A DNA stretch of 64,000 nucleotides from Candidatus Enterousia sp. Its GTDB lineage: Bacteria > Pseudomonadota > Alphaproteobacteria > Rs-D84. The notes below the pieces were generated by a model that was given only the letters and a program-made list of their open reading frames with translations, was not told where the DNA came from and ran no database searches. The stretch is taken from positions 12,524 to 76,523 of the forward strand of contig JAZTYU010000008.1 in the NCBI GenBank assembly GCA_045637165.1. The letters run 5' to 3'. A program made the translations under genes and the position numbers. Of the stretch, positions 1-64,000 are shown piece after piece (within the stretch, counting starts at the first letter, position 1; every line of letters starts with the position of its first letter).

Positions 1-356
1 ATATGTTTTTCTTCGTGTTTTAGCACAGCATTATAACTGCACGATTTTGGGACGTGTCGCATATCAATTTGAACTATAAATTCAGAATATCCAACCAGTG
101 CCTCGACCGCTTTTAATCCAACACAAAAACCATTATCAACGGGATTTACATCTGCAACAAAATCATAATTATCAACCAATGTTGCCACAACATTACCGTG
201 CCAAAAATCCATTGGTGTTTTTGGTTGAACGACAACTTTTTCCCAATCAGGCAAATTGACAAACACGGCTGGATTTTTTTTATACTTCATACAATCATTG
301 GCCACGGCCTGCCCAGATACCAAGATTGAAAAAATCCAAACCAAACACTTTTGCAT
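1..356 (-). CDS. Secreted hypothetical protein with HExxH motif. Only the N-terminal 118 codons are in the window (runs off the left edge). Lies directly downstream of virB4.
   Basis: Hand translation of the minus strand from ATG at 354-356 gives MQKCLVWIFSILVSGQAVA/NDCMKYKK... with a signal-peptide-like N-terminus. The frame is open to position 1 and ends ...SCSYNAVLKHEEKH (HEEKH at 3-17). It starts 8 nt after the virB4 stop. It is absent from the ORF track because no stop lies in the window. Confidence 0.5.
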   Translation of the reverse strand, partial: MQKCLVWIFSILVSGQAVANDCMKYKKNPAVFVNLPDWEKVVVQPKTPMDFWHGNVVATLVDNYDFVADVNPVDNGFCVGLKAVEALVGYSEFIVQIDMRHVPKSCSYNAVLKHEEKH

Positions 357-363
357 AATTAAA

Positions 364-2793
364 TTACTCAGCCGCACCCTGCTTTTTCAGGTATTCATTT
401 ACAAAATTATTTCCATACATTTTATATAATTCTTCTGCCAACAGCACGGACGAACGGCCTGATTCAAACAATCGCAACAGATTACCCAAACCGCCCAACT
501 CTGTATTCAAAATAACAGATTCCCCGTTCACAGGTCTTGACAGCAACACCGCCCTTTTCAAGTTTGGATATGCCTTACCCTGGATAAAAGCCATTTCCAA
601 TGGATTCAAATTCCAGTGTGCATAGTCATTTGCATCAGCGGCTGGATTTCTGAAAAACATCACAGTCTGGGCCTGACCACGCACCACATCGCCAATTCCC
701 AGTTTATCCAGAACATTTGCACGTTGGAATGCCACCATATACGCCTGACGGTTTTTACGTCCTTCTTGTAAACCAGTGATAAAGTTATCACGGAACATTT
801 TGTTTTCCAGCATAGGTGCAGTTTCGTCAATCATAATCAAGGACGGATTTCCCCCTGACACAGTAATATTATTGATTCTGTGCAAGATATAAGAAATAAC
901 TGCTGGCGACAAAACCTCGTCCTGTAAAATATCGGTAAAATCGAACGTGGTCAGTCTTGAATGCAAATCCAACGTATCAGACACTTCATTAAACATATCC
1001 CCATATTGCAGTGGGTCCACCCATTTTTTCAGTGCCGCCCTCATATTACCAGACGAAGAAAAACAACTTTCCCACAGATTTTTCAACATTCTGTCATTTT
1101 CGTTCAGATAATCAAAGTTCACCGAAACAGCCCGTGCAATTTCATCAGCTGACACTGCATCATTTTGTCCTGAAATAATTGCGAACCACCGCCGCAAGAA
1201 CGCACGATTTGCGGCACTATCTGACATTTTCAACGGATTTAAGTGTGTAATAAAACTTTGTTCTGTGGCATTTTGTGCTTTTTCCTTGCCCTGCATAGTA
1301 ATGTATTTTCCACCAGCAGCCAGTGTGAATATTTCCGCCCCTTTATTTCTATCAAAGAAAAACGCCTTTAACTTTGGATGTCTTAAACTTTGTGCAATCA
1401 GAAAAGAAAACAGCGTGGTTTTTCCCCCACCAGTTGGACCAATTGTTAACGTATGCCCCACCGCCGCCGGTTTATCAGACACATGAAATTGGAATTGATA
1501 TGGTGTTCCCTGTGCAGTTGGGAAAACAACCAACGGTCCCGGCCCCCAATCTGAATTTTCAACCCCACGTGGCTGGGTTGACATCGGAATTGAAATTGCA
1601 GCAGCCTTTGACAGCAACTTGAAACTGCGTGGAAAAACATCAAATCCCGGAATCTGTGCGAACCACGAAACCTTAGACGCAAACGTTTCCACAACAGGCG
1701 AAATACCAAACGTTGCTGAAATCTTTTTAAATTCATCAACATACTTTTGCAAATCGCTTGGTGTTGCCCCGAACAGAACAAACAGCGGATAATAATTTAC
1801 CAGGCTTTGATTTCCTGAAACATTTTCATCCATCACACTTTGTGCCTGTGAAATTTGTGTTTCTGTTGAATCCTTGTTTTCATCTGCGGTTGAACGACGT
1901 TGACGAATGGTCGCTTCTACATCTGCGGCCCCCATAATATGAAAGCCGTTCATACAAATCATTTCTGTTTGAATAGTAGATATTGTATCAAAGAATTCTT
2001 CGTCCAGATAATCAGGCGAAATCTTAAAAGACAAGCAGGCTGCAAACGATTGATTTGTCCCACTGATATACCTAATTAAACCATCATTTAAAAATTCAAC
2101 ATCATCAACGGTTGTTAAATTTGCAATATTGTTATCTGCCCGTTTTGGTCTTGGCTTTGATATAGGCGACAAAATCCGCCCCAAAAAACACGCCATATTA
2201 TCAGGTGCATTATTTTTCAACAATTTTGGTCGATATGCGGCCAATATTGATTCAATATAATTACCATATTGATTTAGTTTTGCCCGTGCATCACTGCCAC
2301 TGACCGACAGAACAACATAGTAATTATTCAAAAATATTTTTAACCCCTGTCCCCGCCACTTATTATAAATGCGTTGTAAAGTCGGCTGGTCAAATTCATA
2401 GTTTGTCGTTTCATCTGCGGCATCACGCACCATATAGAAACGCAAAACAACATTTGGGTCCCTAATTTGGTTAAACAACTGGGCCCTTAAATCCAAGAAT
2501 TTTTCTTTTGTTGCATTATCCTGCATACTTGTCTGCACACCTGCGATTTTATAGACCCGCATTAAACTGCCATCTGTTAATTCCATAGAATTATCATTAA
2601 ACACAGTTTTGAACGGCAAGTAATTTGCATATTTTGCATATCCAAACTTTGGGAACAGTTTTTTTGTTAAAAAAGGCATATAAATCAGCAATACAATAAA
2701 CACAAACACCACAGCCAACGCCAGAACCACCAAAGTCATCTGAAAACCACTGCCTGCGAAATAGTTAAAAAAATCATTTAATTGACTGTTCAT
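364..2793 (-). CDS. virB4: Type IV secretion ATPase VirB4/TrbE family
   Basis: 809-aa ORF with an N-terminal TM segment, Walker A GPTGGGKTT and Walker B-like LIMIDETAP. Its start overlaps the stop of a VirB3-like ORF. Confidence 0.9.
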   Translation of the reverse strand: MNSQLNDFFNYFAGSGFQMTLVVLALAVVFVFIVLLIYMPFLTKKLFPKFGYAKYANYLPFKTVFNDNSMELTDGSLMRVYKIAGVQTSMQDNATKEKFLDLRAQLFNQIRDPNVVLRFYMVRDAADETTNYEFDQPTLQRIYNKWRGQGLKIFLNNYYVVLSVSGSDARAKLNQYGNYIESILAAYRPKLLKNNAPDNMACFLGRILSPISKPRPKRADNNIANLTTVDDVEFLNDGLIRYISGTNQSFAACLSFKISPDYLDEEFFDTISTIQTEMICMNGFHIMGAADVEATIRQRRSTADENKDSTETQISQAQSVMDENVSGNQSLVNYYPLFVLFGATPSDLQKYVDEFKKISATFGISPVVETFASKVSWFAQIPGFDVFPRSFKLLSKAAAISIPMSTQPRGVENSDWGPGPLVVFPTAQGTPYQFQFHVSDKPAAVGHTLTIGPTGGGKTTLFSFLIAQSLRHPKLKAFFFDRNKGAEIFTLAAGGKYITMQGKEKAQNATEQSFITHLNPLKMSDSAANRAFLRRWFAIISGQNDAVSADEIARAVSVNFDYLNENDRMLKNLWESCFSSSGNMRAALKKWVDPLQYGDMFNEVSDTLDLHSRLTTFDFTDILQDEVLSPAVISYILHRINNITVSGGNPSLIMIDETAPMLENKMFRDNFITGLQEGRKNRQAYMVAFQRANVLDKLGIGDVVRGQAQTVMFFRNPAADANDYAHWNLNPLEMAFIQGKAYPNLKRAVLLSRPVNGESVILNTELGGLGNLLRLFESGRSSVLLAEELYKMYGNNFVNEYLKKQGAAE

Positions 2794-3086
2794 GCTGCTA
2801 ACTTTCCTGGTATTTTCTTTTTTAACAATTGAATTTTTGCGGACACAATCTGTCCCAACTGCGGATCACGTTTTGAAAATATAGCGATAATAGAATGAAC
2901 GACAATAACAGAAATCAAAAAGAACAATGGGTTTACGCTTTCTTTTCCGCCTGAAACAATTAAAACGATGACGAAAACCGCCATAAATAATAAAAACTGC
3001 ACAACAAAGTTCAACACGGCCAGCGAATAAGGCACATAAAAAATATGTGCTGGATTTGCCAATGCTTTTAATACCTGCTGTTTCAT
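2790..3086 (-). CDS. virB3: VirB3/TrbD-like small inner-membrane T4SS protein
   Basis: 98 aa with two hydrophobic helices. There is a 4-nt overlap with the virB4 start, the classical VirB3-VirB4 arrangement. Confidence 0.6.
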   Translation of the reverse strand: MKQQVLKALANPAHIFYVPYSLAVLNFVVQFLLFMAVFVIVLIVSGGKESVNPLFFLISVIVVHSIIAIFSKRDPQLGQIVSAKIQLLKKKIPGKLAA

Positions 3087-3113
3087 TCTCTATCCGTCCT
3101 TGTTTACAATTAT

Positions 3114-3313
3114 AACAATTTCAACAATTTTCAACAAGCAGAAAGTCCCCCCGTCCTAAAATTGTTAAAAGTGTTAAAAACGTCGATTTTTTCAACTGTT
3201 GATTATTTTGTTTAATTTTTAATTAATTTAGGACCAATACCGCACAAATCCTGGATTTTTTTGTTAAAAAACTGTTCAGAAAAAGTTAAAAACAGTTTTC
3301 AACAATTTCAACA
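3114..3313. repeat. Repeat-rich divergent intergenic region: exact 13-nt direct repeat AACAATTTCAACA (3114-3126, 3301-3313), further TTCAACA copies, and a 9-bp inverted repeat
   Basis: TTCAACA occurs at 3120, 3130, 3298 and 3307, with variant TTCAACT at 3191. AAAACTGTT (3268-3276) pairs with AACAGTTTT (3291-3299). All read directly from the sequence. Confidence 0.6.
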
Positions 3314-3400
3314 GGCCCTACAACAACAACAATAAAATAATATTATTATTTGATTTTTCAAAAAATATGTTTATAATCGACCTGTAAAAAGGATAACGAT

Positions 3401-3535
3401 ATGAAATTTTTAAGTTCATTAAAGGCTTGGAAGAAACGTGGAAATGTAAAACAAATCCGTCGTGGAAAGCAAGTTATCTTAATCGACCCTGACAATCCAA
3501 AGTTCAAAGCAAAACAGGGCTTTAAGAAGAAATAA
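3401..3535 (+). CDS. rpmJ: 50S ribosomal protein L36 (44 aa, below the ORF-track size cutoff)
   Basis: Hand translation gives MKFLSSLKAWKKRGNVKQIRRGKQVILIDPDNPKFKAKQGFKKK, which matches the bL36 pattern (MKV.SSLK...R.G...VI...NP.FKARQG). GGA-rich RBS at 3391-3395; TATAAT at 3372-3377. Confidence 0.85.
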   Translation: MKFLSSLKAWKKRGNVKQIRRGKQVILIDPDNPKFKAKQGFKKK

Positions 3536-3561
3536 AAAATCGCCACTTGGCGGTTTTTTTT
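3536..3561 (+). terminator. Rho-independent terminator after rpmJ
   Basis: Stem CGCC / GGCG with loop ACTT (3541-3552), followed by a T8 run. Confidence 0.6.
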
Positions 3562-3574
3562 ATACCTATAATAA

Positions 3575-4246
3575 TTATTCAAAAGATAAGAACGCCTCTT
3601 TCAGAACTTCTTGGACTTCACATCCCGACAGCCCTGCCCCACGCAAGAATCGCATTTGAAAATCAGTTGGTTTATAAATACATGCACTATGGTCTGCTTG
3701 TTTTGGGATTGATTTTATTTTCTGACCTGGGATAAAGTCAATTTTTGCCCCATCATCTGCCATTGCAACAAAAGCGACATCAGACTGGCAATCATCACAG
3801 TCTTTATCAATAACCGCAATACCAGATAATTTAGAAACTGAATTTTTACCGGACAAAATTTTATTTTTAATCAAAATGCCGGTATTTTTATATAAATGCC
3901 TTGCATTGCAATTATAATTTAGTTCGCTGGAATTGTCTATCAACACAGTTCCTGTAATTTTAGAATTTTCCCCGGCGTTTTTAATAAAAATGTTAAAAAA
4001 AGCCGGTGATTTTATTTTTACATTTACACTTAAAATTACATTTTGATTTTTTACACCGACTTCTATATCTAAATTATTTTCGCTGGCAATTTCCCCAACA
4101 TAAATAAAATGGACAGGCAAATCGTAATTTTTATTTATTGGCCGATTTTCCAAGGTTGATAATTCAGGGCAATAAACCCCATCACGGAAAACGACAGTTT
4201 CCGCTGGAATTGTTTTTATGTTGAATTCGTTCCACATGTATGACAT
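3575..4246 (-). CDS. Short SufB/SufD-family-like protein (stand-alone)
   Basis: 223 aa. The C-terminus ...IDFIPGQKIKSIPKQADHSACIYKPTDFQMRFLRGAGLSGCEVQEVLKEAF resembles the SufBD C-terminal signature (..L.I.ADDVKCSHGAT.G..D..QLFYL.SRGI....A...L...F). No sufB/C/S genes lie nearby. Confidence 0.4.
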   Translation of the reverse strand: MSYMWNEFNIKTIPAETVVFRDGVYCPELSTLENRPINKNYDLPVHFIYVGEIASENNLDIEVGVKNQNVILSVNVKIKSPAFFNIFIKNAGENSKITGTVLIDNSSELNYNCNARHLYKNTGILIKNKILSGKNSVSKLSGIAVIDKDCDDCQSDVAFVAMADDGAKIDFIPGQKIKSIPKQADHSACIYKPTDFQMRFLRGAGLSGCEVQEVLKEAFLSFE

Positions 4247-4273
4247 ATTATCGACATTATAAAGGATTTTAAA

Positions 4274-5353
4274 ATGGGATTCAATTGTGGAATCGTAGGC
4301 TTACCAAATGTTGGTAAATCTACATTATTTAATGCTTTAACGCAAAGTGCTGCGGCTGACGCCCAGAATTATCCATTTTGCACAATCGAACCTAACACTG
4401 GTCGTGTTGTTGTTCCGGATTCGACATTGCATGAACTTGCCCGTGTTGCAGGCTCGCAAAAGATATTACCGACCCAACTTGAAATTGTTGACATTGCGGG
4501 TCTTGTCCGTGGTGCTTCAACCGGCGAAGGGCTTGGGAATAAATTCTTGGGTAATATTTTATCAACAGACGCAATTATTCACGTTGTCCGTTGTTTTGAA
4601 AATGACGACATTGTTCACGTTCACGGTCAAATTGATCCATTAGGCGACATAGAAACGATTGAAACAGAATTGATGTTGGCAGACCTTGAAAGCATTGATA
4701 AACAAATAAAAAACCTTGAAAAAAAGGCACGTGGTCTGGACAAAGATGCAATAAAATTACTAGCGGACGCCCAGGCGATAAAGGCAAATTTGGAAAAATC
4801 CATACCGGCCCGCCTTGGCGATGTTGATTCCACGCCGTTTAATTTATTGACATCAAAGCCTGTTATTTATGTCTGCAATGTTGACGAAGCGTCTGCGGCG
4901 ACTGGCAATAAATATTCAGATCTGGTTCGTGAAAAGTTTAGTGCAACAAATGATGTTTTGGTAATTTCATCAAAAATAGAAATGGAAATTTCACAAATTG
5001 TTGACCCAGACGAACGTAAAATGTTCCTAGATGACTTGGGTTTATCTGAATCTGGTCTGGACCAGGTTATAAAGACAGGTTATAAAACACTTGGCCTGCA
5101 AACCTATTACACTATTGGCCCCAAGGAAGCGCACGCCTGGACAATCACAACTGGAATGACTGCACCCCAGGCGGCTGGAAAAATTCACACAGATTTCGAG
5201 AAAGGTTTTATCCGTGCCGAAGTAATTTCTCCATCTGACTTTATTGCCCTTGGTGGCGAAGTTGCGGTCAAAGAAGCGGGCAAGATGCGTCTAGTTGGTC
5301 GTGATTATGTGATGCAACCCGGCGACATATGTCACTTCTTATTTAACACATAA
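4274..5353 (+). CDS. ychF: Ribosome-binding ATPase YchF (Obg-like)
   Basis: GIVGLPNVGKSTLFNALT G1 motif, DIAGLV motif and TGS-like C-terminus; 359 aa. Confidence 0.9.
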   Translation: MGFNCGIVGLPNVGKSTLFNALTQSAAADAQNYPFCTIEPNTGRVVVPDSTLHELARVAGSQKILPTQLEIVDIAGLVRGASTGEGLGNKFLGNILSTDAIIHVVRCFENDDIVHVHGQIDPLGDIETIETELMLADLESIDKQIKNLEKKARGLDKDAIKLLADAQAIKANLEKSIPARLGDVDSTPFNLLTSKPVIYVCNVDEASAATGNKYSDLVREKFSATNDVLVISSKIEMEISQIVDPDERKMFLDDLGLSESGLDQVIKTGYKTLGLQTYYTIGPKEAHAWTITTGMTAPQAAGKIHTDFEKGFIRAEVISPSDFIALGGEVAVKEAGKMRLVGRDYVMQPGDICHFLFNT

Positions 5354-5378
5354 AAATTCCCCCTATGGGGGATTTTTA
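5354..5378 (+). terminator. Rho-independent terminator after ychF (ATCCCC...GGGGAT family)
   Basis: TCCCCC-TAT-GGGGGA hairpin followed by TTTTT. Confidence 0.6.
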
Positions 5379-5426
5379 TTACTTTTTTTATATTGAAATT
5401 ATTGTCATAAATGTTAAAATAAAAAA

Positions 5427-5550
5427 TGCTTCGTAGCACAAGAACGAGGCGTGCATAAAATAATTTTATTTTTGGGGACGCCTACAATGCACATATAATT
5501 GCAAGAGGTTACGGCCTGTTTTCCAGAACCTGTTTTTCGGGTTCTTTTTT
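5427..5550 (+). ncRNA. Candidate ~125-nt small RNA between ychF and dnaG (function unknown)
   Basis: Promoter-like TTGAAA (5393-5398), 16-nt spacer, extended -10 TGtTAAAAT (5412-5420). Hairpin GCTTCGT/ACGAGGC (5428-5450). Terminator AGAACC-N9-GGTTCT plus T-run (5525-5550). No ORF of meaningful length. Confidence 0.25.
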
Positions 5551-5662
5551 ATTACATCAAAACATTGTTTCAACTTTCGCACCTGATATGAGCTTTAAAA
5601 TAAAAATGTTAAAAAATCCCGGTCTTTTTGATAATTTTGTTCAAAAAAGCCGGGAAATTATT

Positions 5663-7288
5663 TTATAAAGAAATCAGCAATTTTAATTTTTCATTATATT
5701 TTTTTAAATCGTTATCAATCTGTGCAATTTCATCACGAATTTTAACATCACCTGTTTCCAGCAACCGATTTGTCAGTTCACGTTTTTTTGTATTTAGTTT
5801 TTCCAAATATCGTTGCAATTTTAACGATACAATAAATTTTTCTGCTGACACTAAATCCATATTTAAATCTGGTGCATCACCATCGAAATCGATTCCCAGT
5901 GTTCCCAAGAATTCCAAATATCTTTCTGCCAGTTCTGGGAAAGTATTCACAATATACAGCAAGGTCCTTTTTGTAATTGCATCAATATCAGGCAGTTTAA
6001 TTTTTATTGGTTCTTTTACTTTTTTCCAACTTTGCCAGTTTTGAAATTTCCGCTTATCATATTCTTGTTTATAATGCTTTTTTAATTCATTATCGGCCAA
6101 TTTTTCCAATTCTCCGTCCAAGAATTTTTCAGCCTGGGCCCGTCCGCCTGGCGTTGAAACGACAAAGTTATTATTTGCGATTTCCCACAAGAAATCAGTC
6201 AACCCAACCGCATCATCAATAATTTTACGCATTGCATCGACGCCACTATTTGCCAATATTTCATCAGGGTCTTTGCCACCTGAAACAAAGGCAAATTTAA
6301 TATCAGACGTATCACGAACGAACGGCATAACAATACTGCATGCACGTGCAGCGGCCTTTTGTCCTGCCCCGTCGCCATCAAAACAAAAAGTAATATTTCG
6401 ATTAGATTTACACAGCAACGCAATATGGTCTTCGGTCAGTGCTGTCCCAAGTGGTGCAACTGTTTCACCAAATCCATTACATTGCATTTTTATTGCGTCA
6501 ATTTGTCCTTCGACAACGATGCTGCGGTTTGCACGATGAATTGCATCACGTGCAAAGTTCAATCCGAATACAGTTTTACGTTTATGAAAAATATCGGTAT
6601 CAGTTGTATTCATATACTTTGGTTCACTTCCGTCCAGCGACCGTCCAGAAAAAGCAACAACTTTACCCTTGGCGTTAAACAAAGGGAACATCAATTTATC
6701 ACGGAAAAAATCATACATACCATAATCACCACGCCGGCAAAGTCCTGCATCAATCAGGTATTTTGAATCTGCATATTTATTTGCGATGATATTATTTTTT
6801 GGTGCATATCCGATACGATATTTTTTTATCATATCATCTGTGAATCCACGTTTACGCACATATTCCAACGCAAACGCCCCATCAGGTGTGAATAATTTTT
6901 CAGAATATGTCTGTGCGGCTTTTTCGCAAATATCAAACAACGCTTCTTCACGTTGCACAACATTTTGTGGTCGTGGCTTATATTCAGGCATTTTCATCCC
7001 GGCCATATTGGCCAGTTCTTCGATTGCTTCCTTAAAGTCAATATTATTGACCTTCATTGTAAAAGAAATAATATCGCCGCTTTCGCCACAACCAAAACAT
7101 TTACAAATACCCTTTTCTTCGTTGACACAGAAACTGGGTGTTTTTTCATTATGGAACGGACAGCAACCCCAATAATTTTGTCCTTTTTTTGTCAGTGGCA
7201 CACGTCGTCCCACCACATCAACAATAGACAATCGTTGACGCAGTTCATCGGTAAAGTTTGAATAACTAAATTTACCTTGTTGTGCCAT
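5663..7288 (-). CDS. dnaG: DNA primase
   Basis: CPFHNEKTPSF zinc-finger motif and Toprim region (EGQIDA); 541 aa. Confidence 0.9.
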   Translation of the reverse strand: MAQQGKFSYSNFTDELRQRLSIVDVVGRRVPLTKKGQNYWGCCPFHNEKTPSFCVNEEKGICKCFGCGESGDIISFTMKVNNIDFKEAIEELANMAGMKMPEYKPRPQNVVQREEALFDICEKAAQTYSEKLFTPDGAFALEYVRKRGFTDDMIKKYRIGYAPKNNIIANKYADSKYLIDAGLCRRGDYGMYDFFRDKLMFPLFNAKGKVVAFSGRSLDGSEPKYMNTTDTDIFHKRKTVFGLNFARDAIHRANRSIVVEGQIDAIKMQCNGFGETVAPLGTALTEDHIALLCKSNRNITFCFDGDGAGQKAAARACSIVMPFVRDTSDIKFAFVSGGKDPDEILANSGVDAMRKIIDDAVGLTDFLWEIANNNFVVSTPGGRAQAEKFLDGELEKLADNELKKHYKQEYDKRKFQNWQSWKKVKEPIKIKLPDIDAITKRTLLYIVNTFPELAERYLEFLGTLGIDFDGDAPDLNMDLVSAEKFIVSLKLQRYLEKLNTKKRELTNRLLETGDVKIRDEIAQIDNDLKKYNEKLKLLISL

Positions 7289-9531
7289 TACTTTTTGTTT
7301 GCCTTGTTATTTATCAGTTTAATTGCGGTTTCCAAATCAGGTTGTTCTTTAACAGAAACATTGACTCTATTTGATGATATATATGCACCATACCGCCCAG
7401 TTGGGTAAAAGAAAATCATTTTCTTAGTTTCTGGATTTTCGCCGATTTTAATTGGTTCTGCTTTTTTACCAGCATTTGCCAATAATTCACGTGCAGTTTC
7501 CAGTGTTATTGTTTCTGCACTCCATTGTTTTGCAGCGACATTTTTAGCCCCATCTGTGACATAAGGCCCAAATTTACCAACCCTAAATTCGATACCGTCA
7601 CCCAGTTCAACAGCATCTGATTTAACGGCCTGTGCGGTTGATTCTGCGGCCTGTGCGACTGCGGCATCAATTTTACCCAGCTGTTTAGTATATTTACAAT
7701 CCGGATATTTTTCGCATCCGATAAACGGTCCAAACTTAGACAATTTAATTCCCAGTTTTGCACCACATTCTGGACAAACGTCATTATCATCAGGGAACAG
7801 ATGTTTATGCATAAACTGATTTATTTCATCGATTATATCTGCTGTTCTAATCCCCCGGGCCCCACCAATCATATCGTTAGTAGGTGTCCAGAAATTTTCC
7901 AACGCAGTAATTTTATCTTGTTTACCATTTGAAACATCGTCCAAAGTATCTTCGGTTTTTGCGGTAAAGTTCACATCAACCAAATCTGTAAAATATTTAT
8001 TCAGATAAGATGCGATAACCCAACCGCCATTTGTAGGATGGAAACGTCGTTGTTTATCTTGTTCAACATACGCCCTATCAACAATTGTTGACATAATCGT
8101 TGCGTATGTAGAAGGACGGCCGATTCCCAGTTCTTCCAGTTTTTTAACAAGTGATGCTTCTGTATATCTTGGTGGTGCCTGTGTAAAGTGCTGTTCGGGG
8201 ATAAATTCTGTGACAACAATTTTATCACCGACCTGCATATTTGGCAGTTTAGATTCTTTTTTATCGTCTTCGTCATCTTTATCTTCGGTATAAACCTTCA
8301 TAAATCCATCAAAGGTTCGCACAGACCCAACAGCATGGAACACACCGACGTGATTATCTGTTTCTATATCAGCAGCAACAGAATCAAATTCTGCATTTTT
8401 CATTTGGCACGCAATAGTTCTTTTCCAAATCAAATCGTATAATTTTGCTTCATCGCCACCAAGATTTTTTGCAGGTGCATCAAAGTGTGTTGGTCGAATA
8501 GCTTCGTGTGCTTCCTGTGCATTTTTTGATTTTGTTGCATAAATATTTGGTGAACTTGGCACAAAGTTATCACCATATTCCCGTCCGATAAAGTTTCTGA
8601 TTTCGCTAACTGCATCAGCGTTCAAATTTGTTGCGTCGGTTCGCATATATGTGATTAAACCTTGTTCATACAGGTGCTGTGCGGCACTCATTGTTCGTTT
8701 AGACGCAAAGAATAATTTTCGTGCTGCCTCCTGTTGTAGCGTAGATGTTGTAAACGGTGCTGCAGGTTTACGTTGTGTTTTTTTCTTTTCAATATTGATA
8801 ACGCTTGCACTAACTTCTGGTGTTCCCAGTGCGTTCAAAATATTATCTATTTGTTCTTGATTTTCGATGGTCATTTTTTCAATTTTCTGACCATTGAATT
8901 TATTTAGCATTGCCTTGAACGCCACAGAATTTGCCGTGCAGGCCGATTCCAAACTCCAATATTCCACGGGCTTAAAGTTTTCAATTTCCTTTTCACGGTC
9001 AACGACCAACTTTACCGCCACAGACTGAACACGTCCTGCTGACTTTCCCAAATTTCTACGCCACAGCAACGGTGAAATACTAAAACCAATCAGATAATCC
9101 AATGCACGTCTGACCAGATATGCATCGACCAAGTTTTTATCTATTTCACGTGGTTCTTCGATTGCGGCCTGAACAGCTTTTTTTGTAATTTCATGAAAAG
9201 CAACCCGATAAACTTTTTTATCTTTAAGCAATCTTTTTGCTTTTAGTATATCCAGCAAGTGCCACGCAATGGCTTCTCCTTCACGGTCAGGGTCGCTTGC
9301 CAGATAAACGGCATCTGCTTTTTTTAATTCATCAGTAATTAACTTAATTTGTTTTTCTTTACCTGGCATAATCTGCCATTTCATTTTGAAATTATTTTCA
9401 GTGTCAACACTGCCGTTTTCAGGCACTAAATCACGGACATGACCAACCGATGCGATAACACGCCAACCGCTGCCTAAATATTTTTCAATAGTCTTTGCCT
9501 TGGACGGTGATTCCACAATCAGTAAATTCAT
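7288..9531 (-). CDS. topA: DNA topoisomerase I
   Basis: N-terminus MNLLIVESPSKAKTIEKYLG (start moved to the internal ATG, 22 codons into the tracked ORF). Toprim domain and C-terminal Cys4 zinc ribbons. Its stop overlaps the dnaG start (TAATG). Confidence 0.9.
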   Translation of the reverse strand: MNLLIVESPSKAKTIEKYLGSGWRVIASVGHVRDLVPENGSVDTENNFKMKWQIMPGKEKQIKLITDELKKADAVYLASDPDREGEAIAWHLLDILKAKRLLKDKKVYRVAFHEITKKAVQAAIEEPREIDKNLVDAYLVRRALDYLIGFSISPLLWRRNLGKSAGRVQSVAVKLVVDREKEIENFKPVEYWSLESACTANSVAFKAMLNKFNGQKIEKMTIENQEQIDNILNALGTPEVSASVINIEKKKTQRKPAAPFTTSTLQQEAARKLFFASKRTMSAAQHLYEQGLITYMRTDATNLNADAVSEIRNFIGREYGDNFVPSSPNIYATKSKNAQEAHEAIRPTHFDAPAKNLGGDEAKLYDLIWKRTIACQMKNAEFDSVAADIETDNHVGVFHAVGSVRTFDGFMKVYTEDKDDEDDKKESKLPNMQVGDKIVVTEFIPEQHFTQAPPRYTEASLVKKLEELGIGRPSTYATIMSTIVDRAYVEQDKQRRFHPTNGGWVIASYLNKYFTDLVDVNFTAKTEDTLDDVSNGKQDKITALENFWTPTNDMIGGARGIRTADIIDEINQFMHKHLFPDDNDVCPECGAKLGIKLSKFGPFIGCEKYPDCKYTKQLGKIDAAVAQAAESTAQAVKSDAVELGDGIEFRVGKFGPYVTDGAKNVAAKQWSAETITLETARELLANAGKKAEPIKIGENPETKKMIFFYPTGRYGAYISSNRVNVSVKEQPDLETAIKLINNKANKK

Positions 9532-9535
9532 TTCC

Positions 9536-10681
9536 CTAACTCCCCTTTGCCGATAATTGTTGGTCCTTGTGAATATATGCGTTTTGACATAAACCAAATC
9601 CGAACATCAGTGATAACAGACTGCTGCCCCCAAAAGACATCAGTGGCAACGGCACACCTACGGTTGGTAATAATCCCAAAACCATAGAAATATTTATAAA
9701 GTAATAAACAAAAAAGTTCAACATAAAACCAAAACAAATCAGTTGTCCAAATCTGTTGCGACATAATTTTGCACACCAAAACAGCACAATTACAATCCAG
9801 GTATAAATCATCAACAGGCTAAAGGCACCGATAAAGCCAAATTCTTCACCCAGCATAGTAAAAATAAAATCGGTCTGTTTTTCTGGCAAAAAAGATTGTT
9901 GTGATTGCGACCCTTTCATATACCCCTTTCCTGTCATACCACCACTGCCAAATGCAATTTTTGCCTGATGAATTTGATATCCTGCCCCTTGCAAATCGCT
10001 GTTTGGATTAAACAGTGTGATAATGCGTCCACGTTGATAATCGTGCAATCCACCAAACCAAATTGCGGGTGCTGCCATCAGGCCTAATATTGCTGCGATA
10101 ATAAACCATTTTTTATTTGCACCAACGATATAGAACACACCAACTGTAATCATCCCTAGTGATAATGCAGTTCCTAAATCAGGCTGTGCCACAATCAAAC
10201 CAAACGGCACCAGCAGCATCATCCCCGGCACCAGATAGTTTTTGAATTGTCCCAGTTCCACAGAATTAAACCATGCAAAATATCGTGCCAACGCCAACAC
10301 TAATGCAATTTTAATCAGTTCTGATGGTTGAATATGAATAATCCCCAGATTTAACCAACGTTGTGCCCCCATACCTGTATGACCAACAAAAGTAACCAAA
10401 ACAATCATAACAAGGGCGATTGCATAAATCAGATAAGCCGACTTTACCCAGGTTTTAATATTTGTAAATGCTGCGAAAAAGAATACCCCAAACCCCAGTA
10501 TAATTTTCATCAATTGACTAAATGCAAAAGGTTTCCAATTACCACCACCTGCTGAATACAGCACAACGATTGATATCGTCAGCACCATACACATAGGCAC
10601 AAACAAACCCCACGAAAAACGCCCCAGTTTTTCTGGCAGTGTCATCATATTTGCATTTGAAACACGTGTTTGTTTTGCCAT
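9536..10681 (-). CDS. rodA: Peptidoglycan glycosyltransferase RodA (SEDS family)
   Basis: 381-aa polytopic membrane protein of the FtsW/RodA/SpoVE type, downstream of PBP2. Confidence 0.85.
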   Translation of the reverse strand: MAKQTRVSNANMMTLPEKLGRFSWGLFVPMCMVLTISIVVLYSAGGGNWKPFAFSQLMKIILGFGVFFFAAFTNIKTWVKSAYLIYAIALVMIVLVTFVGHTGMGAQRWLNLGIIHIQPSELIKIALVLALARYFAWFNSVELGQFKNYLVPGMMLLVPFGLIVAQPDLGTALSLGMITVGVFYIVGANKKWFIIAAILGLMAAPAIWFGGLHDYQRGRIITLFNPNSDLQGAGYQIHQAKIAFGSGGMTGKGYMKGSQSQQSFLPEKQTDFIFTMLGEEFGFIGAFSLLMIYTWIVIVLFWCAKLCRNRFGQLICFGFMLNFFVYYFINISMVLGLLPTVGVPLPLMSFGGSSLLSLMFGFGLCQNAYIHKDQQLSAKGS

Positions 10682-10685
10682 TTGA

Positions 10686-12458
10686 TTAAATTCCTTTTAA
10701 CAGTTCCTTCATCAATGCTGCTGCACTGCGTGCCGCTGGTCCACTGGACCCCGAGTGTTCTGTAACAACACAAACTGCATACTTTGGATTATCTGTTGGT
10801 GCGTATCCAACAAACAGTCCATGATTTCGCATACTCCACTTTAATTGTTCATTGGTCAGAACGCCGTTCATACGTTCTTTTTTTGAAATACTACGCACCT
10901 GTGAAGTCCCGGTTTTACCCCCCATACGCTTGCCTTTGACATTGATTGCACTGCCACTGGCGGTTCCACCTTTTTTCAGAACTTGTTCCAGTCCGTTCAT
11001 CACAAATTTGATATTTTTCTTTTGTAAACCCATTGTATCAAATTGTGGTTTTTTATCTGTTTTAATCAGTCGTGGCATAACCTTTTTATTAGAAGACGCA
11101 CGTGCCATCATTACTGCCAACTGTAAACAGTTTGCCAAAATAAAACCCTGACCAATCCCAGAAATAACAGTATCCCCGTGCACCCATCGTGTTCCGACCT
11201 GTTTTTCTTTCCAATATCTATCTGGCATAACACCTGCCATTTCACGTGCGATAACATCGTCCATAAATTTTTCTGTAAATCCCAGACGAATTGCCATTTC
11301 TTTGATTGCATCAATTCCGATACGCAATGCCACCTGATAGAAATAAATATCGCACGAATGTTTTAATGCCCCTGCCAGGTCAACCCATCCATGTCCTTTT
11401 TCTTCCCAACAGTGATATCTGCGGTCGCCATAGTCCCAATGTCCTGGACAGAAAATTTTTTCACGTTCTGTTATTGCACCTGCCTCTAACGCTGCTAACG
11501 CAACAACTATTTTGAATGTTGACCCTGGTGGATACAGTCCTTCGACCGCTTTGTTCATAAAAGGCTTTGCAATATCATCACGCAGGTTTTGAATATATTC
11601 ATCCCCGTCGTCTTCCCGGAACATATTTGGGTCAAAACTGGGGGTTGAAACCATTGCCAAAATATCGCCTGTTTCGATATCCAACGCCACGCCACAGCCT
11701 GAACGATGATTGGTCAATGCATCATAAAGAACACGTTGTGCATTATCATTGATTGTTGTCTGAACATCATTTCCAACAATTGGCGGAATAAATTGCGATT
11801 TATCCTCGCCAGTGATACGACCGACTGCATTTGTAATCATCACGGTCTGACCGGCATCACCCTTCATATTGTCGTTATAAATTTTTTCCAGTCCTGTGAT
11901 TCCAGTGGTTAAAAATGGTGCATTTGGCACAGGATTTTTAGGCTCGCCCACATAACCAAATATTTGTGCCCCAGCAGGTCCCAGTTCATAGATGCGTGCA
12001 TATCCGCTTTCTACGTGCAACCCAGGCAAATTTTTTGCCTGTAATTTTGCCAACTTTCCCCAGTCTGTATTTTCGCTAACCAAGACAGGTTGAAACTTTA
12101 ATTGTTTTTTTATTTTCTGTCTGATTTTATCGACTTTCTTTTGTTTCAGATTCAAATCGTTTTGGACAACTGCAATCAGTTCATCGATATCAATGGCTTC
12201 TTCTGGGATAATATAAATTCTGTAAATTGGTGCATCACGTGAAATAGGTATTCCGTTTCTGGACAGTATTTTACCACGTTCTGGCATATCAATTTGAATA
12301 CGGAACGAATTATTTTCGCTTTTCTTTTTATAGTCCTGATAACTAAACAGTTGCATTTGCAGCATACGCAAAACCAACGCAGACGTCAAAACAGCCCCTG
12401 CGGTTAAAAATAAAGCACTTCTACGGTCAAAGGTGCGTGAAACTTCTGTATCAATCAT
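10686..12458 (-). CDS. mrdA: Penicillin-binding protein 2 (elongasome transpeptidase)
   Basis: N-terminal TM segment; transpeptidase motifs STFK and KTGT; position between mreD and rodA. Confidence 0.9.
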   Translation of the reverse strand: MIDTEVSRTFDRRSALFLTAGAVLTSALVLRMLQMQLFSYQDYKKKSENNSFRIQIDMPERGKILSRNGIPISRDAPIYRIYIIPEEAIDIDELIAVVQNDLNLKQKKVDKIRQKIKKQLKFQPVLVSENTDWGKLAKLQAKNLPGLHVESGYARIYELGPAGAQIFGYVGEPKNPVPNAPFLTTGITGLEKIYNDNMKGDAGQTVMITNAVGRITGEDKSQFIPPIVGNDVQTTINDNAQRVLYDALTNHRSGCGVALDIETGDILAMVSTPSFDPNMFREDDGDEYIQNLRDDIAKPFMNKAVEGLYPPGSTFKIVVALAALEAGAITEREKIFCPGHWDYGDRRYHCWEEKGHGWVDLAGALKHSCDIYFYQVALRIGIDAIKEMAIRLGFTEKFMDDVIAREMAGVMPDRYWKEKQVGTRWVHGDTVISGIGQGFILANCLQLAVMMARASSNKKVMPRLIKTDKKPQFDTMGLQKKNIKFVMNGLEQVLKKGGTASGSAINVKGKRMGGKTGTSQVRSISKKERMNGVLTNEQLKWSMRNHGLFVGYAPTDNPKYAVCVVTEHSGSSGPAARSAAALMKELLKGI

Positions 12459-12907
12459 TTATGCACCTTTTTAATAAGCGTTGTAATTGGGATATACAAC
12501 AACGTTGTCCAAATGAAAATCCATAAACCCCACAGCAGGTTTAAAAACGTAAAATTCATTAAAACCTGAACCAGGACAGCACAGCCAAAGAACACCATGA
12601 ACGCCGCAATTGCATCTTTGTCCAGTCGTGTTAAATCAACCAAGGTTTGGAAACCGTTCAATGCACTGAACAAACAATATACAGCAATCCAAAAGCAAAC
12701 AGTTTCAAAATTGTAATCCAAACACAAACACATCAATACAGAAAAAATTGTGAACCATCTAACCGGCTGAACAAACGAGCAAAAGAAAATAGGAATTATT
12801 GCCAATATCCCTGCTGGATTCCAAAAAGGTGCTGACAATCGCCACAAAGCCACCGTTATCAAAAACGGGAAAGAAATCTGTAAAAAGTTTATAATTTTAC
12901 TTTTCAT
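12455..12907 (-). CDS. mreD: Rod shape-determining protein MreD
   Basis: 150-aa multi-TM protein. It overlaps the mreC stop and the mrdA start by 4 nt each, which is the canonical position. Confidence 0.6.
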   Translation of the reverse strand: MKSKIINFLQISFPFLITVALWRLSAPFWNPAGILAIIPIFFCSFVQPVRWFTIFSVLMCLCLDYNFETVCFWIAVYCLFSALNGFQTLVDLTRLDKDAIAAFMVFFGCAVLVQVLMNFTFLNLLWGLWIFIWTTLLYIPITTLIKKVHK

Positions 12908-13728
12908 CTGTATTCATTTTGTGGTGTATCAAATTTCAGTATTAAAACCCGTGATAATTTATCGTGTGCAACAACATCAACATCAACGCTGTCAATCATT
13001 TCACCAATAATCAAACCTGCTGGCAAAACCCCTGAAATATTACTAGAAACCAGTTTTATTCCCTTGGACGGTTGAAATTCTGGGTCGCTAAAAAATCCCA
13101 TTGTTGGATTTTTCGAACCATTTCCAGTCATAAAACCATAAACTTCGGACCCGACGACCCGAACAGCGATATTTGTATCTGCGTCTGTCAGCCCCCGCAC
13201 CCGTGCAAAGTTTTCAGCCACATCAATCACGATACCTGCTAAACGCATATCTGTTGTTGCGACCGCCATACCACTTTCCAGTCCGTCACGAATACCACGA
13301 TTTACAATAAAAGTATTATGCCCCAGGATGCTGTTATCGTGTATAACATCTGCGATAATTGTATCCCTTGGTTGTGCGTTTACGATATTTAATTCAGCGT
13401 TCAGTTTTTCGTTTTCTGCAATTGCGACATCGCATAAATTTTTATTTATTGTGGCGGCATCTAATTTTGCCCGCAATTCCTCATTTTCTGCCCGCAGGTT
13501 TGACAGTTCTGCGACATTATCGATTGTTCCACCGATAACCCGAACAGGCCATGTTATAATATCACCTACGACCTGTGCGACAGGCACGACGACATGTCCC
13601 AGTGCGTTCATTATTGCATAATCAGGTTTTGCAATCATAATATATATGAACAGCACGGGCAACACAGCTGCTGTTGCGACTGCCTTGGCCAGTGGGTATA
13701 ATTTGGAAGTGATATTATTTTTTTTCAT
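12904..13728 (-). CDS. mreC: Rod shape-determining protein MreC
   Basis: 274 aa with an N-terminal TM segment, a coiled coil (LRAENEELRAKL) and a beta-rich C-terminus. Confidence 0.8.
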   Translation of the reverse strand: MKKNNITSKLYPLAKAVATAAVLPVLFIYIMIAKPDYAIMNALGHVVVPVAQVVGDIITWPVRVIGGTIDNVAELSNLRAENEELRAKLDAATINKNLCDVAIAENEKLNAELNIVNAQPRDTIIADVIHDNSILGHNTFIVNRGIRDGLESGMAVATTDMRLAGIVIDVAENFARVRGLTDADTNIAVRVVGSEVYGFMTGNGSKNPTMGFFSDPEFQPSKGIKLVSSNISGVLPAGLIIGEMIDSVDVDVVAHDKLSRVLILKFDTPQNEYR

Positions 13729-13805
13729 CGGGCTTTACTTTAATCCTAAAAAGTCAGATATTCAATAAAAACTTGATTTTTGAAATAAATATGGCACAAT
13801 TGGCG

Positions 13806-13837
13806 TGGTCAAAGTGGCAGGCATTGCCACCAGACCA
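13806..13837 (+). promoter_or_regulatory. Two-tier hairpin in the rpmI-rplT 5' leader (possible L20 autoregulatory site)
   Basis: Outer stem TGGTC/GACCA and inner stem GTGGCA/TGCCAC with loop GGCAT, 30 nt upstream of the rpmI ATG. Confidence 0.3.
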
Positions 13838-13867
13838 AGAATTATCTAGAAAATAAAAGGATATAAA

Positions 13868-14071
13868 ATGCCAAAATTAAAGACAAAGTCGTACTTAAAG
13901 AAACGTGCGTCTATGACCGCAACCGGCAAAATCCGTGTTGCCCGCAACTCTCACAAGAAACTGTTGCGTAAAAAATCTGCCCGTGCGAACAAAGCGGGTG
14001 CAAAACCACAGTATCTGAATGAAAATATGGTTGGACAGGCAAAAATCCTGGCTCCATATGGGTTGAAATAA
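13868..14071 (+). CDS. rpmI: 50S ribosomal protein L35
   Basis: MPKLKTKS... basic 67-aa protein. Confidence 0.9.
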   Translation: MPKLKTKSYLKKRASMTATGKIRVARNSHKKLLRKKSARANKAGAKPQYLNENMVGQAKILAPYGLK

Positions 14072-14089
14072 GCAAGGGGGTAACAGGTC

Positions 14090-14458
14090 ATGGCAAGAGT
14101 AAAACGTGGAACAACCGTAAAACAAAAGCACAATAAAATATTGGCACGTGCCAAGGGTTATTTGGGTCGTCATCATTCGACATACCGTGCGGCCCGTGAA
14201 AAGACAGAAAAGGCAGGACAGTATGCATACCGTGATCGTCGCGTTAAAAAGCGTGAATTTCGTGGTTTGTGGATTGTTCGTATCAACGCCGCTGTCCGTG
14301 CGAATGGTATGACTTACAGCCAGTTTATGAACGGCTTGAAAAAGGCTGGTGTTGCTTTGGATCGTAAAGTATTGGCAGAAATGGCCTATGCTGGTGATGC
14401 AAACTTCACAAAATTGGTTGACACAGCGAAACGATTTATCAACGCCGGTGAAAAATAA
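14090..14458 (+). CDS. rplT: 50S ribosomal protein L20
   Basis: [18 protein letters not shown]... typical bL20 N-terminus. Confidence 0.95.
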
Positions 14459-14492
14459 TACCTTGTCGGCGGGGTATCTGTTTTGTAATAAT

Positions 14493-14517
14493 AAAGCCGT
14501 CGTTTGACGGCTTTTTA
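14493..14517 (+). terminator. Rho-independent terminator/attenuator after rplT
   Basis: AAGCCGTC-GTTT-GACGGCTT followed by TTT. Confidence 0.55.
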
Positions 14518-14537
14518 ATTTTGATTGGGGTAAAGTT

Positions 14538-15485
14538 ATGCACGAACAAATAAAGAACATAAATACACTAGAAGAATTACAATCGCTGTATTCTGCAACA
14601 TTTGGAAAAAATGGCACGATGACAATGCGATTAAAAGAAATGAAGAATTTGGACAATGATGCCCGTGCGGCATTAAATCGTGAAAACACAGCGTTGCGTG
14701 AATTGTTCAAAACACGTCAAAGTGAAATTGAAAATGCGGTCTTGATGGCAGGACTGCAAAAGCAACGTCTGGATATGTCGTTAAATTCATTGCCTGAAAA
14801 CACTGGGACAATTCACCCACTGACGCAAAGTCTGTCTGAAATCGCAGATATCTTAGAATCATTTGGTTATAAAATGTTTACCGGTCCAGAAATCGAAGAC
14901 GACTGGCATAATTTTACAGCATTGAATACACCGTTGCATCACCCTGCCCGTGATATGCAGGATAGTTTCTTTTTGGAAAACGGAAATGTTTTACGCACCC
15001 AGACATCTGCGATACAAATTCGTGCAATGGAATCAGACGGTGTTCCAATCAAGATGTTTGGTGTTGGTTCAACATACCGCAAAGAATGGGACGCAACCCA
15101 TGGCCCAATGTTTGGTCAAATCGAAGGTTTATATGTTGATAAAAATATAACTATGTCTGATTTGTTGGCAGATGTTCGTGCATTTTTATCACGCTTTTTT
15201 GGAATTGAAAATGTTGAATTGCGTATTCGACCATCATTTTTTCCTTTCACAGATCCGTCTATTGAAATTGATATGAAATGGCGTGGTGATAAATGGCTGG
15301 AATTGATGGGTGCAGGTATGGTTCACCCGAACGTGTTGCGTAATTGTGGCATTGACCCCGATGAATACCAAGGTTTTGCCTTTGGTTTTGGTTGGGACCG
15401 TCTTGCGATGTTGAAATACAATTTACCAGACTTGCGTGATTTGTATAACAATGACGTTCGTTGGTTAAAATCGGCTGGCTTTTAA
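14538..15485 (+). CDS. pheS: Phenylalanine-tRNA ligase alpha subunit
   Basis: Class II aaRS motifs (HPARDMQDSFF, FRPSFFPFTDPS, GFAFGFGWDRLAM). Confidence 0.9.
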   Translation: MHEQIKNINTLEELQSLYSATFGKNGTMTMRLKEMKNLDNDARAALNRENTALRELFKTRQSEIENAVLMAGLQKQRLDMSLNSLPENTGTIHPLTQSLSEIADILESFGYKMFTGPEIEDDWHNFTALNTPLHHPARDMQDSFFLENGNVLRTQTSAIQIRAMESDGVPIKMFGVGSTYRKEWDATHGPMFGQIEGLYVDKNITMSDLLADVRAFLSRFFGIENVELRIRPSFFPFTDPSIEIDMKWRGDKWLELMGAGMVHPNVLRNCGIDPDEYQGFAFGFGWDRLAMLKYNLPDLRDLYNNDVRWLKSAGF

Positions 15486-15500
15486 TACGGGGGTATAATT

Positions 15501-17807
15501 ATGAAATGGACTTATGATTGGCTGACAGAATATTTAGAAACGACTGCATCTGCAAAAGATGTTGCTGACACGCTTACCCGTATTGGTCTGGAAATAGAAG
15601 ACGTTCAATCTCCTGTTTCACCGATTGCTGCCCGCATTGTTGAATGCAAGGCTCACGAAAACAGCGACCACCTGCACGTTTTAATGGTTGATGATGGAAC
15701 TGATACACTTCGTCAAGTTGTATGTGGTGCACCGAACGCCCGTGTTGGTTTGGTATCTGCCTTGGCGGTGCCTGGTTGTGTGATTGGCGGACACGAAATA
15801 ACATCTGGCAAATTGCGTGGTGTTATATCAAATGGGATGATGTGTTCTGCACTGGAACTGGGAATTGGCGACGACCACAGTGGAATAATCGAATTACCAT
15901 CTGATACAGAAATTGGTTCCGCTGTTCTGGAAACAAAAACAGTATTTGACGCAGGAATTACACCGAACAGACCTGATTATTTATCCGTTCGTGGTATTGC
16001 CCGTGATTTATCAGCGGCAGGTCTTGGGAAATATATTGCACCAACTGACAGTGAGTTTGAAATCATTTCTGGCAATCGTCGGGTTATTTTACAAACAGAT
16101 AAATGTCGTGCTTATAAAATGATAGAAATCCACGATATAACTGTGAATCAAAGCGACAAGAAAATTTCATCACGTCTGGCTGCGATTGGAATCAATCCAA
16201 AGAACGCCCCTGTTGATGCGACTAATTATATCTGTTATGACATGGCACAACCGATGCATTGCTTTGACGCAGACGAAATCCACGGCGATATAGTTGTTCG
16301 TCAGGCGACCAGTGGCGAAAAATTCACAGACTTGTTTGGCAACGAACACCAATTACAAGAAACAGATATGGTAATTGCCGACAACGATGGAATCTTGGCA
16401 CTGGCAGGTGTAATTGGCGGTGCACGTGGTGCAACAACAGAAAACACTAAAAACATAATTTTGGAATCGGCATATTTTGATTCAGTTTCTGTCCGCAAGA
16501 CTGCAAAACGTCTGGGAATTTCCACGGACGCATCATACCGCTATGAACGTGGCATAGACCCAACAATAACAGGTCCTGCTGCAATGTATGCTGCCAAAAT
16601 TATTATGTCATCTTGTGGTGGTAAAATTGTTGGCACATTTGCTGCTGGCGATGATTCTGCACCAAATAAACAAATAAAATATAATCCAAATTATTTTTAT
16701 AAAAAGACAGGATTTGACATCGCCCAAGATATCCAGCGTGATATTCTGGTTACACTGGGGTATGGTGTTGATTATTCAAATTCATCACAATGGATTTTGA
16801 CTGTCCCATCATTCCGTGTTGATGTTGAAATCCCTGAAACAGTTGTGGCAGATTTATTGCGTATTTACGGCTATGACAAGATTGCCCAGTCAACCAATCA
16901 CACGCATGGCGAAGTCTGCCATCACGATAACCACGAAATGAACATCAAAAGATTATTGTCATCACGTGGATTGAATGAATGTCGTTCATTTGGATTTGGC
17001 AATATGTCAACAGAACAGTTATTGTCTGACAAACCAAATATTAAAATATCAAATCCGATTACTTCGGACTATGACACCATGCGAAATGGTTTGATGTTTG
17101 GCTTATTACAGGCGGTATCAAATAATGAAAAACGTGGATTTGCTGATTTGAATTTATTTGAATTGGGGACAGTATTTGATGGTGATGCACCAGGCCAGCA
17201 ACATACATCTGTCTGCATTGTTCGCACAGGTGTCATTTCGCCAAAGCATTGGACAGGCCGTAATCGTGATGTAGATGTATATGATGTAAAATCAGACCTT
17301 ATTGCATTATTACAAGGCCAGCGTTTTACAATCTCGACAGAGGACGCACCACATTGGGCACACCCATACCGCTATGCAGCGATTATGCAAGGTAAAAAGA
17401 AACTGGCTGAATTTGGCGAATTACACCCATCTGTTGCAAAACAGTTGCGTATAAAAACACGTGTTGTTATTGCAAACGTTGATGATATAAAGAATATCCC
17501 TGCAAAGCGTGGTGGCAAACAACCATCGTTGTCAGATTTTCAGCCAATCACCCGTGATTTTGCATTTATTGTTGAAGTTGACACGCCTGCTGAAAAGCTG
17601 ACCAGTGTTGCCCGTTCTGTGGATTCACGAATAACAGACATTGTTGTTTTTGATGCATTTGACATGAAAGACGGCAATAAGTCGATAGCATTCACGATAA
17701 CATACCAGCCAACAGAAAACGTATCGGAAAGTGATTTGCAAAAATTGCAAACATCGATAATAGAAACTGTTGAAAAAAAGTGTAATGCCCGAATTCGTGA
17801 CAAATAA
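15501..17807 (+). CDS. pheT: Phenylalanine-tRNA ligase beta subunit
   Basis: 768 aa with an N-terminal tRNA-binding (OB) domain, B3/4 and B5 regions, directly after pheS. Confidence 0.9.
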   Translation: MKWTYDWLTEYLETTASAKDVADTLTRIGLEIEDVQSPVSPIAARIVECKAHENSDHLHVLMVDDGTDTLRQVVCGAPNARVGLVSALAVPGCVIGGHEITSGKLRGVISNGMMCSALELGIGDDHSGIIELPSDTEIGSAVLETKTVFDAGITPNRPDYLSVRGIARDLSAAGLGKYIAPTDSEFEIISGNRRVILQTDKCRAYKMIEIHDITVNQSDKKISSRLAAIGINPKNAPVDATNYICYDMAQPMHCFDADEIHGDIVVRQATSGEKFTDLFGNEHQLQETDMVIADNDGILALAGVIGGARGATTENTKNIILESAYFDSVSVRKTAKRLGISTDASYRYERGIDPTITGPAAMYAAKIIMSSCGGKIVGTFAAGDDSAPNKQIKYNPNYFYKKTGFDIAQDIQRDILVTLGYGVDYSNSSQWILTVPSFRVDVEIPETVVADLLRIYGYDKIAQSTNHTHGEVCHHDNHEMNIKRLLSSRGLNECRSFGFGNMSTEQLLSDKPNIKISNPITSDYDTMRNGLMFGLLQAVSNNEKRGFADLNLFELGTVFDGDAPGQQHTSVCIVRTGVISPKHWTGRNRDVDVYDVKSDLIALLQGQRFTISTEDAPHWAHPYRYAAIMQGKKKLAEFGELHPSVAKQLRIKTRVVIANVDDIKNIPAKRGGKQPSLSDFQPITRDFAFIVEVDTPAEKLTSVARSVDSRITDIVVFDAFDMKDGNKSIAFTITYQPTENVSESDLQKLQTSIIETVEKKCNARIRDK

Positions 17808-17832
17808 AAAATCCCCAAACGGGGATTTTTTT
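17806..17832 (+). terminator. Rho-independent terminator after pheT
   Basis: AAAAATCCCC-AAAC-GGGGATTTTT hairpin with a T-run. Confidence 0.65.
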
Positions 17833-17837
17833 ATTTC

Positions 17838-17913
17838 TGGTGCCGGTGATAGGACTTGAACCTACGACCCCCTCATTACGAATGAGATGCTCTACCAACT
17901 GAGCTACACCGGC
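17838..17913 (-). tRNA. tRNA-Thr (anticodon CGU), CCA encoded
   Basis: The reverse complement GCCGGTGTAGCTCAGTTGGTAGAGCATCTCATTCGTAATGAGGGGGTCGTAGGTTCAAGTCCTATCACCGGCACCA folds as a cloverleaf with a 7-bp acceptor stem, anticodon loop TTCGTAA and a GTTCAAGT T-loop. Confidence 0.85.
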
Positions 17914-17981
17914 GAACGAAGAAAACTATAATGTATTCTAAAAATAAATTCCAGTGTTTTTTATTTTGAAAAAAATATATA

Positions 17982-18005
17982 TAAAAAAACCGGTGTTTAC
18001 CGGTA
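17982..18005 (-). terminator. Terminator after mnmG (CCGG-core family)
   Basis: ACCGGT-GTTT-ACCGGT hairpin (17988-18003). It is flanked by A7 on the plus strand, which reads as a T-run on the minus strand. Confidence 0.55.
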
Positions 18006-18009
18006 ATTT

Positions 18010-19677
18010 TTATGCTTTTAATTTTCGCATTACAACCATAATACCTGCCGGTGTCATACCTGGTATTCTTGACAAGTCTGCGACATTTTCTGGTCTTGTT
18101 GCATTTAACTTTTCGACCAGTTCATTGGTCAGTCCTGGCAAACCGTCATAGACAAAATTCAACGGTATTTTCATTTCTGCATCACGTTTATATGCAGCAA
18201 TTTCACGTTCATTTCGTGCAATATATCCTGCATACATTTTGTCATTTTCTGCAACTATTTTTCCGACCTGATTCATTCTGGAATCGAATTCCGCACATGT
18301 CATCATACCGTATTCGCACGCCATAGTCCCCAGACGTTTTATCGCATTATCTGCCCGCAAGTGTAATCTGTATTCTGCACGTGATGTAAACATACGATAT
18401 GGTTCATCGACCCCCAGGGTTGTGATATCATCAATCATTACACCAATCATTGCGTTTGTTCTGTCCAGTTCCAGATATTTTTTACCCAACGCAAAGGCGG
18501 CCGCATTTATCCCCGCAACCAAGCCCTGTGCAGCGGCTTCTTCATACCCAGATGTTCCATTGATTTGTCCAGCAAAGAACAATCCATTATAATCTTTGGA
18601 TTGCAGTTTTGCATTTAATGCCCGTGCATCAATTGCATCATATTCGATTGCATATCCATATCGAATAATTTCAGCATTTTCCAGACCTGGAATTGTCCGA
18701 ATCCATTTGTCTTGAACGTCTTTGCCAAAACTGGTCGAAATTCCATTAGGATAAATCAGTTCGCTGTTATAACCTTCTGGCTCTAAAAATACATGATGCG
18801 TTTTATGTTCTGGGAAACGCATAACCTTGTCTTCCAGGCTTGGGCAATAACGTGGACCAGTTCCAGTTATATCGCCGTTATACATTGGTGCATCAGAAAT
18901 ATTTTGACGAATAATATCATGTGTTTCTTCATTGGTATGTGTAATAAAGCAAACGTTTTCTTTATCTGTATTTCTGTAAGCTTTGTTTTTTACATCCAAC
19001 GAAAACCAGTCGTGTGGATTATCCCCTGGTTGCACCTCGCAAATATCCAGGTTTATCGAAGACCGCAAAATTCGTGCAGGTGTTCCTGTTTTTAATCGCA
19101 GAATTTTAAATCCTAAACTTTGCAAGAACTGTGATGTTTTTGAATCATTTTCTTGGTATGTCCCGTCATCTTGCAATCGGCCTGATGGAATTTTTTCACC
19201 ACCACGTGTAACCACGCCGCCCAAGAAAGTTCCTGTTGTAAACACGATTGCATTTGCAAAGTATTTATCGTTTATTGATTTTTCAATTGCGTTTATACTT
19301 TCAACTTTTTCGAAAATAACCCGAACACCACTTTCGTTCAGAATATCAACAATTGCATTGTGATACATATCCCTGTCAATTTGTGCACGCAACGCCTGGG
19401 TTGCAGGTCCATGTGTTGCATTTAATGTTCGCCAGTGAATACCTGCCCTGTCTGCGGCCCGTGGCATTACACCACCAAAGACATCTATTTCTGCAATCAT
19501 CTGTGATTTGCCGGGTCCCCCAATACTAGGGTTGCATGACAACGCCCCCAAATCTGAATCTGCCAGCGTAATCAGTGCAACATTTGCACCATAATGCTTG
19601 GCTGCAACAGCAGCCTCGACCCCGGCATGTCCACCACCAATAACGATAACATCAAAGTGTTCTGATTTTTGCACCAT
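18010..19677 (-). CDS. mnmG: tRNA uridine 5-carboxymethylaminomethyl modification enzyme MnmG (GidA)
   Basis: FDVIVIGGGHAGVEAA FAD motif and typical C-terminus ...RIPGMTPAGIMVVM. 555 aa, somewhat shorter than the ~620 aa usual for this family. Confidence 0.85.
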   Translation of the reverse strand: MVQKSEHFDVIVIGGGHAGVEAAVAAKHYGANVALITLADSDLGALSCNPSIGGPGKSQMIAEIDVFGGVMPRAADRAGIHWRTLNATHGPATQALRAQIDRDMYHNAIVDILNESGVRVIFEKVESINAIEKSINDKYFANAIVFTTGTFLGGVVTRGGEKIPSGRLQDDGTYQENDSKTSQFLQSLGFKILRLKTGTPARILRSSINLDICEVQPGDNPHDWFSLDVKNKAYRNTDKENVCFITHTNEETHDIIRQNISDAPMYNGDITGTGPRYCPSLEDKVMRFPEHKTHHVFLEPEGYNSELIYPNGISTSFGKDVQDKWIRTIPGLENAEIIRYGYAIEYDAIDARALNAKLQSKDYNGLFFAGQINGTSGYEEAAAQGLVAGINAAAFALGKKYLELDRTNAMIGVMIDDITTLGVDEPYRMFTSRAEYRLHLRADNAIKRLGTMACEYGMMTCAEFDSRMNQVGKIVAENDKMYAGYIARNEREIAAYKRDAEMKIPLNFVYDGLPGLTNELVEKLNATRPENVADLSRIPGMTPAGIMVVMRKLKA

Positions 19678-20405
19678 TAAAAACGTCCCATACCGCCATT
19701 TACATGTAAAGTCTGACCATTGATATATGCGGCCTCATCAGATGCCAAGAACACACATGCATTTGCAATATCTTCTGGTTCGCCAAATCGTCCTGCTGGG
19801 ATTTGTGCCAGATAATTTTTCTTTAATTCTTCTGGCAGAACATCAGTCATAGGTGTTTTGATAAATCCAGGTGCGATTGCATTTGCTGTGATACCACGTG
19901 ATGCAACCTCAGCTGCAATTGATTTTGTCATTGCAATCATACCACCTTTTGATGCGGCATAATTTGCCTGACCTGGTCCACCGATTGTTCCGATTATCGA
20001 AGCCATATTGATAATGCGTCCAAATCTGTTTTTCATCATAGGCATAATTGCAGCCCGACACATTTTGAAACAAGACCGCAAATTAGTATTGATAACATCA
20101 TCGAATTGCTCATCTGTCATACGCATCAACAAAGTATCTTTTGTAATACCTGCGTTATTGACCAGAATATCGATTTTACCGGCCTTTTCGATTGTGTTCA
20201 TAATCAATTCAACAGCACTGCCTTCTTGGGCCAAATCTGCTGGAATTTTGATAAATTCATCACCAAATTCAGCGTTCATTTTTGCGATATTTCGACCAGA
20301 AACAACGACCGTTGCCCCTGCTTCCTTCATTTTTTTTGCGATTGCGACCCCGATACCACCTGTGGCCCCGGTAATAAGTGCGACTTTTCCTGTTAAATCA
20401 AACAT
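19677..20405 (-). CDS. fabG: 3-oxoacyl-ACP reductase
   Basis: SDR motifs TGATGGIG, NAGI and YAASK; adjacent to fabD. Confidence 0.85.
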   Translation of the reverse strand: MFDLTGKVALITGATGGIGVAIAKKMKEAGATVVVSGRNIAKMNAEFGDEFIKIPADLAQEGSAVELIMNTIEKAGKIDILVNNAGITKDTLLMRMTDEQFDDVINTNLRSCFKMCRAAIMPMMKNRFGRIINMASIIGTIGGPGQANYAASKGGMIAMTKSIAAEVASRGITANAIAPGFIKTPMTDVLPEELKKNYLAQIPAGRFGEPEDIANACVFLASDEAAYINGQTLHVNGGMGRF

Positions 20406-20407
20406 GA

Positions 20408-21283
20408 TTATATCTCCAACTTTTTTGCGGTTATTTTATCTGTAATTCTTGAACACAAACCTGTCAAGACATTGCCAGGTCCAACTTCTATTTGTTCTGT
20501 GATACCTAAGTCTACCATGTTCAGCACGGATTCACGCCAACGAACACCACTTGTAATTTGATAAACTAAGGCTTCTTTGATTTCATTTATATCTGTCATT
20601 GGTTGACACGTTTTATTAGAAATCATCGGCACCGCCAGCGAATTAAATTGAACAGATTCCAATGCTGTCCGCATTTGTTCGGCGGCTGATTTCTGTGCAC
20701 GGCAATGCACAGGCACAGACAATGCCAACGGCATTGCACGTTTTGCACCTGCATTTTTTGCGGCGGCAATTGTTTCTTCTACTACATCTTTTAGTCCTGA
20801 AATAACAACCTGACCTGGACAATTATCATTTGCCACATCGCAATTTGTTTTTGCACAAATTTCACGCACAGCATCAATATCCAGTCCCAGAATCACAGCG
20901 GTTAAACCATCACCAACCGGGACAGCATTTTGCATTGCATTACCACGGATACGCAATAATTTTGCAGCGTCCCCCACAGATAATGCACCTGCTGCACACA
21001 GGGCCGTATATTCGCCCAAACTATGTCCTGCAACATATTCAGGCAATGCCACCCCGCTTGCACGCAACATTGCGATACAAGTTGCCATAATTGCCGGCTG
21101 AACATTTGCTGTCAGCGTCAGTTCATCAGCAGGTCCATTAAAAATAATATCCGACAGTTTTTGATTTAACGCATCATCAACTTCATCAAAGACGGCACGT
21201 GCCGCTGCATTACTTTCATATAAATCTTTACCCATACCGACGCTTTGTGCACCTTGACCTGGGAAAACAAAAACAGATGCCAT
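20408..21283 (-). CDS. fabD: Malonyl-CoA-ACP transacylase
   Basis: FPGQGAQ and GHSLGEY active-site motifs. Confidence 0.85.
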   Translation of the reverse strand: MASVFVFPGQGAQSVGMGKDLYESNAAARAVFDEVDDALNQKLSDIIFNGPADELTLTANVQPAIMATCIAMLRASGVALPEYVAGHSLGEYTALCAAGALSVGDAAKLLRIRGNAMQNAVPVGDGLTAVILGLDIDAVREICAKTNCDVANDNCPGQVVISGLKDVVEETIAAAKNAGAKRAMPLALSVPVHCRAQKSAAEQMRTALESVQFNSLAVPMISNKTCQPMTDINEIKEALVYQITSGVRWRESVLNMVDLGITEQIEVGPGNVLTGLCSRITDKITAKKLEI

Positions 21284-21312
21284 ATAAAATCCTTTTGTTC
21301 AAGACCATTAAA

Positions 21313-21858
21313 TTATAGTTTTCTAATTGAAAACTCGCAACCACAATAATTTTGCCGATAAAAATCAGATTCACGATTTATCTGAACACGCAGATTTTCA
21401 TCCCATTTAATTTTAAGATATTGAATATTATCGCAATTTTTTTCAGCGGCCATATCGACCTGAGTCTGACTTTTATGTCGTGAAATGCCCAACACACTTG
21501 CGATTGCGTTATAACCATTTTGTTGTGCGAATTCCACGGCCCTGCGGAAACGATATTCAAAGCAAACCGAACATCTTGCACCACGTTCAGGTTCGTTTTC
21601 CAGACCACTAACAGCCTGTCGCCAGGCATCGTGGTCGTATTCAAGAACTGCATATTTCACGCCAACACTTTCACAGTATTTTATCTGCTCGTTCATACGT
21701 TTTGTGTATTCAGATTCTGGAAAGATATTAGGGTTAAAGAATAAAACAATAAAATCATCAATATTATCAACAGCGTTTTGGGTCAGTTGTCTAATTGCCC
21801 CTGCTGAACACGGTGCACAACAAGACAACAAAACCAAACGCAATTTATTATCGGACAT
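21313..21858 (-). CDS. queH: Epoxyqueuosine reductase QueH (DUF208 type)
   Basis: LLSCCAPCS N-terminal and YRQNYCGCEFS C-terminal cysteine motifs; 181 aa. Confidence 0.75.
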   Translation of the reverse strand: MSDNKLRLVLLSCCAPCSAGAIRQLTQNAVDNIDDFIVLFFNPNIFPESEYTKRMNEQIKYCESVGVKYAVLEYDHDAWRQAVSGLENEPERGARCSVCFEYRFRRAVEFAQQNGYNAIASVLGISRHKSQTQVDMAAEKNCDNIQYLKIKWDENLRVQINRESDFYRQNYCGCEFSIRKL

Positions 21859-22402
21859 TTTGCAACATTTTTACCAAGATTTCTGGCATTTTACCAGTCG
21901 TTGCTGGATAAACCTGATTCATATCTTTGTTTACAACGATATCGTTATTGTCCAGTTCATGCCATAAAACAGTTATAGAAACTGGGATTGGGCGTGGTGC
22001 TGCCAAAGAGCCTGGCATTCTCAGACCGATGCTATGCTGTGTATGAGAACCAGTCTTGATTGCAGGAGCGTTCATATTTCTATCATTTATCGCTGGTGAA
22101 AATTTTGCACCTGGATTTGCACGTTTAATATTTTTTGCATTTGTGATTTCATCTGCGACCCACAAAGGCAAAGTTTCTGTTTCGATAACATGTGTTGTGA
22201 AATTAGTTTTCAAATCATAATTTTCAACAGTTCTGATAATTTCCATTTTATAAATATCTGGACGACTTGCATTTGCAGACAAAATCTTTTTCATATCATC
22301 AATGCTTTTGAAATCACCATTTGCCATAAATTTATTAGCATGCAAACGTAATGTCCAAACTTCACGTAATCCAATATTTTTTTTATCTAATTTATTTTCC
22401 AT
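21848..22402 (-). CDS. Hypothetical protein, paralog 1 of a tandem pair
   Basis: 184-aa ORF. It overlaps the queH start by 11 nt. It shares YK(M/I)E(I/L), W(V/I)AD(E/K)I and the C-terminal motif ND(I/V)V..(K/R).(M/L).Q(V/I)YP..TGK(M/I)P with the upstream ORF. Confidence 0.6.
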   Translation of the reverse strand: MENKLDKKNIGLREVWTLRLHANKFMANGDFKSIDDMKKILSANASRPDIYKMEIIRTVENYDLKTNFTTHVIETETLPLWVADEITNAKNIKRANPGAKFSPAINDRNMNAPAIKTGSHTQHSIGLRMPGSLAAPRPIPVSITVLWHELDNNDIVVNKDMNQVYPATTGKMPEILVKMLQNVR

Positions 22403-22443
22403 TTACTATTCCTTTTACTTTTTACCATACATTCCGCTTGGTA

Positions 22444-22968
22444 TCATCGTGTTTTACGCATTATTCTGGATAATACCATTGGGATTTTACCCGTATTTTC
22501 CGGATAAATCTGTTTTAAATTTCTGTCTAAAACGACATCATTATCAGACAGAATATAAAGATAATCGCCACCAGGAATCAAAAGATTGGTTGGTGCTTGA
22601 TTACTCTTTATAACATTCTTGCTTTGAATATACCGCTTACCTTTCATAATTACAACTTTTTTACCATTGGCAGTTTCGGTATATTCAATTTTATCTGCAA
22701 TCCAGTATTGTTGAGTTAGTTGTTTTTGAATTGTTTCAAAAACATTTTTTTTGATTGTCTGCTTTTCTGTGGTTTTTACCAGTTCTATTTTATATGCACC
22801 TGAAAAGCGTTCCAAATAATCCGCAACATCACACACGTTTCTAACAATACCTGTTACGATATGCTCTGCTGTATAAACGTTTATCCTGCAACCACCTTTT
22901 GCATCATCTGTAAAATCACGAAACAAAGCATACTTACTTAAATCGATTTGACCAGACATCAAAAACAC
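22444..22968 (-). CDS. Hypothetical protein, paralog 2 of a tandem pair
   Basis: 174-aa ORF starting 2 nt after the metG stop. Homologous to 21848-22402 by eye. Confidence 0.6.
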   Translation of the reverse strand: MFLMSGQIDLSKYALFRDFTDDAKGGCRINVYTAEHIVTGIVRNVCDVADYLERFSGAYKIELVKTTEKQTIKKNVFETIQKQLTQQYWIADKIEYTETANGKKVVIMKGKRYIQSKNVIKSNQAPTNLLIPGGDYLYILSDNDVVLDRNLKQIYPENTGKIPMVLSRIMRKTR

Positions 22969-22970
22969 CT

Positions 22971-24962
22971 TTAACTTAACTTATATTCCGCACCGATTTC
23001 CGCATCCGTCCCCAGTTCGATGATTTTATCACCATCACTGCCCTGTCCAACTTCGGCTGGGCTGCACATCATACCAAAAGATTCCACACCTGCAACAGTT
23101 CTTTGTGCCATTGGCTTTTTTGCACCCGGCAATTTACATCCCACAGGTGCCAAAACCCCACGCAGACCAACATAAACATTTGGTGCACCGCAAACAATTT
23201 GAACATTTTCACTTCCGTTATTCACAGTTAAAATATGCAAATCATCACGTGTTGGGTGATTTTCAACTGCAACAATTTCTGCGACGATTGGCTTTGGTGT
23301 GTTATCTGGCTGTTTTACAGTGTATTTTTCTGTCATTTGTGCAATTTTTTCATCGTCAATACGACTAAACAGATTTTCAGGCACAACAAATTCCGCCCCG
23401 TTGCCAATACGAGATTCAAATTTAATTGGCCAAGACAAATCATGCTTATTTGCAAAAATATTCTGCATTTTTTCTGCTGCCCCTGGGATAACAGGTGCAG
23501 ACACACGTGCAAACAAATCAATCAACTGGAAACATTGATTCAAAACCTTGCCTGCTGCGTCCATATCGCCATTTTTAACCAATGCCCATGGTTCATATTT
23601 GGTCATGTATTCATTAGCAATTGCATACAGACCACGCAACGCTGCGATTGATGCACGGAATTCACATGCATTCAACGCACTTGTCAGTTCTGACAATTTT
23701 TCATTGATTTGTGATTCCAATTCTGAATCGATTTCTCCTGCTGTCGGCACATTTGTTCCAAAGTTTTTAGCAGTCAATTTACAAACACGACTTACAAAGT
23801 TCCCCAACATACCGTTCAGGTCTTTGTTTACAATTTCTGCAAATCGATTGATTGTAAAGTCTGTATCGTCTGTTTCTGGTGCAGACGCAATAATTGCATA
23901 CCGCCAGCAATCCGCATCAGCATCCATAATCGCATCGTTTAGGAAAATGCCATTTCCAGTAGATTTTGAAATTTTGGCCCCATTAAAGTTCAAGAAATTA
24001 AATGCCTTTAACGTATCAACAGTTTTCCAGTTGTCGTTCATTGCCAATTCTTGTGCTGGGAAAAAGATTGAATGGAACGAAACATTGTCTTTGCCCATAA
24101 ATTGTGTATAGTGAACATCGTCGCCACCAAACCACCAGTCTGCCCAGTTCTCATTTGCTGCCTGTGAAATTGATACATACCCCCACGGTGCATCAAACCA
24201 AACATAAAAGACTTTATTTTCATATCCTGGCTTATTTACAGGAATACCCCATTTTAAATCACGTGTGATTGGGCTGTCCCGCAAACCTTCGTCCAGCCAC
24301 TTGTTTGCGATTGCCAATGCGGTCTTGGGCCACCCTTTTCGTGAATCAATCCATTGACGCAACTTGTCCTGCATTTGACTTGTCTTGAAATACAGGTGTT
24401 TTGTTTCACGCATTTCAACGGGTGAATCTGTTGTAATTGCACTGTGTGGGTTTATCAACTGTTCTGGTTCCAGTGTTGCCCCGCACTTTCCACATTCATT
24501 ACCGTATGCACCGTCAAAACCACATCGTGGGCATGTTCCGATAACAAATCTGTCGGCCAAGAACATTTCATCTTTGACCGAATATGGCTGCACAGACGTT
24601 TTTTCGACCAACATACCCTGTTCGTCCAGACGTGTAAATAATGACTGAATCAGTTCTGTGTGTTTTTGTGTATGTGTTCTGCCATAGATATCAAAAGACA
24701 AACCAAAGTTTTTAACGGCATCGACGTGTGCTGCACGATACTTATCGACATATTCTTCGACAGGCATATTTTCTTTCATTGCACCGATTTCACTGGCTGT
24801 GCCGTGTTCATCAGCCCCACAAACAAACAGAACATCACGGCCACACGCCCGACAAAAGCGTGCATAAACATCACTTGGCAACAAGCAGCCGACCAAATGT
24901 CCGATATGTAAATTATAGTTCACGTATGGTAATGCCGATGTAATCAAATACTTTTTTGCCAT
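22971..24962 (-). CDS. metG: Methionine-tRNA ligase with C-terminal tRNA-binding (Trbp111-like) domain
   Basis: HIGH-type motif (NLHIGHLVG), KMSKS-type motif (KISKS), a Cys knuckle CPRCG...CGKCG and a C-terminal OB fold (VENHPTRDDLHILTVNNG). Confidence 0.9.
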   Translation of the reverse strand: MAKKYLITSALPYVNYNLHIGHLVGCLLPSDVYARFCRACGRDVLFVCGADEHGTASEIGAMKENMPVEEYVDKYRAAHVDAVKNFGLSFDIYGRTHTQKHTELIQSLFTRLDEQGMLVEKTSVQPYSVKDEMFLADRFVIGTCPRCGFDGAYGNECGKCGATLEPEQLINPHSAITTDSPVEMRETKHLYFKTSQMQDKLRQWIDSRKGWPKTALAIANKWLDEGLRDSPITRDLKWGIPVNKPGYENKVFYVWFDAPWGYVSISQAANENWADWWFGGDDVHYTQFMGKDNVSFHSIFFPAQELAMNDNWKTVDTLKAFNFLNFNGAKISKSTGNGIFLNDAIMDADADCWRYAIIASAPETDDTDFTINRFAEIVNKDLNGMLGNFVSRVCKLTAKNFGTNVPTAGEIDSELESQINEKLSELTSALNACEFRASIAALRGLYAIANEYMTKYEPWALVKNGDMDAAGKVLNQCFQLIDLFARVSAPVIPGAAEKMQNIFANKHDLSWPIKFESRIGNGAEFVVPENLFSRIDDEKIAQMTEKYTVKQPDNTPKPIVAEIVAVENHPTRDDLHILTVNNGSENVQIVCGAPNVYVGLRGVLAPVGCKLPGAKKPMAQRTVAGVESFGMMCSPAEVGQGSDGDKIIELGTDAEIGAEYKLS

Positions 24963-25087
24963 TATTTACCCTTTTATTTTACTGCGGAAATTATAAAGCA
25001 TATTTTGAATAAATCAATAGTTATAAAAAACTTGAAAAAACAATCGTGTATAGTATGTTAGTAAGCATATAAAGTAATGGATTTAAC

Positions 25088-25597
25088 ATGCAGTCAAAAA
25101 AACAACTTGATAAGAACACATTGATATACCTTGTAAACGAAATAACCAAGAATCACGGCATCAAGAACACATCACCTGTAAAGTTAGGTCGCTTGATGTA
25201 TTTGCTGTGGTTGGAATATGCGTCTTTGCAACCTGGTTTGACATTCCCAGTAAACTCGCCAATGGCGAATATGCGTTTTATAAATTATGAACGTGGTCCT
25301 GCCGAAGAGCTTAGTTCTGACAATTTTGACACAGTCTGTTCTGAAATTTTATCGGGCAAGATTCCAAATTTTTCCCAGACATCATTTCATTTAAAAGAAA
25401 AGCATAATCTGGAACAGGCCTTTACCACTGTTCGCAATATATATTCAATGCATCGTGCGACAGATTTGTGTAATTTCATTATGTATGAATTGCCAACCTG
25501 TCAGTTCAAGCCAAAGATTTGCGAATTGACATTTAATGACCAAGAATTTGTCCGTGAACTTCGCACATTTATCCGCAAGCGTGATAGATTAAAATAA
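25088..25597 (+). CDS. Hypothetical protein, possibly Panacea/DUF4065 (SocA-like) domain
   Basis: 169 aa. VKLGRLMYLLWLEYA...FINYERGPAEEL resembles the DUF4065 pattern (KL.KLLY....W......LF.. .F.AW..GPV.P..Y). Weak, by eye only. Confidence 0.35.
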   Translation: MQSKKQLDKNTLIYLVNEITKNHGIKNTSPVKLGRLMYLLWLEYASLQPGLTFPVNSPMANMRFINYERGPAEELSSDNFDTVCSEILSGKIPNFSQTSFHLKEKHNLEQAFTTVRNIYSMHRATDLCNFIMYELPTCQFKPKICELTFNDQEFVRELRTFIRKRDRLK

Positions 25598-25622
25598 AAA
25601 CACCGGCAAACGCCGGTTTTTT
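25598..25622 (+). terminator. Terminator (CCGG-core family)
   Basis: ACCGGC-AAAC-GCCGGT followed by TTTTT. Confidence 0.6.
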
Positions 25623-25626
25623 AATC

Positions 25627-25703
25627 TGGTGGGTGGTATTGGACTCGAACCAACGACCTTTACGATGTCAACGTAACGCTCTAACCAACTGAGCTAACCA
25701 CCC
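25627..25703 (-). tRNA. tRNA-Val (anticodon GAC), CCA encoded. Integration target of the adjacent element.
   Basis: The reverse complement GGGTGGTTAGCTCAGTTGGTTAGAGCGTTACGTTGACATCGTAAAGGTCGTTGGTTCGAGTCCAATACCACCCACCA has a 7-bp acceptor stem, anticodon stem TTACG/CGTAA and loop TTGACAT. Confidence 0.9.
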
Positions 25704-25708
25704 AAAAC
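25662..25708. repeat. Left 47-bp direct repeat (att core), covering tRNA-Val positions 1-42 plus 5 nt upstream
   Basis: ACGATGTCAACGTAACGCTCTAACCAACTGAGCTAACCACCCAAAAC, identical to 35817-35863. Confidence 0.9.
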
Positions 25709-25815
25709 TTTACACTAACAGCTTTTATTCAGATTTGTAATATATTGGGCTTTTTTGGTGTTTGTATCTTTATTGCTATTTCCTGCTATGAAATACCCAA
25801 AGACGCTACAAAGCC

Positions 25816-25835
25816 TGCTCCAAAATTGCTCCAAA
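25816..25835 (+). repeat. Tandem TGCTCCAAA(A) repeats (candidate integrase arm-type sites), left end
   Basis: TGCTCCAAAA at 25816 and TGCTCCAAA at 25827, an 11-bp period. The same pair, same strand and same period occur at 35701/35712. Confidence 0.4.
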
Positions 25836-25991
25836 TCAAATTCAATGAATCTGAACTTGCTGTACGCGTAGGCTATAATAGCAGAAAAAAGCAGTTTGTA
25901 AACATAAAAATGCAATTTTGCTTATCAAGGTTAGTTCTTACAAAAATAATTAGAAAATAACAAAGGCATAAAATAAACAAAGGAGAAAAAT

Positions 25992-26204
25992 ATGCCAAGA
26001 ATGATAATCGGATATTATCCAGTAAAAGAAGTTATGGCCTTGGGGGCAAAATATTGGGAAGACATGGTATGTGTAGCGGAGTGCCTAAGGATGCCTGTAG
26101 ACCCATCTGTCAAAAGAGTTATCGAAGATTTGAAACGTGGGAGAGAAATTACGTTAGGACAAGCGAATAAAATGTTCAAATTCAGAGAAACGACAGGATT
26201 GTGA
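25992..26204 (+). CDS. Hypothetical 70-aa protein (island)
   Basis: Strong RBS AAGGAG 8 nt upstream of the ATG. No recognisable motif. Confidence 0.5.
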   Translation: MPRMIIGYYPVKEVMALGAKYWEDMVCVAECLRMPVDPSVKRVIEDLKRGREITLGQANKMFKFRETTGL

Positions 26205-26253
26205 TTATTGCTTAAGCAATAAGCTTATCAAGGGCGCTTTATGGCGCTCTTGA
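26205..26253. promoter_or_regulatory. Perfect 18-bp palindrome plus 10-bp-stem hairpin upstream of the Rep-like gene (candidate origin or operator)
   Basis: TTATTGCTTAAGCAATAA (26205-22). TCAAGGGCGC-TTTATG-GCGCTCTTGA (26228-53, one G-T mismatch). Confidence 0.35.
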
Positions 26254-26473
26254 GGTCATTGCGCATGAATTTGCAGTGTATGAAGAGGTATATAAAGAAC
26301 TGACAGCGAGTTGTTTATATATCTTCGCGTTATGCATACATCTTATCAAGATGCGCATGATAGTGAAAAAACGCTTTTGGGTATTGTGTGGTTCATCCCG
26401 CGGTCTCAAAAACGTGTATCAATACCAAAATCTGGTAAGTATATTTTTATACCCAAAACAAAATGGAGAAAAA

Positions 26474-27244
26474 ATGGAAAATCAAGAAGAAACAAAGATT
26501 GTAGAATGGCTAGAAAGTCTAGAATTTACTCATTCGATGTCTTTACAGTTACCATTTTGTATAAAAACACACAAGCTTGAAACAACAAAGACTTATATAC
26601 GAAAATTTATGAAGGATTTTGAATTGGGGATTATTTATAAAAAGTACAATCAACAAAGAAACAATAAAATCAAAGATACAAATGACTGGCAAAGAAGACT
26701 CGTTGATTTTGTTGTGTTTTTTGAAAATCATGAAATTTATTATACACCATACCATTGTCATATATTGTTGAACGTGAAAAAGAAAAATGGTGTTTTGTAT
26801 TCTGAAGAAGAAATTCACTTAGCTTTGGAATACGCTAAGGAAAAATTCGCCAAAATGTTATCAAAAAAAGAAGGTTCTGTAACAGCTGAAGAGATAAAAA
26901 AGTTATTGGTGAATTATGATATCAGACAGATAAACCCTTTGGATAGCATTTTTCATTATGATATCAAAGAATTTGTTCAATGTAATAAGATTACTTCTAT
27001 TGATAGATTAGAAGATGCTGTTACTTTGTTAGGTGTAACTAGACGTAAAAGGCCTGCAAAAGAACGGAAAAATCCAGAAAAAGAAGAAGTTGTAAAACCA
27101 GTCAAGAAGCCATTCTGCAGTGTGTTTAGGTTGTTGAAAAAAGCACTATGCCCAACGAAGCTTCTGAATGGCGTAGTTGGGCAGATGTGCCAATTATCAA
27201 TTAGGTATTTTGAGTTTATAACGGAAAGATTATATAAAACCTAG
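26474..27244 (+). CDS. HUH-endonuclease-like replication initiator (inovirus Gp2 / rolling-circle Rep-like)
   Basis: Start moved to the ATG at 26474 with RBS GGAGA. Motif order: SMSLQLPF (motif 1-like), YTPYHCHILLNV (HUH motif 2), FHYDIKEF (Tyr motif 3-like). 256 aa. Confidence 0.5.
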   Translation: MENQEETKIVEWLESLEFTHSMSLQLPFCIKTHKLETTKTYIRKFMKDFELGIIYKKYNQQRNNKIKDTNDWQRRLVDFVVFFENHEIYYTPYHCHILLNVKKKNGVLYSEEEIHLALEYAKEKFAKMLSKKEGSVTAEEIKKLLVNYDIRQINPLDSIFHYDIKEFVQCNKITSIDRLEDAVTLLGVTRRKRPAKERKNPEKEEVVKPVKKPFCSVFRLLKKALCPTKLLNGVVGQMCQLSIRYFEFITERLYKT

Positions 27245-27247
27245 TGT

Positions 27248-27436
27248 TTACAACCAATGGCGATGTCCGTACTTGTCAATGCGTATTTGCTTTCCAAGAG
27301 AAGAAATTACCATGATTTCACCATTTTTGTGAAATGCCCCCAATGCTTTTGGAAATATTATATTCTTTCCGCCATTGCGTTTCACGATTAGATTATCGTC
27401 TTTCCATCTGTAATGTAAGTTGCTTTTTACTGCCAT
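27248..27436 (-). CDS. Hypothetical 62-aa protein (island), convergent with the Rep-like gene
   Basis: RBS AAGGAA 7 nt upstream of the ATG. No recognisable domain. Confidence 0.4.
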   Translation of the reverse strand: MAVKSNLHYRWKDDNLIVKRNGGKNIIFPKALGAFHKNGEIMVISSLGKQIRIDKYGHRHWL

Positions 27437-27596
27437 TGAACGTTCCTTTGGTTACGATTATTAGAACTTGCGCACTTTTATCAAAATTGATTGTTGATAA
27501 TTTCAAGAAAAATATAGATACAGAAATTACTAATTCGTATACGGGTTTGTTCCTATGTCGTTTGTTTTTTGTTGTATAATATGATATAATGTACAT

Positions 27597-27771
27597 GACA
27601 CAGGTGACTGTGTTGGGGCGTCATAACCCAGAAACTTACAGTGTCCGCGGGGACAATAAATACCTCCAACTCAACTGGTTGGAGGGTTGCGAATATATTG
27701 AATAAGCACGCTATTTACTGTAAGTTATAGTTATGAACCTCCAACCGTCCGCTTTGTGACGGTTTCATTTT
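27597..27771 (+). promoter_or_regulatory. Leader RNA copy B: ~170-nt terminator/antiterminator element upstream of the secreted-protein cassette
   Basis: Extended -10 TGATATAAT (27582-90). Hairpin TGTCC-GCGG-GGACA (27642-55). Seg1 CCTCCAAC (27663-70), seg2 GGTTGGAGGG (27677-86), seg3 AACCTCCAACC (27736-46). Terminator AACCGTC-N8-GACGGTT plus T-rich tail (27743-71). Homologous to 35928-36099. Confidence 0.55.
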
Positions 27772-27785
27772 GGTTAGGAGGGATT

Positions 27786-35897: not shown

Positions 35898-35921
35898 ATA
35901 ATATTTCGTATGGGATATAAT
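35892..35921 (+). promoter_or_regulatory. Candidate promoter for leader RNA copy A, sharing the palindromic TTGCAA -35 with the divergent tRNA promoter
   Basis: TTGCAA (35892-97), 18-nt spacer, TATAAT (35916-21). Confidence 0.4.
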
Positions 35922-35927
35922 ACCGAT

Positions 35928-36099
35928 TGTAATGGGGAACCCGTTATGCGAGATTAGAACTCTCGCCCAACAGTCGTCTGCGCAGACGTTAATTGCTCCA
36001 ATCCGTTGGGTTGGAGGGTGGCTAATACATTGAATAACCACTGAGCATACTGTTGTGCAAAGTTCTAACCTCCAACCACCCTATTACGGTGGTTTTTTT
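35928..36099 (+). promoter_or_regulatory. Leader RNA copy A: ~170-nt terminator/antiterminator element, paralog of 27597-27771
   Basis: Hairpin CGTCT-GCGC-AGACG (35975-88). Seg1 GCTCCAATCC (35995-36004), seg2 GGTTGGAGGG (36009-18), seg3 AACCTCCAACC (36067-77). Terminator AACCACC-N7-GGTGGTT plus T7 (36074-99). Confidence 0.55.
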
Positions 36100-36118
36100 A
36101 TAAATTTTGGGGGCAATT

Positions 36119-36304
36119 ATGCATATTATTGACCAAATCGAAGAATACAGACAAGTAAACCAAATCCCAGTTTTTCAAATTTGCAATACAATTGGCGTTT
36201 CGGAATCTGAATATTCAAATATGCTATCCCATCATATTTGTCCTACAATATTCAGTTTGATAATGTTTATAAATGCAACAAAAAATCCCCTAAAAAACAT
36301 ATAA
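36119..36304 (+). CDS. Small XRE-like HTH protein (61 aa)
   Basis: The ATG at 36119 lies 20 nt after the leader terminator. IEEYRQVNQIPVFQICNTIGVSESEYSNMLSHHICPTIFSLIMFINA fits the HTH_XRE helix pattern. Weak RBS (GGGGG). Confidence 0.45.
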   Translation: MHIIDQIEEYRQVNQIPVFQICNTIGVSESEYSNMLSHHICPTIFSLIMFINATKNPLKNI

Positions 36305-36330
36305 AAAAGCCGGTAAAAACCGGCATTTTT
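36303..36330. terminator. Bidirectional terminator (CCGG-core family) between the XRE-like ORF and accC
   Basis: A6-GCCGG-TAAAAA-CCGGC-ATTTTT. It overlaps both stop codons. Confidence 0.6.
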
Positions 36331-37678
36331 ATTCTTCGTTTTTTAGGAATTTTTCCAACCATTTATTGTCAAAATTTAACTGTTTTACATCTTTGTTTTT
36401 TAACAGTTTTTGTTGCAAAGGAATGGTTGTTTTAACGCCTTCTATAACAAATTCGTCCAACGCACGTGTTGCACGCATCAAGCATGCAGGTCTGTTTTGT
36501 GCATGAACAATCAATTTTGCAATCATTGAATCGTATGTTGGTGGAATTGTATAACCTGTATAAACAGCACTATCGACACGAACGCCCAAACCACCTGATG
36601 GTGCATACAGTGTAATTTTTCCAGGGTTTGGAATAAAAGTTTCAGGGTCTTCGGCATTTATGCGAAATTCGATTGCGTGTCCATTCGGGATAACATTTGA
36701 TTGTGTGTATCCTAACTTTTCGCCTGCTGCGATACGAATTTGTTCACGAACTAAATCCACCCCATAAACCATTTCTGTCACAGGATGTTCCACCTGTAAT
36801 CTGGTATTCATTTCCAAGAAATAGAATTTGCCATCTTCGAACATAAATTCAAAAGTTCCTGCATTGACATATCCCATTTTTTTTGCTGCTGTTTTGCAGA
36901 TTTCAATCATATCATCACGTTGTTTTTGTGATAATATGGCGGCTGGGCATTCTTCCATAACCTTTTGGTTGCGTCTTTGCAGAGAACAATCACGTTCACC
37001 AAAGATAACGACATTTCCGTGCATGTCGCCCAATACCTGAAATTCTATATGACGTGGGTGGGTCAGTAATTTTTCCATATACAGCGTTCCGTCCCCAAAA
37101 GCCGACTGTGCCTCATTTTTAGTCAGTTGGAACGCTTCGCTCATTTCGTCTGAATTCATAACGGGGCGCATACCACGACCACCACCCCCAGCGGCTGCCT
37201 TTAACATAACGGGATAACCGATTTTTTCGGCCACATCCAACGCCATTTCTAATGAATCGACCGCCCCATCAGACCCTGGCACAACTGGCAAACCACATTC
37301 CACAGCGGTCTTTTTTGCATTTACCTTGTCGCCCATACGAATAATCATTTCTGGCGAAGGTCCAATCCAAATCATACCGTGCTGTTCAACTTTGTGTGCA
37401 AAGTCTGCCCGTTCAGACAAAAAACCATATCCTGGGTGAATTGCGTCTGCATTTGTCAGCAATGCTGCGGTTAAAATTGCAGACTCATTCAAATAAGATT
37501 CACGTGCTGGTGCAGGTCCGATACACACAGACTCGTCTGCCAACTGCACATGCATTGCGTCCTTGTCAGCGGTTGAATACACAGCGACTGTTCGAATACC
37601 CATATCCCGACAGGCACGAATAACACGCAGGGCAATTTCCCCACGGTTTGCGATTAAAACTTTTTTTATTTGTGACAT
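36329..37678 (-). CDS. accC: Acetyl-CoA carboxylase biotin carboxylase subunit
   Basis: Start at the internal ATG (MSQIKKVLIANRGEIALRVIRA). ATP-grasp motifs. Confidence 0.9.
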   Translation of the reverse strand: MSQIKKVLIANRGEIALRVIRACRDMGIRTVAVYSTADKDAMHVQLADESVCIGPAPARESYLNESAILTAALLTNADAIHPGYGFLSERADFAHKVEQHGMIWIGPSPEMIIRMGDKVNAKKTAVECGLPVVPGSDGAVDSLEMALDVAEKIGYPVMLKAAAGGGGRGMRPVMNSDEMSEAFQLTKNEAQSAFGDGTLYMEKLLTHPRHIEFQVLGDMHGNVVIFGERDCSLQRRNQKVMEECPAAILSQKQRDDMIEICKTAAKKMGYVNAGTFEFMFEDGKFYFLEMNTRLQVEHPVTEMVYGVDLVREQIRIAAGEKLGYTQSNVIPNGHAIEFRINAEDPETFIPNPGKITLYAPSGGLGVRVDSAVYTGYTIPPTYDSMIAKLIVHAQNRPACLMRATRALDEFVIEGVKTTIPLQQKLLKNKDVKQLNFDNKWLEKFLKNEE

Positions 37679-37679
37679 C

Positions 37680-38123
37680 TTATTCGATAATGATAATAGG
37701 TTGGTCAAATTCAACTGCTGCACCATCTTTGGCCAAGATTTCTTTTACAACGCCGTCTTTGTCGGATTTGATTGGGTTAAATGTTTTCATTGCTTCAACT
37801 AATGCGACGGTATCGCCAGCCTTGACAGATGCACCGACACTAACAAATGGTTCTGCCCCTGGTTCTGGTGCCAGATACACAACACCAACCATTGGTGATT
37901 TCAGTGCATATCCGCTGATTTCTGTTTTTTCTGTTGAATCTGCTTTTGCAGGTTTTGCATCAGAATCTGTTGTTCCCGATGCGACTGCAACGGTCTTTTG
38001 TTTTGATAAATGAATATGCTTACGATACAAGCCAAACAAAAATTGGCGTTCTAAATCTAACTCTGTAATTCCCATATCGTCCATAATTTTTGACATAGAC
38101 TCTACGGTTGCACGAAAAGACAT
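37680..38123 (-). CDS. accB: Biotin carboxyl carrier protein
   Basis: C-terminal biotinyl domain with an EAMK motif (VEAMKTFN); 147 aa. Confidence 0.85.
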   Translation of the reverse strand: MSFRATVESMSKIMDDMGITELDLERQFLFGLYRKHIHLSKQKTVAVASGTTDSDAKPAKADSTEKTEISGYALKSPMVGVVYLAPEPGAEPFVSVGASVKAGDTVALVEAMKTFNPIKSDKDGVVKEILAKDGAAVEFDQPIIIIE

Positions 38124-38190
38124 TTTAATCCCTTTATTTATAGTTCACTGTCATGCACAATATGAAATTTTATCATATTCTGTCCCATTG

Positions 38191-38419
38191 TCAAGGCACG
38201 GGGTCATATCCGCACCCACCCCCTGGGCGACATCTGCAAATACGTTTGCACCCCAACCAAACGCCTTTGAATGCCCCGTATTTTATAATTGCCTGGCGTG
38301 TATATTCACTGCATGTTGGGACAAATCTGCACGTTGCCCTGCCCCCAAAAACTGGCGACAAAGCCATCTGATAAAATCGCACGACGCCCAACGCAATTCT
38401 TTGCAAAAAGGAAAAATTA

Positions 38420-38430
<11 letters not shown>
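38191..38430 (-). CDS. yidD: Membrane protein insertion efficiency factor YidD
   Basis: CRF.PTCSEY...C.P....GYDPVP signature; 79 aa. Confidence 0.8.
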
Positions 38431-39928
<1,498 letters not shown>

Positions 39929-39936
39929 AAAACAAC

Positions 39937-39964
39937 AAAAAAACCGGCAAAAGCCGGTTTTTTT
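39937..39964. terminator. Bidirectional terminator (CCGG-core family) between mreB and der
   Basis: A7-CCGGC-AAAA-GCCGG-T7. Confidence 0.65.
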
Positions 39965-41297
39965 AATCGTATGGATTTTCTGATTTTTCGTATTCTATTA
40001 TTATTGGCAAGTGTTCCCATTTTAGTGCCGTTGCCAACCCACGACGCAGATATCTGGTATAAGATTCTGGAATATCAGATGCCCCACCAACATTGATTGT
40101 AATCTTCATTGGATGACGACCTGTCTGGCGTGCAAACTTGATTTTCATTGGTCGTTTCAGTCGTGACAAAGGCGGTTGTCTGTCAGCGACCAGTTTTTCT
40201 ACAATTCTGTTGATTAAACTGGTTGGTGCAGTTGCATTTGAAATATCCCACTGTTCATATATACGACGGAACATATTTTGAACGCCTGTTCCTGTTTCTG
40301 CTGACACGGCCAAAATCATAGGTTTTATAATCTGGTGAAAAGAATTAGAAAACTGATGTTTTAATTTCAGTAATTTTTCATCACGATTTTCTGGCTCGAC
40401 CAAATCCCACTTATTCAGTGCCACGCACAATATTTTACCGGCGTTATAAACACGTGCCGCAATTCCCAAGGCTTGGTTTTCGATATTTCTGGTTGCATCA
40501 ACCATCAAAATAACAACATTAGCCTTGTCGATTGCGTCCAATGATTTCAGTGCCGACAATGTTTCAACATCATCTGTAACCCCCGCCTTGCGACGAAGTC
40601 CGGCAGTATCCATCAGAACGATATCCCGTCCATAGAACTTTGTTGGGATTTTTACTGTATCTCTGGTAATTCCAGGTGCGTCCATAACGATTTGTCTTTT
40701 TTCGCCCAGCACACGGTTTACAAAGGTTGATTTTCCGACGTTTGGCTGCCCCAGAACGGCAATTTTGATTCTGTTGTCTTGGGTCTTTTCTGGCACAGGT
40801 GCATTTGCTGCATCCCCTGCGATTTTATCCAAGAATTCATAAATGCTATCAAATCCACGTTTGTGTTCAGCGGCCACTAAAACAGGTTCGCCAAACCCCA
40901 GTTTGTAAAAATCGTGAACATTTGCCAGTCGTTTTTCCGATTCGCTTTTATTGACCAACAACTTTACAGGTGCTTTTGTTTTTCTGCGGACTAATTTTGC
41001 CCAATCCAAATCTTCATTGGTCAGCCCCACACGACCATCGACAACAAACAAAACCGCATTTGCGTTTGCGATTTCATCAATCGCCATATTTGTAGAATCC
41101 AGTGCAATTCCGGCGTTTGCACGTTCCAGCCCTGCCGTATCAACCAGTGTATATGGTCGATTATGAAATGTGCCTGAAATCGTATCACGTGTGACCCCAG
41201 GTCTATCATGAACCAGTGCATCACGTGTTCCCGTCAATGCATTAAATAATGTCGATTTACCCGTATTTGGGCGTCCTGCTATAACTATTTTCATCAT
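39963..41297 (-). CDS. der: Ribosome-biogenesis GTPase Der (EngA)
   Basis: Two tandem GTPase domains (GRPNTGKST and GQPNVGKST) plus a KH-like C-terminus. Start at the internal ATG. Confidence 0.9.
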   Translation of the reverse strand: MMKIVIAGRPNTGKSTLFNALTGTRDALVHDRPGVTRDTISGTFHNRPYTLVDTAGLERANAGIALDSTNMAIDEIANANAVLFVVDGRVGLTNEDLDWAKLVRRKTKAPVKLLVNKSESEKRLANVHDFYKLGFGEPVLVAAEHKRGFDSIYEFLDKIAGDAANAPVPEKTQDNRIKIAVLGQPNVGKSTFVNRVLGEKRQIVMDAPGITRDTVKIPTKFYGRDIVLMDTAGLRRKAGVTDDVETLSALKSLDAIDKANVVILMVDATRNIENQALGIAARVYNAGKILCVALNKWDLVEPENRDEKLLKLKHQFSNSFHQIIKPMILAVSAETGTGVQNMFRRIYEQWDISNATAPTSLINRIVEKLVADRQPPLSRLKRPMKIKFARQTGRHPMKITINVGGASDIPESYTRYLRRGLATALKWEHLPIIIEYEKSENPYD

Positions 41298-41363
41298 AAC
41301 TTTTTCCATTGATTTTTTGTAATTATAAAGCAAAAATATAAATAATCAAATAGGGGCGTAAAT

Positions 41364-41960
41364 ATGAAGAAAAAAATCAAGAACATATTCAAGCACACAC
41401 GTAATCTGATTGTGAATCCAAAACGCTATTTTACCAAGATAGTTGCTGACGGCAACATGGAAGAATCAATGTTAAAGGCGTTTTTATACGGTTTGTTGGG
41501 TGGTTGCCTTGTTTTGTTGATTCGCCTGCTTGGTGGTGCGACAATAACATTAGGGGCTGTTTTTACAGCAATTGTAATTGTTCCTGTTTTGGCGGTCGCC
41601 TTGTTATTTGTTATGGGTGGTCTGATGATGTTAGTATCTGAAATCACCGGTGGCGAACGTGATTGGGAAATTGCGATAAAGGGTCTGGCGTCTATATTCT
41701 TTATTTATCCTGTTATATTGGTTTTGAATGCGCTGGCATTTAATTGCACGTCTATTTGGGTTATCAGTATGATGGTTGACATTTATATATTGTTCTTGTT
41801 TTACAATATATCATTGTATTGTATGCGTGGCAAACGTGGCAATGTCATCATAGTAATTGGCATCTTGGCATTATTTATTGCGACGGTTTATGCGACCGAC
41901 TATCGTATTGGTTGGTTTATGTTAAAGAACACCAGTGCGACCCTTGCGTGCTTATTATAA
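41364..41960 (+). CDS. Multi-pass membrane protein (Yip1-domain-like)
   Basis: 198 aa with 5 predicted hydrophobic helices. The family call is a weak guess. Confidence 0.35.
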   Translation: MKKKIKNIFKHTRNLIVNPKRYFTKIVADGNMEESMLKAFLYGLLGGCLVLLIRLLGGATITLGAVFTAIVIVPVLAVALLFVMGGLMMLVSEITGGERDWEIAIKGLASIFFIYPVILVLNALAFNCTSIWVISMMVDIYILFLFYNISLYCMRGKRGNVIIVIGILALFIATVYATDYRIGWFMLKNTSATLACLL

Positions 41961-41962
41961 TG

Positions 41963-41994
41963 AAAAAGCCGGCAAATGCCGGTTTTTTTTTTTT
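41963..41994 (+). terminator. Terminator (CCGG-core family)
   Basis: AAAAAGCCGGC-AAAT-GCCGG followed by T12. Confidence 0.65.
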
Positions 41995-42076
41995 GGGATT
42001 ACAGATAAATTGCCCCCTGTCCTTGGATATGATATAATATGACCAATATCAAACCGACCAAGGGACTTATAAAAAC

Positions 42077-42817
42077 ATGACAGCAAAAGCCAAAAACAAA
42101 ACTAAAATTGAAAATATAATATCATTGCACGATATAAATAAAAGTTTCCCATTGGAATTGGGCGGCTTTCAACAGGTATTATTTGATATAAATTTTGATA
42201 TCAAGCCCGGGGAATTTGTTGCGATAATGGGGCCATCAGGGTCTGGCAAATCAACATGTATGAACATTATTGGTGCATTGGACACACCAACATCTGGGGT
42301 TTATGAGTTATATGGTCGTGATGTGACAGGTTTAACCCCTGATGAATTGGCGATTGTTCGCAATGAATACATTGGTTTTGTTTTTCAGCAGTTTAATTTA
42401 TTACCAAAACGCACTGTTCTGGATAATGTGATGTTGCCATTGATGTATCAAGGTCTGCCAATGGACGAACGAATCCGCCGGGCCCGTGAAATGTTGGCAC
42501 GTGTTGGTCTGGAAAACTTTGAAAGTTATTTGCCGACACAACTTTCAGGCGGTATGAAGCAGCGTGTTGCGATTGCCCGTGCATTGGCGGGAAATCCTAA
42601 ATTGATTCTTGCGGACGAACCCACTGGTGCTTTGGACAGTAAAATGGGAAACGAGATATTACAGTTTTTCAAAAAACTAAACCAAGACCTGGGTATAACT
42701 ATTGTAATGATTACCCATGAATTTGACATTGCACGCTATGCAAATCGACTGATACATATTCGTGATGGACGCATAAATTATGATGGTCCTGTTCCAAAGA
42801 ACGATAATAATTTATAA
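42077..42817 (+). CDS. ABC transporter ATP-binding protein (MacB/LolD-type)
   Basis: Walker A GPSGSGKST, signature LSGGMKQR, Walker B ILADEPT. Confidence 0.85.
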   Translation: MTAKAKNKTKIENIISLHDINKSFPLELGGFQQVLFDINFDIKPGEFVAIMGPSGSGKSTCMNIIGALDTPTSGVYELYGRDVTGLTPDELAIVRNEYIGFVFQQFNLLPKRTVLDNVMLPLMYQGLPMDERIRRAREMLARVGLENFESYLPTQLSGGMKQRVAIARALAGNPKLILADEPTGALDSKMGNEILQFFKKLNQDLGITIVMITHEFDIARYANRLIHIRDGRINYDGPVPKNDNNL

Positions 42818-42836
42818 ACATTTTAATGGGGGGAAT

Positions 42837-44054
42837 ATGACACTTAACGACATTTTAAAAGAATCCTGGTTGTCAATCAGTGGCAATAAAATCCGTTCGT
42901 TTTTGACGGTCTTGGGGATTATTATCGGGGTGATGGCGGTTGTTATAATGGTTGCGGTTGGTGAAACTGTTCAGCGTGAAATAACTGACCAGTTTTCATC
43001 ACTTGGGACAAACACAATAATGATACGTGCAGGTGCGGCCCAATCTGCTGGTGTTCGCACAGGCAATCGTCAAACGCTTACTATCCAAGACGCGGAATTT
43101 ATTGCAAAATTACCTGATGTAATGGCAGTTTCACCTGTTCAAAATGGTTCTGCCCAGGCAATATATGGCAACAAAAACTGGGGAACATCAATGGTCGGTG
43201 TTTACCCTGATTATACAACCGTCCAGAATATTGAAATGGAATACGGAACGTTTTTTGATACCGCTGCTGTCCGCAACGCATCGACATATGCTGTAATTGG
43301 GCCTGAAACAGCCGAAGAACTAGGTCTGCCAGAAAATCCCATTGGTCAGGTTATTCGTGTTCAAAACACACCGTTTGTTGTTATTGGTGTTACCCGTGCC
43401 AAGGGTGATTCTGCAATGGGCAGCCAAGACGATATGATAATAATTCCAATAACAACGTTAAAGAAACGCCTGCAAGGTTCACGTTTTCCAAATTCTGTGA
43501 ATATGATTGCGTTAAAATTATTCCCTGATTCTGACAATGGGGCCGCCATTGAACAAATGACCGCCCTGCTGCGTCAGCGTCATCGCTTAAAAGACGATGC
43601 GGTTGATGATTTTCAAATTATGGATATGAAACAGGTAATGGAAACAATGACAACGGTAACAGGATATATGAAATTGCTGTTGATTGCGATTGCGGCGGTT
43701 TCGTTGCTTGTTGGTGCGATTGGTATTATGAATATGATGTTGGTATCTGTGGCGGAACGCACCCGTGAAATCGGCATACGCAAGGCTATTGGGGCCCGTG
43801 AACGTATGATAATCATTCAGTTTTTATCAGAATCTGTTTTAATTTCATTTATTGGGTCAATGGTTGGTCTGATTATTGGTGTTGGCCTGTCCCAGGGGGT
43901 TGGTCGTTTTATACTGGGCTATAATGTTCCGTTCAGTATATGGCCAGTTGTGCTGTCTGTATCGGTTGCAGTTATTGTTGGCCTCTCTTCGGGCGTTATG
44001 CCAGCAATGAAGGCCGCCAAACTAAACCCAATCGACAGCCTGCGATATGAATAA
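42837..44054 (+). CDS. ABC transporter permease, MacB_PCD + FtsX type
   Basis: Start at the internal ATG (MTLNDILKESW...). One TM segment, a large periplasmic domain and three C-terminal TM segments (FtsX). 405 aa. Confidence 0.8.
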   Translation: MTLNDILKESWLSISGNKIRSFLTVLGIIIGVMAVVIMVAVGETVQREITDQFSSLGTNTIMIRAGAAQSAGVRTGNRQTLTIQDAEFIAKLPDVMAVSPVQNGSAQAIYGNKNWGTSMVGVYPDYTTVQNIEMEYGTFFDTAAVRNASTYAVIGPETAEELGLPENPIGQVIRVQNTPFVVIGVTRAKGDSAMGSQDDMIIIPITTLKKRLQGSRFPNSVNMIALKLFPDSDNGAAIEQMTALLRQRHRLKDDAVDDFQIMDMKQVMETMTTVTGYMKLLLIAIAAVSLLVGAIGIMNMMLVSVAERTREIGIRKAIGARERMIIIQFLSESVLISFIGSMVGLIIGVGLSQGVGRFILGYNVPFSIWPVVLSVSVAVIVGLSSGVMPAMKAAKLNPIDSLRYE

Positions 44055-44064
44055 CAAAGGAAAG

Positions 44065-44091
44065 AAAAAAGCCGGTGTTTACCGGCTTTTT
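44065..44091. terminator. Bidirectional terminator (CCGG-core family) between the ABC permease and gpsA
   Basis: A6-GCCGGT-GTTT-ACCGGC-TTTTT. Confidence 0.65.
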
Positions 44092-44093
44092 CA

Positions 44094-44957
44094 TTACATT
44101 TTTAATTTACTTTGCATCTGCACCAAGACCGGCACATCAACGCCCAGACTTTTTGCCCGTTCAATCAAACCGCACAGTGCAAAAATCCCTTCGACTGTGC
44201 CTGTTGGTTCTTCACCTCGTGCGATTGCCATACCGCCTGAAAAGTTTCTGCTGGTTGGGCTGGTCGCAGACAAGAACAAATCCCCTATTCCGCAAAGTCC
44301 CGAAAAAGTTTCAATTTTTGCCCCCATTGCCAATCCGATTTTAATCACTTCGTTCCAGGCCTGGGTAAAAATCAAAGCCCGTTCATTTTCGCCACCTGCG
44401 GCAACGCTGTTATATCCACAGATAAGTGCAACCGCATTTTTTCCGACCCCACAAACTTCTGCACCAATAACGTCATCACTATCGACCAGATACAGTTTGT
44501 TCAGTATTTCATTACCAGCGTCCAGTGCCTTGGTTGTTCCTGCTAATGTTGAACCTGTTGGAACACCTTTTGCAACTTCTGCTGCAAATTGTGGGCCCGA
44601 CAGAACACCAAATTCGACGCATTCTGGCAGTTCTGTTTGCAGAATTTCAGACATAAATTGTCCTGATGCACATTCTGCCCCTTTGGTGCAAATGATAACG
44701 GGCTGTCCATTGTATGAATTACGTGCTTTGCGAACAGTATCACGGAAATATGCCGCTGGTGTAACAACCATCCAAGCATCCATTTCTTTTAAATCGTCCA
44801 GATTTGCCGTCATACGAATATTTTGTGGTAAAACGACATCATCAAAAGATTTGTGTTCACCATCATAAGACCACAGCACAACATCAGTCCCACCACGTGC
44901 AGAAACGATTGCCAATGCTGTTCCCCAGGCCCCTGCCCCGATTACACCTACTTTCAT
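44094..44957 (-). CDS. gpsA: NAD(P)H-dependent glycerol-3-phosphate dehydrogenase
   Basis: MKVGVIGAGAWGTALA Rossmann motif. 287 aa, rather short for the family. Confidence 0.8.
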   Translation of the reverse strand: MKVGVIGAGAWGTALAIVSARGGTDVVLWSYDGEHKSFDDVVLPQNIRMTANLDDLKEMDAWMVVTPAAYFRDTVRKARNSYNGQPVIICTKGAECASGQFMSEILQTELPECVEFGVLSGPQFAAEVAKGVPTGSTLAGTTKALDAGNEILNKLYLVDSDDVIGAEVCGVGKNAVALICGYNSVAAGGENERALIFTQAWNEVIKIGLAMGAKIETFSGLCGIGDLFLSATSPTSRNFSGGMAIARGEEPTGTVEGIFALCGLIERAKSLGVDVPVLVQMQSKLKM

Positions 44958-46570
44958 TTTATTTTCCTTATTTTTCTTTGGATGTTGGGCACAACTGTCA
45001 ATCCATCATCTGATAAATCAATTGCCCTTTTGTATGCGTCTTTTGCCTTGTCAAACTCACCCTTTTCCACATACATATCACCCAAGTGTTCAAATAAAAC
45101 AGAACAAGTCTCAGATACATCACCGACTCGTTCCATCACTTCCAGTGCGGCATCAACACCCTCACGTGCCGCCACCACATACCCCAGCGTATCCCACGCC
45201 AAGATATCTGTTGGATTCTGCTGGACCAGCGTCATCGCATAGTCGTATGCATTATCCAATTCCCGATTCTGTGCAGCCCATATTTTGGCCTGCAAAGACA
45301 TAATTTCGCCATCGATTATCAATGTTTCGGCTGCATCCCGAATGTCGTCTTGTGCCGCATTCAGATTACCAAACGCATAATGAATCTGTGCACGGTTTTT
45401 CAAAAAGAACGCCCGCCCTACTTCGTCCAGATTTTCATCACTTAACGCACGTCGAACAATTCGCAAGGCCGCCCGTTTGTTTCCATTTTGAATATGATGC
45501 CCAATCAGTGTATTTACCCCAGGCACAAACAAAGGGTGCGATTCCAATGCTTCCTGTAATGGTTGCATATTTTTTGTTTTTTCCGCAATACGCAGAACAC
45601 CAAATAATTTAAATGGGCTGTCTGCATTTATTTTATTAAAATGCTGTTCAAAGTCGCCTTGGTTATAAAAGAAAAAGTTGCCCAAATAATAATCGACGGC
45701 ATTATTGCTGGCTGCAAATTCAGGTGCAGTAATTTCGGCAAAACGCAACAACAACATTGCCAAATCAGAATGCATCATAACACTGGTGTGTGAAACATTT
45801 TGGACCAAACTAAACGCCAGTTGATTTTTATAACCGCTGTAAACTGACCAATCTGGGACATTGTTAAAATCAGCCATAAACATACCTCCTGGCCGTGCGA
45901 TAAAATCTGCCTTTAATTGTTCTGCATTTTCAGGCATATCGTGATGCATATAAAATGACATTAAATACATATAGTCATTTATATTCATAAAATCTGGGCT
46001 AACAGCCAAGAAGTTTTCTGTTGCAGTTTTTATATCGCCTAATTCTGCATAGATTTGACCACGGACAAAAGATTTCCACGAAGTATTTGTTGGTAATGTA
46101 TCAATAAATTTAAATGTATTTGTTCGCCAATCGTTTGCAATCGCAGACCAAATACGCAATGGTGCTGACAACGCAGATTCATCATTTTTATGTCTGTTAT
46201 GCAATTCCTTCCAGTTATCGTTTTGAATCAAGTGTGCATCATAAATCAACTGTGCTGGTGTGCTTTTTTCGTTCTTTAACAGATGTGCATCAAACGGCAT
46301 ACGTCCGCCCAAGAAATCTGCCAAATAAACAGTGTTTTGCACAATTGGATATTGTTCATCATTCAGAATTGAAACAAATCCAGTTGCAGCATCAAAATCG
46401 TTGACATAGATTGCGTGCTGTGCCGCCAAGAATGCCCCATATTTTGTTTCTGGAAAATCATAAATTGCCACATTATTTTTACCGAACAAGTGTGTCCAAA
46501 TTGCCCCACCTGTTACAGCGACAATGGCAAACAAACTAACAGTGATAAATATTCTTTCTATTTTTCTCAT
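44954..46570 (-). CDS. TPR-repeat protein with N-terminal membrane anchor
   Basis: Start at the internal ATG (MRKIERIFITVSLFAIVAVTGGA). The C-terminal region has TPR-like repeats (...GDMYVEKGEFDKAKDAYKRAIDL). Confidence 0.55.
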   Translation of the reverse strand: MRKIERIFITVSLFAIVAVTGGAIWTHLFGKNNVAIYDFPETKYGAFLAAQHAIYVNDFDAATGFVSILNDEQYPIVQNTVYLADFLGGRMPFDAHLLKNEKSTPAQLIYDAHLIQNDNWKELHNRHKNDESALSAPLRIWSAIANDWRTNTFKFIDTLPTNTSWKSFVRGQIYAELGDIKTATENFLAVSPDFMNINDYMYLMSFYMHHDMPENAEQLKADFIARPGGMFMADFNNVPDWSVYSGYKNQLAFSLVQNVSHTSVMMHSDLAMLLLRFAEITAPEFAASNNAVDYYLGNFFFYNQGDFEQHFNKINADSPFKLFGVLRIAEKTKNMQPLQEALESHPLFVPGVNTLIGHHIQNGNKRAALRIVRRALSDENLDEVGRAFFLKNRAQIHYAFGNLNAAQDDIRDAAETLIIDGEIMSLQAKIWAAQNRELDNAYDYAMTLVQQNPTDILAWDTLGYVVAAREGVDAALEVMERVGDVSETCSVLFEHLGDMYVEKGEFDKAKDAYKRAIDLSDDGLTVVPNIQRKIRKIK

Positions 46571-46591
46571 AACTATGCTAGAATAACGCTT

Positions 46592-47152
46592 ATGAACAAT
46601 AAAGTCAAATTTGAACAGTATGCAGCACTGCTGCAAGAATGGTCTGGGCGGATGAATCTTGTCGCCCCCAGCACGTTAAATGATATTGAAAACCGTCACA
46701 TCGCAGATTCTGCCCAGTTGGCGGACGTTTTGCCATCTGATGTTGATATAATTGATTTGGGCAGTGGGGCTGGTTTTCCTGGGGTTGTCTTGGCAATTTT
46801 GGGCTGGCGTGTTGTGTGTGTTGAATCGATTGGCAAAAAAGTAGCGTTTTTGTCGGCTGTAAAGGATGCGTTGGGGTTGGATAATTTAACAATTTATCAC
46901 GGTCGTGTCGAAGAATATGTCCGGCATTTACCGGCAAAAAAGGATAATATTGTATTCACGGCACGTGCATTTGCGTCGCTAACAAAAATAATGGATTATG
47001 TTGCACACACAAAATGCCGGCTTTTTTTATTAAAAGGTCGTGAAATTGCCGGGGAGATATCTGCCGCCCAGCAACATTATAAATTTAATTATGATTTAAC
47101 ACCGTCTAAAACTGGTGATGGATTTATAATTTCTGTTCGTTTTGACCGGTAA
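46592..47152 (+). CDS. rsmG: 16S rRNA (guanine527-N7)-methyltransferase RsmG (GidB)
   Basis: Start at the internal ATG (MNNKVKFEQYAALL...). DLGSGAGFPG SAM motif. Upstream of parAB. Confidence 0.8.
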   Translation: MNNKVKFEQYAALLQEWSGRMNLVAPSTLNDIENRHIADSAQLADVLPSDVDIIDLGSGAGFPGVVLAILGWRVVCVESIGKKVAFLSAVKDALGLDNLTIYHGRVEEYVRHLPAKKDNIVFTARAFASLTKIMDYVAHTKCRLFLLKGREIAGEISAAQQHYKFNYDLTPSKTGDGFIISVRFDR

Positions 47153-47166
47153 TTTCATGTGAAACA
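47151..47166. promoter_or_regulatory. parS-like site 1 (degenerate)
   Basis: AATTTCATGTGAAACA versus consensus TGTTTCACGTGAAACA. The right half is perfect and the left half has 3 mismatches. Confidence 0.35.
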
Positions 47167-47210
47167 CCAGTTAAATTGTTGAAAAAAGAACAATGTTTCA
47201 AAATAATGTA

Positions 47211-47238
47211 AAAAAAGCCGGCAAAAGCCGGTGTTTTT
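47211..47238 (+). terminator. Terminator (CCGG-core family) after rsmG
   Basis: A6-GCCGGC-AAAA-GCCGGT-GTTTTT. Confidence 0.6.
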
Positions 47239-47268
47239 AATGTTAAAATTGTTGATAAAAATACATTT

Positions 47269-47284
47269 TATTTCATGTGAAATA
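47269..47284. promoter_or_regulatory. parS-like site 2 (degenerate)
   Basis: TATTTCATGTGAAATA, a 12-nt core TTTCATGTGAAA shared with site 1. Confidence 0.3.
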
Positions 47285-47392
47285 AAAAATAACGGTATGA
47301 TTTTAGGGTGTTTTTCATAAAATTTAATAAAGTCTTGACCGAATCGACCTGTTTTTATAAGGTAAAAGTCGAAAGGATAGGGATATTTTTAT

Positions 47393-48178
47393 ATGGTAAA
47401 AGTAATTGCATTTGCAAATCAAAAGGGCGGTGTAGGCAAAACTACGACCGCAATAAACATTGGTGCGTCATTGGCAGCGATTAAACGACGTGTGTTATTG
47501 ATTGACCTTGATCCCCAGGGTAATGCCGGTACGGGATTGGGGTTTGTCCGTGCAGACCATCGTCAAAGTGCTTATGGCGTTATAATGGGGACAGCAAACA
47601 TTGCGGATAATATCTTGTCAACTGCTGTGCCAGGGTTGCATTTGTTGCCATCGTCCCAGGCGTTGGCTGGTCTGGAAATTGATTTGTTAGGTATGGAAAA
47701 TCCAGAATTTCGCTTGCGTGATGCATTAAATACAATCGCAGAACATTATGATTATATTTTGTTGGATTGTCCACCAGCGTTGGGGTATTTGACGGTAAAT
47801 GCGTTGACTGCTGCGAATTCTGTTATAATACCATTGCAGTGTGAATTTTATGCTCTCGAAGGGTTGACTCAACTAACAGATACGATTGCGGCTGTTCGTG
47901 AAAAATGGAATCCAGAATTGGATATTTTGGGTGTTTTGTTGACAATGTATTCTAAACAATATGGTTTAACAAAGGCTGTTGATGACGATGTTCGCCAGGC
48001 ATTTGGCGATACAGTGTTTAAGACTGTTGTTCCACGAAATGTCCGTGTGTCAGAGGCACCCAGCCACGGCAAGCCAGCATTATTTTATGATTTCAAATCA
48101 CCGGGGGCCCAGGCATATCTGCGTGTTGCAACCGAAGTAATTCAAAAAACCGAAGGAATTGAATATGTCAACGAATAA
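47393..48178 (+). CDS. parA: Chromosome partitioning ATPase ParA
   Basis: Deviant Walker A NQKGGVGKTT. Confidence 0.9.
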   Translation: MVKVIAFANQKGGVGKTTTAINIGASLAAIKRRVLLIDLDPQGNAGTGLGFVRADHRQSAYGVIMGTANIADNILSTAVPGLHLLPSSQALAGLEIDLLGMENPEFRLRDALNTIAEHYDYILLDCPPALGYLTVNALTAANSVIIPLQCEFYALEGLTQLTDTIAAVREKWNPELDILGVLLTMYSKQYGLTKAVDDDVRQAFGDTVFKTVVPRNVRVSEAPSHGKPALFYDFKSPGAQAYLRVATEVIQKTEGIEYVNE

Positions 48179-49046
48179 ATTTGGATTGGGGCGTGGTTTG
48201 GCTGACCTGCAACTGGCCAAGGGGGCAATACCTGATATTTCTATTTTGGCCGGCACAGAGCGTGTAATTGTAAAGCAGATTCCATTGGCACAAATTGGGG
48301 CAAATCCTGACCAGCCACGCAAAACCTTCACTGAATCTGAATTGGCAGAACTGGCTGCATCTATTCGTGAAAAGGGTATTTTGCAACCGATTTTATTACG
48401 CACGGTTTCTGGTCGTCCATATATGTATGAAATTGTCGCAGGCGAGCGTCGTTTTCGTGCATCTAAATTGGCAGGATTATCTGAAATCCCAGCATTGGTA
48501 AAAACGATTGAAGATAACAATGCGATGGAAATTGCGTTGATTGAAAATGTTCAGCGTGAAAACCTGAATCCAATCGAAGAATCAAATGCATATAAAAACC
48601 TGATGGAATGTTGTGATTATGAACTGGACGATGTTGCACGTCTTATTGGTAAATCGGCCAGTTATATTCGTAATATGTTGCGTTTGACAGCGTTGCCTGA
48701 ATCTGTTCAGGAAATGGTCGGTCGTGGCGAATTGTCTGCATCACACGCACGCACGATTGCGACAGCTGAAAATCCCGAAGAATTGGCACACAAGATTATT
48801 TCGGAAAAATTATCAGTTGCCGCCACAGACCAGGTTGTAAAATCTGCACCACGTGCAAAGACAGCTCGTACACATACGTCAAACACAATCGATGCCGCAA
48901 CAGTCCAGGACATAGAATCACGGATAAAACGTGCGTTGGGTGTTTCTGTAAAATTGACCGAGCGTCGTGGTGGGGCAGGGCAGATTGTATTATCTTTCGT
49001 CAGTCGTCCACAGTTGACGGAACTTGTTGAAAAACTGACCAGGTAA
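48165..49046 (+). CDS. parB: Chromosome partitioning protein ParB
   Basis: Start ATG at 48165 (MSTNKFGLGRGL). GERRFRA motif and an HTH region. Confidence 0.9.
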   Translation: MSTNKFGLGRGLADLQLAKGAIPDISILAGTERVIVKQIPLAQIGANPDQPRKTFTESELAELAASIREKGILQPILLRTVSGRPYMYEIVAGERRFRASKLAGLSEIPALVKTIEDNNAMEIALIENVQRENLNPIEESNAYKNLMECCDYELDDVARLIGKSASYIRNMLRLTALPESVQEMVGRGELSASHARTIATAENPEELAHKIISEKLSVAATDQVVKSAPRAKTARTHTSNTIDAATVQDIESRIKRALGVSVKLTERRGGAGQIVLSFVSRPQLTELVEKLTR

Positions 49047-49052
49047 AAAGTT

Positions 49053-49082
49053 AAAAAAAGCCGGTAAAAGCCGGCTTTTTTT
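49053..49082 (+). terminator. Terminator (CCGG-core family) after parB
   Basis: A7-GCCGG-TAAAAG-CCGGC-T7. Confidence 0.65.
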
Positions 49083-49114
49083 AGTTGGTTGTGTTTGTAT
49101 AATAAAATTGTTGA

Positions 49115-49145
49115 TAAATTACCGGCTTTTGCCGGTCTTTTTGTG
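49115..49145 (+). terminator. Second CCGG-core hairpin 40 nt downstream (tandem terminator or orphan copy)
   Basis: ACCGGC-TTTT-GCCGGT (49121-36) followed by CTTTTTG. Confidence 0.4.
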
Positions 49146-49297
49146 TGTTTTTATAAATTGTTTATGTGTGGATTATATTTGTTGTCAGAAAAAACATTGA
49201 TATAAAAATCAAAAATATACAGCAAAAAACCGGGATTTTAATTGAAAACCCAGAAATATTTTTGTATCTTTACACAGCAAACCCAAAGGGGAAATAA

Positions 49298-49492
49298 ATG
49301 GACGACAAAAAATTATCATTCGAAGAAGCGTATAAACAACTAACCGAACTGGTGAAAAAGATGGAATCAGGCGAATTACCACTGGCTGATTCTGTTGCCG
49401 CCTATGAACAGGGCATAAAGTTAAAGGCATATTGTGAACAGTTGTTAAAAGAAGCCGAATTAAAAATCGAAACATTAAAAGTCAGTGCATAA
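49298..49492 (+). CDS. xseB: Exodeoxyribonuclease VII small subunit
   Basis: LSFEEAYKQLTELVKKMESGELPLADSVAAYEQGIKLKAYCEQLL matches the XseB pattern. Confidence 0.75.
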   Translation: MDDKKLSFEEAYKQLTELVKKMESGELPLADSVAAYEQGIKLKAYCEQLLKEAELKIETLKVSA

Positions 49493-49517
49493 AAATATTT
49501 AATCAAACGGATTTATT

Positions 49518-52049
49518 GTGGCGGAAAAAAGCAAACTTACCCCAGTTATGCAGCAATATGTGGATATGAAGTCTGAAAATCCAGATGCCTTGCTGATGTT
49601 TCGTTTGGGGGATTTTTATGAATCGTTTTTTGAAGATGCACGCATTATCAGTTCTGCGTTAGGTCTGGTTTTAACGGCCCGTGGCACAGATGCAGACGGT
49701 CAAGAGATTCCAATGTGTGGAATCCCGTGGCATGCAGCAGACAATTATTTTGGTCGTCTGGTCAGGGCAGGGCACAAGGTTGCATTGGTTGAACAGATGG
49801 AAACACCTGCCCAGGCCAAGGCCCGTGGACATAAGTTTATTGAACGCAATATTGTTCGGGTTTTAACGCCTGGAACATTGACTGATGAAAATTTGCTAAC
49901 GCCAAAGAATTCGAATTTCTTGGTTGCGATATCGCCACTGTCTGGCGGAAAATATGACGTTGCAGGTTGTGATATATCGACGGGTGAATTTTTTGTTGGT
50001 CAAACATCTGATGCTGTTGATGATTTGGTGCGTATTTCCCCGGCCGAAGTTATATTTCCATTTAGCACCGCCGAAGAAAAAACAATTATGAAACTGCGTG
50101 AATTGTTCAAATCCACGCCTGTATATGAAAAATTATATCATCGCACAGACATTGACCAGGTTGTTCACCGTGTTTTTGGTGGTGTTGTTGATGGTGCGTC
50201 GGTTTTGCAAAATTCTGACAGTGCGATATGCCTGTTGGCAGGATATTTGTTTAATACCCAGCGTGGTGCATCGATAACATTTCGCACACCTTATACATTC
50301 AAATCAGGTCGTCAGTTATTGATTGATTCTGCCACGTGGCGAAGTCTTGAAATAGACGCCCCTATAAACGATGGTGGTGTGTGCTTGATTGATGTTCTGG
50401 ACCAGACGCACACAGCAGCTGGTGCACGAAAATTGCGTTCTTATTTGCGAAATTTATCGGGCGACATTGACTTGATTTTATTGCGTCAGTCTCATATATC
50501 GCATTTTGTTCTAAATCCTGATGTTGGCAGCCTGGTGGCCAGTGTTTTGACGTCTATCCCAGACGTTGGTCGTTCATTATCACGACTGTTATCAGGCCGT
50601 GGAACACCACGTGATATGCGAAATGTTTCTGATTTTATAAACGCATTACCACGTGCACAGTTGTTGTCTGATCGTCTTGATTTTGATTTTGCGAAACGCT
50701 TTGCTGAAATAAACACACACAGTGAATTTGGTATGCAGTTATCACGTGCCTTGTCAGACGATTTGCCGACATTTTTCCGTGATGGTGGTGTTATTCGTGA
50801 TGGTTTTGATTTATCACTGGATAATATGCGTTCATTGTCAAATGGGGCCCGTGAAACGATTGCCTCACTTCAGGCAGAATATGTATCAGCAACGGGTATA
50901 AACACGCTAAAAATCAAATATAACAATATTCTGGGTTATTTTATCGAAGTGCCAGCGGCACGTGCAGACGTATTGCTTGCCCATGAATCTGGCTTTATTC
51001 ATCGTCAGACAATGTCAGGCAACATGCGATTTACGACATCACGCCTGATTGAACTGGATAATGATATTCGCAGTGCTGCGGAAAAGGCATCCGCCATAGA
51101 AGCAGAAATCGTAAATCAGTTTATTGAACAAATCAGAACAATATCTGATGACTTGCTGGCATCGGCTGATTTGCTGGCGGATGCGGATGTATGGCTGTCG
51201 TTGGCAAATGTTGCTCAGTTATATTCTTGGGTTCGTCCAACGATAACAGACGACCGTGCGTTTGACATTGTTGGTGGTCGTCACCCAGTGATAGAGTCTG
51301 TACTACGTCGCAACAGTGAAAACTTTGTAAAAAATGATTGCAATCTAAATGGTCAATGTATTGCCCTGCTAACAGGGCCGAATATGGCTGGTAAATCGAC
51401 TTTTTTACGTCAAAATGCAATTATTGTTGTTTTGGCACATCTGGGGTCTTTTGTTCCTGCAACAAGTGCCACAATTGGTATTTGCGACCAGTTATTCAGT
51501 CGTGTTGGTGCATCTGACAACCTGGCAGCAGGTCAATCAACATTTATGGTTGAAATGGCAGAGACGGCGAATATTTTAAATCGTGCCACAAATCGTTCGT
51601 TTATTATCTTTGATGAAATTGGTCGTGGCACGGCGACATATGACGGTATGGCGATTGCCCAGGCGGTATTGGAATATCTGGATGGCTTGCAGCCACGCAC
51701 ATTGTTTGCGACGCATTATCACGAATTGACATCGCTTGTCCTAAATGGCGGATTGAATCATGTATTGACATTGACGATTGACGTGCGTGAGCATAATAAT
51801 GAAATCATATTCATGCACAAGATTGTTCCTGGTGTTGCCAGTCGTTCATATGGTATTCATGTTGCAAGAATGGCAGGAATGCCCCAGTCTGTTGTATCAC
51901 GTGCAGAAACAGTTTTATCTGCGCTGGAATCAAGCGAAACGGTTGCACCGGCACAACCACTGCCAACGGCACCAAAATCAACGTCTGTGCCCAAGAAAAT
52001 GCGTGTTTCTGACGAATTGCCGCCCCCACAACTAAGTCTGTTTGGATAA
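49518..52049 (+). CDS. mutS: DNA mismatch repair protein MutS
   Basis: GTG start. TPVMQQY N-terminus and GPNMAGKSTFLRQ Walker A; 843 aa. Confidence 0.95.
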   Translation: MAEKSKLTPVMQQYVDMKSENPDALLMFRLGDFYESFFEDARIISSALGLVLTARGTDADGQEIPMCGIPWHAADNYFGRLVRAGHKVALVEQMETPAQAKARGHKFIERNIVRVLTPGTLTDENLLTPKNSNFLVAISPLSGGKYDVAGCDISTGEFFVGQTSDAVDDLVRISPAEVIFPFSTAEEKTIMKLRELFKSTPVYEKLYHRTDIDQVVHRVFGGVVDGASVLQNSDSAICLLAGYLFNTQRGASITFRTPYTFKSGRQLLIDSATWRSLEIDAPINDGGVCLIDVLDQTHTAAGARKLRSYLRNLSGDIDLILLRQSHISHFVLNPDVGSLVASVLTSIPDVGRSLSRLLSGRGTPRDMRNVSDFINALPRAQLLSDRLDFDFAKRFAEINTHSEFGMQLSRALSDDLPTFFRDGGVIRDGFDLSLDNMRSLSNGARETIASLQAEYVSATGINTLKIKYNNILGYFIEVPAARADVLLAHESGFIHRQTMSGNMRFTTSRLIELDNDIRSAAEKASAIEAEIVNQFIEQIRTISDDLLASADLLADADVWLSLANVAQLYSWVRPTITDDRAFDIVGGRHPVIESVLRRNSENFVKNDCNLNGQCIALLTGPNMAGKSTFLRQNAIIVVLAHLGSFVPATSATIGICDQLFSRVGASDNLAAGQSTFMVEMAETANILNRATNRSFIIFDEIGRGTATYDGMAIAQAVLEYLDGLQPRTLFATHYHELTSLVLNGGLNHVLTLTIDVREHNNEIIFMHKIVPGVASRSYGIHVARMAGMPQSVVSRAETVLSALESSETVAPAQPLPTAPKSTSVPKKMRVSDELPPPQLSLFG

Positions 52050-52062
52050 AGGTATAAAAACA

Positions 52063-52935
52063 ATGAAATCAGGCTGGATAATCTTGGACAAAGACAGTGG
52101 TTTATTTTCTCGCACAGCGGGTGGTCGCATTGCCCGAATGTTGGGGACCAAAAAATATGGTCATATTGGGACATTGGACCCAATGGCCACAGGTATTTTA
52201 CCGATTGCGATTGGCGATGCAACCAAGATGATACCGTTTGTCGAAGAAATAAATCCATCTGTCAAAGAATATATATTTTCAATGCAATTTGGCTTTGAAA
52301 CAGATACATTGGACATAACAGGCACAGAAACCAAGCGTGATAACAAAATTCCGGCCCAGGAAACAGTTATATCTGTTTTGCCAAAGCTTATTGGTCAAAT
52401 AAATCAAGTTCCACCAATTTATTCTGCGGTGCACGTTGACGGTTCTCGGGCCTATATCGCTGCCCGTCAGGGCAGGGCATTGGACATTCCTGCCCGTCCT
52501 GTTCAGATATATGAACTGGAATTTATCGGTTTGGATGGCAATTCTTGGTGTTTTAGGACCCGTTGCAGCCGTGGGACATATGTTCGTTCCCTAGGGCGTG
52601 ATATTGCCAATTTATGTGGTTGTATTGCGACCGTGGACAGTATTCGCCGCACACACAGCAATGGATTTGATGTAAAAAACGCTGTCCGACTTGATTTTTT
52701 GGAAAAAGTATTTAATAATAGTGGAAATTTAGGCGAAAACCTAAAACCGATAGATTTTGGACTGGGGGACATTCCGGTTCTGAATCTGTCTGACAAAGAC
52801 GCAAATTTCTATCGAAATGGTGGTTTTGTCGAAACTGGGGCAGGGGACGGTTTGTTCCGCATTTATACGGGTGATTTATTCATTGGTATTGGTGTGGTTT
52901 CTGGTGGTCAACTGCGACCAAAACGAACAATTTAA
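52063..52935 (+). CDS. truB: tRNA pseudouridine(55) synthase
   Basis: Start at the internal ATG ([10 protein letters not shown]). [15 protein letters not shown] catalytic motif. Confidence 0.85.
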
Positions 52936-52955
52936 TAAAAATAAAAGGAAAAATA

Positions 52956-53228
52956 ATGTCCATTACAAAGGCAAAAAAATCTGAATTGATTCAGGAATAC
53001 AAAATTTCTGAAAACGACAATGGTGGTTCAGTTGAATCCCAGGTTGCTGTTTTGACAGAACGCATTCGCAACTTGACAGAACATATGAAGGCTAACCACA
53101 AAGACAATCACTCAAAACGTGGTTTGTTGTTGATGGTAAACCGTCGTAAAAAGTTGCTGGCTTATATCAAGAAACGTAATCCATCTGATTACGAAGCCTT
53201 GATTAAAAAGTTAGGCCTGCGTAAATAA
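52956..53228 (+). CDS. rpsO: 30S ribosomal protein S15
   Basis: 90 aa. ...[35 protein letters not shown]... matches uS15. Confidence 0.95.
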
Positions 53229-53256
53229 TAAATCCCCCGATTGGGGGATTTTTTCT
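53229..53256 (+). terminator. Terminator after rpsO (ATCCCC...GGGGAT family)
   Basis: AATCCCCC-GATT-GGGGGATT followed by TTTT. Confidence 0.65.
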
Positions 53257-53280
53257 TGCACTGATAAAGTCCTGTTTGCA

Positions 53281-53310
53281 AAAAAAATCGCCCAACCAGG
53301 CGACTTTTTT
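53281..53310 (-). terminator. Terminator after the skp-like gene
   Basis: TCGCC-N6-GGCGA hairpin flanked by A7 (plus strand) and T6. Confidence 0.55.
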
Positions 53311-53318
53311 GTTTGTAT

Positions 53319-53987
53319 TTAGAAACCTTTTGGTGTTTCCATTTTTATCTTGGAAATCTTTTTATCTAGTGCTGCAACAACTTCCTTGGTGATATCCAAG
53401 TTTTCTGTATTTGCACCTGTGCGTGCCATACGACCATCGATTACCAAAGACAAATTCTTTTTATCGATAATACCTTCGATAACAGGGTCCAAGTGCTTGC
53501 TTTGAATTTCGCTCAATGCCTTTTGATAAGAGGTTTCGATGCTTTGTGCACGTTCTGTCAAATCACGTTGCAACTTTGTGACCTTGTTTTGATAGTCAAC
53601 AACACGGCGTTGCAATGCTTCACGAGATAGAACATCCTGAGATTTTTCGATTTCTTCTTTTTCTTTTTCCAAATCTTTCTGCTGTTTGGTCAATTCATCA
53701 CGCAGTTTATTTTCATATTTTTCTTTTTGTTCACGCAAATCTTTTAATGCAACTGCATTTGATTGGATTTCGTCCATACGAACGACTGCGATGCGCAAGT
53801 TTGCACCATTTGTTGCATCTTCGGAAACAACTGTCATTGCGTCTGCAACAGATGCACCAGTGTTGTTATTGTTCAATGCAGAAACAGCCCATGCACCCAA
53901 AACAGCGACTGCAACAACAGCTGCTGCAACAATACCTGTTTTTTTATAGTTTTTTACGACTTGGTTATCTGATGATTTATTTGCCAT
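53319..53987 (-). CDS. OmpH/Skp-family periplasmic chaperone-like protein
   Basis: N-terminal hydrophobic anchor (GIVAAAVVAVAVLGAWA). Long coiled coil rich in K/E/Q. The start choice (ATG at 53987) is uncertain. Confidence 0.55.
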   Translation of the reverse strand: MANKSSDNQVVKNYKKTGIVAAAVVAVAVLGAWAVSALNNNNTGASVADAMTVVSEDATNGANLRIAVVRMDEIQSNAVALKDLREQKEKYENKLRDELTKQQKDLEKEKEEIEKSQDVLSREALQRRVVDYQNKVTKLQRDLTERAQSIETSYQKALSEIQSKHLDPVIEGIIDKKNLSLVIDGRMARTGANTENLDITKEVVAALDKKISKIKMETPKGF

Positions 53988-54073
53988 TTTTTCCATCCTT
54001 TTGCTTGTTATGGCAATCACTATACCAATAAAAAGTTGAAAGTAAAACAGAAAGTTATCCCGAAAATAGTCAT

Positions 54074-54100
54074 AAAAAAATCCCCCGAACGGGGGGGGAT
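54074..54100 (-). terminator. Terminator after the TPR gene (ATCCCC...GGGGAT family)
   Basis: ATCCCCC-N7-GGGGGAT hairpin. A7 on the plus strand gives a T-run on the minus strand. Confidence 0.5.
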
Positions 54101-54118
54101 TTGCATTGTTTATACCGT

Positions 54119-55195
54119 TTATTCCGCCTGGACAGGTGTATCAGTCAAAGAAGGAATAACAATTTCTTCCTCGGCGACTACTTCTGTTGTTTGTTCTGCC
54201 GGCTGATTTAATTCATTGATTAAACCTTGTAATCTGGCCATTGTTTCAGAATCGTTCAATGCAACTGCGATTGTGTATGAAGATTCCAAATCAATACGTG
54301 CAGCATCAACATTGCCCATGTTCAAATTCAAGGCTGCTGATTTTTCAAAATAGTTCATTGCATTGCTGGACAGAGATTCACGTTCATCCATTGTTGGTGC
54401 CCCTTGAATCTGTTCTGAAATTACACGCACAGCTGAAGAATAGTCGTTGATAGCGTCGGCATAATTACCTAATGCAGTGTATGCCTCTGCTCGTTCAGCG
54501 TAAACATTTGGGTTGACAGAGCCTTCTGGTCTTGCCAAAGAATTTGTATAGTCTGCGATTGCACCTTCCCAGTTTTTCAACCACAGGTTCAACTGACCAC
54601 GTTTTGCATACAAATCACGCATTTGCAAAACTGCTGTTGGGTTTGAAGTATTTGCAGCCAATGCATTATTGATATCGTTCATTGCCGCACTATAATCTTC
54701 CAAGCGAGTATTTAACAAAGCACGGTCATAGTATGCAACCGCATTCGCAGGGTCTTTTGTCAATGCCGCATCAAAGTCAATCATAGCATTACGGTAGTCG
54801 CCTGACTGCATATATGCTTCCCCACGCAAGATGTATGTATCTACAGTTGCGGCTCCTGCGTCAATAGCGGCAGTCAAATCGACAATAGCGGCATCTAATT
54901 CGCCAGCCAGCAATTTTGTTTTACCGCTTTCATAGAAATCAGCAGACTGCATCAAAGCTTCTTCTGTAATTTCCATTTTTGCAACTGATGGAACATCTGT
55001 GTGTGAACGACCCAAGATATAAAAAGTCGCAGCGATAAAGAACAAAATAATGAACCAATATACATAGATTGAAATCGACCAAGGGCTAAAACAAGTTTTT
55101 GTTTTTTCCTGTTTGATTGTAGGTTTAGACGCTACAGGACGCACTTTTGCGGTGTTTTTCTTGACTGGATATTTTTTTGCAGGTGTTTTTTTCAT
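54119..55195 (-). CDS. TPR-repeat protein with N-terminal membrane anchor
   Basis: Basic N-terminus, one TM segment (ISIYVYWFIILFFIAATFYIL), then repeated A..Y..G.Y..A..D...AL TPR units. Confidence 0.6.
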   Translation of the reverse strand: MKKTPAKKYPVKKNTAKVRPVASKPTIKQEKTKTCFSPWSISIYVYWFIILFFIAATFYILGRSHTDVPSVAKMEITEEALMQSADFYESGKTKLLAGELDAAIVDLTAAIDAGAATVDTYILRGEAYMQSGDYRNAMIDFDAALTKDPANAVAYYDRALLNTRLEDYSAAMNDINNALAANTSNPTAVLQMRDLYAKRGQLNLWLKNWEGAIADYTNSLARPEGSVNPNVYAERAEAYTALGNYADAINDYSSAVRVISEQIQGAPTMDERESLSSNAMNYFEKSAALNLNMGNVDAARIDLESSYTIAVALNDSETMARLQGLINELNQPAEQTTEVVAEEEIVIPSLTDTPVQAE

Positions 55196-55223
55196 ATAAA
55201 TCTCCCTTCCTTTTGATAGAATA

Positions 55224-55922
55224 TTAGAGAGATTTTAACATTTCGTCAATTGTTTTCTGTGATAATTTTTTAATTTTTCCCACGGGCAGTTTTCCCAATG
55301 AAATATTTCCGTATGAAATCCTGTGCAGTTTGCGAACACCACACCCACATGCACGCAGAACAATTCGCACCTCGTTCTTTTTACCTTCACTGATTATTAT
55401 GCGTAAATTATTGCCACCAATTTCATCAATTTTCATTGGTGCATATCTGATTCCGTCGATTGTGATACCGTTTCGTGCATTATCCAGTTTTGAAAAATCA
55501 CGACTGTTTACAGTTGCGATATATGTTCGTTCAATCCCAGATGACGGCAGTGTCAGTTTTCGTGCCAAATCCCCATCGTTGGTCAGCAATAATAATCCTG
55601 TTGTTTTGTAATCCAATCGTCCAACGTATTTTAGGTTTTTGTATTCATCGCCCAAAACATCATAGATTGTTTTACGACCATTTGGGTCTCGCACGGTTGT
55701 CATGGTGTTCAATGGTTTATGAAATGCGAATAATTGAATTTCCGATTTTGGTGCAATGGCGACACCATCAATTTTTACGACATCGTTCTCTTCAACAAAA
55801 AATACAGGTGTTGTGATAACAGCATCATTCACAGACACCCGAGCTTCTGTAATCAGTGCCTCGGCGGCCCTACGTGATGCCACCCCAGAATCTGCGATAA
55901 ATTTTGCGATACGAACACTCAT
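55224..55922 (-). CDS. RsuA/RluB-family rRNA pseudouridine synthase with S4 domain
   Basis: RIAKFIADSGVASRR S4 motif and the GRLDYKTTGLLLLTNDG catalytic motif. Confidence 0.8.
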   Translation of the reverse strand: MSVRIAKFIADSGVASRRAAEALITEARVSVNDAVITTPVFFVEENDVVKIDGVAIAPKSEIQLFAFHKPLNTMTTVRDPNGRKTIYDVLGDEYKNLKYVGRLDYKTTGLLLLTNDGDLARKLTLPSSGIERTYIATVNSRDFSKLDNARNGITIDGIRYAPMKIDEIGGNNLRIIISEGKKNEVRIVLRACGCGVRKLHRISYGNISLGKLPVGKIKKLSQKTIDEMLKSL

Positions 55923-55923
55923 A

Positions 55924-56580
55924 TTATTCTGTTATTTTTGCGATTGCGACCACTGCGGCAACTTCTGCACGCAGAATAGTTTTTCCTAATGATATTCCGA
56001 TGGCCCCTGCATTGTCCAGTTGACTAAATTCATTGTCTGAAAATCCACCTTCTGGCCCAACCAAGATTGATTTTGCGTTTTTTATATTTGTTTTTAATTC
56101 CTTGCCGTATGCGGCCCGTTCGTCTGCAAACACAACCTTGCTCAGGTCTAAATCACTAAATTTAATTGGTTGCATAATTTTTGGAACGCTGTTTCGATTA
56201 GATTGTTCTGCGGCCTCTATCACAATTTTTTGCATACGTTCCCAGTTGATATGATGTGCGGTTGTTCGTTCGCAAATCACGGGTTGCAGTATTTTTACCC
56301 CCATTTGGGTTGCCATATTTAATAAATCATCTGTCCGTTTTATTGGTGCAAACATCAGTGTTAAATTGCCAGACGGGTCATCGTGCTGTGTTTTATTCCC
56401 GATAATCAAGTTTTTATCATCATCTGACAATACAGCCATATATTCATTTCCGTTCCCAAACGTCAGACATTGATTTGTTCGCATAACCCGTCGCAAATAA
56501 TGTGCAGTTTCACGCCCTGTGGGGATAATGTCGCCCACTGATATGTTTTCGCCAACAAAGATTCTTGGAATATTTTTCAT
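55924..56580 (-). CDS. rsmE: 16S rRNA (uracil1498-N3)-methyltransferase RsmE
   Basis: RIFV... N-terminus with HYLRRVMR and a GPEGGFS C-terminal motif. Confidence 0.8.
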   Translation of the reverse strand: MKNIPRIFVGENISVGDIIPTGRETAHYLRRVMRTNQCLTFGNGNEYMAVLSDDDKNLIIGNKTQHDDPSGNLTLMFAPIKRTDDLLNMATQMGVKILQPVICERTTAHHINWERMQKIVIEAAEQSNRNSVPKIMQPIKFSDLDLSKVVFADERAAYGKELKTNIKNAKSILVGPEGGFSDNEFSQLDNAGAIGISLGKTILRAEVAAVVAIAKITE

Positions 56581-56635
56581 ATTTTTATAATTCCTGATTT
56601 ATAAAAACTTAAAATTCTGATATAATCATAACACT

Positions 56636-58885
56636 ATGGCAGTGAAATTCAACATTTTATCCGCATCTGGCAAGGGCAAAGGTTTAAATATCTTTCGCTC
56701 GTCCGCCTACAAAGAATTCGACCAAAACGGTGTTGCCCGTGAATTTTGGTCTATTCGTTGGGCAATTATTACATGGTTGATTGCTGCGGTTATGGTTGCT
56801 GCGGCATTTCCTGTTGAACATATATGGCGATACGGTTGGTCGCCAGCTAGCCAGGATTGGTTGCGTTTGTATTTGCAGAATTTAGTTTTCTCGGGCGGTA
56901 TTTCTGTTTTATCTGAAATACCGTCGTGGATATGGCGTTGTATAATGCGTCCTGATTTTCCATGCATAACCCCAATATTACCAATAATTGGCTATTACTT
57001 TTTATCAGACGGCACAATGGCGGACGAATTTAACCCACATAGCAAGGATAAATTCGACGAAAAAACCTCACGCAAGGCAACCGCAGACGATATTAAAAAG
57101 ATGGCTCAGGACCATAAAAACAAAGAAGGCTTGTTCAAGGGCTTTATGATGGTGTTGGGCTATTTCAAAGAAAAACCATTGATGTTTGATGAATGTTTAT
57201 CAACATTGTGTGTTGCCCCCCCCGGGACTGGTAAAACAGCAGGTGTTGTTGTTCCGACGATTTTAGAATGTGACAAGGTGTCAATGATTATCAATGACCC
57301 AAAACCCGAATTGAAACAAAAAACGTCTGCGTATCGTGCGTCGATTGGGCCGGTGTTTATTATGAACTGGGCGGGTCAGGACGACCCATCACGTGGAATT
57401 TATTACCCGTCGTGGAATCCATTATCCCCAGGTCATGTCCCTTTTAATACCGAAGAGCGTGATTTATACGTTGATTCCATTGCGAATACATTGATTCCTG
57501 ACCGTTCATCGTCGTCTGCGGACCCACACTGGACAATCACGGGTCGTGCCGCCTTGACAGGATTTATTCAATATATTATTTCCAAGGTTGAACGTGCCAA
57601 GGCTGATGATTATTTCTTTGCACGCATATCAAATGGCACTTTTAATGCCGAAGATGCGGCTGTTCTGGGTGATTATTATTTGTCTATGTCGTCTGACCCA
57701 AATGCCTATGCGGCATATGCTTTGTTGCAGCGTGGCGAATTAAACGCAATGAATTATGTTCACGTTGGGACATGGGAAAATATCCCCGATGCCTGGCACG
57801 GGCGTGAGGCATCATTATCAATGATTCTGGATTGGTTAAACGCATCACAAATTGCCATTGCCGAAGATATCGAAAATCGTCGTCGTCAGGGCGACCAAAT
57901 GGTAATGATGGCAGACCCAACCAAAGATATGTTTATGAAGGCTGTGGACGAAGCCCGTCGTTATGCGTATTCACACCGTGCAATTCAAGAATTGACGCAA
58001 CTTGCCAGCACTCCGGACAAGGAACGTGGCTCTATTATGTCAACTGCATTGTCGGGGTTAAATATATTCCGCAATGCAGCTGTTCGCAATCGTACCAGCC
58101 ACTCTGATTTTCATTTTTCGGACCTGCGTGGAATGTTGGACCCACGTGATGGCAAGGTTAAACCAGTAACGGTTTATCTGTCAATCAATATGGTTGATGC
58201 CCAGGCATTAAATCCAATAACGGCAATCTTTATCGAATTGATGTCTAATTTCCTGCTGGCGAACAAACCCGAAGAAATAAGAAATGGGGAAAAGCTAGGG
58301 CCTTGTCCTGTTTTATTTGTAATGGATGAAATGCCAAAAATGCAAAAGTTGCAGGCGGTTATTCAGGGGCCCGATTTAGGGCGTGGTCAGTCAATTTCAT
58401 ATTTGATTATCGGCCAGGACTTGCACCAGATTGCTGAAAAATATGGTCAGGACGCCGCAGCGACCATTATATCAACAACCGCTGCAAAGATTGTTATGCG
58501 TCAAAACGACCCAGACACAGCAAGGCGTTTTTCAGAAATGATGGGTTATAAGATGAAAAAGAAAACCGTCAAGGGTCCTGACGGCAAAGACAAAGAAGAA
58601 ACGTCCCAAGAATTATTGTTTACAGAAATGGACATTATGAAGCTGCCTGATGCAAAGCAACTTGTAATTGTTCAGGGGCATTATAATAGACCGATAGAGG
58701 CTGATCAGGAACGTTATTTTATTGATAAAAATGCAGTGCAAAAAAAACTGTATGCCAAGGTTCAAATGGGTGAATGTGCACCATTGCCTGAATTTTTGGT
58801 GCCATCACATCATCGTGCGCTGGGTTATTCTGGAACACCACGAATATACGACCCACAGACTAAAAAAATCAAAGAGTTGGCATAA
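56636..58885 (+). CDS. virD4: Type IV coupling protein VirD4/TraG family (stand-alone)
   Basis: 749 aa with N-terminal TM segments, Walker A PPGTGKTAGVVVP and Walker B-like VLFVMDEMP. Confidence 0.85.
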   Translation: MAVKFNILSASGKGKGLNIFRSSAYKEFDQNGVAREFWSIRWAIITWLIAAVMVAAAFPVEHIWRYGWSPASQDWLRLYLQNLVFSGGISVLSEIPSWIWRCIMRPDFPCITPILPIIGYYFLSDGTMADEFNPHSKDKFDEKTSRKATADDIKKMAQDHKNKEGLFKGFMMVLGYFKEKPLMFDECLSTLCVAPPGTGKTAGVVVPTILECDKVSMIINDPKPELKQKTSAYRASIGPVFIMNWAGQDDPSRGIYYPSWNPLSPGHVPFNTEERDLYVDSIANTLIPDRSSSSADPHWTITGRAALTGFIQYIISKVERAKADDYFFARISNGTFNAEDAAVLGDYYLSMSSDPNAYAAYALLQRGELNAMNYVHVGTWENIPDAWHGREASLSMILDWLNASQIAIAEDIENRRRQGDQMVMMADPTKDMFMKAVDEARRYAYSHRAIQELTQLASTPDKERGSIMSTALSGLNIFRNAAVRNRTSHSDFHFSDLRGMLDPRDGKVKPVTVYLSINMVDAQALNPITAIFIELMSNFLLANKPEEIRNGEKLGPCPVLFVMDEMPKMQKLQAVIQGPDLGRGQSISYLIIGQDLHQIAEKYGQDAAATIISTTAAKIVMRQNDPDTARRFSEMMGYKMKKKTVKGPDGKDKEETSQELLFTEMDIMKLPDAKQLVIVQGHYNRPIEADQERYFIDKNAVQKKLYAKVQMGECAPLPEFLVPSHHRALGYSGTPRIYDPQTKKIKELA

Positions 58886-58887
58886 CA

Positions 58888-58912
58888 AAAAATCCCCAAA
58901 TTGGGGATTTTT
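58888..58912. terminator. Bidirectional terminator between virD4 and sspB
   Basis: AAAATCCCC-AAATT-GGGGATTTT. Confidence 0.65.
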
Positions 58913-59379
58913 TACTGTTTTCTGTTTTTTCTAAATTCGTCCAGTGAAACAACCCGTCCTGGGTCTGGAACAGAACCTGGTTTTTCTTCCAGTGGTAATT
59001 CCATATCGTTATCTGCGGCGGCGGTCTGTTTTCTTGGTTGAAATGACAGCATAAAATCCACAGACGGGTCTTTGAATTCGACCAGTGCTGAAAAAGGCAC
59101 CCGAATAAAGAATGGTCGTCCATCAAACGTCAACTGAACGCCAAATTCTTTGTCAGACACATTTAAATTATTATATGAATATTGCAAGACAATTGTCATA
59201 ACGTCAGGATATCGAATACGTAAAAAGTCTGGCACCACAACACCTGCATCACGTGTTTTGAACGTAATAAAGAAATGTGTTCCATCGCCTAAGCCATTAA
59301 ATTGTGCGTGAATCAATGCGTCTTTTACCACAGACTTTAACGCATTGTCTAATAAAGTTTGATAATCAATTTTTGCCAT
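58912..59379 (-). CDS. sspB: ClpXP adaptor SspB (alphaproteobacterial type)
   Basis: ...HFFITFKTRDAGVVVPDFLRIRYPDVMTIVLQYSYNNLNVSDKEFGVQLTFDGRPFFIRVPFSALVEFKDPSVDFMLSF closely follows the pattern I recall for Caulobacter-type SspB. Confidence 0.75.
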   Translation of the reverse strand: MAKIDYQTLLDNALKSVVKDALIHAQFNGLGDGTHFFITFKTRDAGVVVPDFLRIRYPDVMTIVLQYSYNNLNVSDKEFGVQLTFDGRPFFIRVPFSALVEFKDPSVDFMLSFQPRKQTAAADNDMELPLEEKPGSVPDPGRVVSLDEFRKNRKQ

Positions 59380-60466
59380 CTTCTTTTTTCTCCGGACATA
59401 CTATATTACTAATTTCCCCACTCTGGCAAGCAACAAATACAGCATCTGGCACGTCGCTAAATATTTCACTATCCAGACCTGTTGCCCAAACCTGGGCATC
59501 TGCCGCCCCCAGTTCTTTGAACATTCGTTTTCGTGCATTTTTGTCCAGATGTGCCGCCGCTTCGTCCAGTAAAATCAGTGGACACTTTCCAGTTTTTGTT
59601 CGAATCAATTTTGCATGTGCCAAGATTAAATCGATTAAGACCGTTTTTTGTTGACCTGTGCTGGTCAGGTGTGCTGGCAACCCTAGTTCTTGGTTAAATA
59701 CGCCAAAGTCTGATTTATGTGGTCCGTCCAGAACCATTTTATCACCAATCAATGTCCGATTGTTTTTCAAGTATTCGTTGTATTGTCGTTCTGCGTCTGC
59801 CACAGAAACACCATCAATCAGCATTTTTTCAATCATTCCAGACACAGAAACCGCACATCGTTCCAGGAAATAATTTATTTCCCCGGCATATTGAATACGT
59901 GCAACAGCCACTGCAACGGCACTGCCGGCAATTTGAATATCCAGTGCGTCCAACCAATGTGAATTTGCACCTGTTTTAAGTGCAACAGCACGTTCACTAA
60001 AAAGTTTGCTCAGTTTTGCTACACGTCCCGCATGTGAAGCATCAAAACTGGCGGCCAGTCTGTCAAAGAACGCCCGTCTGTCTGCTGCACTATCGACAAA
60101 CAATCTGTCTTCTTTTGGGGAAATCCAAACAATGCGTAAATATTTTGCTAAATCAGTAAGTGTTGCATTTTCGCCATCTATTTTTGCACGTCGATTGGCG
60201 TCGCCCCCGACAAAGTTCACAGCGACCTGGGTTTCGTCGTCCAGTTCTGCAAAAACACTAAAACTGCCATTTCCGCCAAATCGTGCAACGTCGCTCATTG
60301 CTGCACCACGCATACCACGGTCGCCACCCAGCATAGAAACAGCTTCCAGCACAGCGGTTTTTCCAGCCCCGTTTGGGCCTGTGATAATAACATTTCTGTG
60401 ACCGAATGTTGTAATTCTGCACATTGTGTGATTTCTAAAATCGGTCAAACTAATAGAATTTATCAT
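59366..60466 (-). CDS. recF: DNA replication and repair protein RecF
   Basis: Start at the internal ATG (MINSISLTDFRNH...). Walker A GPNGAGKT and a C-terminal LLLDE-type motif (ILLDEAAAHLD). Confidence 0.85.
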   Translation of the reverse strand: MINSISLTDFRNHTMCRITTFGHRNVIITGPNGAGKTAVLEAVSMLGGDRGMRGAAMSDVARFGGNGSFSVFAELDDETQVAVNFVGGDANRRAKIDGENATLTDLAKYLRIVWISPKEDRLFVDSAADRRAFFDRLAASFDASHAGRVAKLSKLFSERAVALKTGANSHWLDALDIQIAGSAVAVAVARIQYAGEINYFLERCAVSVSGMIEKMLIDGVSVADAERQYNEYLKNNRTLIGDKMVLDGPHKSDFGVFNQELGLPAHLTSTGQQKTVLIDLILAHAKLIRTKTGKCPLILLDEAAAHLDKNARKRMFKELGAADAQVWATGLDSEIFSDVPDAVFVACQSGEISNIVCPEKKEDGKN

Positions 60467-60489
60467 ACGGCGATAATACAAAATAAAAG

Positions 60490-60511
60490 AAACACCCGCA
60501 AGGGTGTTTTT
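60490..60511 (-). terminator. Hairpin between tRNA-Cys and recF
   Basis: ACACCC-GCAA-GGGTGT with T/A-rich flanks on both sides. Confidence 0.45.
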
Positions 60512-60526
60512 AGTTCTTTTTTTTAG

Positions 60527-60600
60527 TGGAGGCCTGGGTCGGAATCGAACCGGCATCCAAGGATTTGCAGTCCTCTGCATAACCACTCTGCCACCAGGCC
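60527..60600 (-). tRNA. tRNA-Cys (anticodon GCA), CCA encoded
   Basis: The reverse complement is GGCCTGGTGGCAGAGTGGTTATGCAGAGGACTGCAAATCCTTGGATGCCGGTTCGATTCCGACCCAGGCCTCCA, with a 7-bp acceptor stem and anticodon loop CTGCAAA. There is one C-A mismatch in the T stem. Confidence 0.8.
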
Positions 60601-60700
60601 TGAACTTTTTTGTGCAGGGCTATAATACGCAAAAATAAATTGTAATTCAACATAAAAATTGTATAATTAGAAAAGAAATTTGATAGAGAGAGAATTTTTT

Positions 60701-62041
60701 ATGAAAAAACTGTCAGTTATCCTTGCTTGTGCTTTGCCGTTTTCGGCATTTGCATCTGTTGATGATTGTGTATCACGCACAACTGTCCCGTCTGGAAAGT
60801 TAAATTTACCCCAGGTTATTGAACTGGGGTTGTGTCGAAATCCACAAACAGCATCGTCTTATCTGGCGTATGAATCGGCACGATTTGCAAAGAATGCCGG
60901 CTATGCTGATTATTTGCCGTCGGTTAGTGCGTCCGCCAATGCGTCCTTGCCATATCGTAATGAACAGTGGGGTGATTGGTCGTATGGTGCATCGCTTTCT
61001 GCCTCTTATTTGATATTTGATTTTGGTAAACGCTTATCTGATTTGAATCAGTCTATTTTATCATGGCGTGCGGCTGGTTTTGACTATGACGAATCTGTTC
61101 AAAATTATGTTTATGGTCTGATTGGTTCTTATTATGCGTTGTTAAATGCAGATGCTGATGTTCGTTCTGCCGAAATGCTACGCACTGTTGCCAAGACTGC
61201 CCAGGACACAGCGAAAAAGAAATTTCAGGCAGGTTCTGTGGCCAAGGCTGATGTGTTAAAGGCTGACACAACCCTGGCCAGTCGTGATTTAGACCTGGAA
61301 CGTGCAAAAAACAATCGTAAAATTGCCCAGGGTAATTTGCTGGCAAAATTGTCTTTTTCGGCAGACCAAGAGATAGAGATTGCTGATCTGCCGTCAAATT
61401 TTGGCACACCCCAGGAAACAAAAACGCTGGACGAATTATTTGCCCAGGCACAAAAGACACGACCTGACTTGTTGCGTGCCACTGCAAACAAAGATGCGGC
61501 CTGGCACCGTCGCAACAGTGTGTTTTTAAGTAATCTGCCATCAATTTCCGCATCTGGTTCAATTTCATGGAACGATACCCCGTCTGAAACGTATGGGGCC
61601 GGCACTGACAAGATTAGCGGCAGTATTGGAATCCGTGCGTCAATGCCGTTGTTTGCAGGTTTTGCAAATTTATACAACGCCCGTTCTGCCCAGGCAAATT
61701 ATGAACGTGCAATGGAACAGGAACGCCAAACCCAGGACAATGCAACGCTGGACATCTTTACCGCATATCACAATTATAAAACTGCCCAGACTGTTTTACA
61801 GCAAACAGAAACATTGTTAAAGTCCGCAACTGAATCAGAACGTGTGACAGCGGGGATGTATCGGGTTGGACGTGCAACAATGTTGGATTGGCAAACTGCA
61901 CAATCTGAACTTGTAAATGCGGAAAAGCAAAATAATGCCGCTAAATATGACTTGTTTACAAAGCGTGCTGCGGTTGCATTGGCAGTTGGCGAAATTAAAA
62001 CAGAACTAGAAGGAAGCACAGATGAAAAAGCAAATGACTAA
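60701..62041 (+). CDS. tolC: TolC-family outer-membrane efflux protein
   Basis: Start at the internal ATG (MKKLSVILACALPFSAFA signal peptide). Two OEP repeats. Confidence 0.8.
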   Translation: MKKLSVILACALPFSAFASVDDCVSRTTVPSGKLNLPQVIELGLCRNPQTASSYLAYESARFAKNAGYADYLPSVSASANASLPYRNEQWGDWSYGASLSASYLIFDFGKRLSDLNQSILSWRAAGFDYDESVQNYVYGLIGSYYALLNADADVRSAEMLRTVAKTAQDTAKKKFQAGSVAKADVLKADTTLASRDLDLERAKNNRKIAQGNLLAKLSFSADQEIEIADLPSNFGTPQETKTLDELFAQAQKTRPDLLRATANKDAAWHRRNSVFLSNLPSISASGSISWNDTPSETYGAGTDKISGSIGIRASMPLFAGFANLYNARSAQANYERAMEQERQTQDNATLDIFTAYHNYKTAQTVLQQTETLLKSATESERVTAGMYRVGRATMLDWQTAQSELVNAEKQNNAAKYDLFTKRAAVALAVGEIKTELEGSTDEKAND

Positions 62042-63236
62042 TACCATTCCTGAAACTAAACGTCCATCGATTCTTCGCAGAATCTGGTCGTATATTTGGC
62101 GTAAAAAGTGGTGGATATTATTATTGGTTTGTATCGTTGCTGGTGGTTGGTTGATATTTGGTCCAAAAACAGACAAGCCTGGCGAATTTATCACGGTAAA
62201 CATTACTCGTGGCGACCTGCGTCAGGTTGTAACAGCGACTGGTGAAATTCGTCCTGTAAATACTGTAAATGTTGGTTCCCAGGTGTCTGGCACAATTGAC
62301 AACCTGTATGTAGATTTTAATTCCAAGGTAAAAAAGGGCGATATTTTATTGACGATTGAACCATCTGTTTTGCAGGCAACCGTTGACGAAGCCAAGGCGT
62401 CTTTGGACAGCACTGTTTCCCAGCGTAATTTTGCAAAAAGTGAATATGAACGTGATAAAATGTTGTATAACGAAGGCTTTATTTCACGTGCAGAAATGGA
62501 ACAAAAACAAACCCAGTACGAGCAAGCAGAACAGTCTGTAAAGCGGGCCCAGTCCACATATGACCGTGCTGTAACAAATTTGGGGTATGCAACGATTTTG
62601 TCGCCGGTTGATGGGACTGTAATTTCACGCAAGGTGGACGTTGGACAAACGGTTGCGGCATCGTTCCAGACACCTGACTTGTTTGAAATTGCCGAAGATT
62701 TAACAAAAATGCAAATTGAAACAGCTGTATCAGAAGCGGACATCGGTGTCATCACAGATGGTCAGCCTGTGACCTTTACAGTTGATGCATATCCAACCGA
62801 AACATTTGACGGTGTTGTTCGTCAGGTGCGTTTATCACCAACAACGACATCGAACGTTGTTGTTTATACGGTTGTAATCGACGTTGATAATTCAGACCTG
62901 CGTCTGATGCCAGGGATGACAGCATTTGTAACAATTATAATCTCTGAACGTGATAATGTATGGCGTGCTGCAAATTCTGCATTTTTAATCCGCAGCTTTG
63001 ACAGATTTTTGTCGCCCGATGAAATTGGTGGTGCAACGCCTGCATCACACCTGGCGATTTTACGTGATGGTGATGTTGTCTTTGTTCCATATACCAAGGG
63101 GCTGACTACTGCGACCGAAACAGAAATCGTTTCAGATGAAATAAAAATGGGTGATAAAATCATTACGGGGCGCATGGGGATGACATCAACGAACAAACCC
63201 CAAGGAATGTCGCCTATGCGTGGTCCACGAATGTAA
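62022..63236 (+). CDS. macA: HlyD/MacA-family periplasmic adaptor (membrane fusion protein)
   Basis: N-terminal TM segment, lipoyl-like and coiled-coil hairpin regions (VTATGEIRPVNTVNVGSQVSGTI...), beta-barrel domain. Overlaps the tolC end by 20 nt. Confidence 0.8.
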   Translation: MKKQMTNTIPETKRPSILRRIWSYIWRKKWWILLLVCIVAGGWLIFGPKTDKPGEFITVNITRGDLRQVVTATGEIRPVNTVNVGSQVSGTIDNLYVDFNSKVKKGDILLTIEPSVLQATVDEAKASLDSTVSQRNFAKSEYERDKMLYNEGFISRAEMEQKQTQYEQAEQSVKRAQSTYDRAVTNLGYATILSPVDGTVISRKVDVGQTVAASFQTPDLFEIAEDLTKMQIETAVSEADIGVITDGQPVTFTVDAYPTETFDGVVRQVRLSPTTTSNVVVYTVVIDVDNSDLRLMPGMTAFVTIIISERDNVWRAANSAFLIRSFDRFLSPDEIGGATPASHLAILRDGDVVFVPYTKGLTTATETEIVSDEIKMGDKIITGRMGMTSTNKPQGMSPMRGPRM

Positions 63237-63237
63237 T

Positions 63238-63262
63238 AAACGCCCAGACGGGCGTTTTTTTA
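63238..63262 (+). terminator. Terminator after macA
   Basis: AACGCCC-AGAC-GGGCGTT followed by T6. Confidence 0.65.
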
Positions 63263-63344
63263 TAAAACGTTTTATTATCATTTGCCTTATTTAATTTTTT
63301 TATGTTATAATTACATACGAATATTCAGCCGAGAGAGAATTTAG

Positions 63345-64000
63345 TTGGCCAATAATTTTATAATAGTTAATCGTAAAAAATACGCCGTTGGTCTGTTGTG
63401 GCAGCCCATTGGGGCTGGTTTTGCTGCCCGTGCCTATGCCCGTAATTTATCCAAGAATATTGATAAAAAACTGACCTTGTTCACAGAATACCGTTCAATG
63501 GTTGGTCTGTCATCGCGTCGCAATAGTGTTCATTCTGGAATGACCAGTGCTGCCGCCGAAGTAATGGAAAGTTTTTCCGAATATACATCATTTCTTGCGG
63601 TATTTAGTGCAGGTGATAAGTATTATTTGGTTGCTGTCCGTAATGGGATAATTTTATCGGACACTGTTTTTGAAAACGAACAAGATGCCCGAAACGAATA
63701 TGTAAAACTGTCTGAAATTCCTGATTGGGGTGCATTTTTTGCACCGTCGTCGTGGGGTATGCCCCGTGCCGCAGAACGCAGTTTGTCAGACCTGTTAAAT
63801 GGTCAATCACACGCAGTTTTACGCCCAATCAGTCATTTGGGGGCAGGTGTCGTATCTTTGATTTTGTTGGGTGTTTTTGCACTGGTCTTGGGAATTATTT
63901 TTCGTGATTCTATAACCCAGGCCTTTACCCCACGTCCCCAGGTTGCAGAACTGGACCCAGAATTGGTTGCTGAATACAAGCGTCAAATCGAAGAAAACAG
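63345..64000 (+). CDS. Membrane protein, 3'-truncated by the window end. The N-terminal region resembles (from memory only) PilO2-type type IVb-pilus/ICE proteins.
   Basis: Hand translation from TTG at 63345; an in-frame TAG lies immediately upstream and the RBS is GAGAGAGAA. The sequence LANNFIIVNRKKYAVGLLWQPIGAGF...YYLVAVRNGIILSD... is followed by a TM segment (GAGVVSLILLGVFALVLGIIF). The frame is open to position 64000. Not in the ORF track. Confidence 0.45.
   Translation, partial: MANNFIIVNRKKYAVGLLWQPIGAGFAARAYARNLSKNIDKKLTLFTEYRSMVGLSSRRNSVHSGMTSAAAEVMESFSEYTSFLAVFSAGDKYYLVAVRNGIILSDTVFENEQDARNEYVKLSEIPDWGAFFAPSSWGMPRAAERSLSDLLNGQSHAVLRPISHLGAGVVSLILLGVFALVLGIIFRDSITQAFTPRPQVAELDPELVAEYKRQIEEN

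Follow-up and report, generated by a model that had tools for sequence, protein, structure and literature searches.

Two leader elements lie on the + strand of the window, the whole 64 kb stretch of DNA that was analysed: copy A at 27597–27771 and copy B at 35928–36099. In the list of open reading frames (ORFs), copy A is followed on the same strand by a gene for a 309-residue protein (27776–28715 with its Shine–Dalgarno (SD) sequence at 27776–27782) and then by a 1045-residue gene (28694–31831), while copy B precedes a 61-residue gene (36119–36304, + strand). The start codons, GTG 27786 and ATG 36119, lie 15 and 20 nt past the T-runs of copies A and B, respectively. The 309-residue product has a hydrophobic N-terminal stretch that by eye looks like a signal peptide, and no Pfam domain was found in it. 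The 61-residue product has no Pfam hit and shows weak N-terminal matches to HTH-type PDB entries (E = 0.1–0.3); its gene is kept behind the same leader in eight other loci of metagenome-assembled genomes (MAGs). Exact-product look-ups found neither downstream protein on record.

The earlier note had described two four-part elements here, and all four parts are present in the sequence of both copies where it placed them. The copies are 77% identical across about 240 nt. A 29-nt core pattern matches the window exactly twice, with none expected, and a covariance model built from relatives (R1) scores 76.1 bits for copy A and 52.0 bits for copy B, with no other match in the 64 kb. Both are more stably folded than their shuffled counterparts (z = −4.5 for copy A and −4.1 for copy B), and the core alone folds as a three-way junction in each, at −22.7 kcal/mol for copy B.

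Copy A (all parts on the + strand) opens with a 5′-terminal hairpin, P0, at 27598–27613 (ACACAGG-UGA-CUGUGU), which appears in the minimum free energy fold and also in relatives L003, L004 and L024. It is followed by the hairpin PA at 27615–27629, with a GGGG/CCC stem and the 8-nt loop CGUCAUAA, and by segment X (ACUUACAGU, 27634–27642). A small hairpin, GUCC-GCGG-GGAC (27643–27654), leads into an A-rich linker, and its context GGAC(A/G)AAAA recurs among relatives. Next come seg1 (CCUCCAAC, 27663–27670), an anti-P1 strand that pairs with seg2, and seg2 itself (GGUUGGAGG, 27677–27685), the 5′ strand of helix P1. Inside P1 are the P2 hairpin (27688–27708, UGC/GCA with the 15-nt loop GAAUAUAUUGAAUAA), in which every pair covaries among relatives, and the P3 hairpin (27711–27730), whose loop ACUGUAAGU at 27717–27725 has a 9-nt complementarity to X. 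The PA loop has its complement in the junction J3/1 (UUAUGAA, 27731–27737). The 3′ strand of P1 is seg3 (CCUCCAACC, 27738–27746), and its last 4 nt double as the base of an intrinsic terminator, AACCGUC-loop-GACGGUU followed by the interrupted U-run UCAUUUU (27743–27771; consensus scan site 27743–27764, +TCATTTTGGT).

Copy B (also on the + strand) repeats this order, with P0 at 35929–35947, PA at 35948–35966 (GCGAGA-UUAGAAC-UCUCGC, its loop complementary to the J3/1 sequence GUUCUAA), X at 35968–35974 (CAACAGU, complementary to the P3 loop ACUGUUG), the small hairpin CGUCU-GCGC-AGACG at 35975–35988 and seg1 (GCUCCAAUCC) at 35995–36004, the last assigned by sequence, fold and family covariation. 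The junction core spans 36009–36077, the interval matched by R1, and is composed of seg2 (36009–36017), P2 (36018–36041, loop UAAUACAUUGAAUAA), P3 (36043–36062), J3/1 (36062–36068) and seg3 (36069–36077). The DNA of seg2 reads GGTTGGAGG and that of seg3 CCTCCAACC in both copies. The terminator of copy B, AACCACC-loop-GGUGGUU followed by UUUUU, occupies 36074–36099 (consensus scan site 36074–36094, +TTTTTATAAA). As had been pointed out, the small-hairpin and terminator stems differ in sequence between the copies and keep their pairing. The same −10-like box, GATATAAT, ends 7 nt ahead of the proposed 5′ end in both copies (27583–27590 in copy A, and also present in relatives L003 and L012), and copy B also has a promoter-like TTGCAA-18-TATAAT at 35892–35921; the consensus scan found no full −35/−10 match for copy A.

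Pattern scans and the covariance model recovered at least about 150 relatives, mostly in MAGs of gut and rumen Alphaproteobacteria with 4–6 or more copies per genome, and some on phage contigs. A relaxed viral pattern (GAATAYAYNGAATAA...CTCC) was discarded as mostly noise, the model matching only 3 of 100 loci; searching E. coli genomes and GenBank phages by BLAST with a phage-type copy gave nothing or chance matches, and a literature search for the loop sequence gave nothing relevant. A same-strand ORF with an SD stands behind 121 of 132 family members, the median distance from seg3 being 54 nt (10th–90th percentile 35–72 nt), in line with the proposal that the element is a regulatory leader and not a random repeat. 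The distance from the U-run to the SD is about 20 nt and therefore too short for a separate promoter. The genes that follow encode surface proteins, pilin-like proteins, outer-membrane proteins (OMPs), small regulators and phage products, with no metabolic or transport theme; the phage members sit before Rha, Bro-N and AntA genes. Homologous leader–gene pairs to copy A occur at L003, L005, L050, L056, L072 and L100. At L050 and L056 an 86% match to copy A is confined to the leader, and the leader is conserved better than the gene behind it.

The architecture common to the family is a three-way junction built from P1 (seg2:seg3), P3 and a P2 whose loop is A-rich, together with an upstream seg1 that pairs with seg2. 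The helix statistics are based on anchored Python counts and an alignment of the core. When 131 full-length sequences were aligned with MAFFT, misaligned flanks left RNAalifold with the five GGAGG:CCUCC pairs and no others. The three junction helices covary: 89% of cells are paired compared with 74% in shuffles and 30–54% in slid controls, and double-change cells number 142 compared with 56 in shuffles, counts in which many copies are paralogues and do not represent independent events. P1 alone has 93% of its cells paired and exchanges UA/AU, UA/CG and GC/UA. A segment seg1, detected in 109 of 131 relatives, covaries with seg2, and the three segments change together in types: GGUUGGAGG occurs with CUCCAACC and CCUCCAACC, and GUCAGGAGG with CUCCUGAC and CCUCCUGACC. 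The competition between 1:2 pairing, 2:3 pairing and the terminator, previously read from the two window copies, is supported by this covariation across the family. The seg2:seg3 helix, put forward as an antiterminator, is more than that, being P1 of a conserved three-way junction; and what had been taken for a conserved unpaired block is in fact the hairpins P2 and P3 within that junction.

GGAGG, CCUCC and most of the P2 loop were fixed in the pattern behind the main sample, so conservation at these positions can be judged only from about 15 additional copies found by the model. The P2 loop halves GAAUA...AAUAA are kept in these model-found copies, which add further P1 types such as GGAGU/ACUCC. 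Other conserved junction and loop nucleotides are the G after P1, the C between P2 and P3, and the AA before seg3. The RCC motif that follows P1 in most copies is only an indirect hint of a 5′ end made by RNase P.

Two long-range covarying complementarities, which the earlier note did not contain, join the 5′ domain to the junction. The PA hairpin, with the form GRGG-loop-CCY, is found in 95 of 128 relatives, and its stem covaries (GAGG/CCUC versus GGGG/CCC). Among the copies that bear it, 97% have at least 6 contiguous nucleotides of complementarity between the PA loop and J3/1, compared with 5.6% of permuted controls. Complementarity of at least 7 nt between X and the P3 loop is present in 83% of the family and in 46% of permuted controls. 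At the other end of the element, CCUCC is followed after 0–1 nt by the 5′ arm of the terminator in 107 of 131 relatives; stems of the family terminators measure 7–11 bp, and 79% carry at least five U within the next 8 nt. The element thus combines a G+C-rich hairpin and U-run, nucleotides common with an alternative helix and a position upstream of an ORF, the marks of an intrinsic-terminator attenuator.

We compared the family with the RNA families in Rfam 15. A scan of the window returned three tRNAs only, and permissive scans of both copies gave no family at its gathering score and only chance-level matches apart from sRNA-Xcc1 (RF02221). This model matches copy B at 36009–36085 with 26.8 bits (E = 0.011 in 331 nt) and other family members with 31.1–36.5 bits, all under the gathering score of 53; on copy A it gives no match at E ≤ 10. 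In the reverse direction, the family model scores 14.8 bits (E = 0.12) on the RNA of E. coli O157:H7 EDL933 (NZ_CP008957). The alignment by cmscan with RF02221 places P1 and P3 in register. In RF02221, the inner hairpin of P2 is flanked by AAUACAAU and GAAUAA; both window copies lack the inner hairpin and have the flanks fused into GAAUAUAUUGAAUAA or UAAUACAUUGAAUAA, and relative L021 (7129–7213) resembles RF02221 in that its P2 loop contains an inserted hairpin. The earlier statement that the element matches no recognised class therefore holds at the level of gathering scores, but the family is a set of distant, sub-threshold relatives of sRNA-Xcc1, uncatalogued as far as these comparisons reach.

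EDL933 carries a bona fide sRNA-Xcc1 of 69 bits (NZ_CP008957 1394619–1394707, minus strand). This RNA lies about 40 nt ahead of ant, a gene annotated as a phage antirepressor; the 3′ end of its P1 is common with the next hairpin, after which come the SD and ATG of ant. Published annotations of sRNA-Xcc1 come from Xanthomonas, Xylella, EHEC and aphid-symbiont phages, and the literature describes it as a trans-acting sRNA and not as a leader. It has been placed upstream of symE in Xanthomonas integron cassettes (bioRxiv 10.1101/2025.06.18.660453) and of an ORF6N protein in APSE (bioRxiv 10.1101/2020.03.17.996009). In Xanthomonas it has been detected as a discrete RNA of 88 nt, with a mapped 5′ end that falls on the P1 start given by the Rfam model (PMC2996969), and in EHEC its abundance is high and its ribosome coverage low (PMC5331693).

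Taken together, these features make it fairly probable, in our judgement, that each copy is the 5′ leader of the next gene and acts as a default-off transcription attenuator. In one state, the RNA would close the three-way junction with seg2:seg3 as P1; full-length P1 would occupy 4–5 nt of the terminator base, and RNA polymerase would read through. In the alternative state seg1, which is made first and lies 3–8 nt from seg2, would capture seg2 in a hairpin, leaving seg3 free, so that the terminator could form and release a short RNA of about 170 nt. The PA loop:J3/1 and X:P3 loop pairings might be tertiary contacts in the closed fold or a long alternative helix in the open fold. Nested folding of the window copies prefers the seg1:seg2 and terminator fold by 11–17 kcal/mol, which points to a default-off state; the gap is large for a ligand to overcome and may mislead, as the nested model has no pseudoknots. 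The interrupted U-run of copy A and its lack of a full −35/−10 match count against the attenuator reading. We infer from the sequences that termination and read-through are regulated, which fold is the 'on' state and what kind of trigger acts. The trigger would be a cellular factor or global signal and not a pathway metabolite, because the downstream genes encode surface proteins, regulators and antirepressors and because the A-rich halves of the P2 loop are conserved. The short RNA may be the main product and not a by-product, since relatives of the core accumulate as abundant 88–89-nt RNAs in Xanthomonas (PMC2996969) and EHEC (PMC5331693). A more ambitious version, which we hold to be doubtful, is that the family forms a new and widespread class of riboregulator with a pseudoknotted fold. 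It would respond to a global cellular signal, in the form of a second messenger or a dedicated RNA-binding factor, and work as an ON-type terminator switch, co-ordinating surface-protein, small-regulator and mobile-element genes (antirepressors, methylases and island cargo) in gut Alphaproteobacteria and their phages. On that view the entire sRNA-Xcc1 family, currently classed as a trans-acting sRNA, would in essence be a leader that acts in cis to gate the genes of antirepressors and toxins.

The main competing explanation, which we regard as unlikely, is that the element serves chiefly to encode a small RNA that acts in trans, of the kind derived from phage leaders. Known examples of that kind are C4 of phages P1 and P7, CI of P4, CA of N15 and IsrK of Gifsy-1. 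The RNA would end at the terminator, might be trimmed to the junction and would pair with the same or sister leaders or with the downstream SD, the P1 types being specificity classes. The discrete, abundant sRNA-Xcc1 described above is the closest known relative and fits this account, as does the occurrence of several copies in one genome, with two main types of P1. About 95 nt separate P1 of EDL933 from the closest consensus promoter upstream, and that 5′ end would therefore have to be made by processing. The EDL933 P3 loop also has an 11-nt complementarity to the SD region of ant (reached in 0.85% of shuffles), with the same 8-mer recurring upstream. The c4 genes of phages P1 and P7 have an a1b1 / a′b′ / a2b2 arrangement, and the family's upstream, internal and downstream complementarity, which shifts in discrete types, seems to resemble it. 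In a Xylella prophage, sRNA-Xcc1 adjoins matches to C4 and isrK (PMC12189769), but neither C4 (RF01695) nor isrK (RF01394) matches either window copy at E ≤ 10. Complementarity of the P3 loop to downstream sequence is not enriched across the family (mean 6.2 nt compared with 6.1 nt in controls), and the P3 loop was dropped as an effector aimed at the downstream SD, the 11-nt match being seen only in the EDL933 relative. The P2 loop was rejected in the same way as an antisense seed for nearby sequence, its complementary 7-mers occurring at 1.6 per kb in the 200-nt flanks against a background of 1.8 per kb. Furthermore, seg2 and seg3 are paired together in the mature fold and would be poor seed regions, and the tight terminator–SD–start spacing of the 121 copies with a downstream ORF argues that read-through feeds the downstream gene. 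A trans-acting RNA is compatible with the attenuator and does not exclude it, as IsrK is both leader and sRNA. As a separate observation, the nucleotides before the SD vary with P1 type: CA is found in 7 of 21 copies of one type and 1 of 30 of the other, and U in 12 of 30 and 1 of 21, a suggestive difference that is confounded by shared leader–gene ancestry.

A true riboswitch seems improbable; in it, a small molecule or ion, most plausibly a global signal such as a cyclic dinucleotide, would bind to the pseudoknotted junction and stabilize P1 to switch expression on. The complex and strongly covarying fold with conserved junction and loop nucleotides, the two long-range loop contacts and the classical overlap of P1 with the terminator as an expression platform all suit it, and c-di-GMP riboswitches have a gene distribution comparable to the many copies per genome before surface-protein, pilin-like, OMP and phage genes. 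However, those genes lack a metabolic or transport theme, no known riboswitch model in Rfam 15 matches, no ligand can be inferred and the nested energy gap is unfavourable; moreover, an anti-P1 strand 5′ of the aptamer would pre-empt the aptamer before it is transcribed, an order better suited to a factor that acts on the 5′ leader. Ribosome-dependent attenuation, whether by a leader peptide across seg1 as in trp or by a 30S subunit on the GGAGG of seg2, has the right 1:2 / 2:3 / 3:4 topology, and the window copies do have GGAGG and CCUCC, the segments from which ribosome sensing had been suggested. It is nevertheless largely refuted and very improbable: GGAGG:CCUCC is replaced in model-found copies by GGAGU:ACUCC, GGAAU:AAUCC and GGAGC:ACUCC, and in EDL933 by GGGUGG:CACCC, and we abandoned SD/anti-SD sensing on this ground. 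A conserved leader peptide was likewise discarded, as an ATG ORF ending at the stops in the P2 loop occurs in only about a quarter of the copies, with an SD in 5 of 58 such ORFs and lengths scattered from 4 to 51 codons. Equally hard to credit is a mobile or selfish repeat (MITE/REP-like), or an operator or promoter acting at the DNA level, with no RNA element at all. Several copies per genome, the GAATA direct repeat in the P2 loop and the resemblance of TTGAAT and the P3 sequence TATAGT to −35/−10 boxes in some members would be expected of it. The orientation and spacing to the downstream ORFs are constant, however, and compensatory changes, including G–U, keep the RNA pairs in every helix. 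In the whole window there are just two copies, each ahead of a gene, and the flanks viewed, by eye and not by a systematic search, show no terminal inverted repeats or target duplications. The 3′ strand of P3 varies (UAUAG / AUUGU / ACAG) and covaries as RNA, so the −10 is not conserved, nor is its spacing, and the embedded promoter TTGAAT...TATAGT was rejected.

If the default-off attenuator is correct, one RNA switch would be common to many surface-protein and small-regulator genes and to the cargo of integrated islands, including the island in the window, in uncultured but common gut and rumen Alphaproteobacteria, and the regulon could be defined from sequence alone. It would also give a testable mechanism to sRNA-Xcc1, an RNA whose function has been vague for 15 years. 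With sRNA-Xcc1 directly before the prophage antirepressor gene in E. coli O157:H7, the mechanism may bear on prophage induction, and the E. coli copy offers an experimentally tractable route, the organism of the window being uncultured.

Compared with known systems, the family shares with ON-type transcriptional riboswitches a structured domain whose closing helix competes with a terminator, and with the trp-type attenuator an extra upstream strand that creates three mutually exclusive pairings (1:2 / 2:3 / 3:4). It differs from both in having no coherent regulon, leader peptide or match to a riboswitch or leader in Rfam 15. The leader position before antirepressor or toxic genes is the same as for C4, IsrK, CI and CA, as is the production of a read-through mRNA together with a short RNA that is terminated or processed, which in the family is predicted from sequence, and complementary segments upstream, inside and downstream change together between variants in both. 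In the family, however, the segments form a cis switch with an overlapping intrinsic terminator, and most members precede chromosomal surface-protein and small-regulator genes and do not lie in immunity regions. Relative to sRNA-Xcc1, the family has a simple P2 hairpin with a 13–16-nt loop in place of an extended arm, and its long structured 5′ region (P0, PA, X, small hairpin and seg1) and strong U-tract terminator set it apart as well. Both have a P1/P2/P3 three-way junction of the same order and size, a G-rich 5′ strand of P1, J3/1 of the form UUxxA, RCC after P1, and a P2 with AAUAC/UAxU opposite GAAUAA. In both, the 3′ end of P1 is common with the next hairpin, an SD and start codon follow about 40–50 nt further on, and the genes behind include those of mobile elements, such as ant in EDL933.

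The two elements that the earlier note had placed on the + strand lie where it put them, copy A from ~27597 to the end of its T-run at 27771 and copy B at ~35928–36099, with 77% identity over ~240 nt. A 29-nt pattern of the core is found at two places in the window (zero expected), and both copies fold into a common shape with z scores of −4.5 and −4.1 relative to dinucleotide shuffles. By consensus scan, each copy has a terminator and copy B a promoter match, TTGCAA-18-TATAAT; for copy A, the −10 element GATATAAT alone was recovered. Copy A precedes a 309-aa gene starting with GTG at 27786 and then a 1045-aa gene (28694–31831), and copy B precedes a 61-aa gene starting with ATG at 36119. The 1045-aa protein lacks a Pfam domain; its N-terminal sequence is signal-like, and close to the C-terminus it has an HExxH motif (IVHEQSHLVDD). 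It is possibly an island-borne secreted metalloprotease-type effector.

Copy B and its 61-aa gene adjoin tRNA-Val(GAC) in four related MAGs, and thus copy B is the resident chromosomal copy; in L012 and L112, two relative loci, the tRNA is immediately beside the leader. Copy A lies within a 10-kb island (~25711–35816) inserted in the same tRNA-Val(GAC) gene and carrying its own tyrosine integrase (34093–35436), an AlpA-like HTH_17 protein (35449–35682; match under the Pfam cutoff) and an AAA_14/DUF4143 ATPase (32023–33336). The insertion point is in the 5′ half of the tRNA gene (sites at window 25630–25703 and 35822–35858), and ~40–50 nt of this gene are duplicated at the right end of the island. 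That the 5′ and not the 3′ half was used for integration is unusual for a tRNA gene.

The element is of greater complexity, and of far wider spread, than the first reading could reveal. A gapped scan across genomes, one for each species, gave at least 120 matches; all those listed are MAGs of gut, rumen or termite-gut Alphaproteobacteria (Candidatus Enterousia, 'Rickettsiales bacterium' and similar), frequently with several loci per assembly. The window belongs to the same MAG group, sharing long syntenic blocks and 72–79% DNA identity with loci from such MAGs, and a conserved-block scan of viral contigs yielded six true relatives. Every member has the same order of parts: the strand seg1, a 3–8-nt loop, its pairing partner seg2, a 3–5-bp hairpin with an A-rich loop (P2), a 5–8-bp hairpin (P3), a 6–7-nt junction strand usually ending in AA (J3/1), seg3, the terminator hairpin and a U-run, followed after ~20 nt by the SD and start codon. 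With this order, seg2:seg3 is P1, the helix that closes a three-way junction, and the 5′ arm of the terminator starts 0–1 nt past the CCUCC of seg3.

In the core alignment of 49 sequences, 89% of cells are paired compared with 74% after shuffling, double-change cells number 142 compared with 56, and sliding the partner by 1–3 columns lowers pairing to 30–54%; pairs changed on both sides are present in all three junction helices. Anchored counts over 131 distinct copies show that seg1, seg2 and seg3 co-vary, with AACC and UGAC as the main P1 sequence types and others rarer. Upstream, 95 of 128 copies carry the hairpin PA (GRGG, 8-nt loop, CCY), whose stem covaries and whose loop is complementary to its own J3/1 over at least 6 contiguous nt in 97% of cases, compared with 5.6% for loops and junctions permuted among copies. 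Segment X, just 3′ of PA, shares at least 7 nt of complementarity with the P3 loop in 83% of copies, compared with 46% of permuted controls. Both window copies obey these rules with differing sequences: in copy A, PA loop UCAUAA matches J3/1 UUAUGA and X ACUUACAGU matches P3 loop ACUGUAAGU; in copy B, UUAGAAC matches GUUCUAA and CAACAGU matches ACUGUUG. The small hairpin described in the earlier note sits between X and seg1. In UGAC-type leaders (L010, L017, L023, L034 and other loci), it is replaced ~30–70 nt 5′ of seg1 by a long arm with a GC-clamp hairpin and U-run, e.g. GGCGCGCAAUAAUGCGCCGUUUUUA, resembling an additional terminator placed upstream within the leader. A terminator-like hairpin 45–55 nt 5′ of P1 is also seen in phage members (L002, L006, L136, L219) and in the E. 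coli O157:H7 EDL933 copy of sRNA-Xcc1 (Rfam RF02221).

A covariance model of the core, built from 49 diverse members, finds exactly two copies in the 64-kb window (76.1 and 52.0 bits) and no third, and recovers ~15 further copies in the fetched loci that the search pattern had missed. As GGAGG, CCUCC and the greater part of the P2 loop were set by that pattern, these copies are informative: their P1 cores include GGAGU:ACUCC, GGAAU:AAUCC and GGAGC:ACUCC, and their P2 loops conserve only the halves GAAUA...(R)AAUAA around a variable middle, which once holds a hairpin. A two-piece tmRNA gene of the alphaproteobacterial type (1322–1659) is ~70 nt from one member (L091, 1121–1251, minus strand), and two tRNA genes are ~0.9 kb away from it. 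Genes of both kinds are well-known insertion sites of islands, which again hints at carriage on integrative elements.

The best-supported reading of the leaders is a predicted default-off intrinsic-terminator attenuator, in which P1 of an sRNA-Xcc1-like junction would be the antiterminator. Full-length P1 overlaps the terminator by 4–5 nt and seg1 rivals seg3 for seg2; the switching logic of the earlier note stands, as does the core of its interpretation. Nested folding of the window RNAs, at −62.5 and −60.4 kcal/mol, gives seg1:seg2, P2, the terminator and a long interrupted helix of the 5′ leader with the P3-loop/J3/1/CCUC region; in this calculation, which covers nested pairings only, a fold with P1 imposed is 11–17 kcal/mol less favourable. 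Since their stems covary, the PA and P3 hairpins do form, and the PA-loop/J3/1 and X/P3-loop pairings may thus act within the closed junction as tertiary contacts, or else be parts of the open fold. The SD region of copy A (GGUUAGGAGGG, 27771–27785) almost repeats seg2; in read-through transcripts, pairing with seg1 or seg3 could therefore hide the SD as well.

Among 121 ORFs called behind family leaders, 27 encode small proteins of 61–85 aa (18 XRE-type HTH proteins by Pfam, nine homologues of the copy B gene), and ~45 encode proteins that are rich in cysteine or in repeats and whose N-terminus, by eye and a crude pattern, is signal-peptide-like. Others are outer-membrane β-barrel proteins, a DNA methylase, an ABC exporter and a VirB2-like protein, for which the match is weak and under the Pfam cutoff; on phage contigs the genes are antirepressors (Rha, Bro-N twice, AntA). 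No metabolic theme emerges among the 121. Family-wide, AACC-type leaders precede 25 of the 27 small-regulator genes and genes for secreted cysteine-rich proteins are enriched behind UGAC-type leaders, which could reflect two specificity classes or simply the joint inheritance of a leader with its gene. The dinucleotide ahead of the downstream SD also tends to repeat the one ahead of GGAGG in seg2 (CA in UGAC-type leaders, NU in AACC-type leaders).

This gene set, together with the 5′ position of the competing strand, is unfavourable to a small-molecule riboswitch, which is nevertheless possible. Ribosome-mediated attenuation through the SD-like and anti-SD segments, raised in the earlier note, was rejected, as GGAGG:CCUCC is replaced in model-found copies (GGAGU:ACUCC and others) and the leaders share no conserved leader peptide. 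A MITE-type repeat and DNA-level readings were likewise rejected, on the constant placement before the SD and start codon and on covariation in all three junction helices. The terminated short RNA may well act in trans in its own right, as do IsrK and C4, which are leader-derived short RNAs. The P3 loop of the EDL933 RNA is complementary over 11 nt to the SD region of ant, which 0.85% of shuffles reach; a downstream target of this kind did not show up in the alphaproteobacterial family.

Rfam gives no family at threshold, and sRNA-Xcc1 is the only recurrent sub-threshold match (26.8 bits for copy B, 31–36.5 bits for four relatives). sRNA-Xcc1 lies 5′ of symE in Xanthomonas integron cassettes (bioRxiv 10.1101/2025.06.18.660453), 5′ of an ORF6N protein in APSE phages (10.1101/2020.03.17.996009) and beside C4 and isrK matches in a Xylella prophage (PMC12189769), and is an abundant 88–89-nt RNA (PMC2996969; PMC5331693); a leader role is not described in these five sources, and a literature search found no description of the alphaproteobacterial form. 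Following PMC5331693, we located a bona fide sRNA-Xcc1 (69.1 bits) in EDL933 (L129 19620–19708; NZ_CP008957 1394619–1394707, minus strand), ~40 nt 5′ of an annotated prophage antirepressor Ant gene. The family model places this RNA in the right register with only 14.8 bits; kinship is thus probable yet remote. Formal membership of the family in sRNA-Xcc1 fails, and with a distant named relative the family is not categorically new. The EDL933 RNA has the same anatomy: P1 is GGUCGGGUGG/CACCCGACC, P2 has internal-loop strands AAUACAAC and GAAUAU around an extra hairpin, P3 and J3/1 follow, then a hairpin sharing ACC with P1, and then SD and ATG, while an upstream CACCCGA can pair with seg2. The 8-mer CAAAUAAG of the match between P3 loop and ant SD recurs in an upstream hairpin loop, an arrangement resembling that of P1 c4. 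The 15-nt P2 loop of the window copies corresponds to the two internal-loop strands of sRNA-Xcc1 fused, and the second copy in one MAG locus (L021 7129–7213, minus strand), with a small hairpin (GAAUC-AUU-GAUUC) in the middle of this loop, is intermediate in structure between the Rfam sRNA-Xcc1 and the alphaproteobacterial form.
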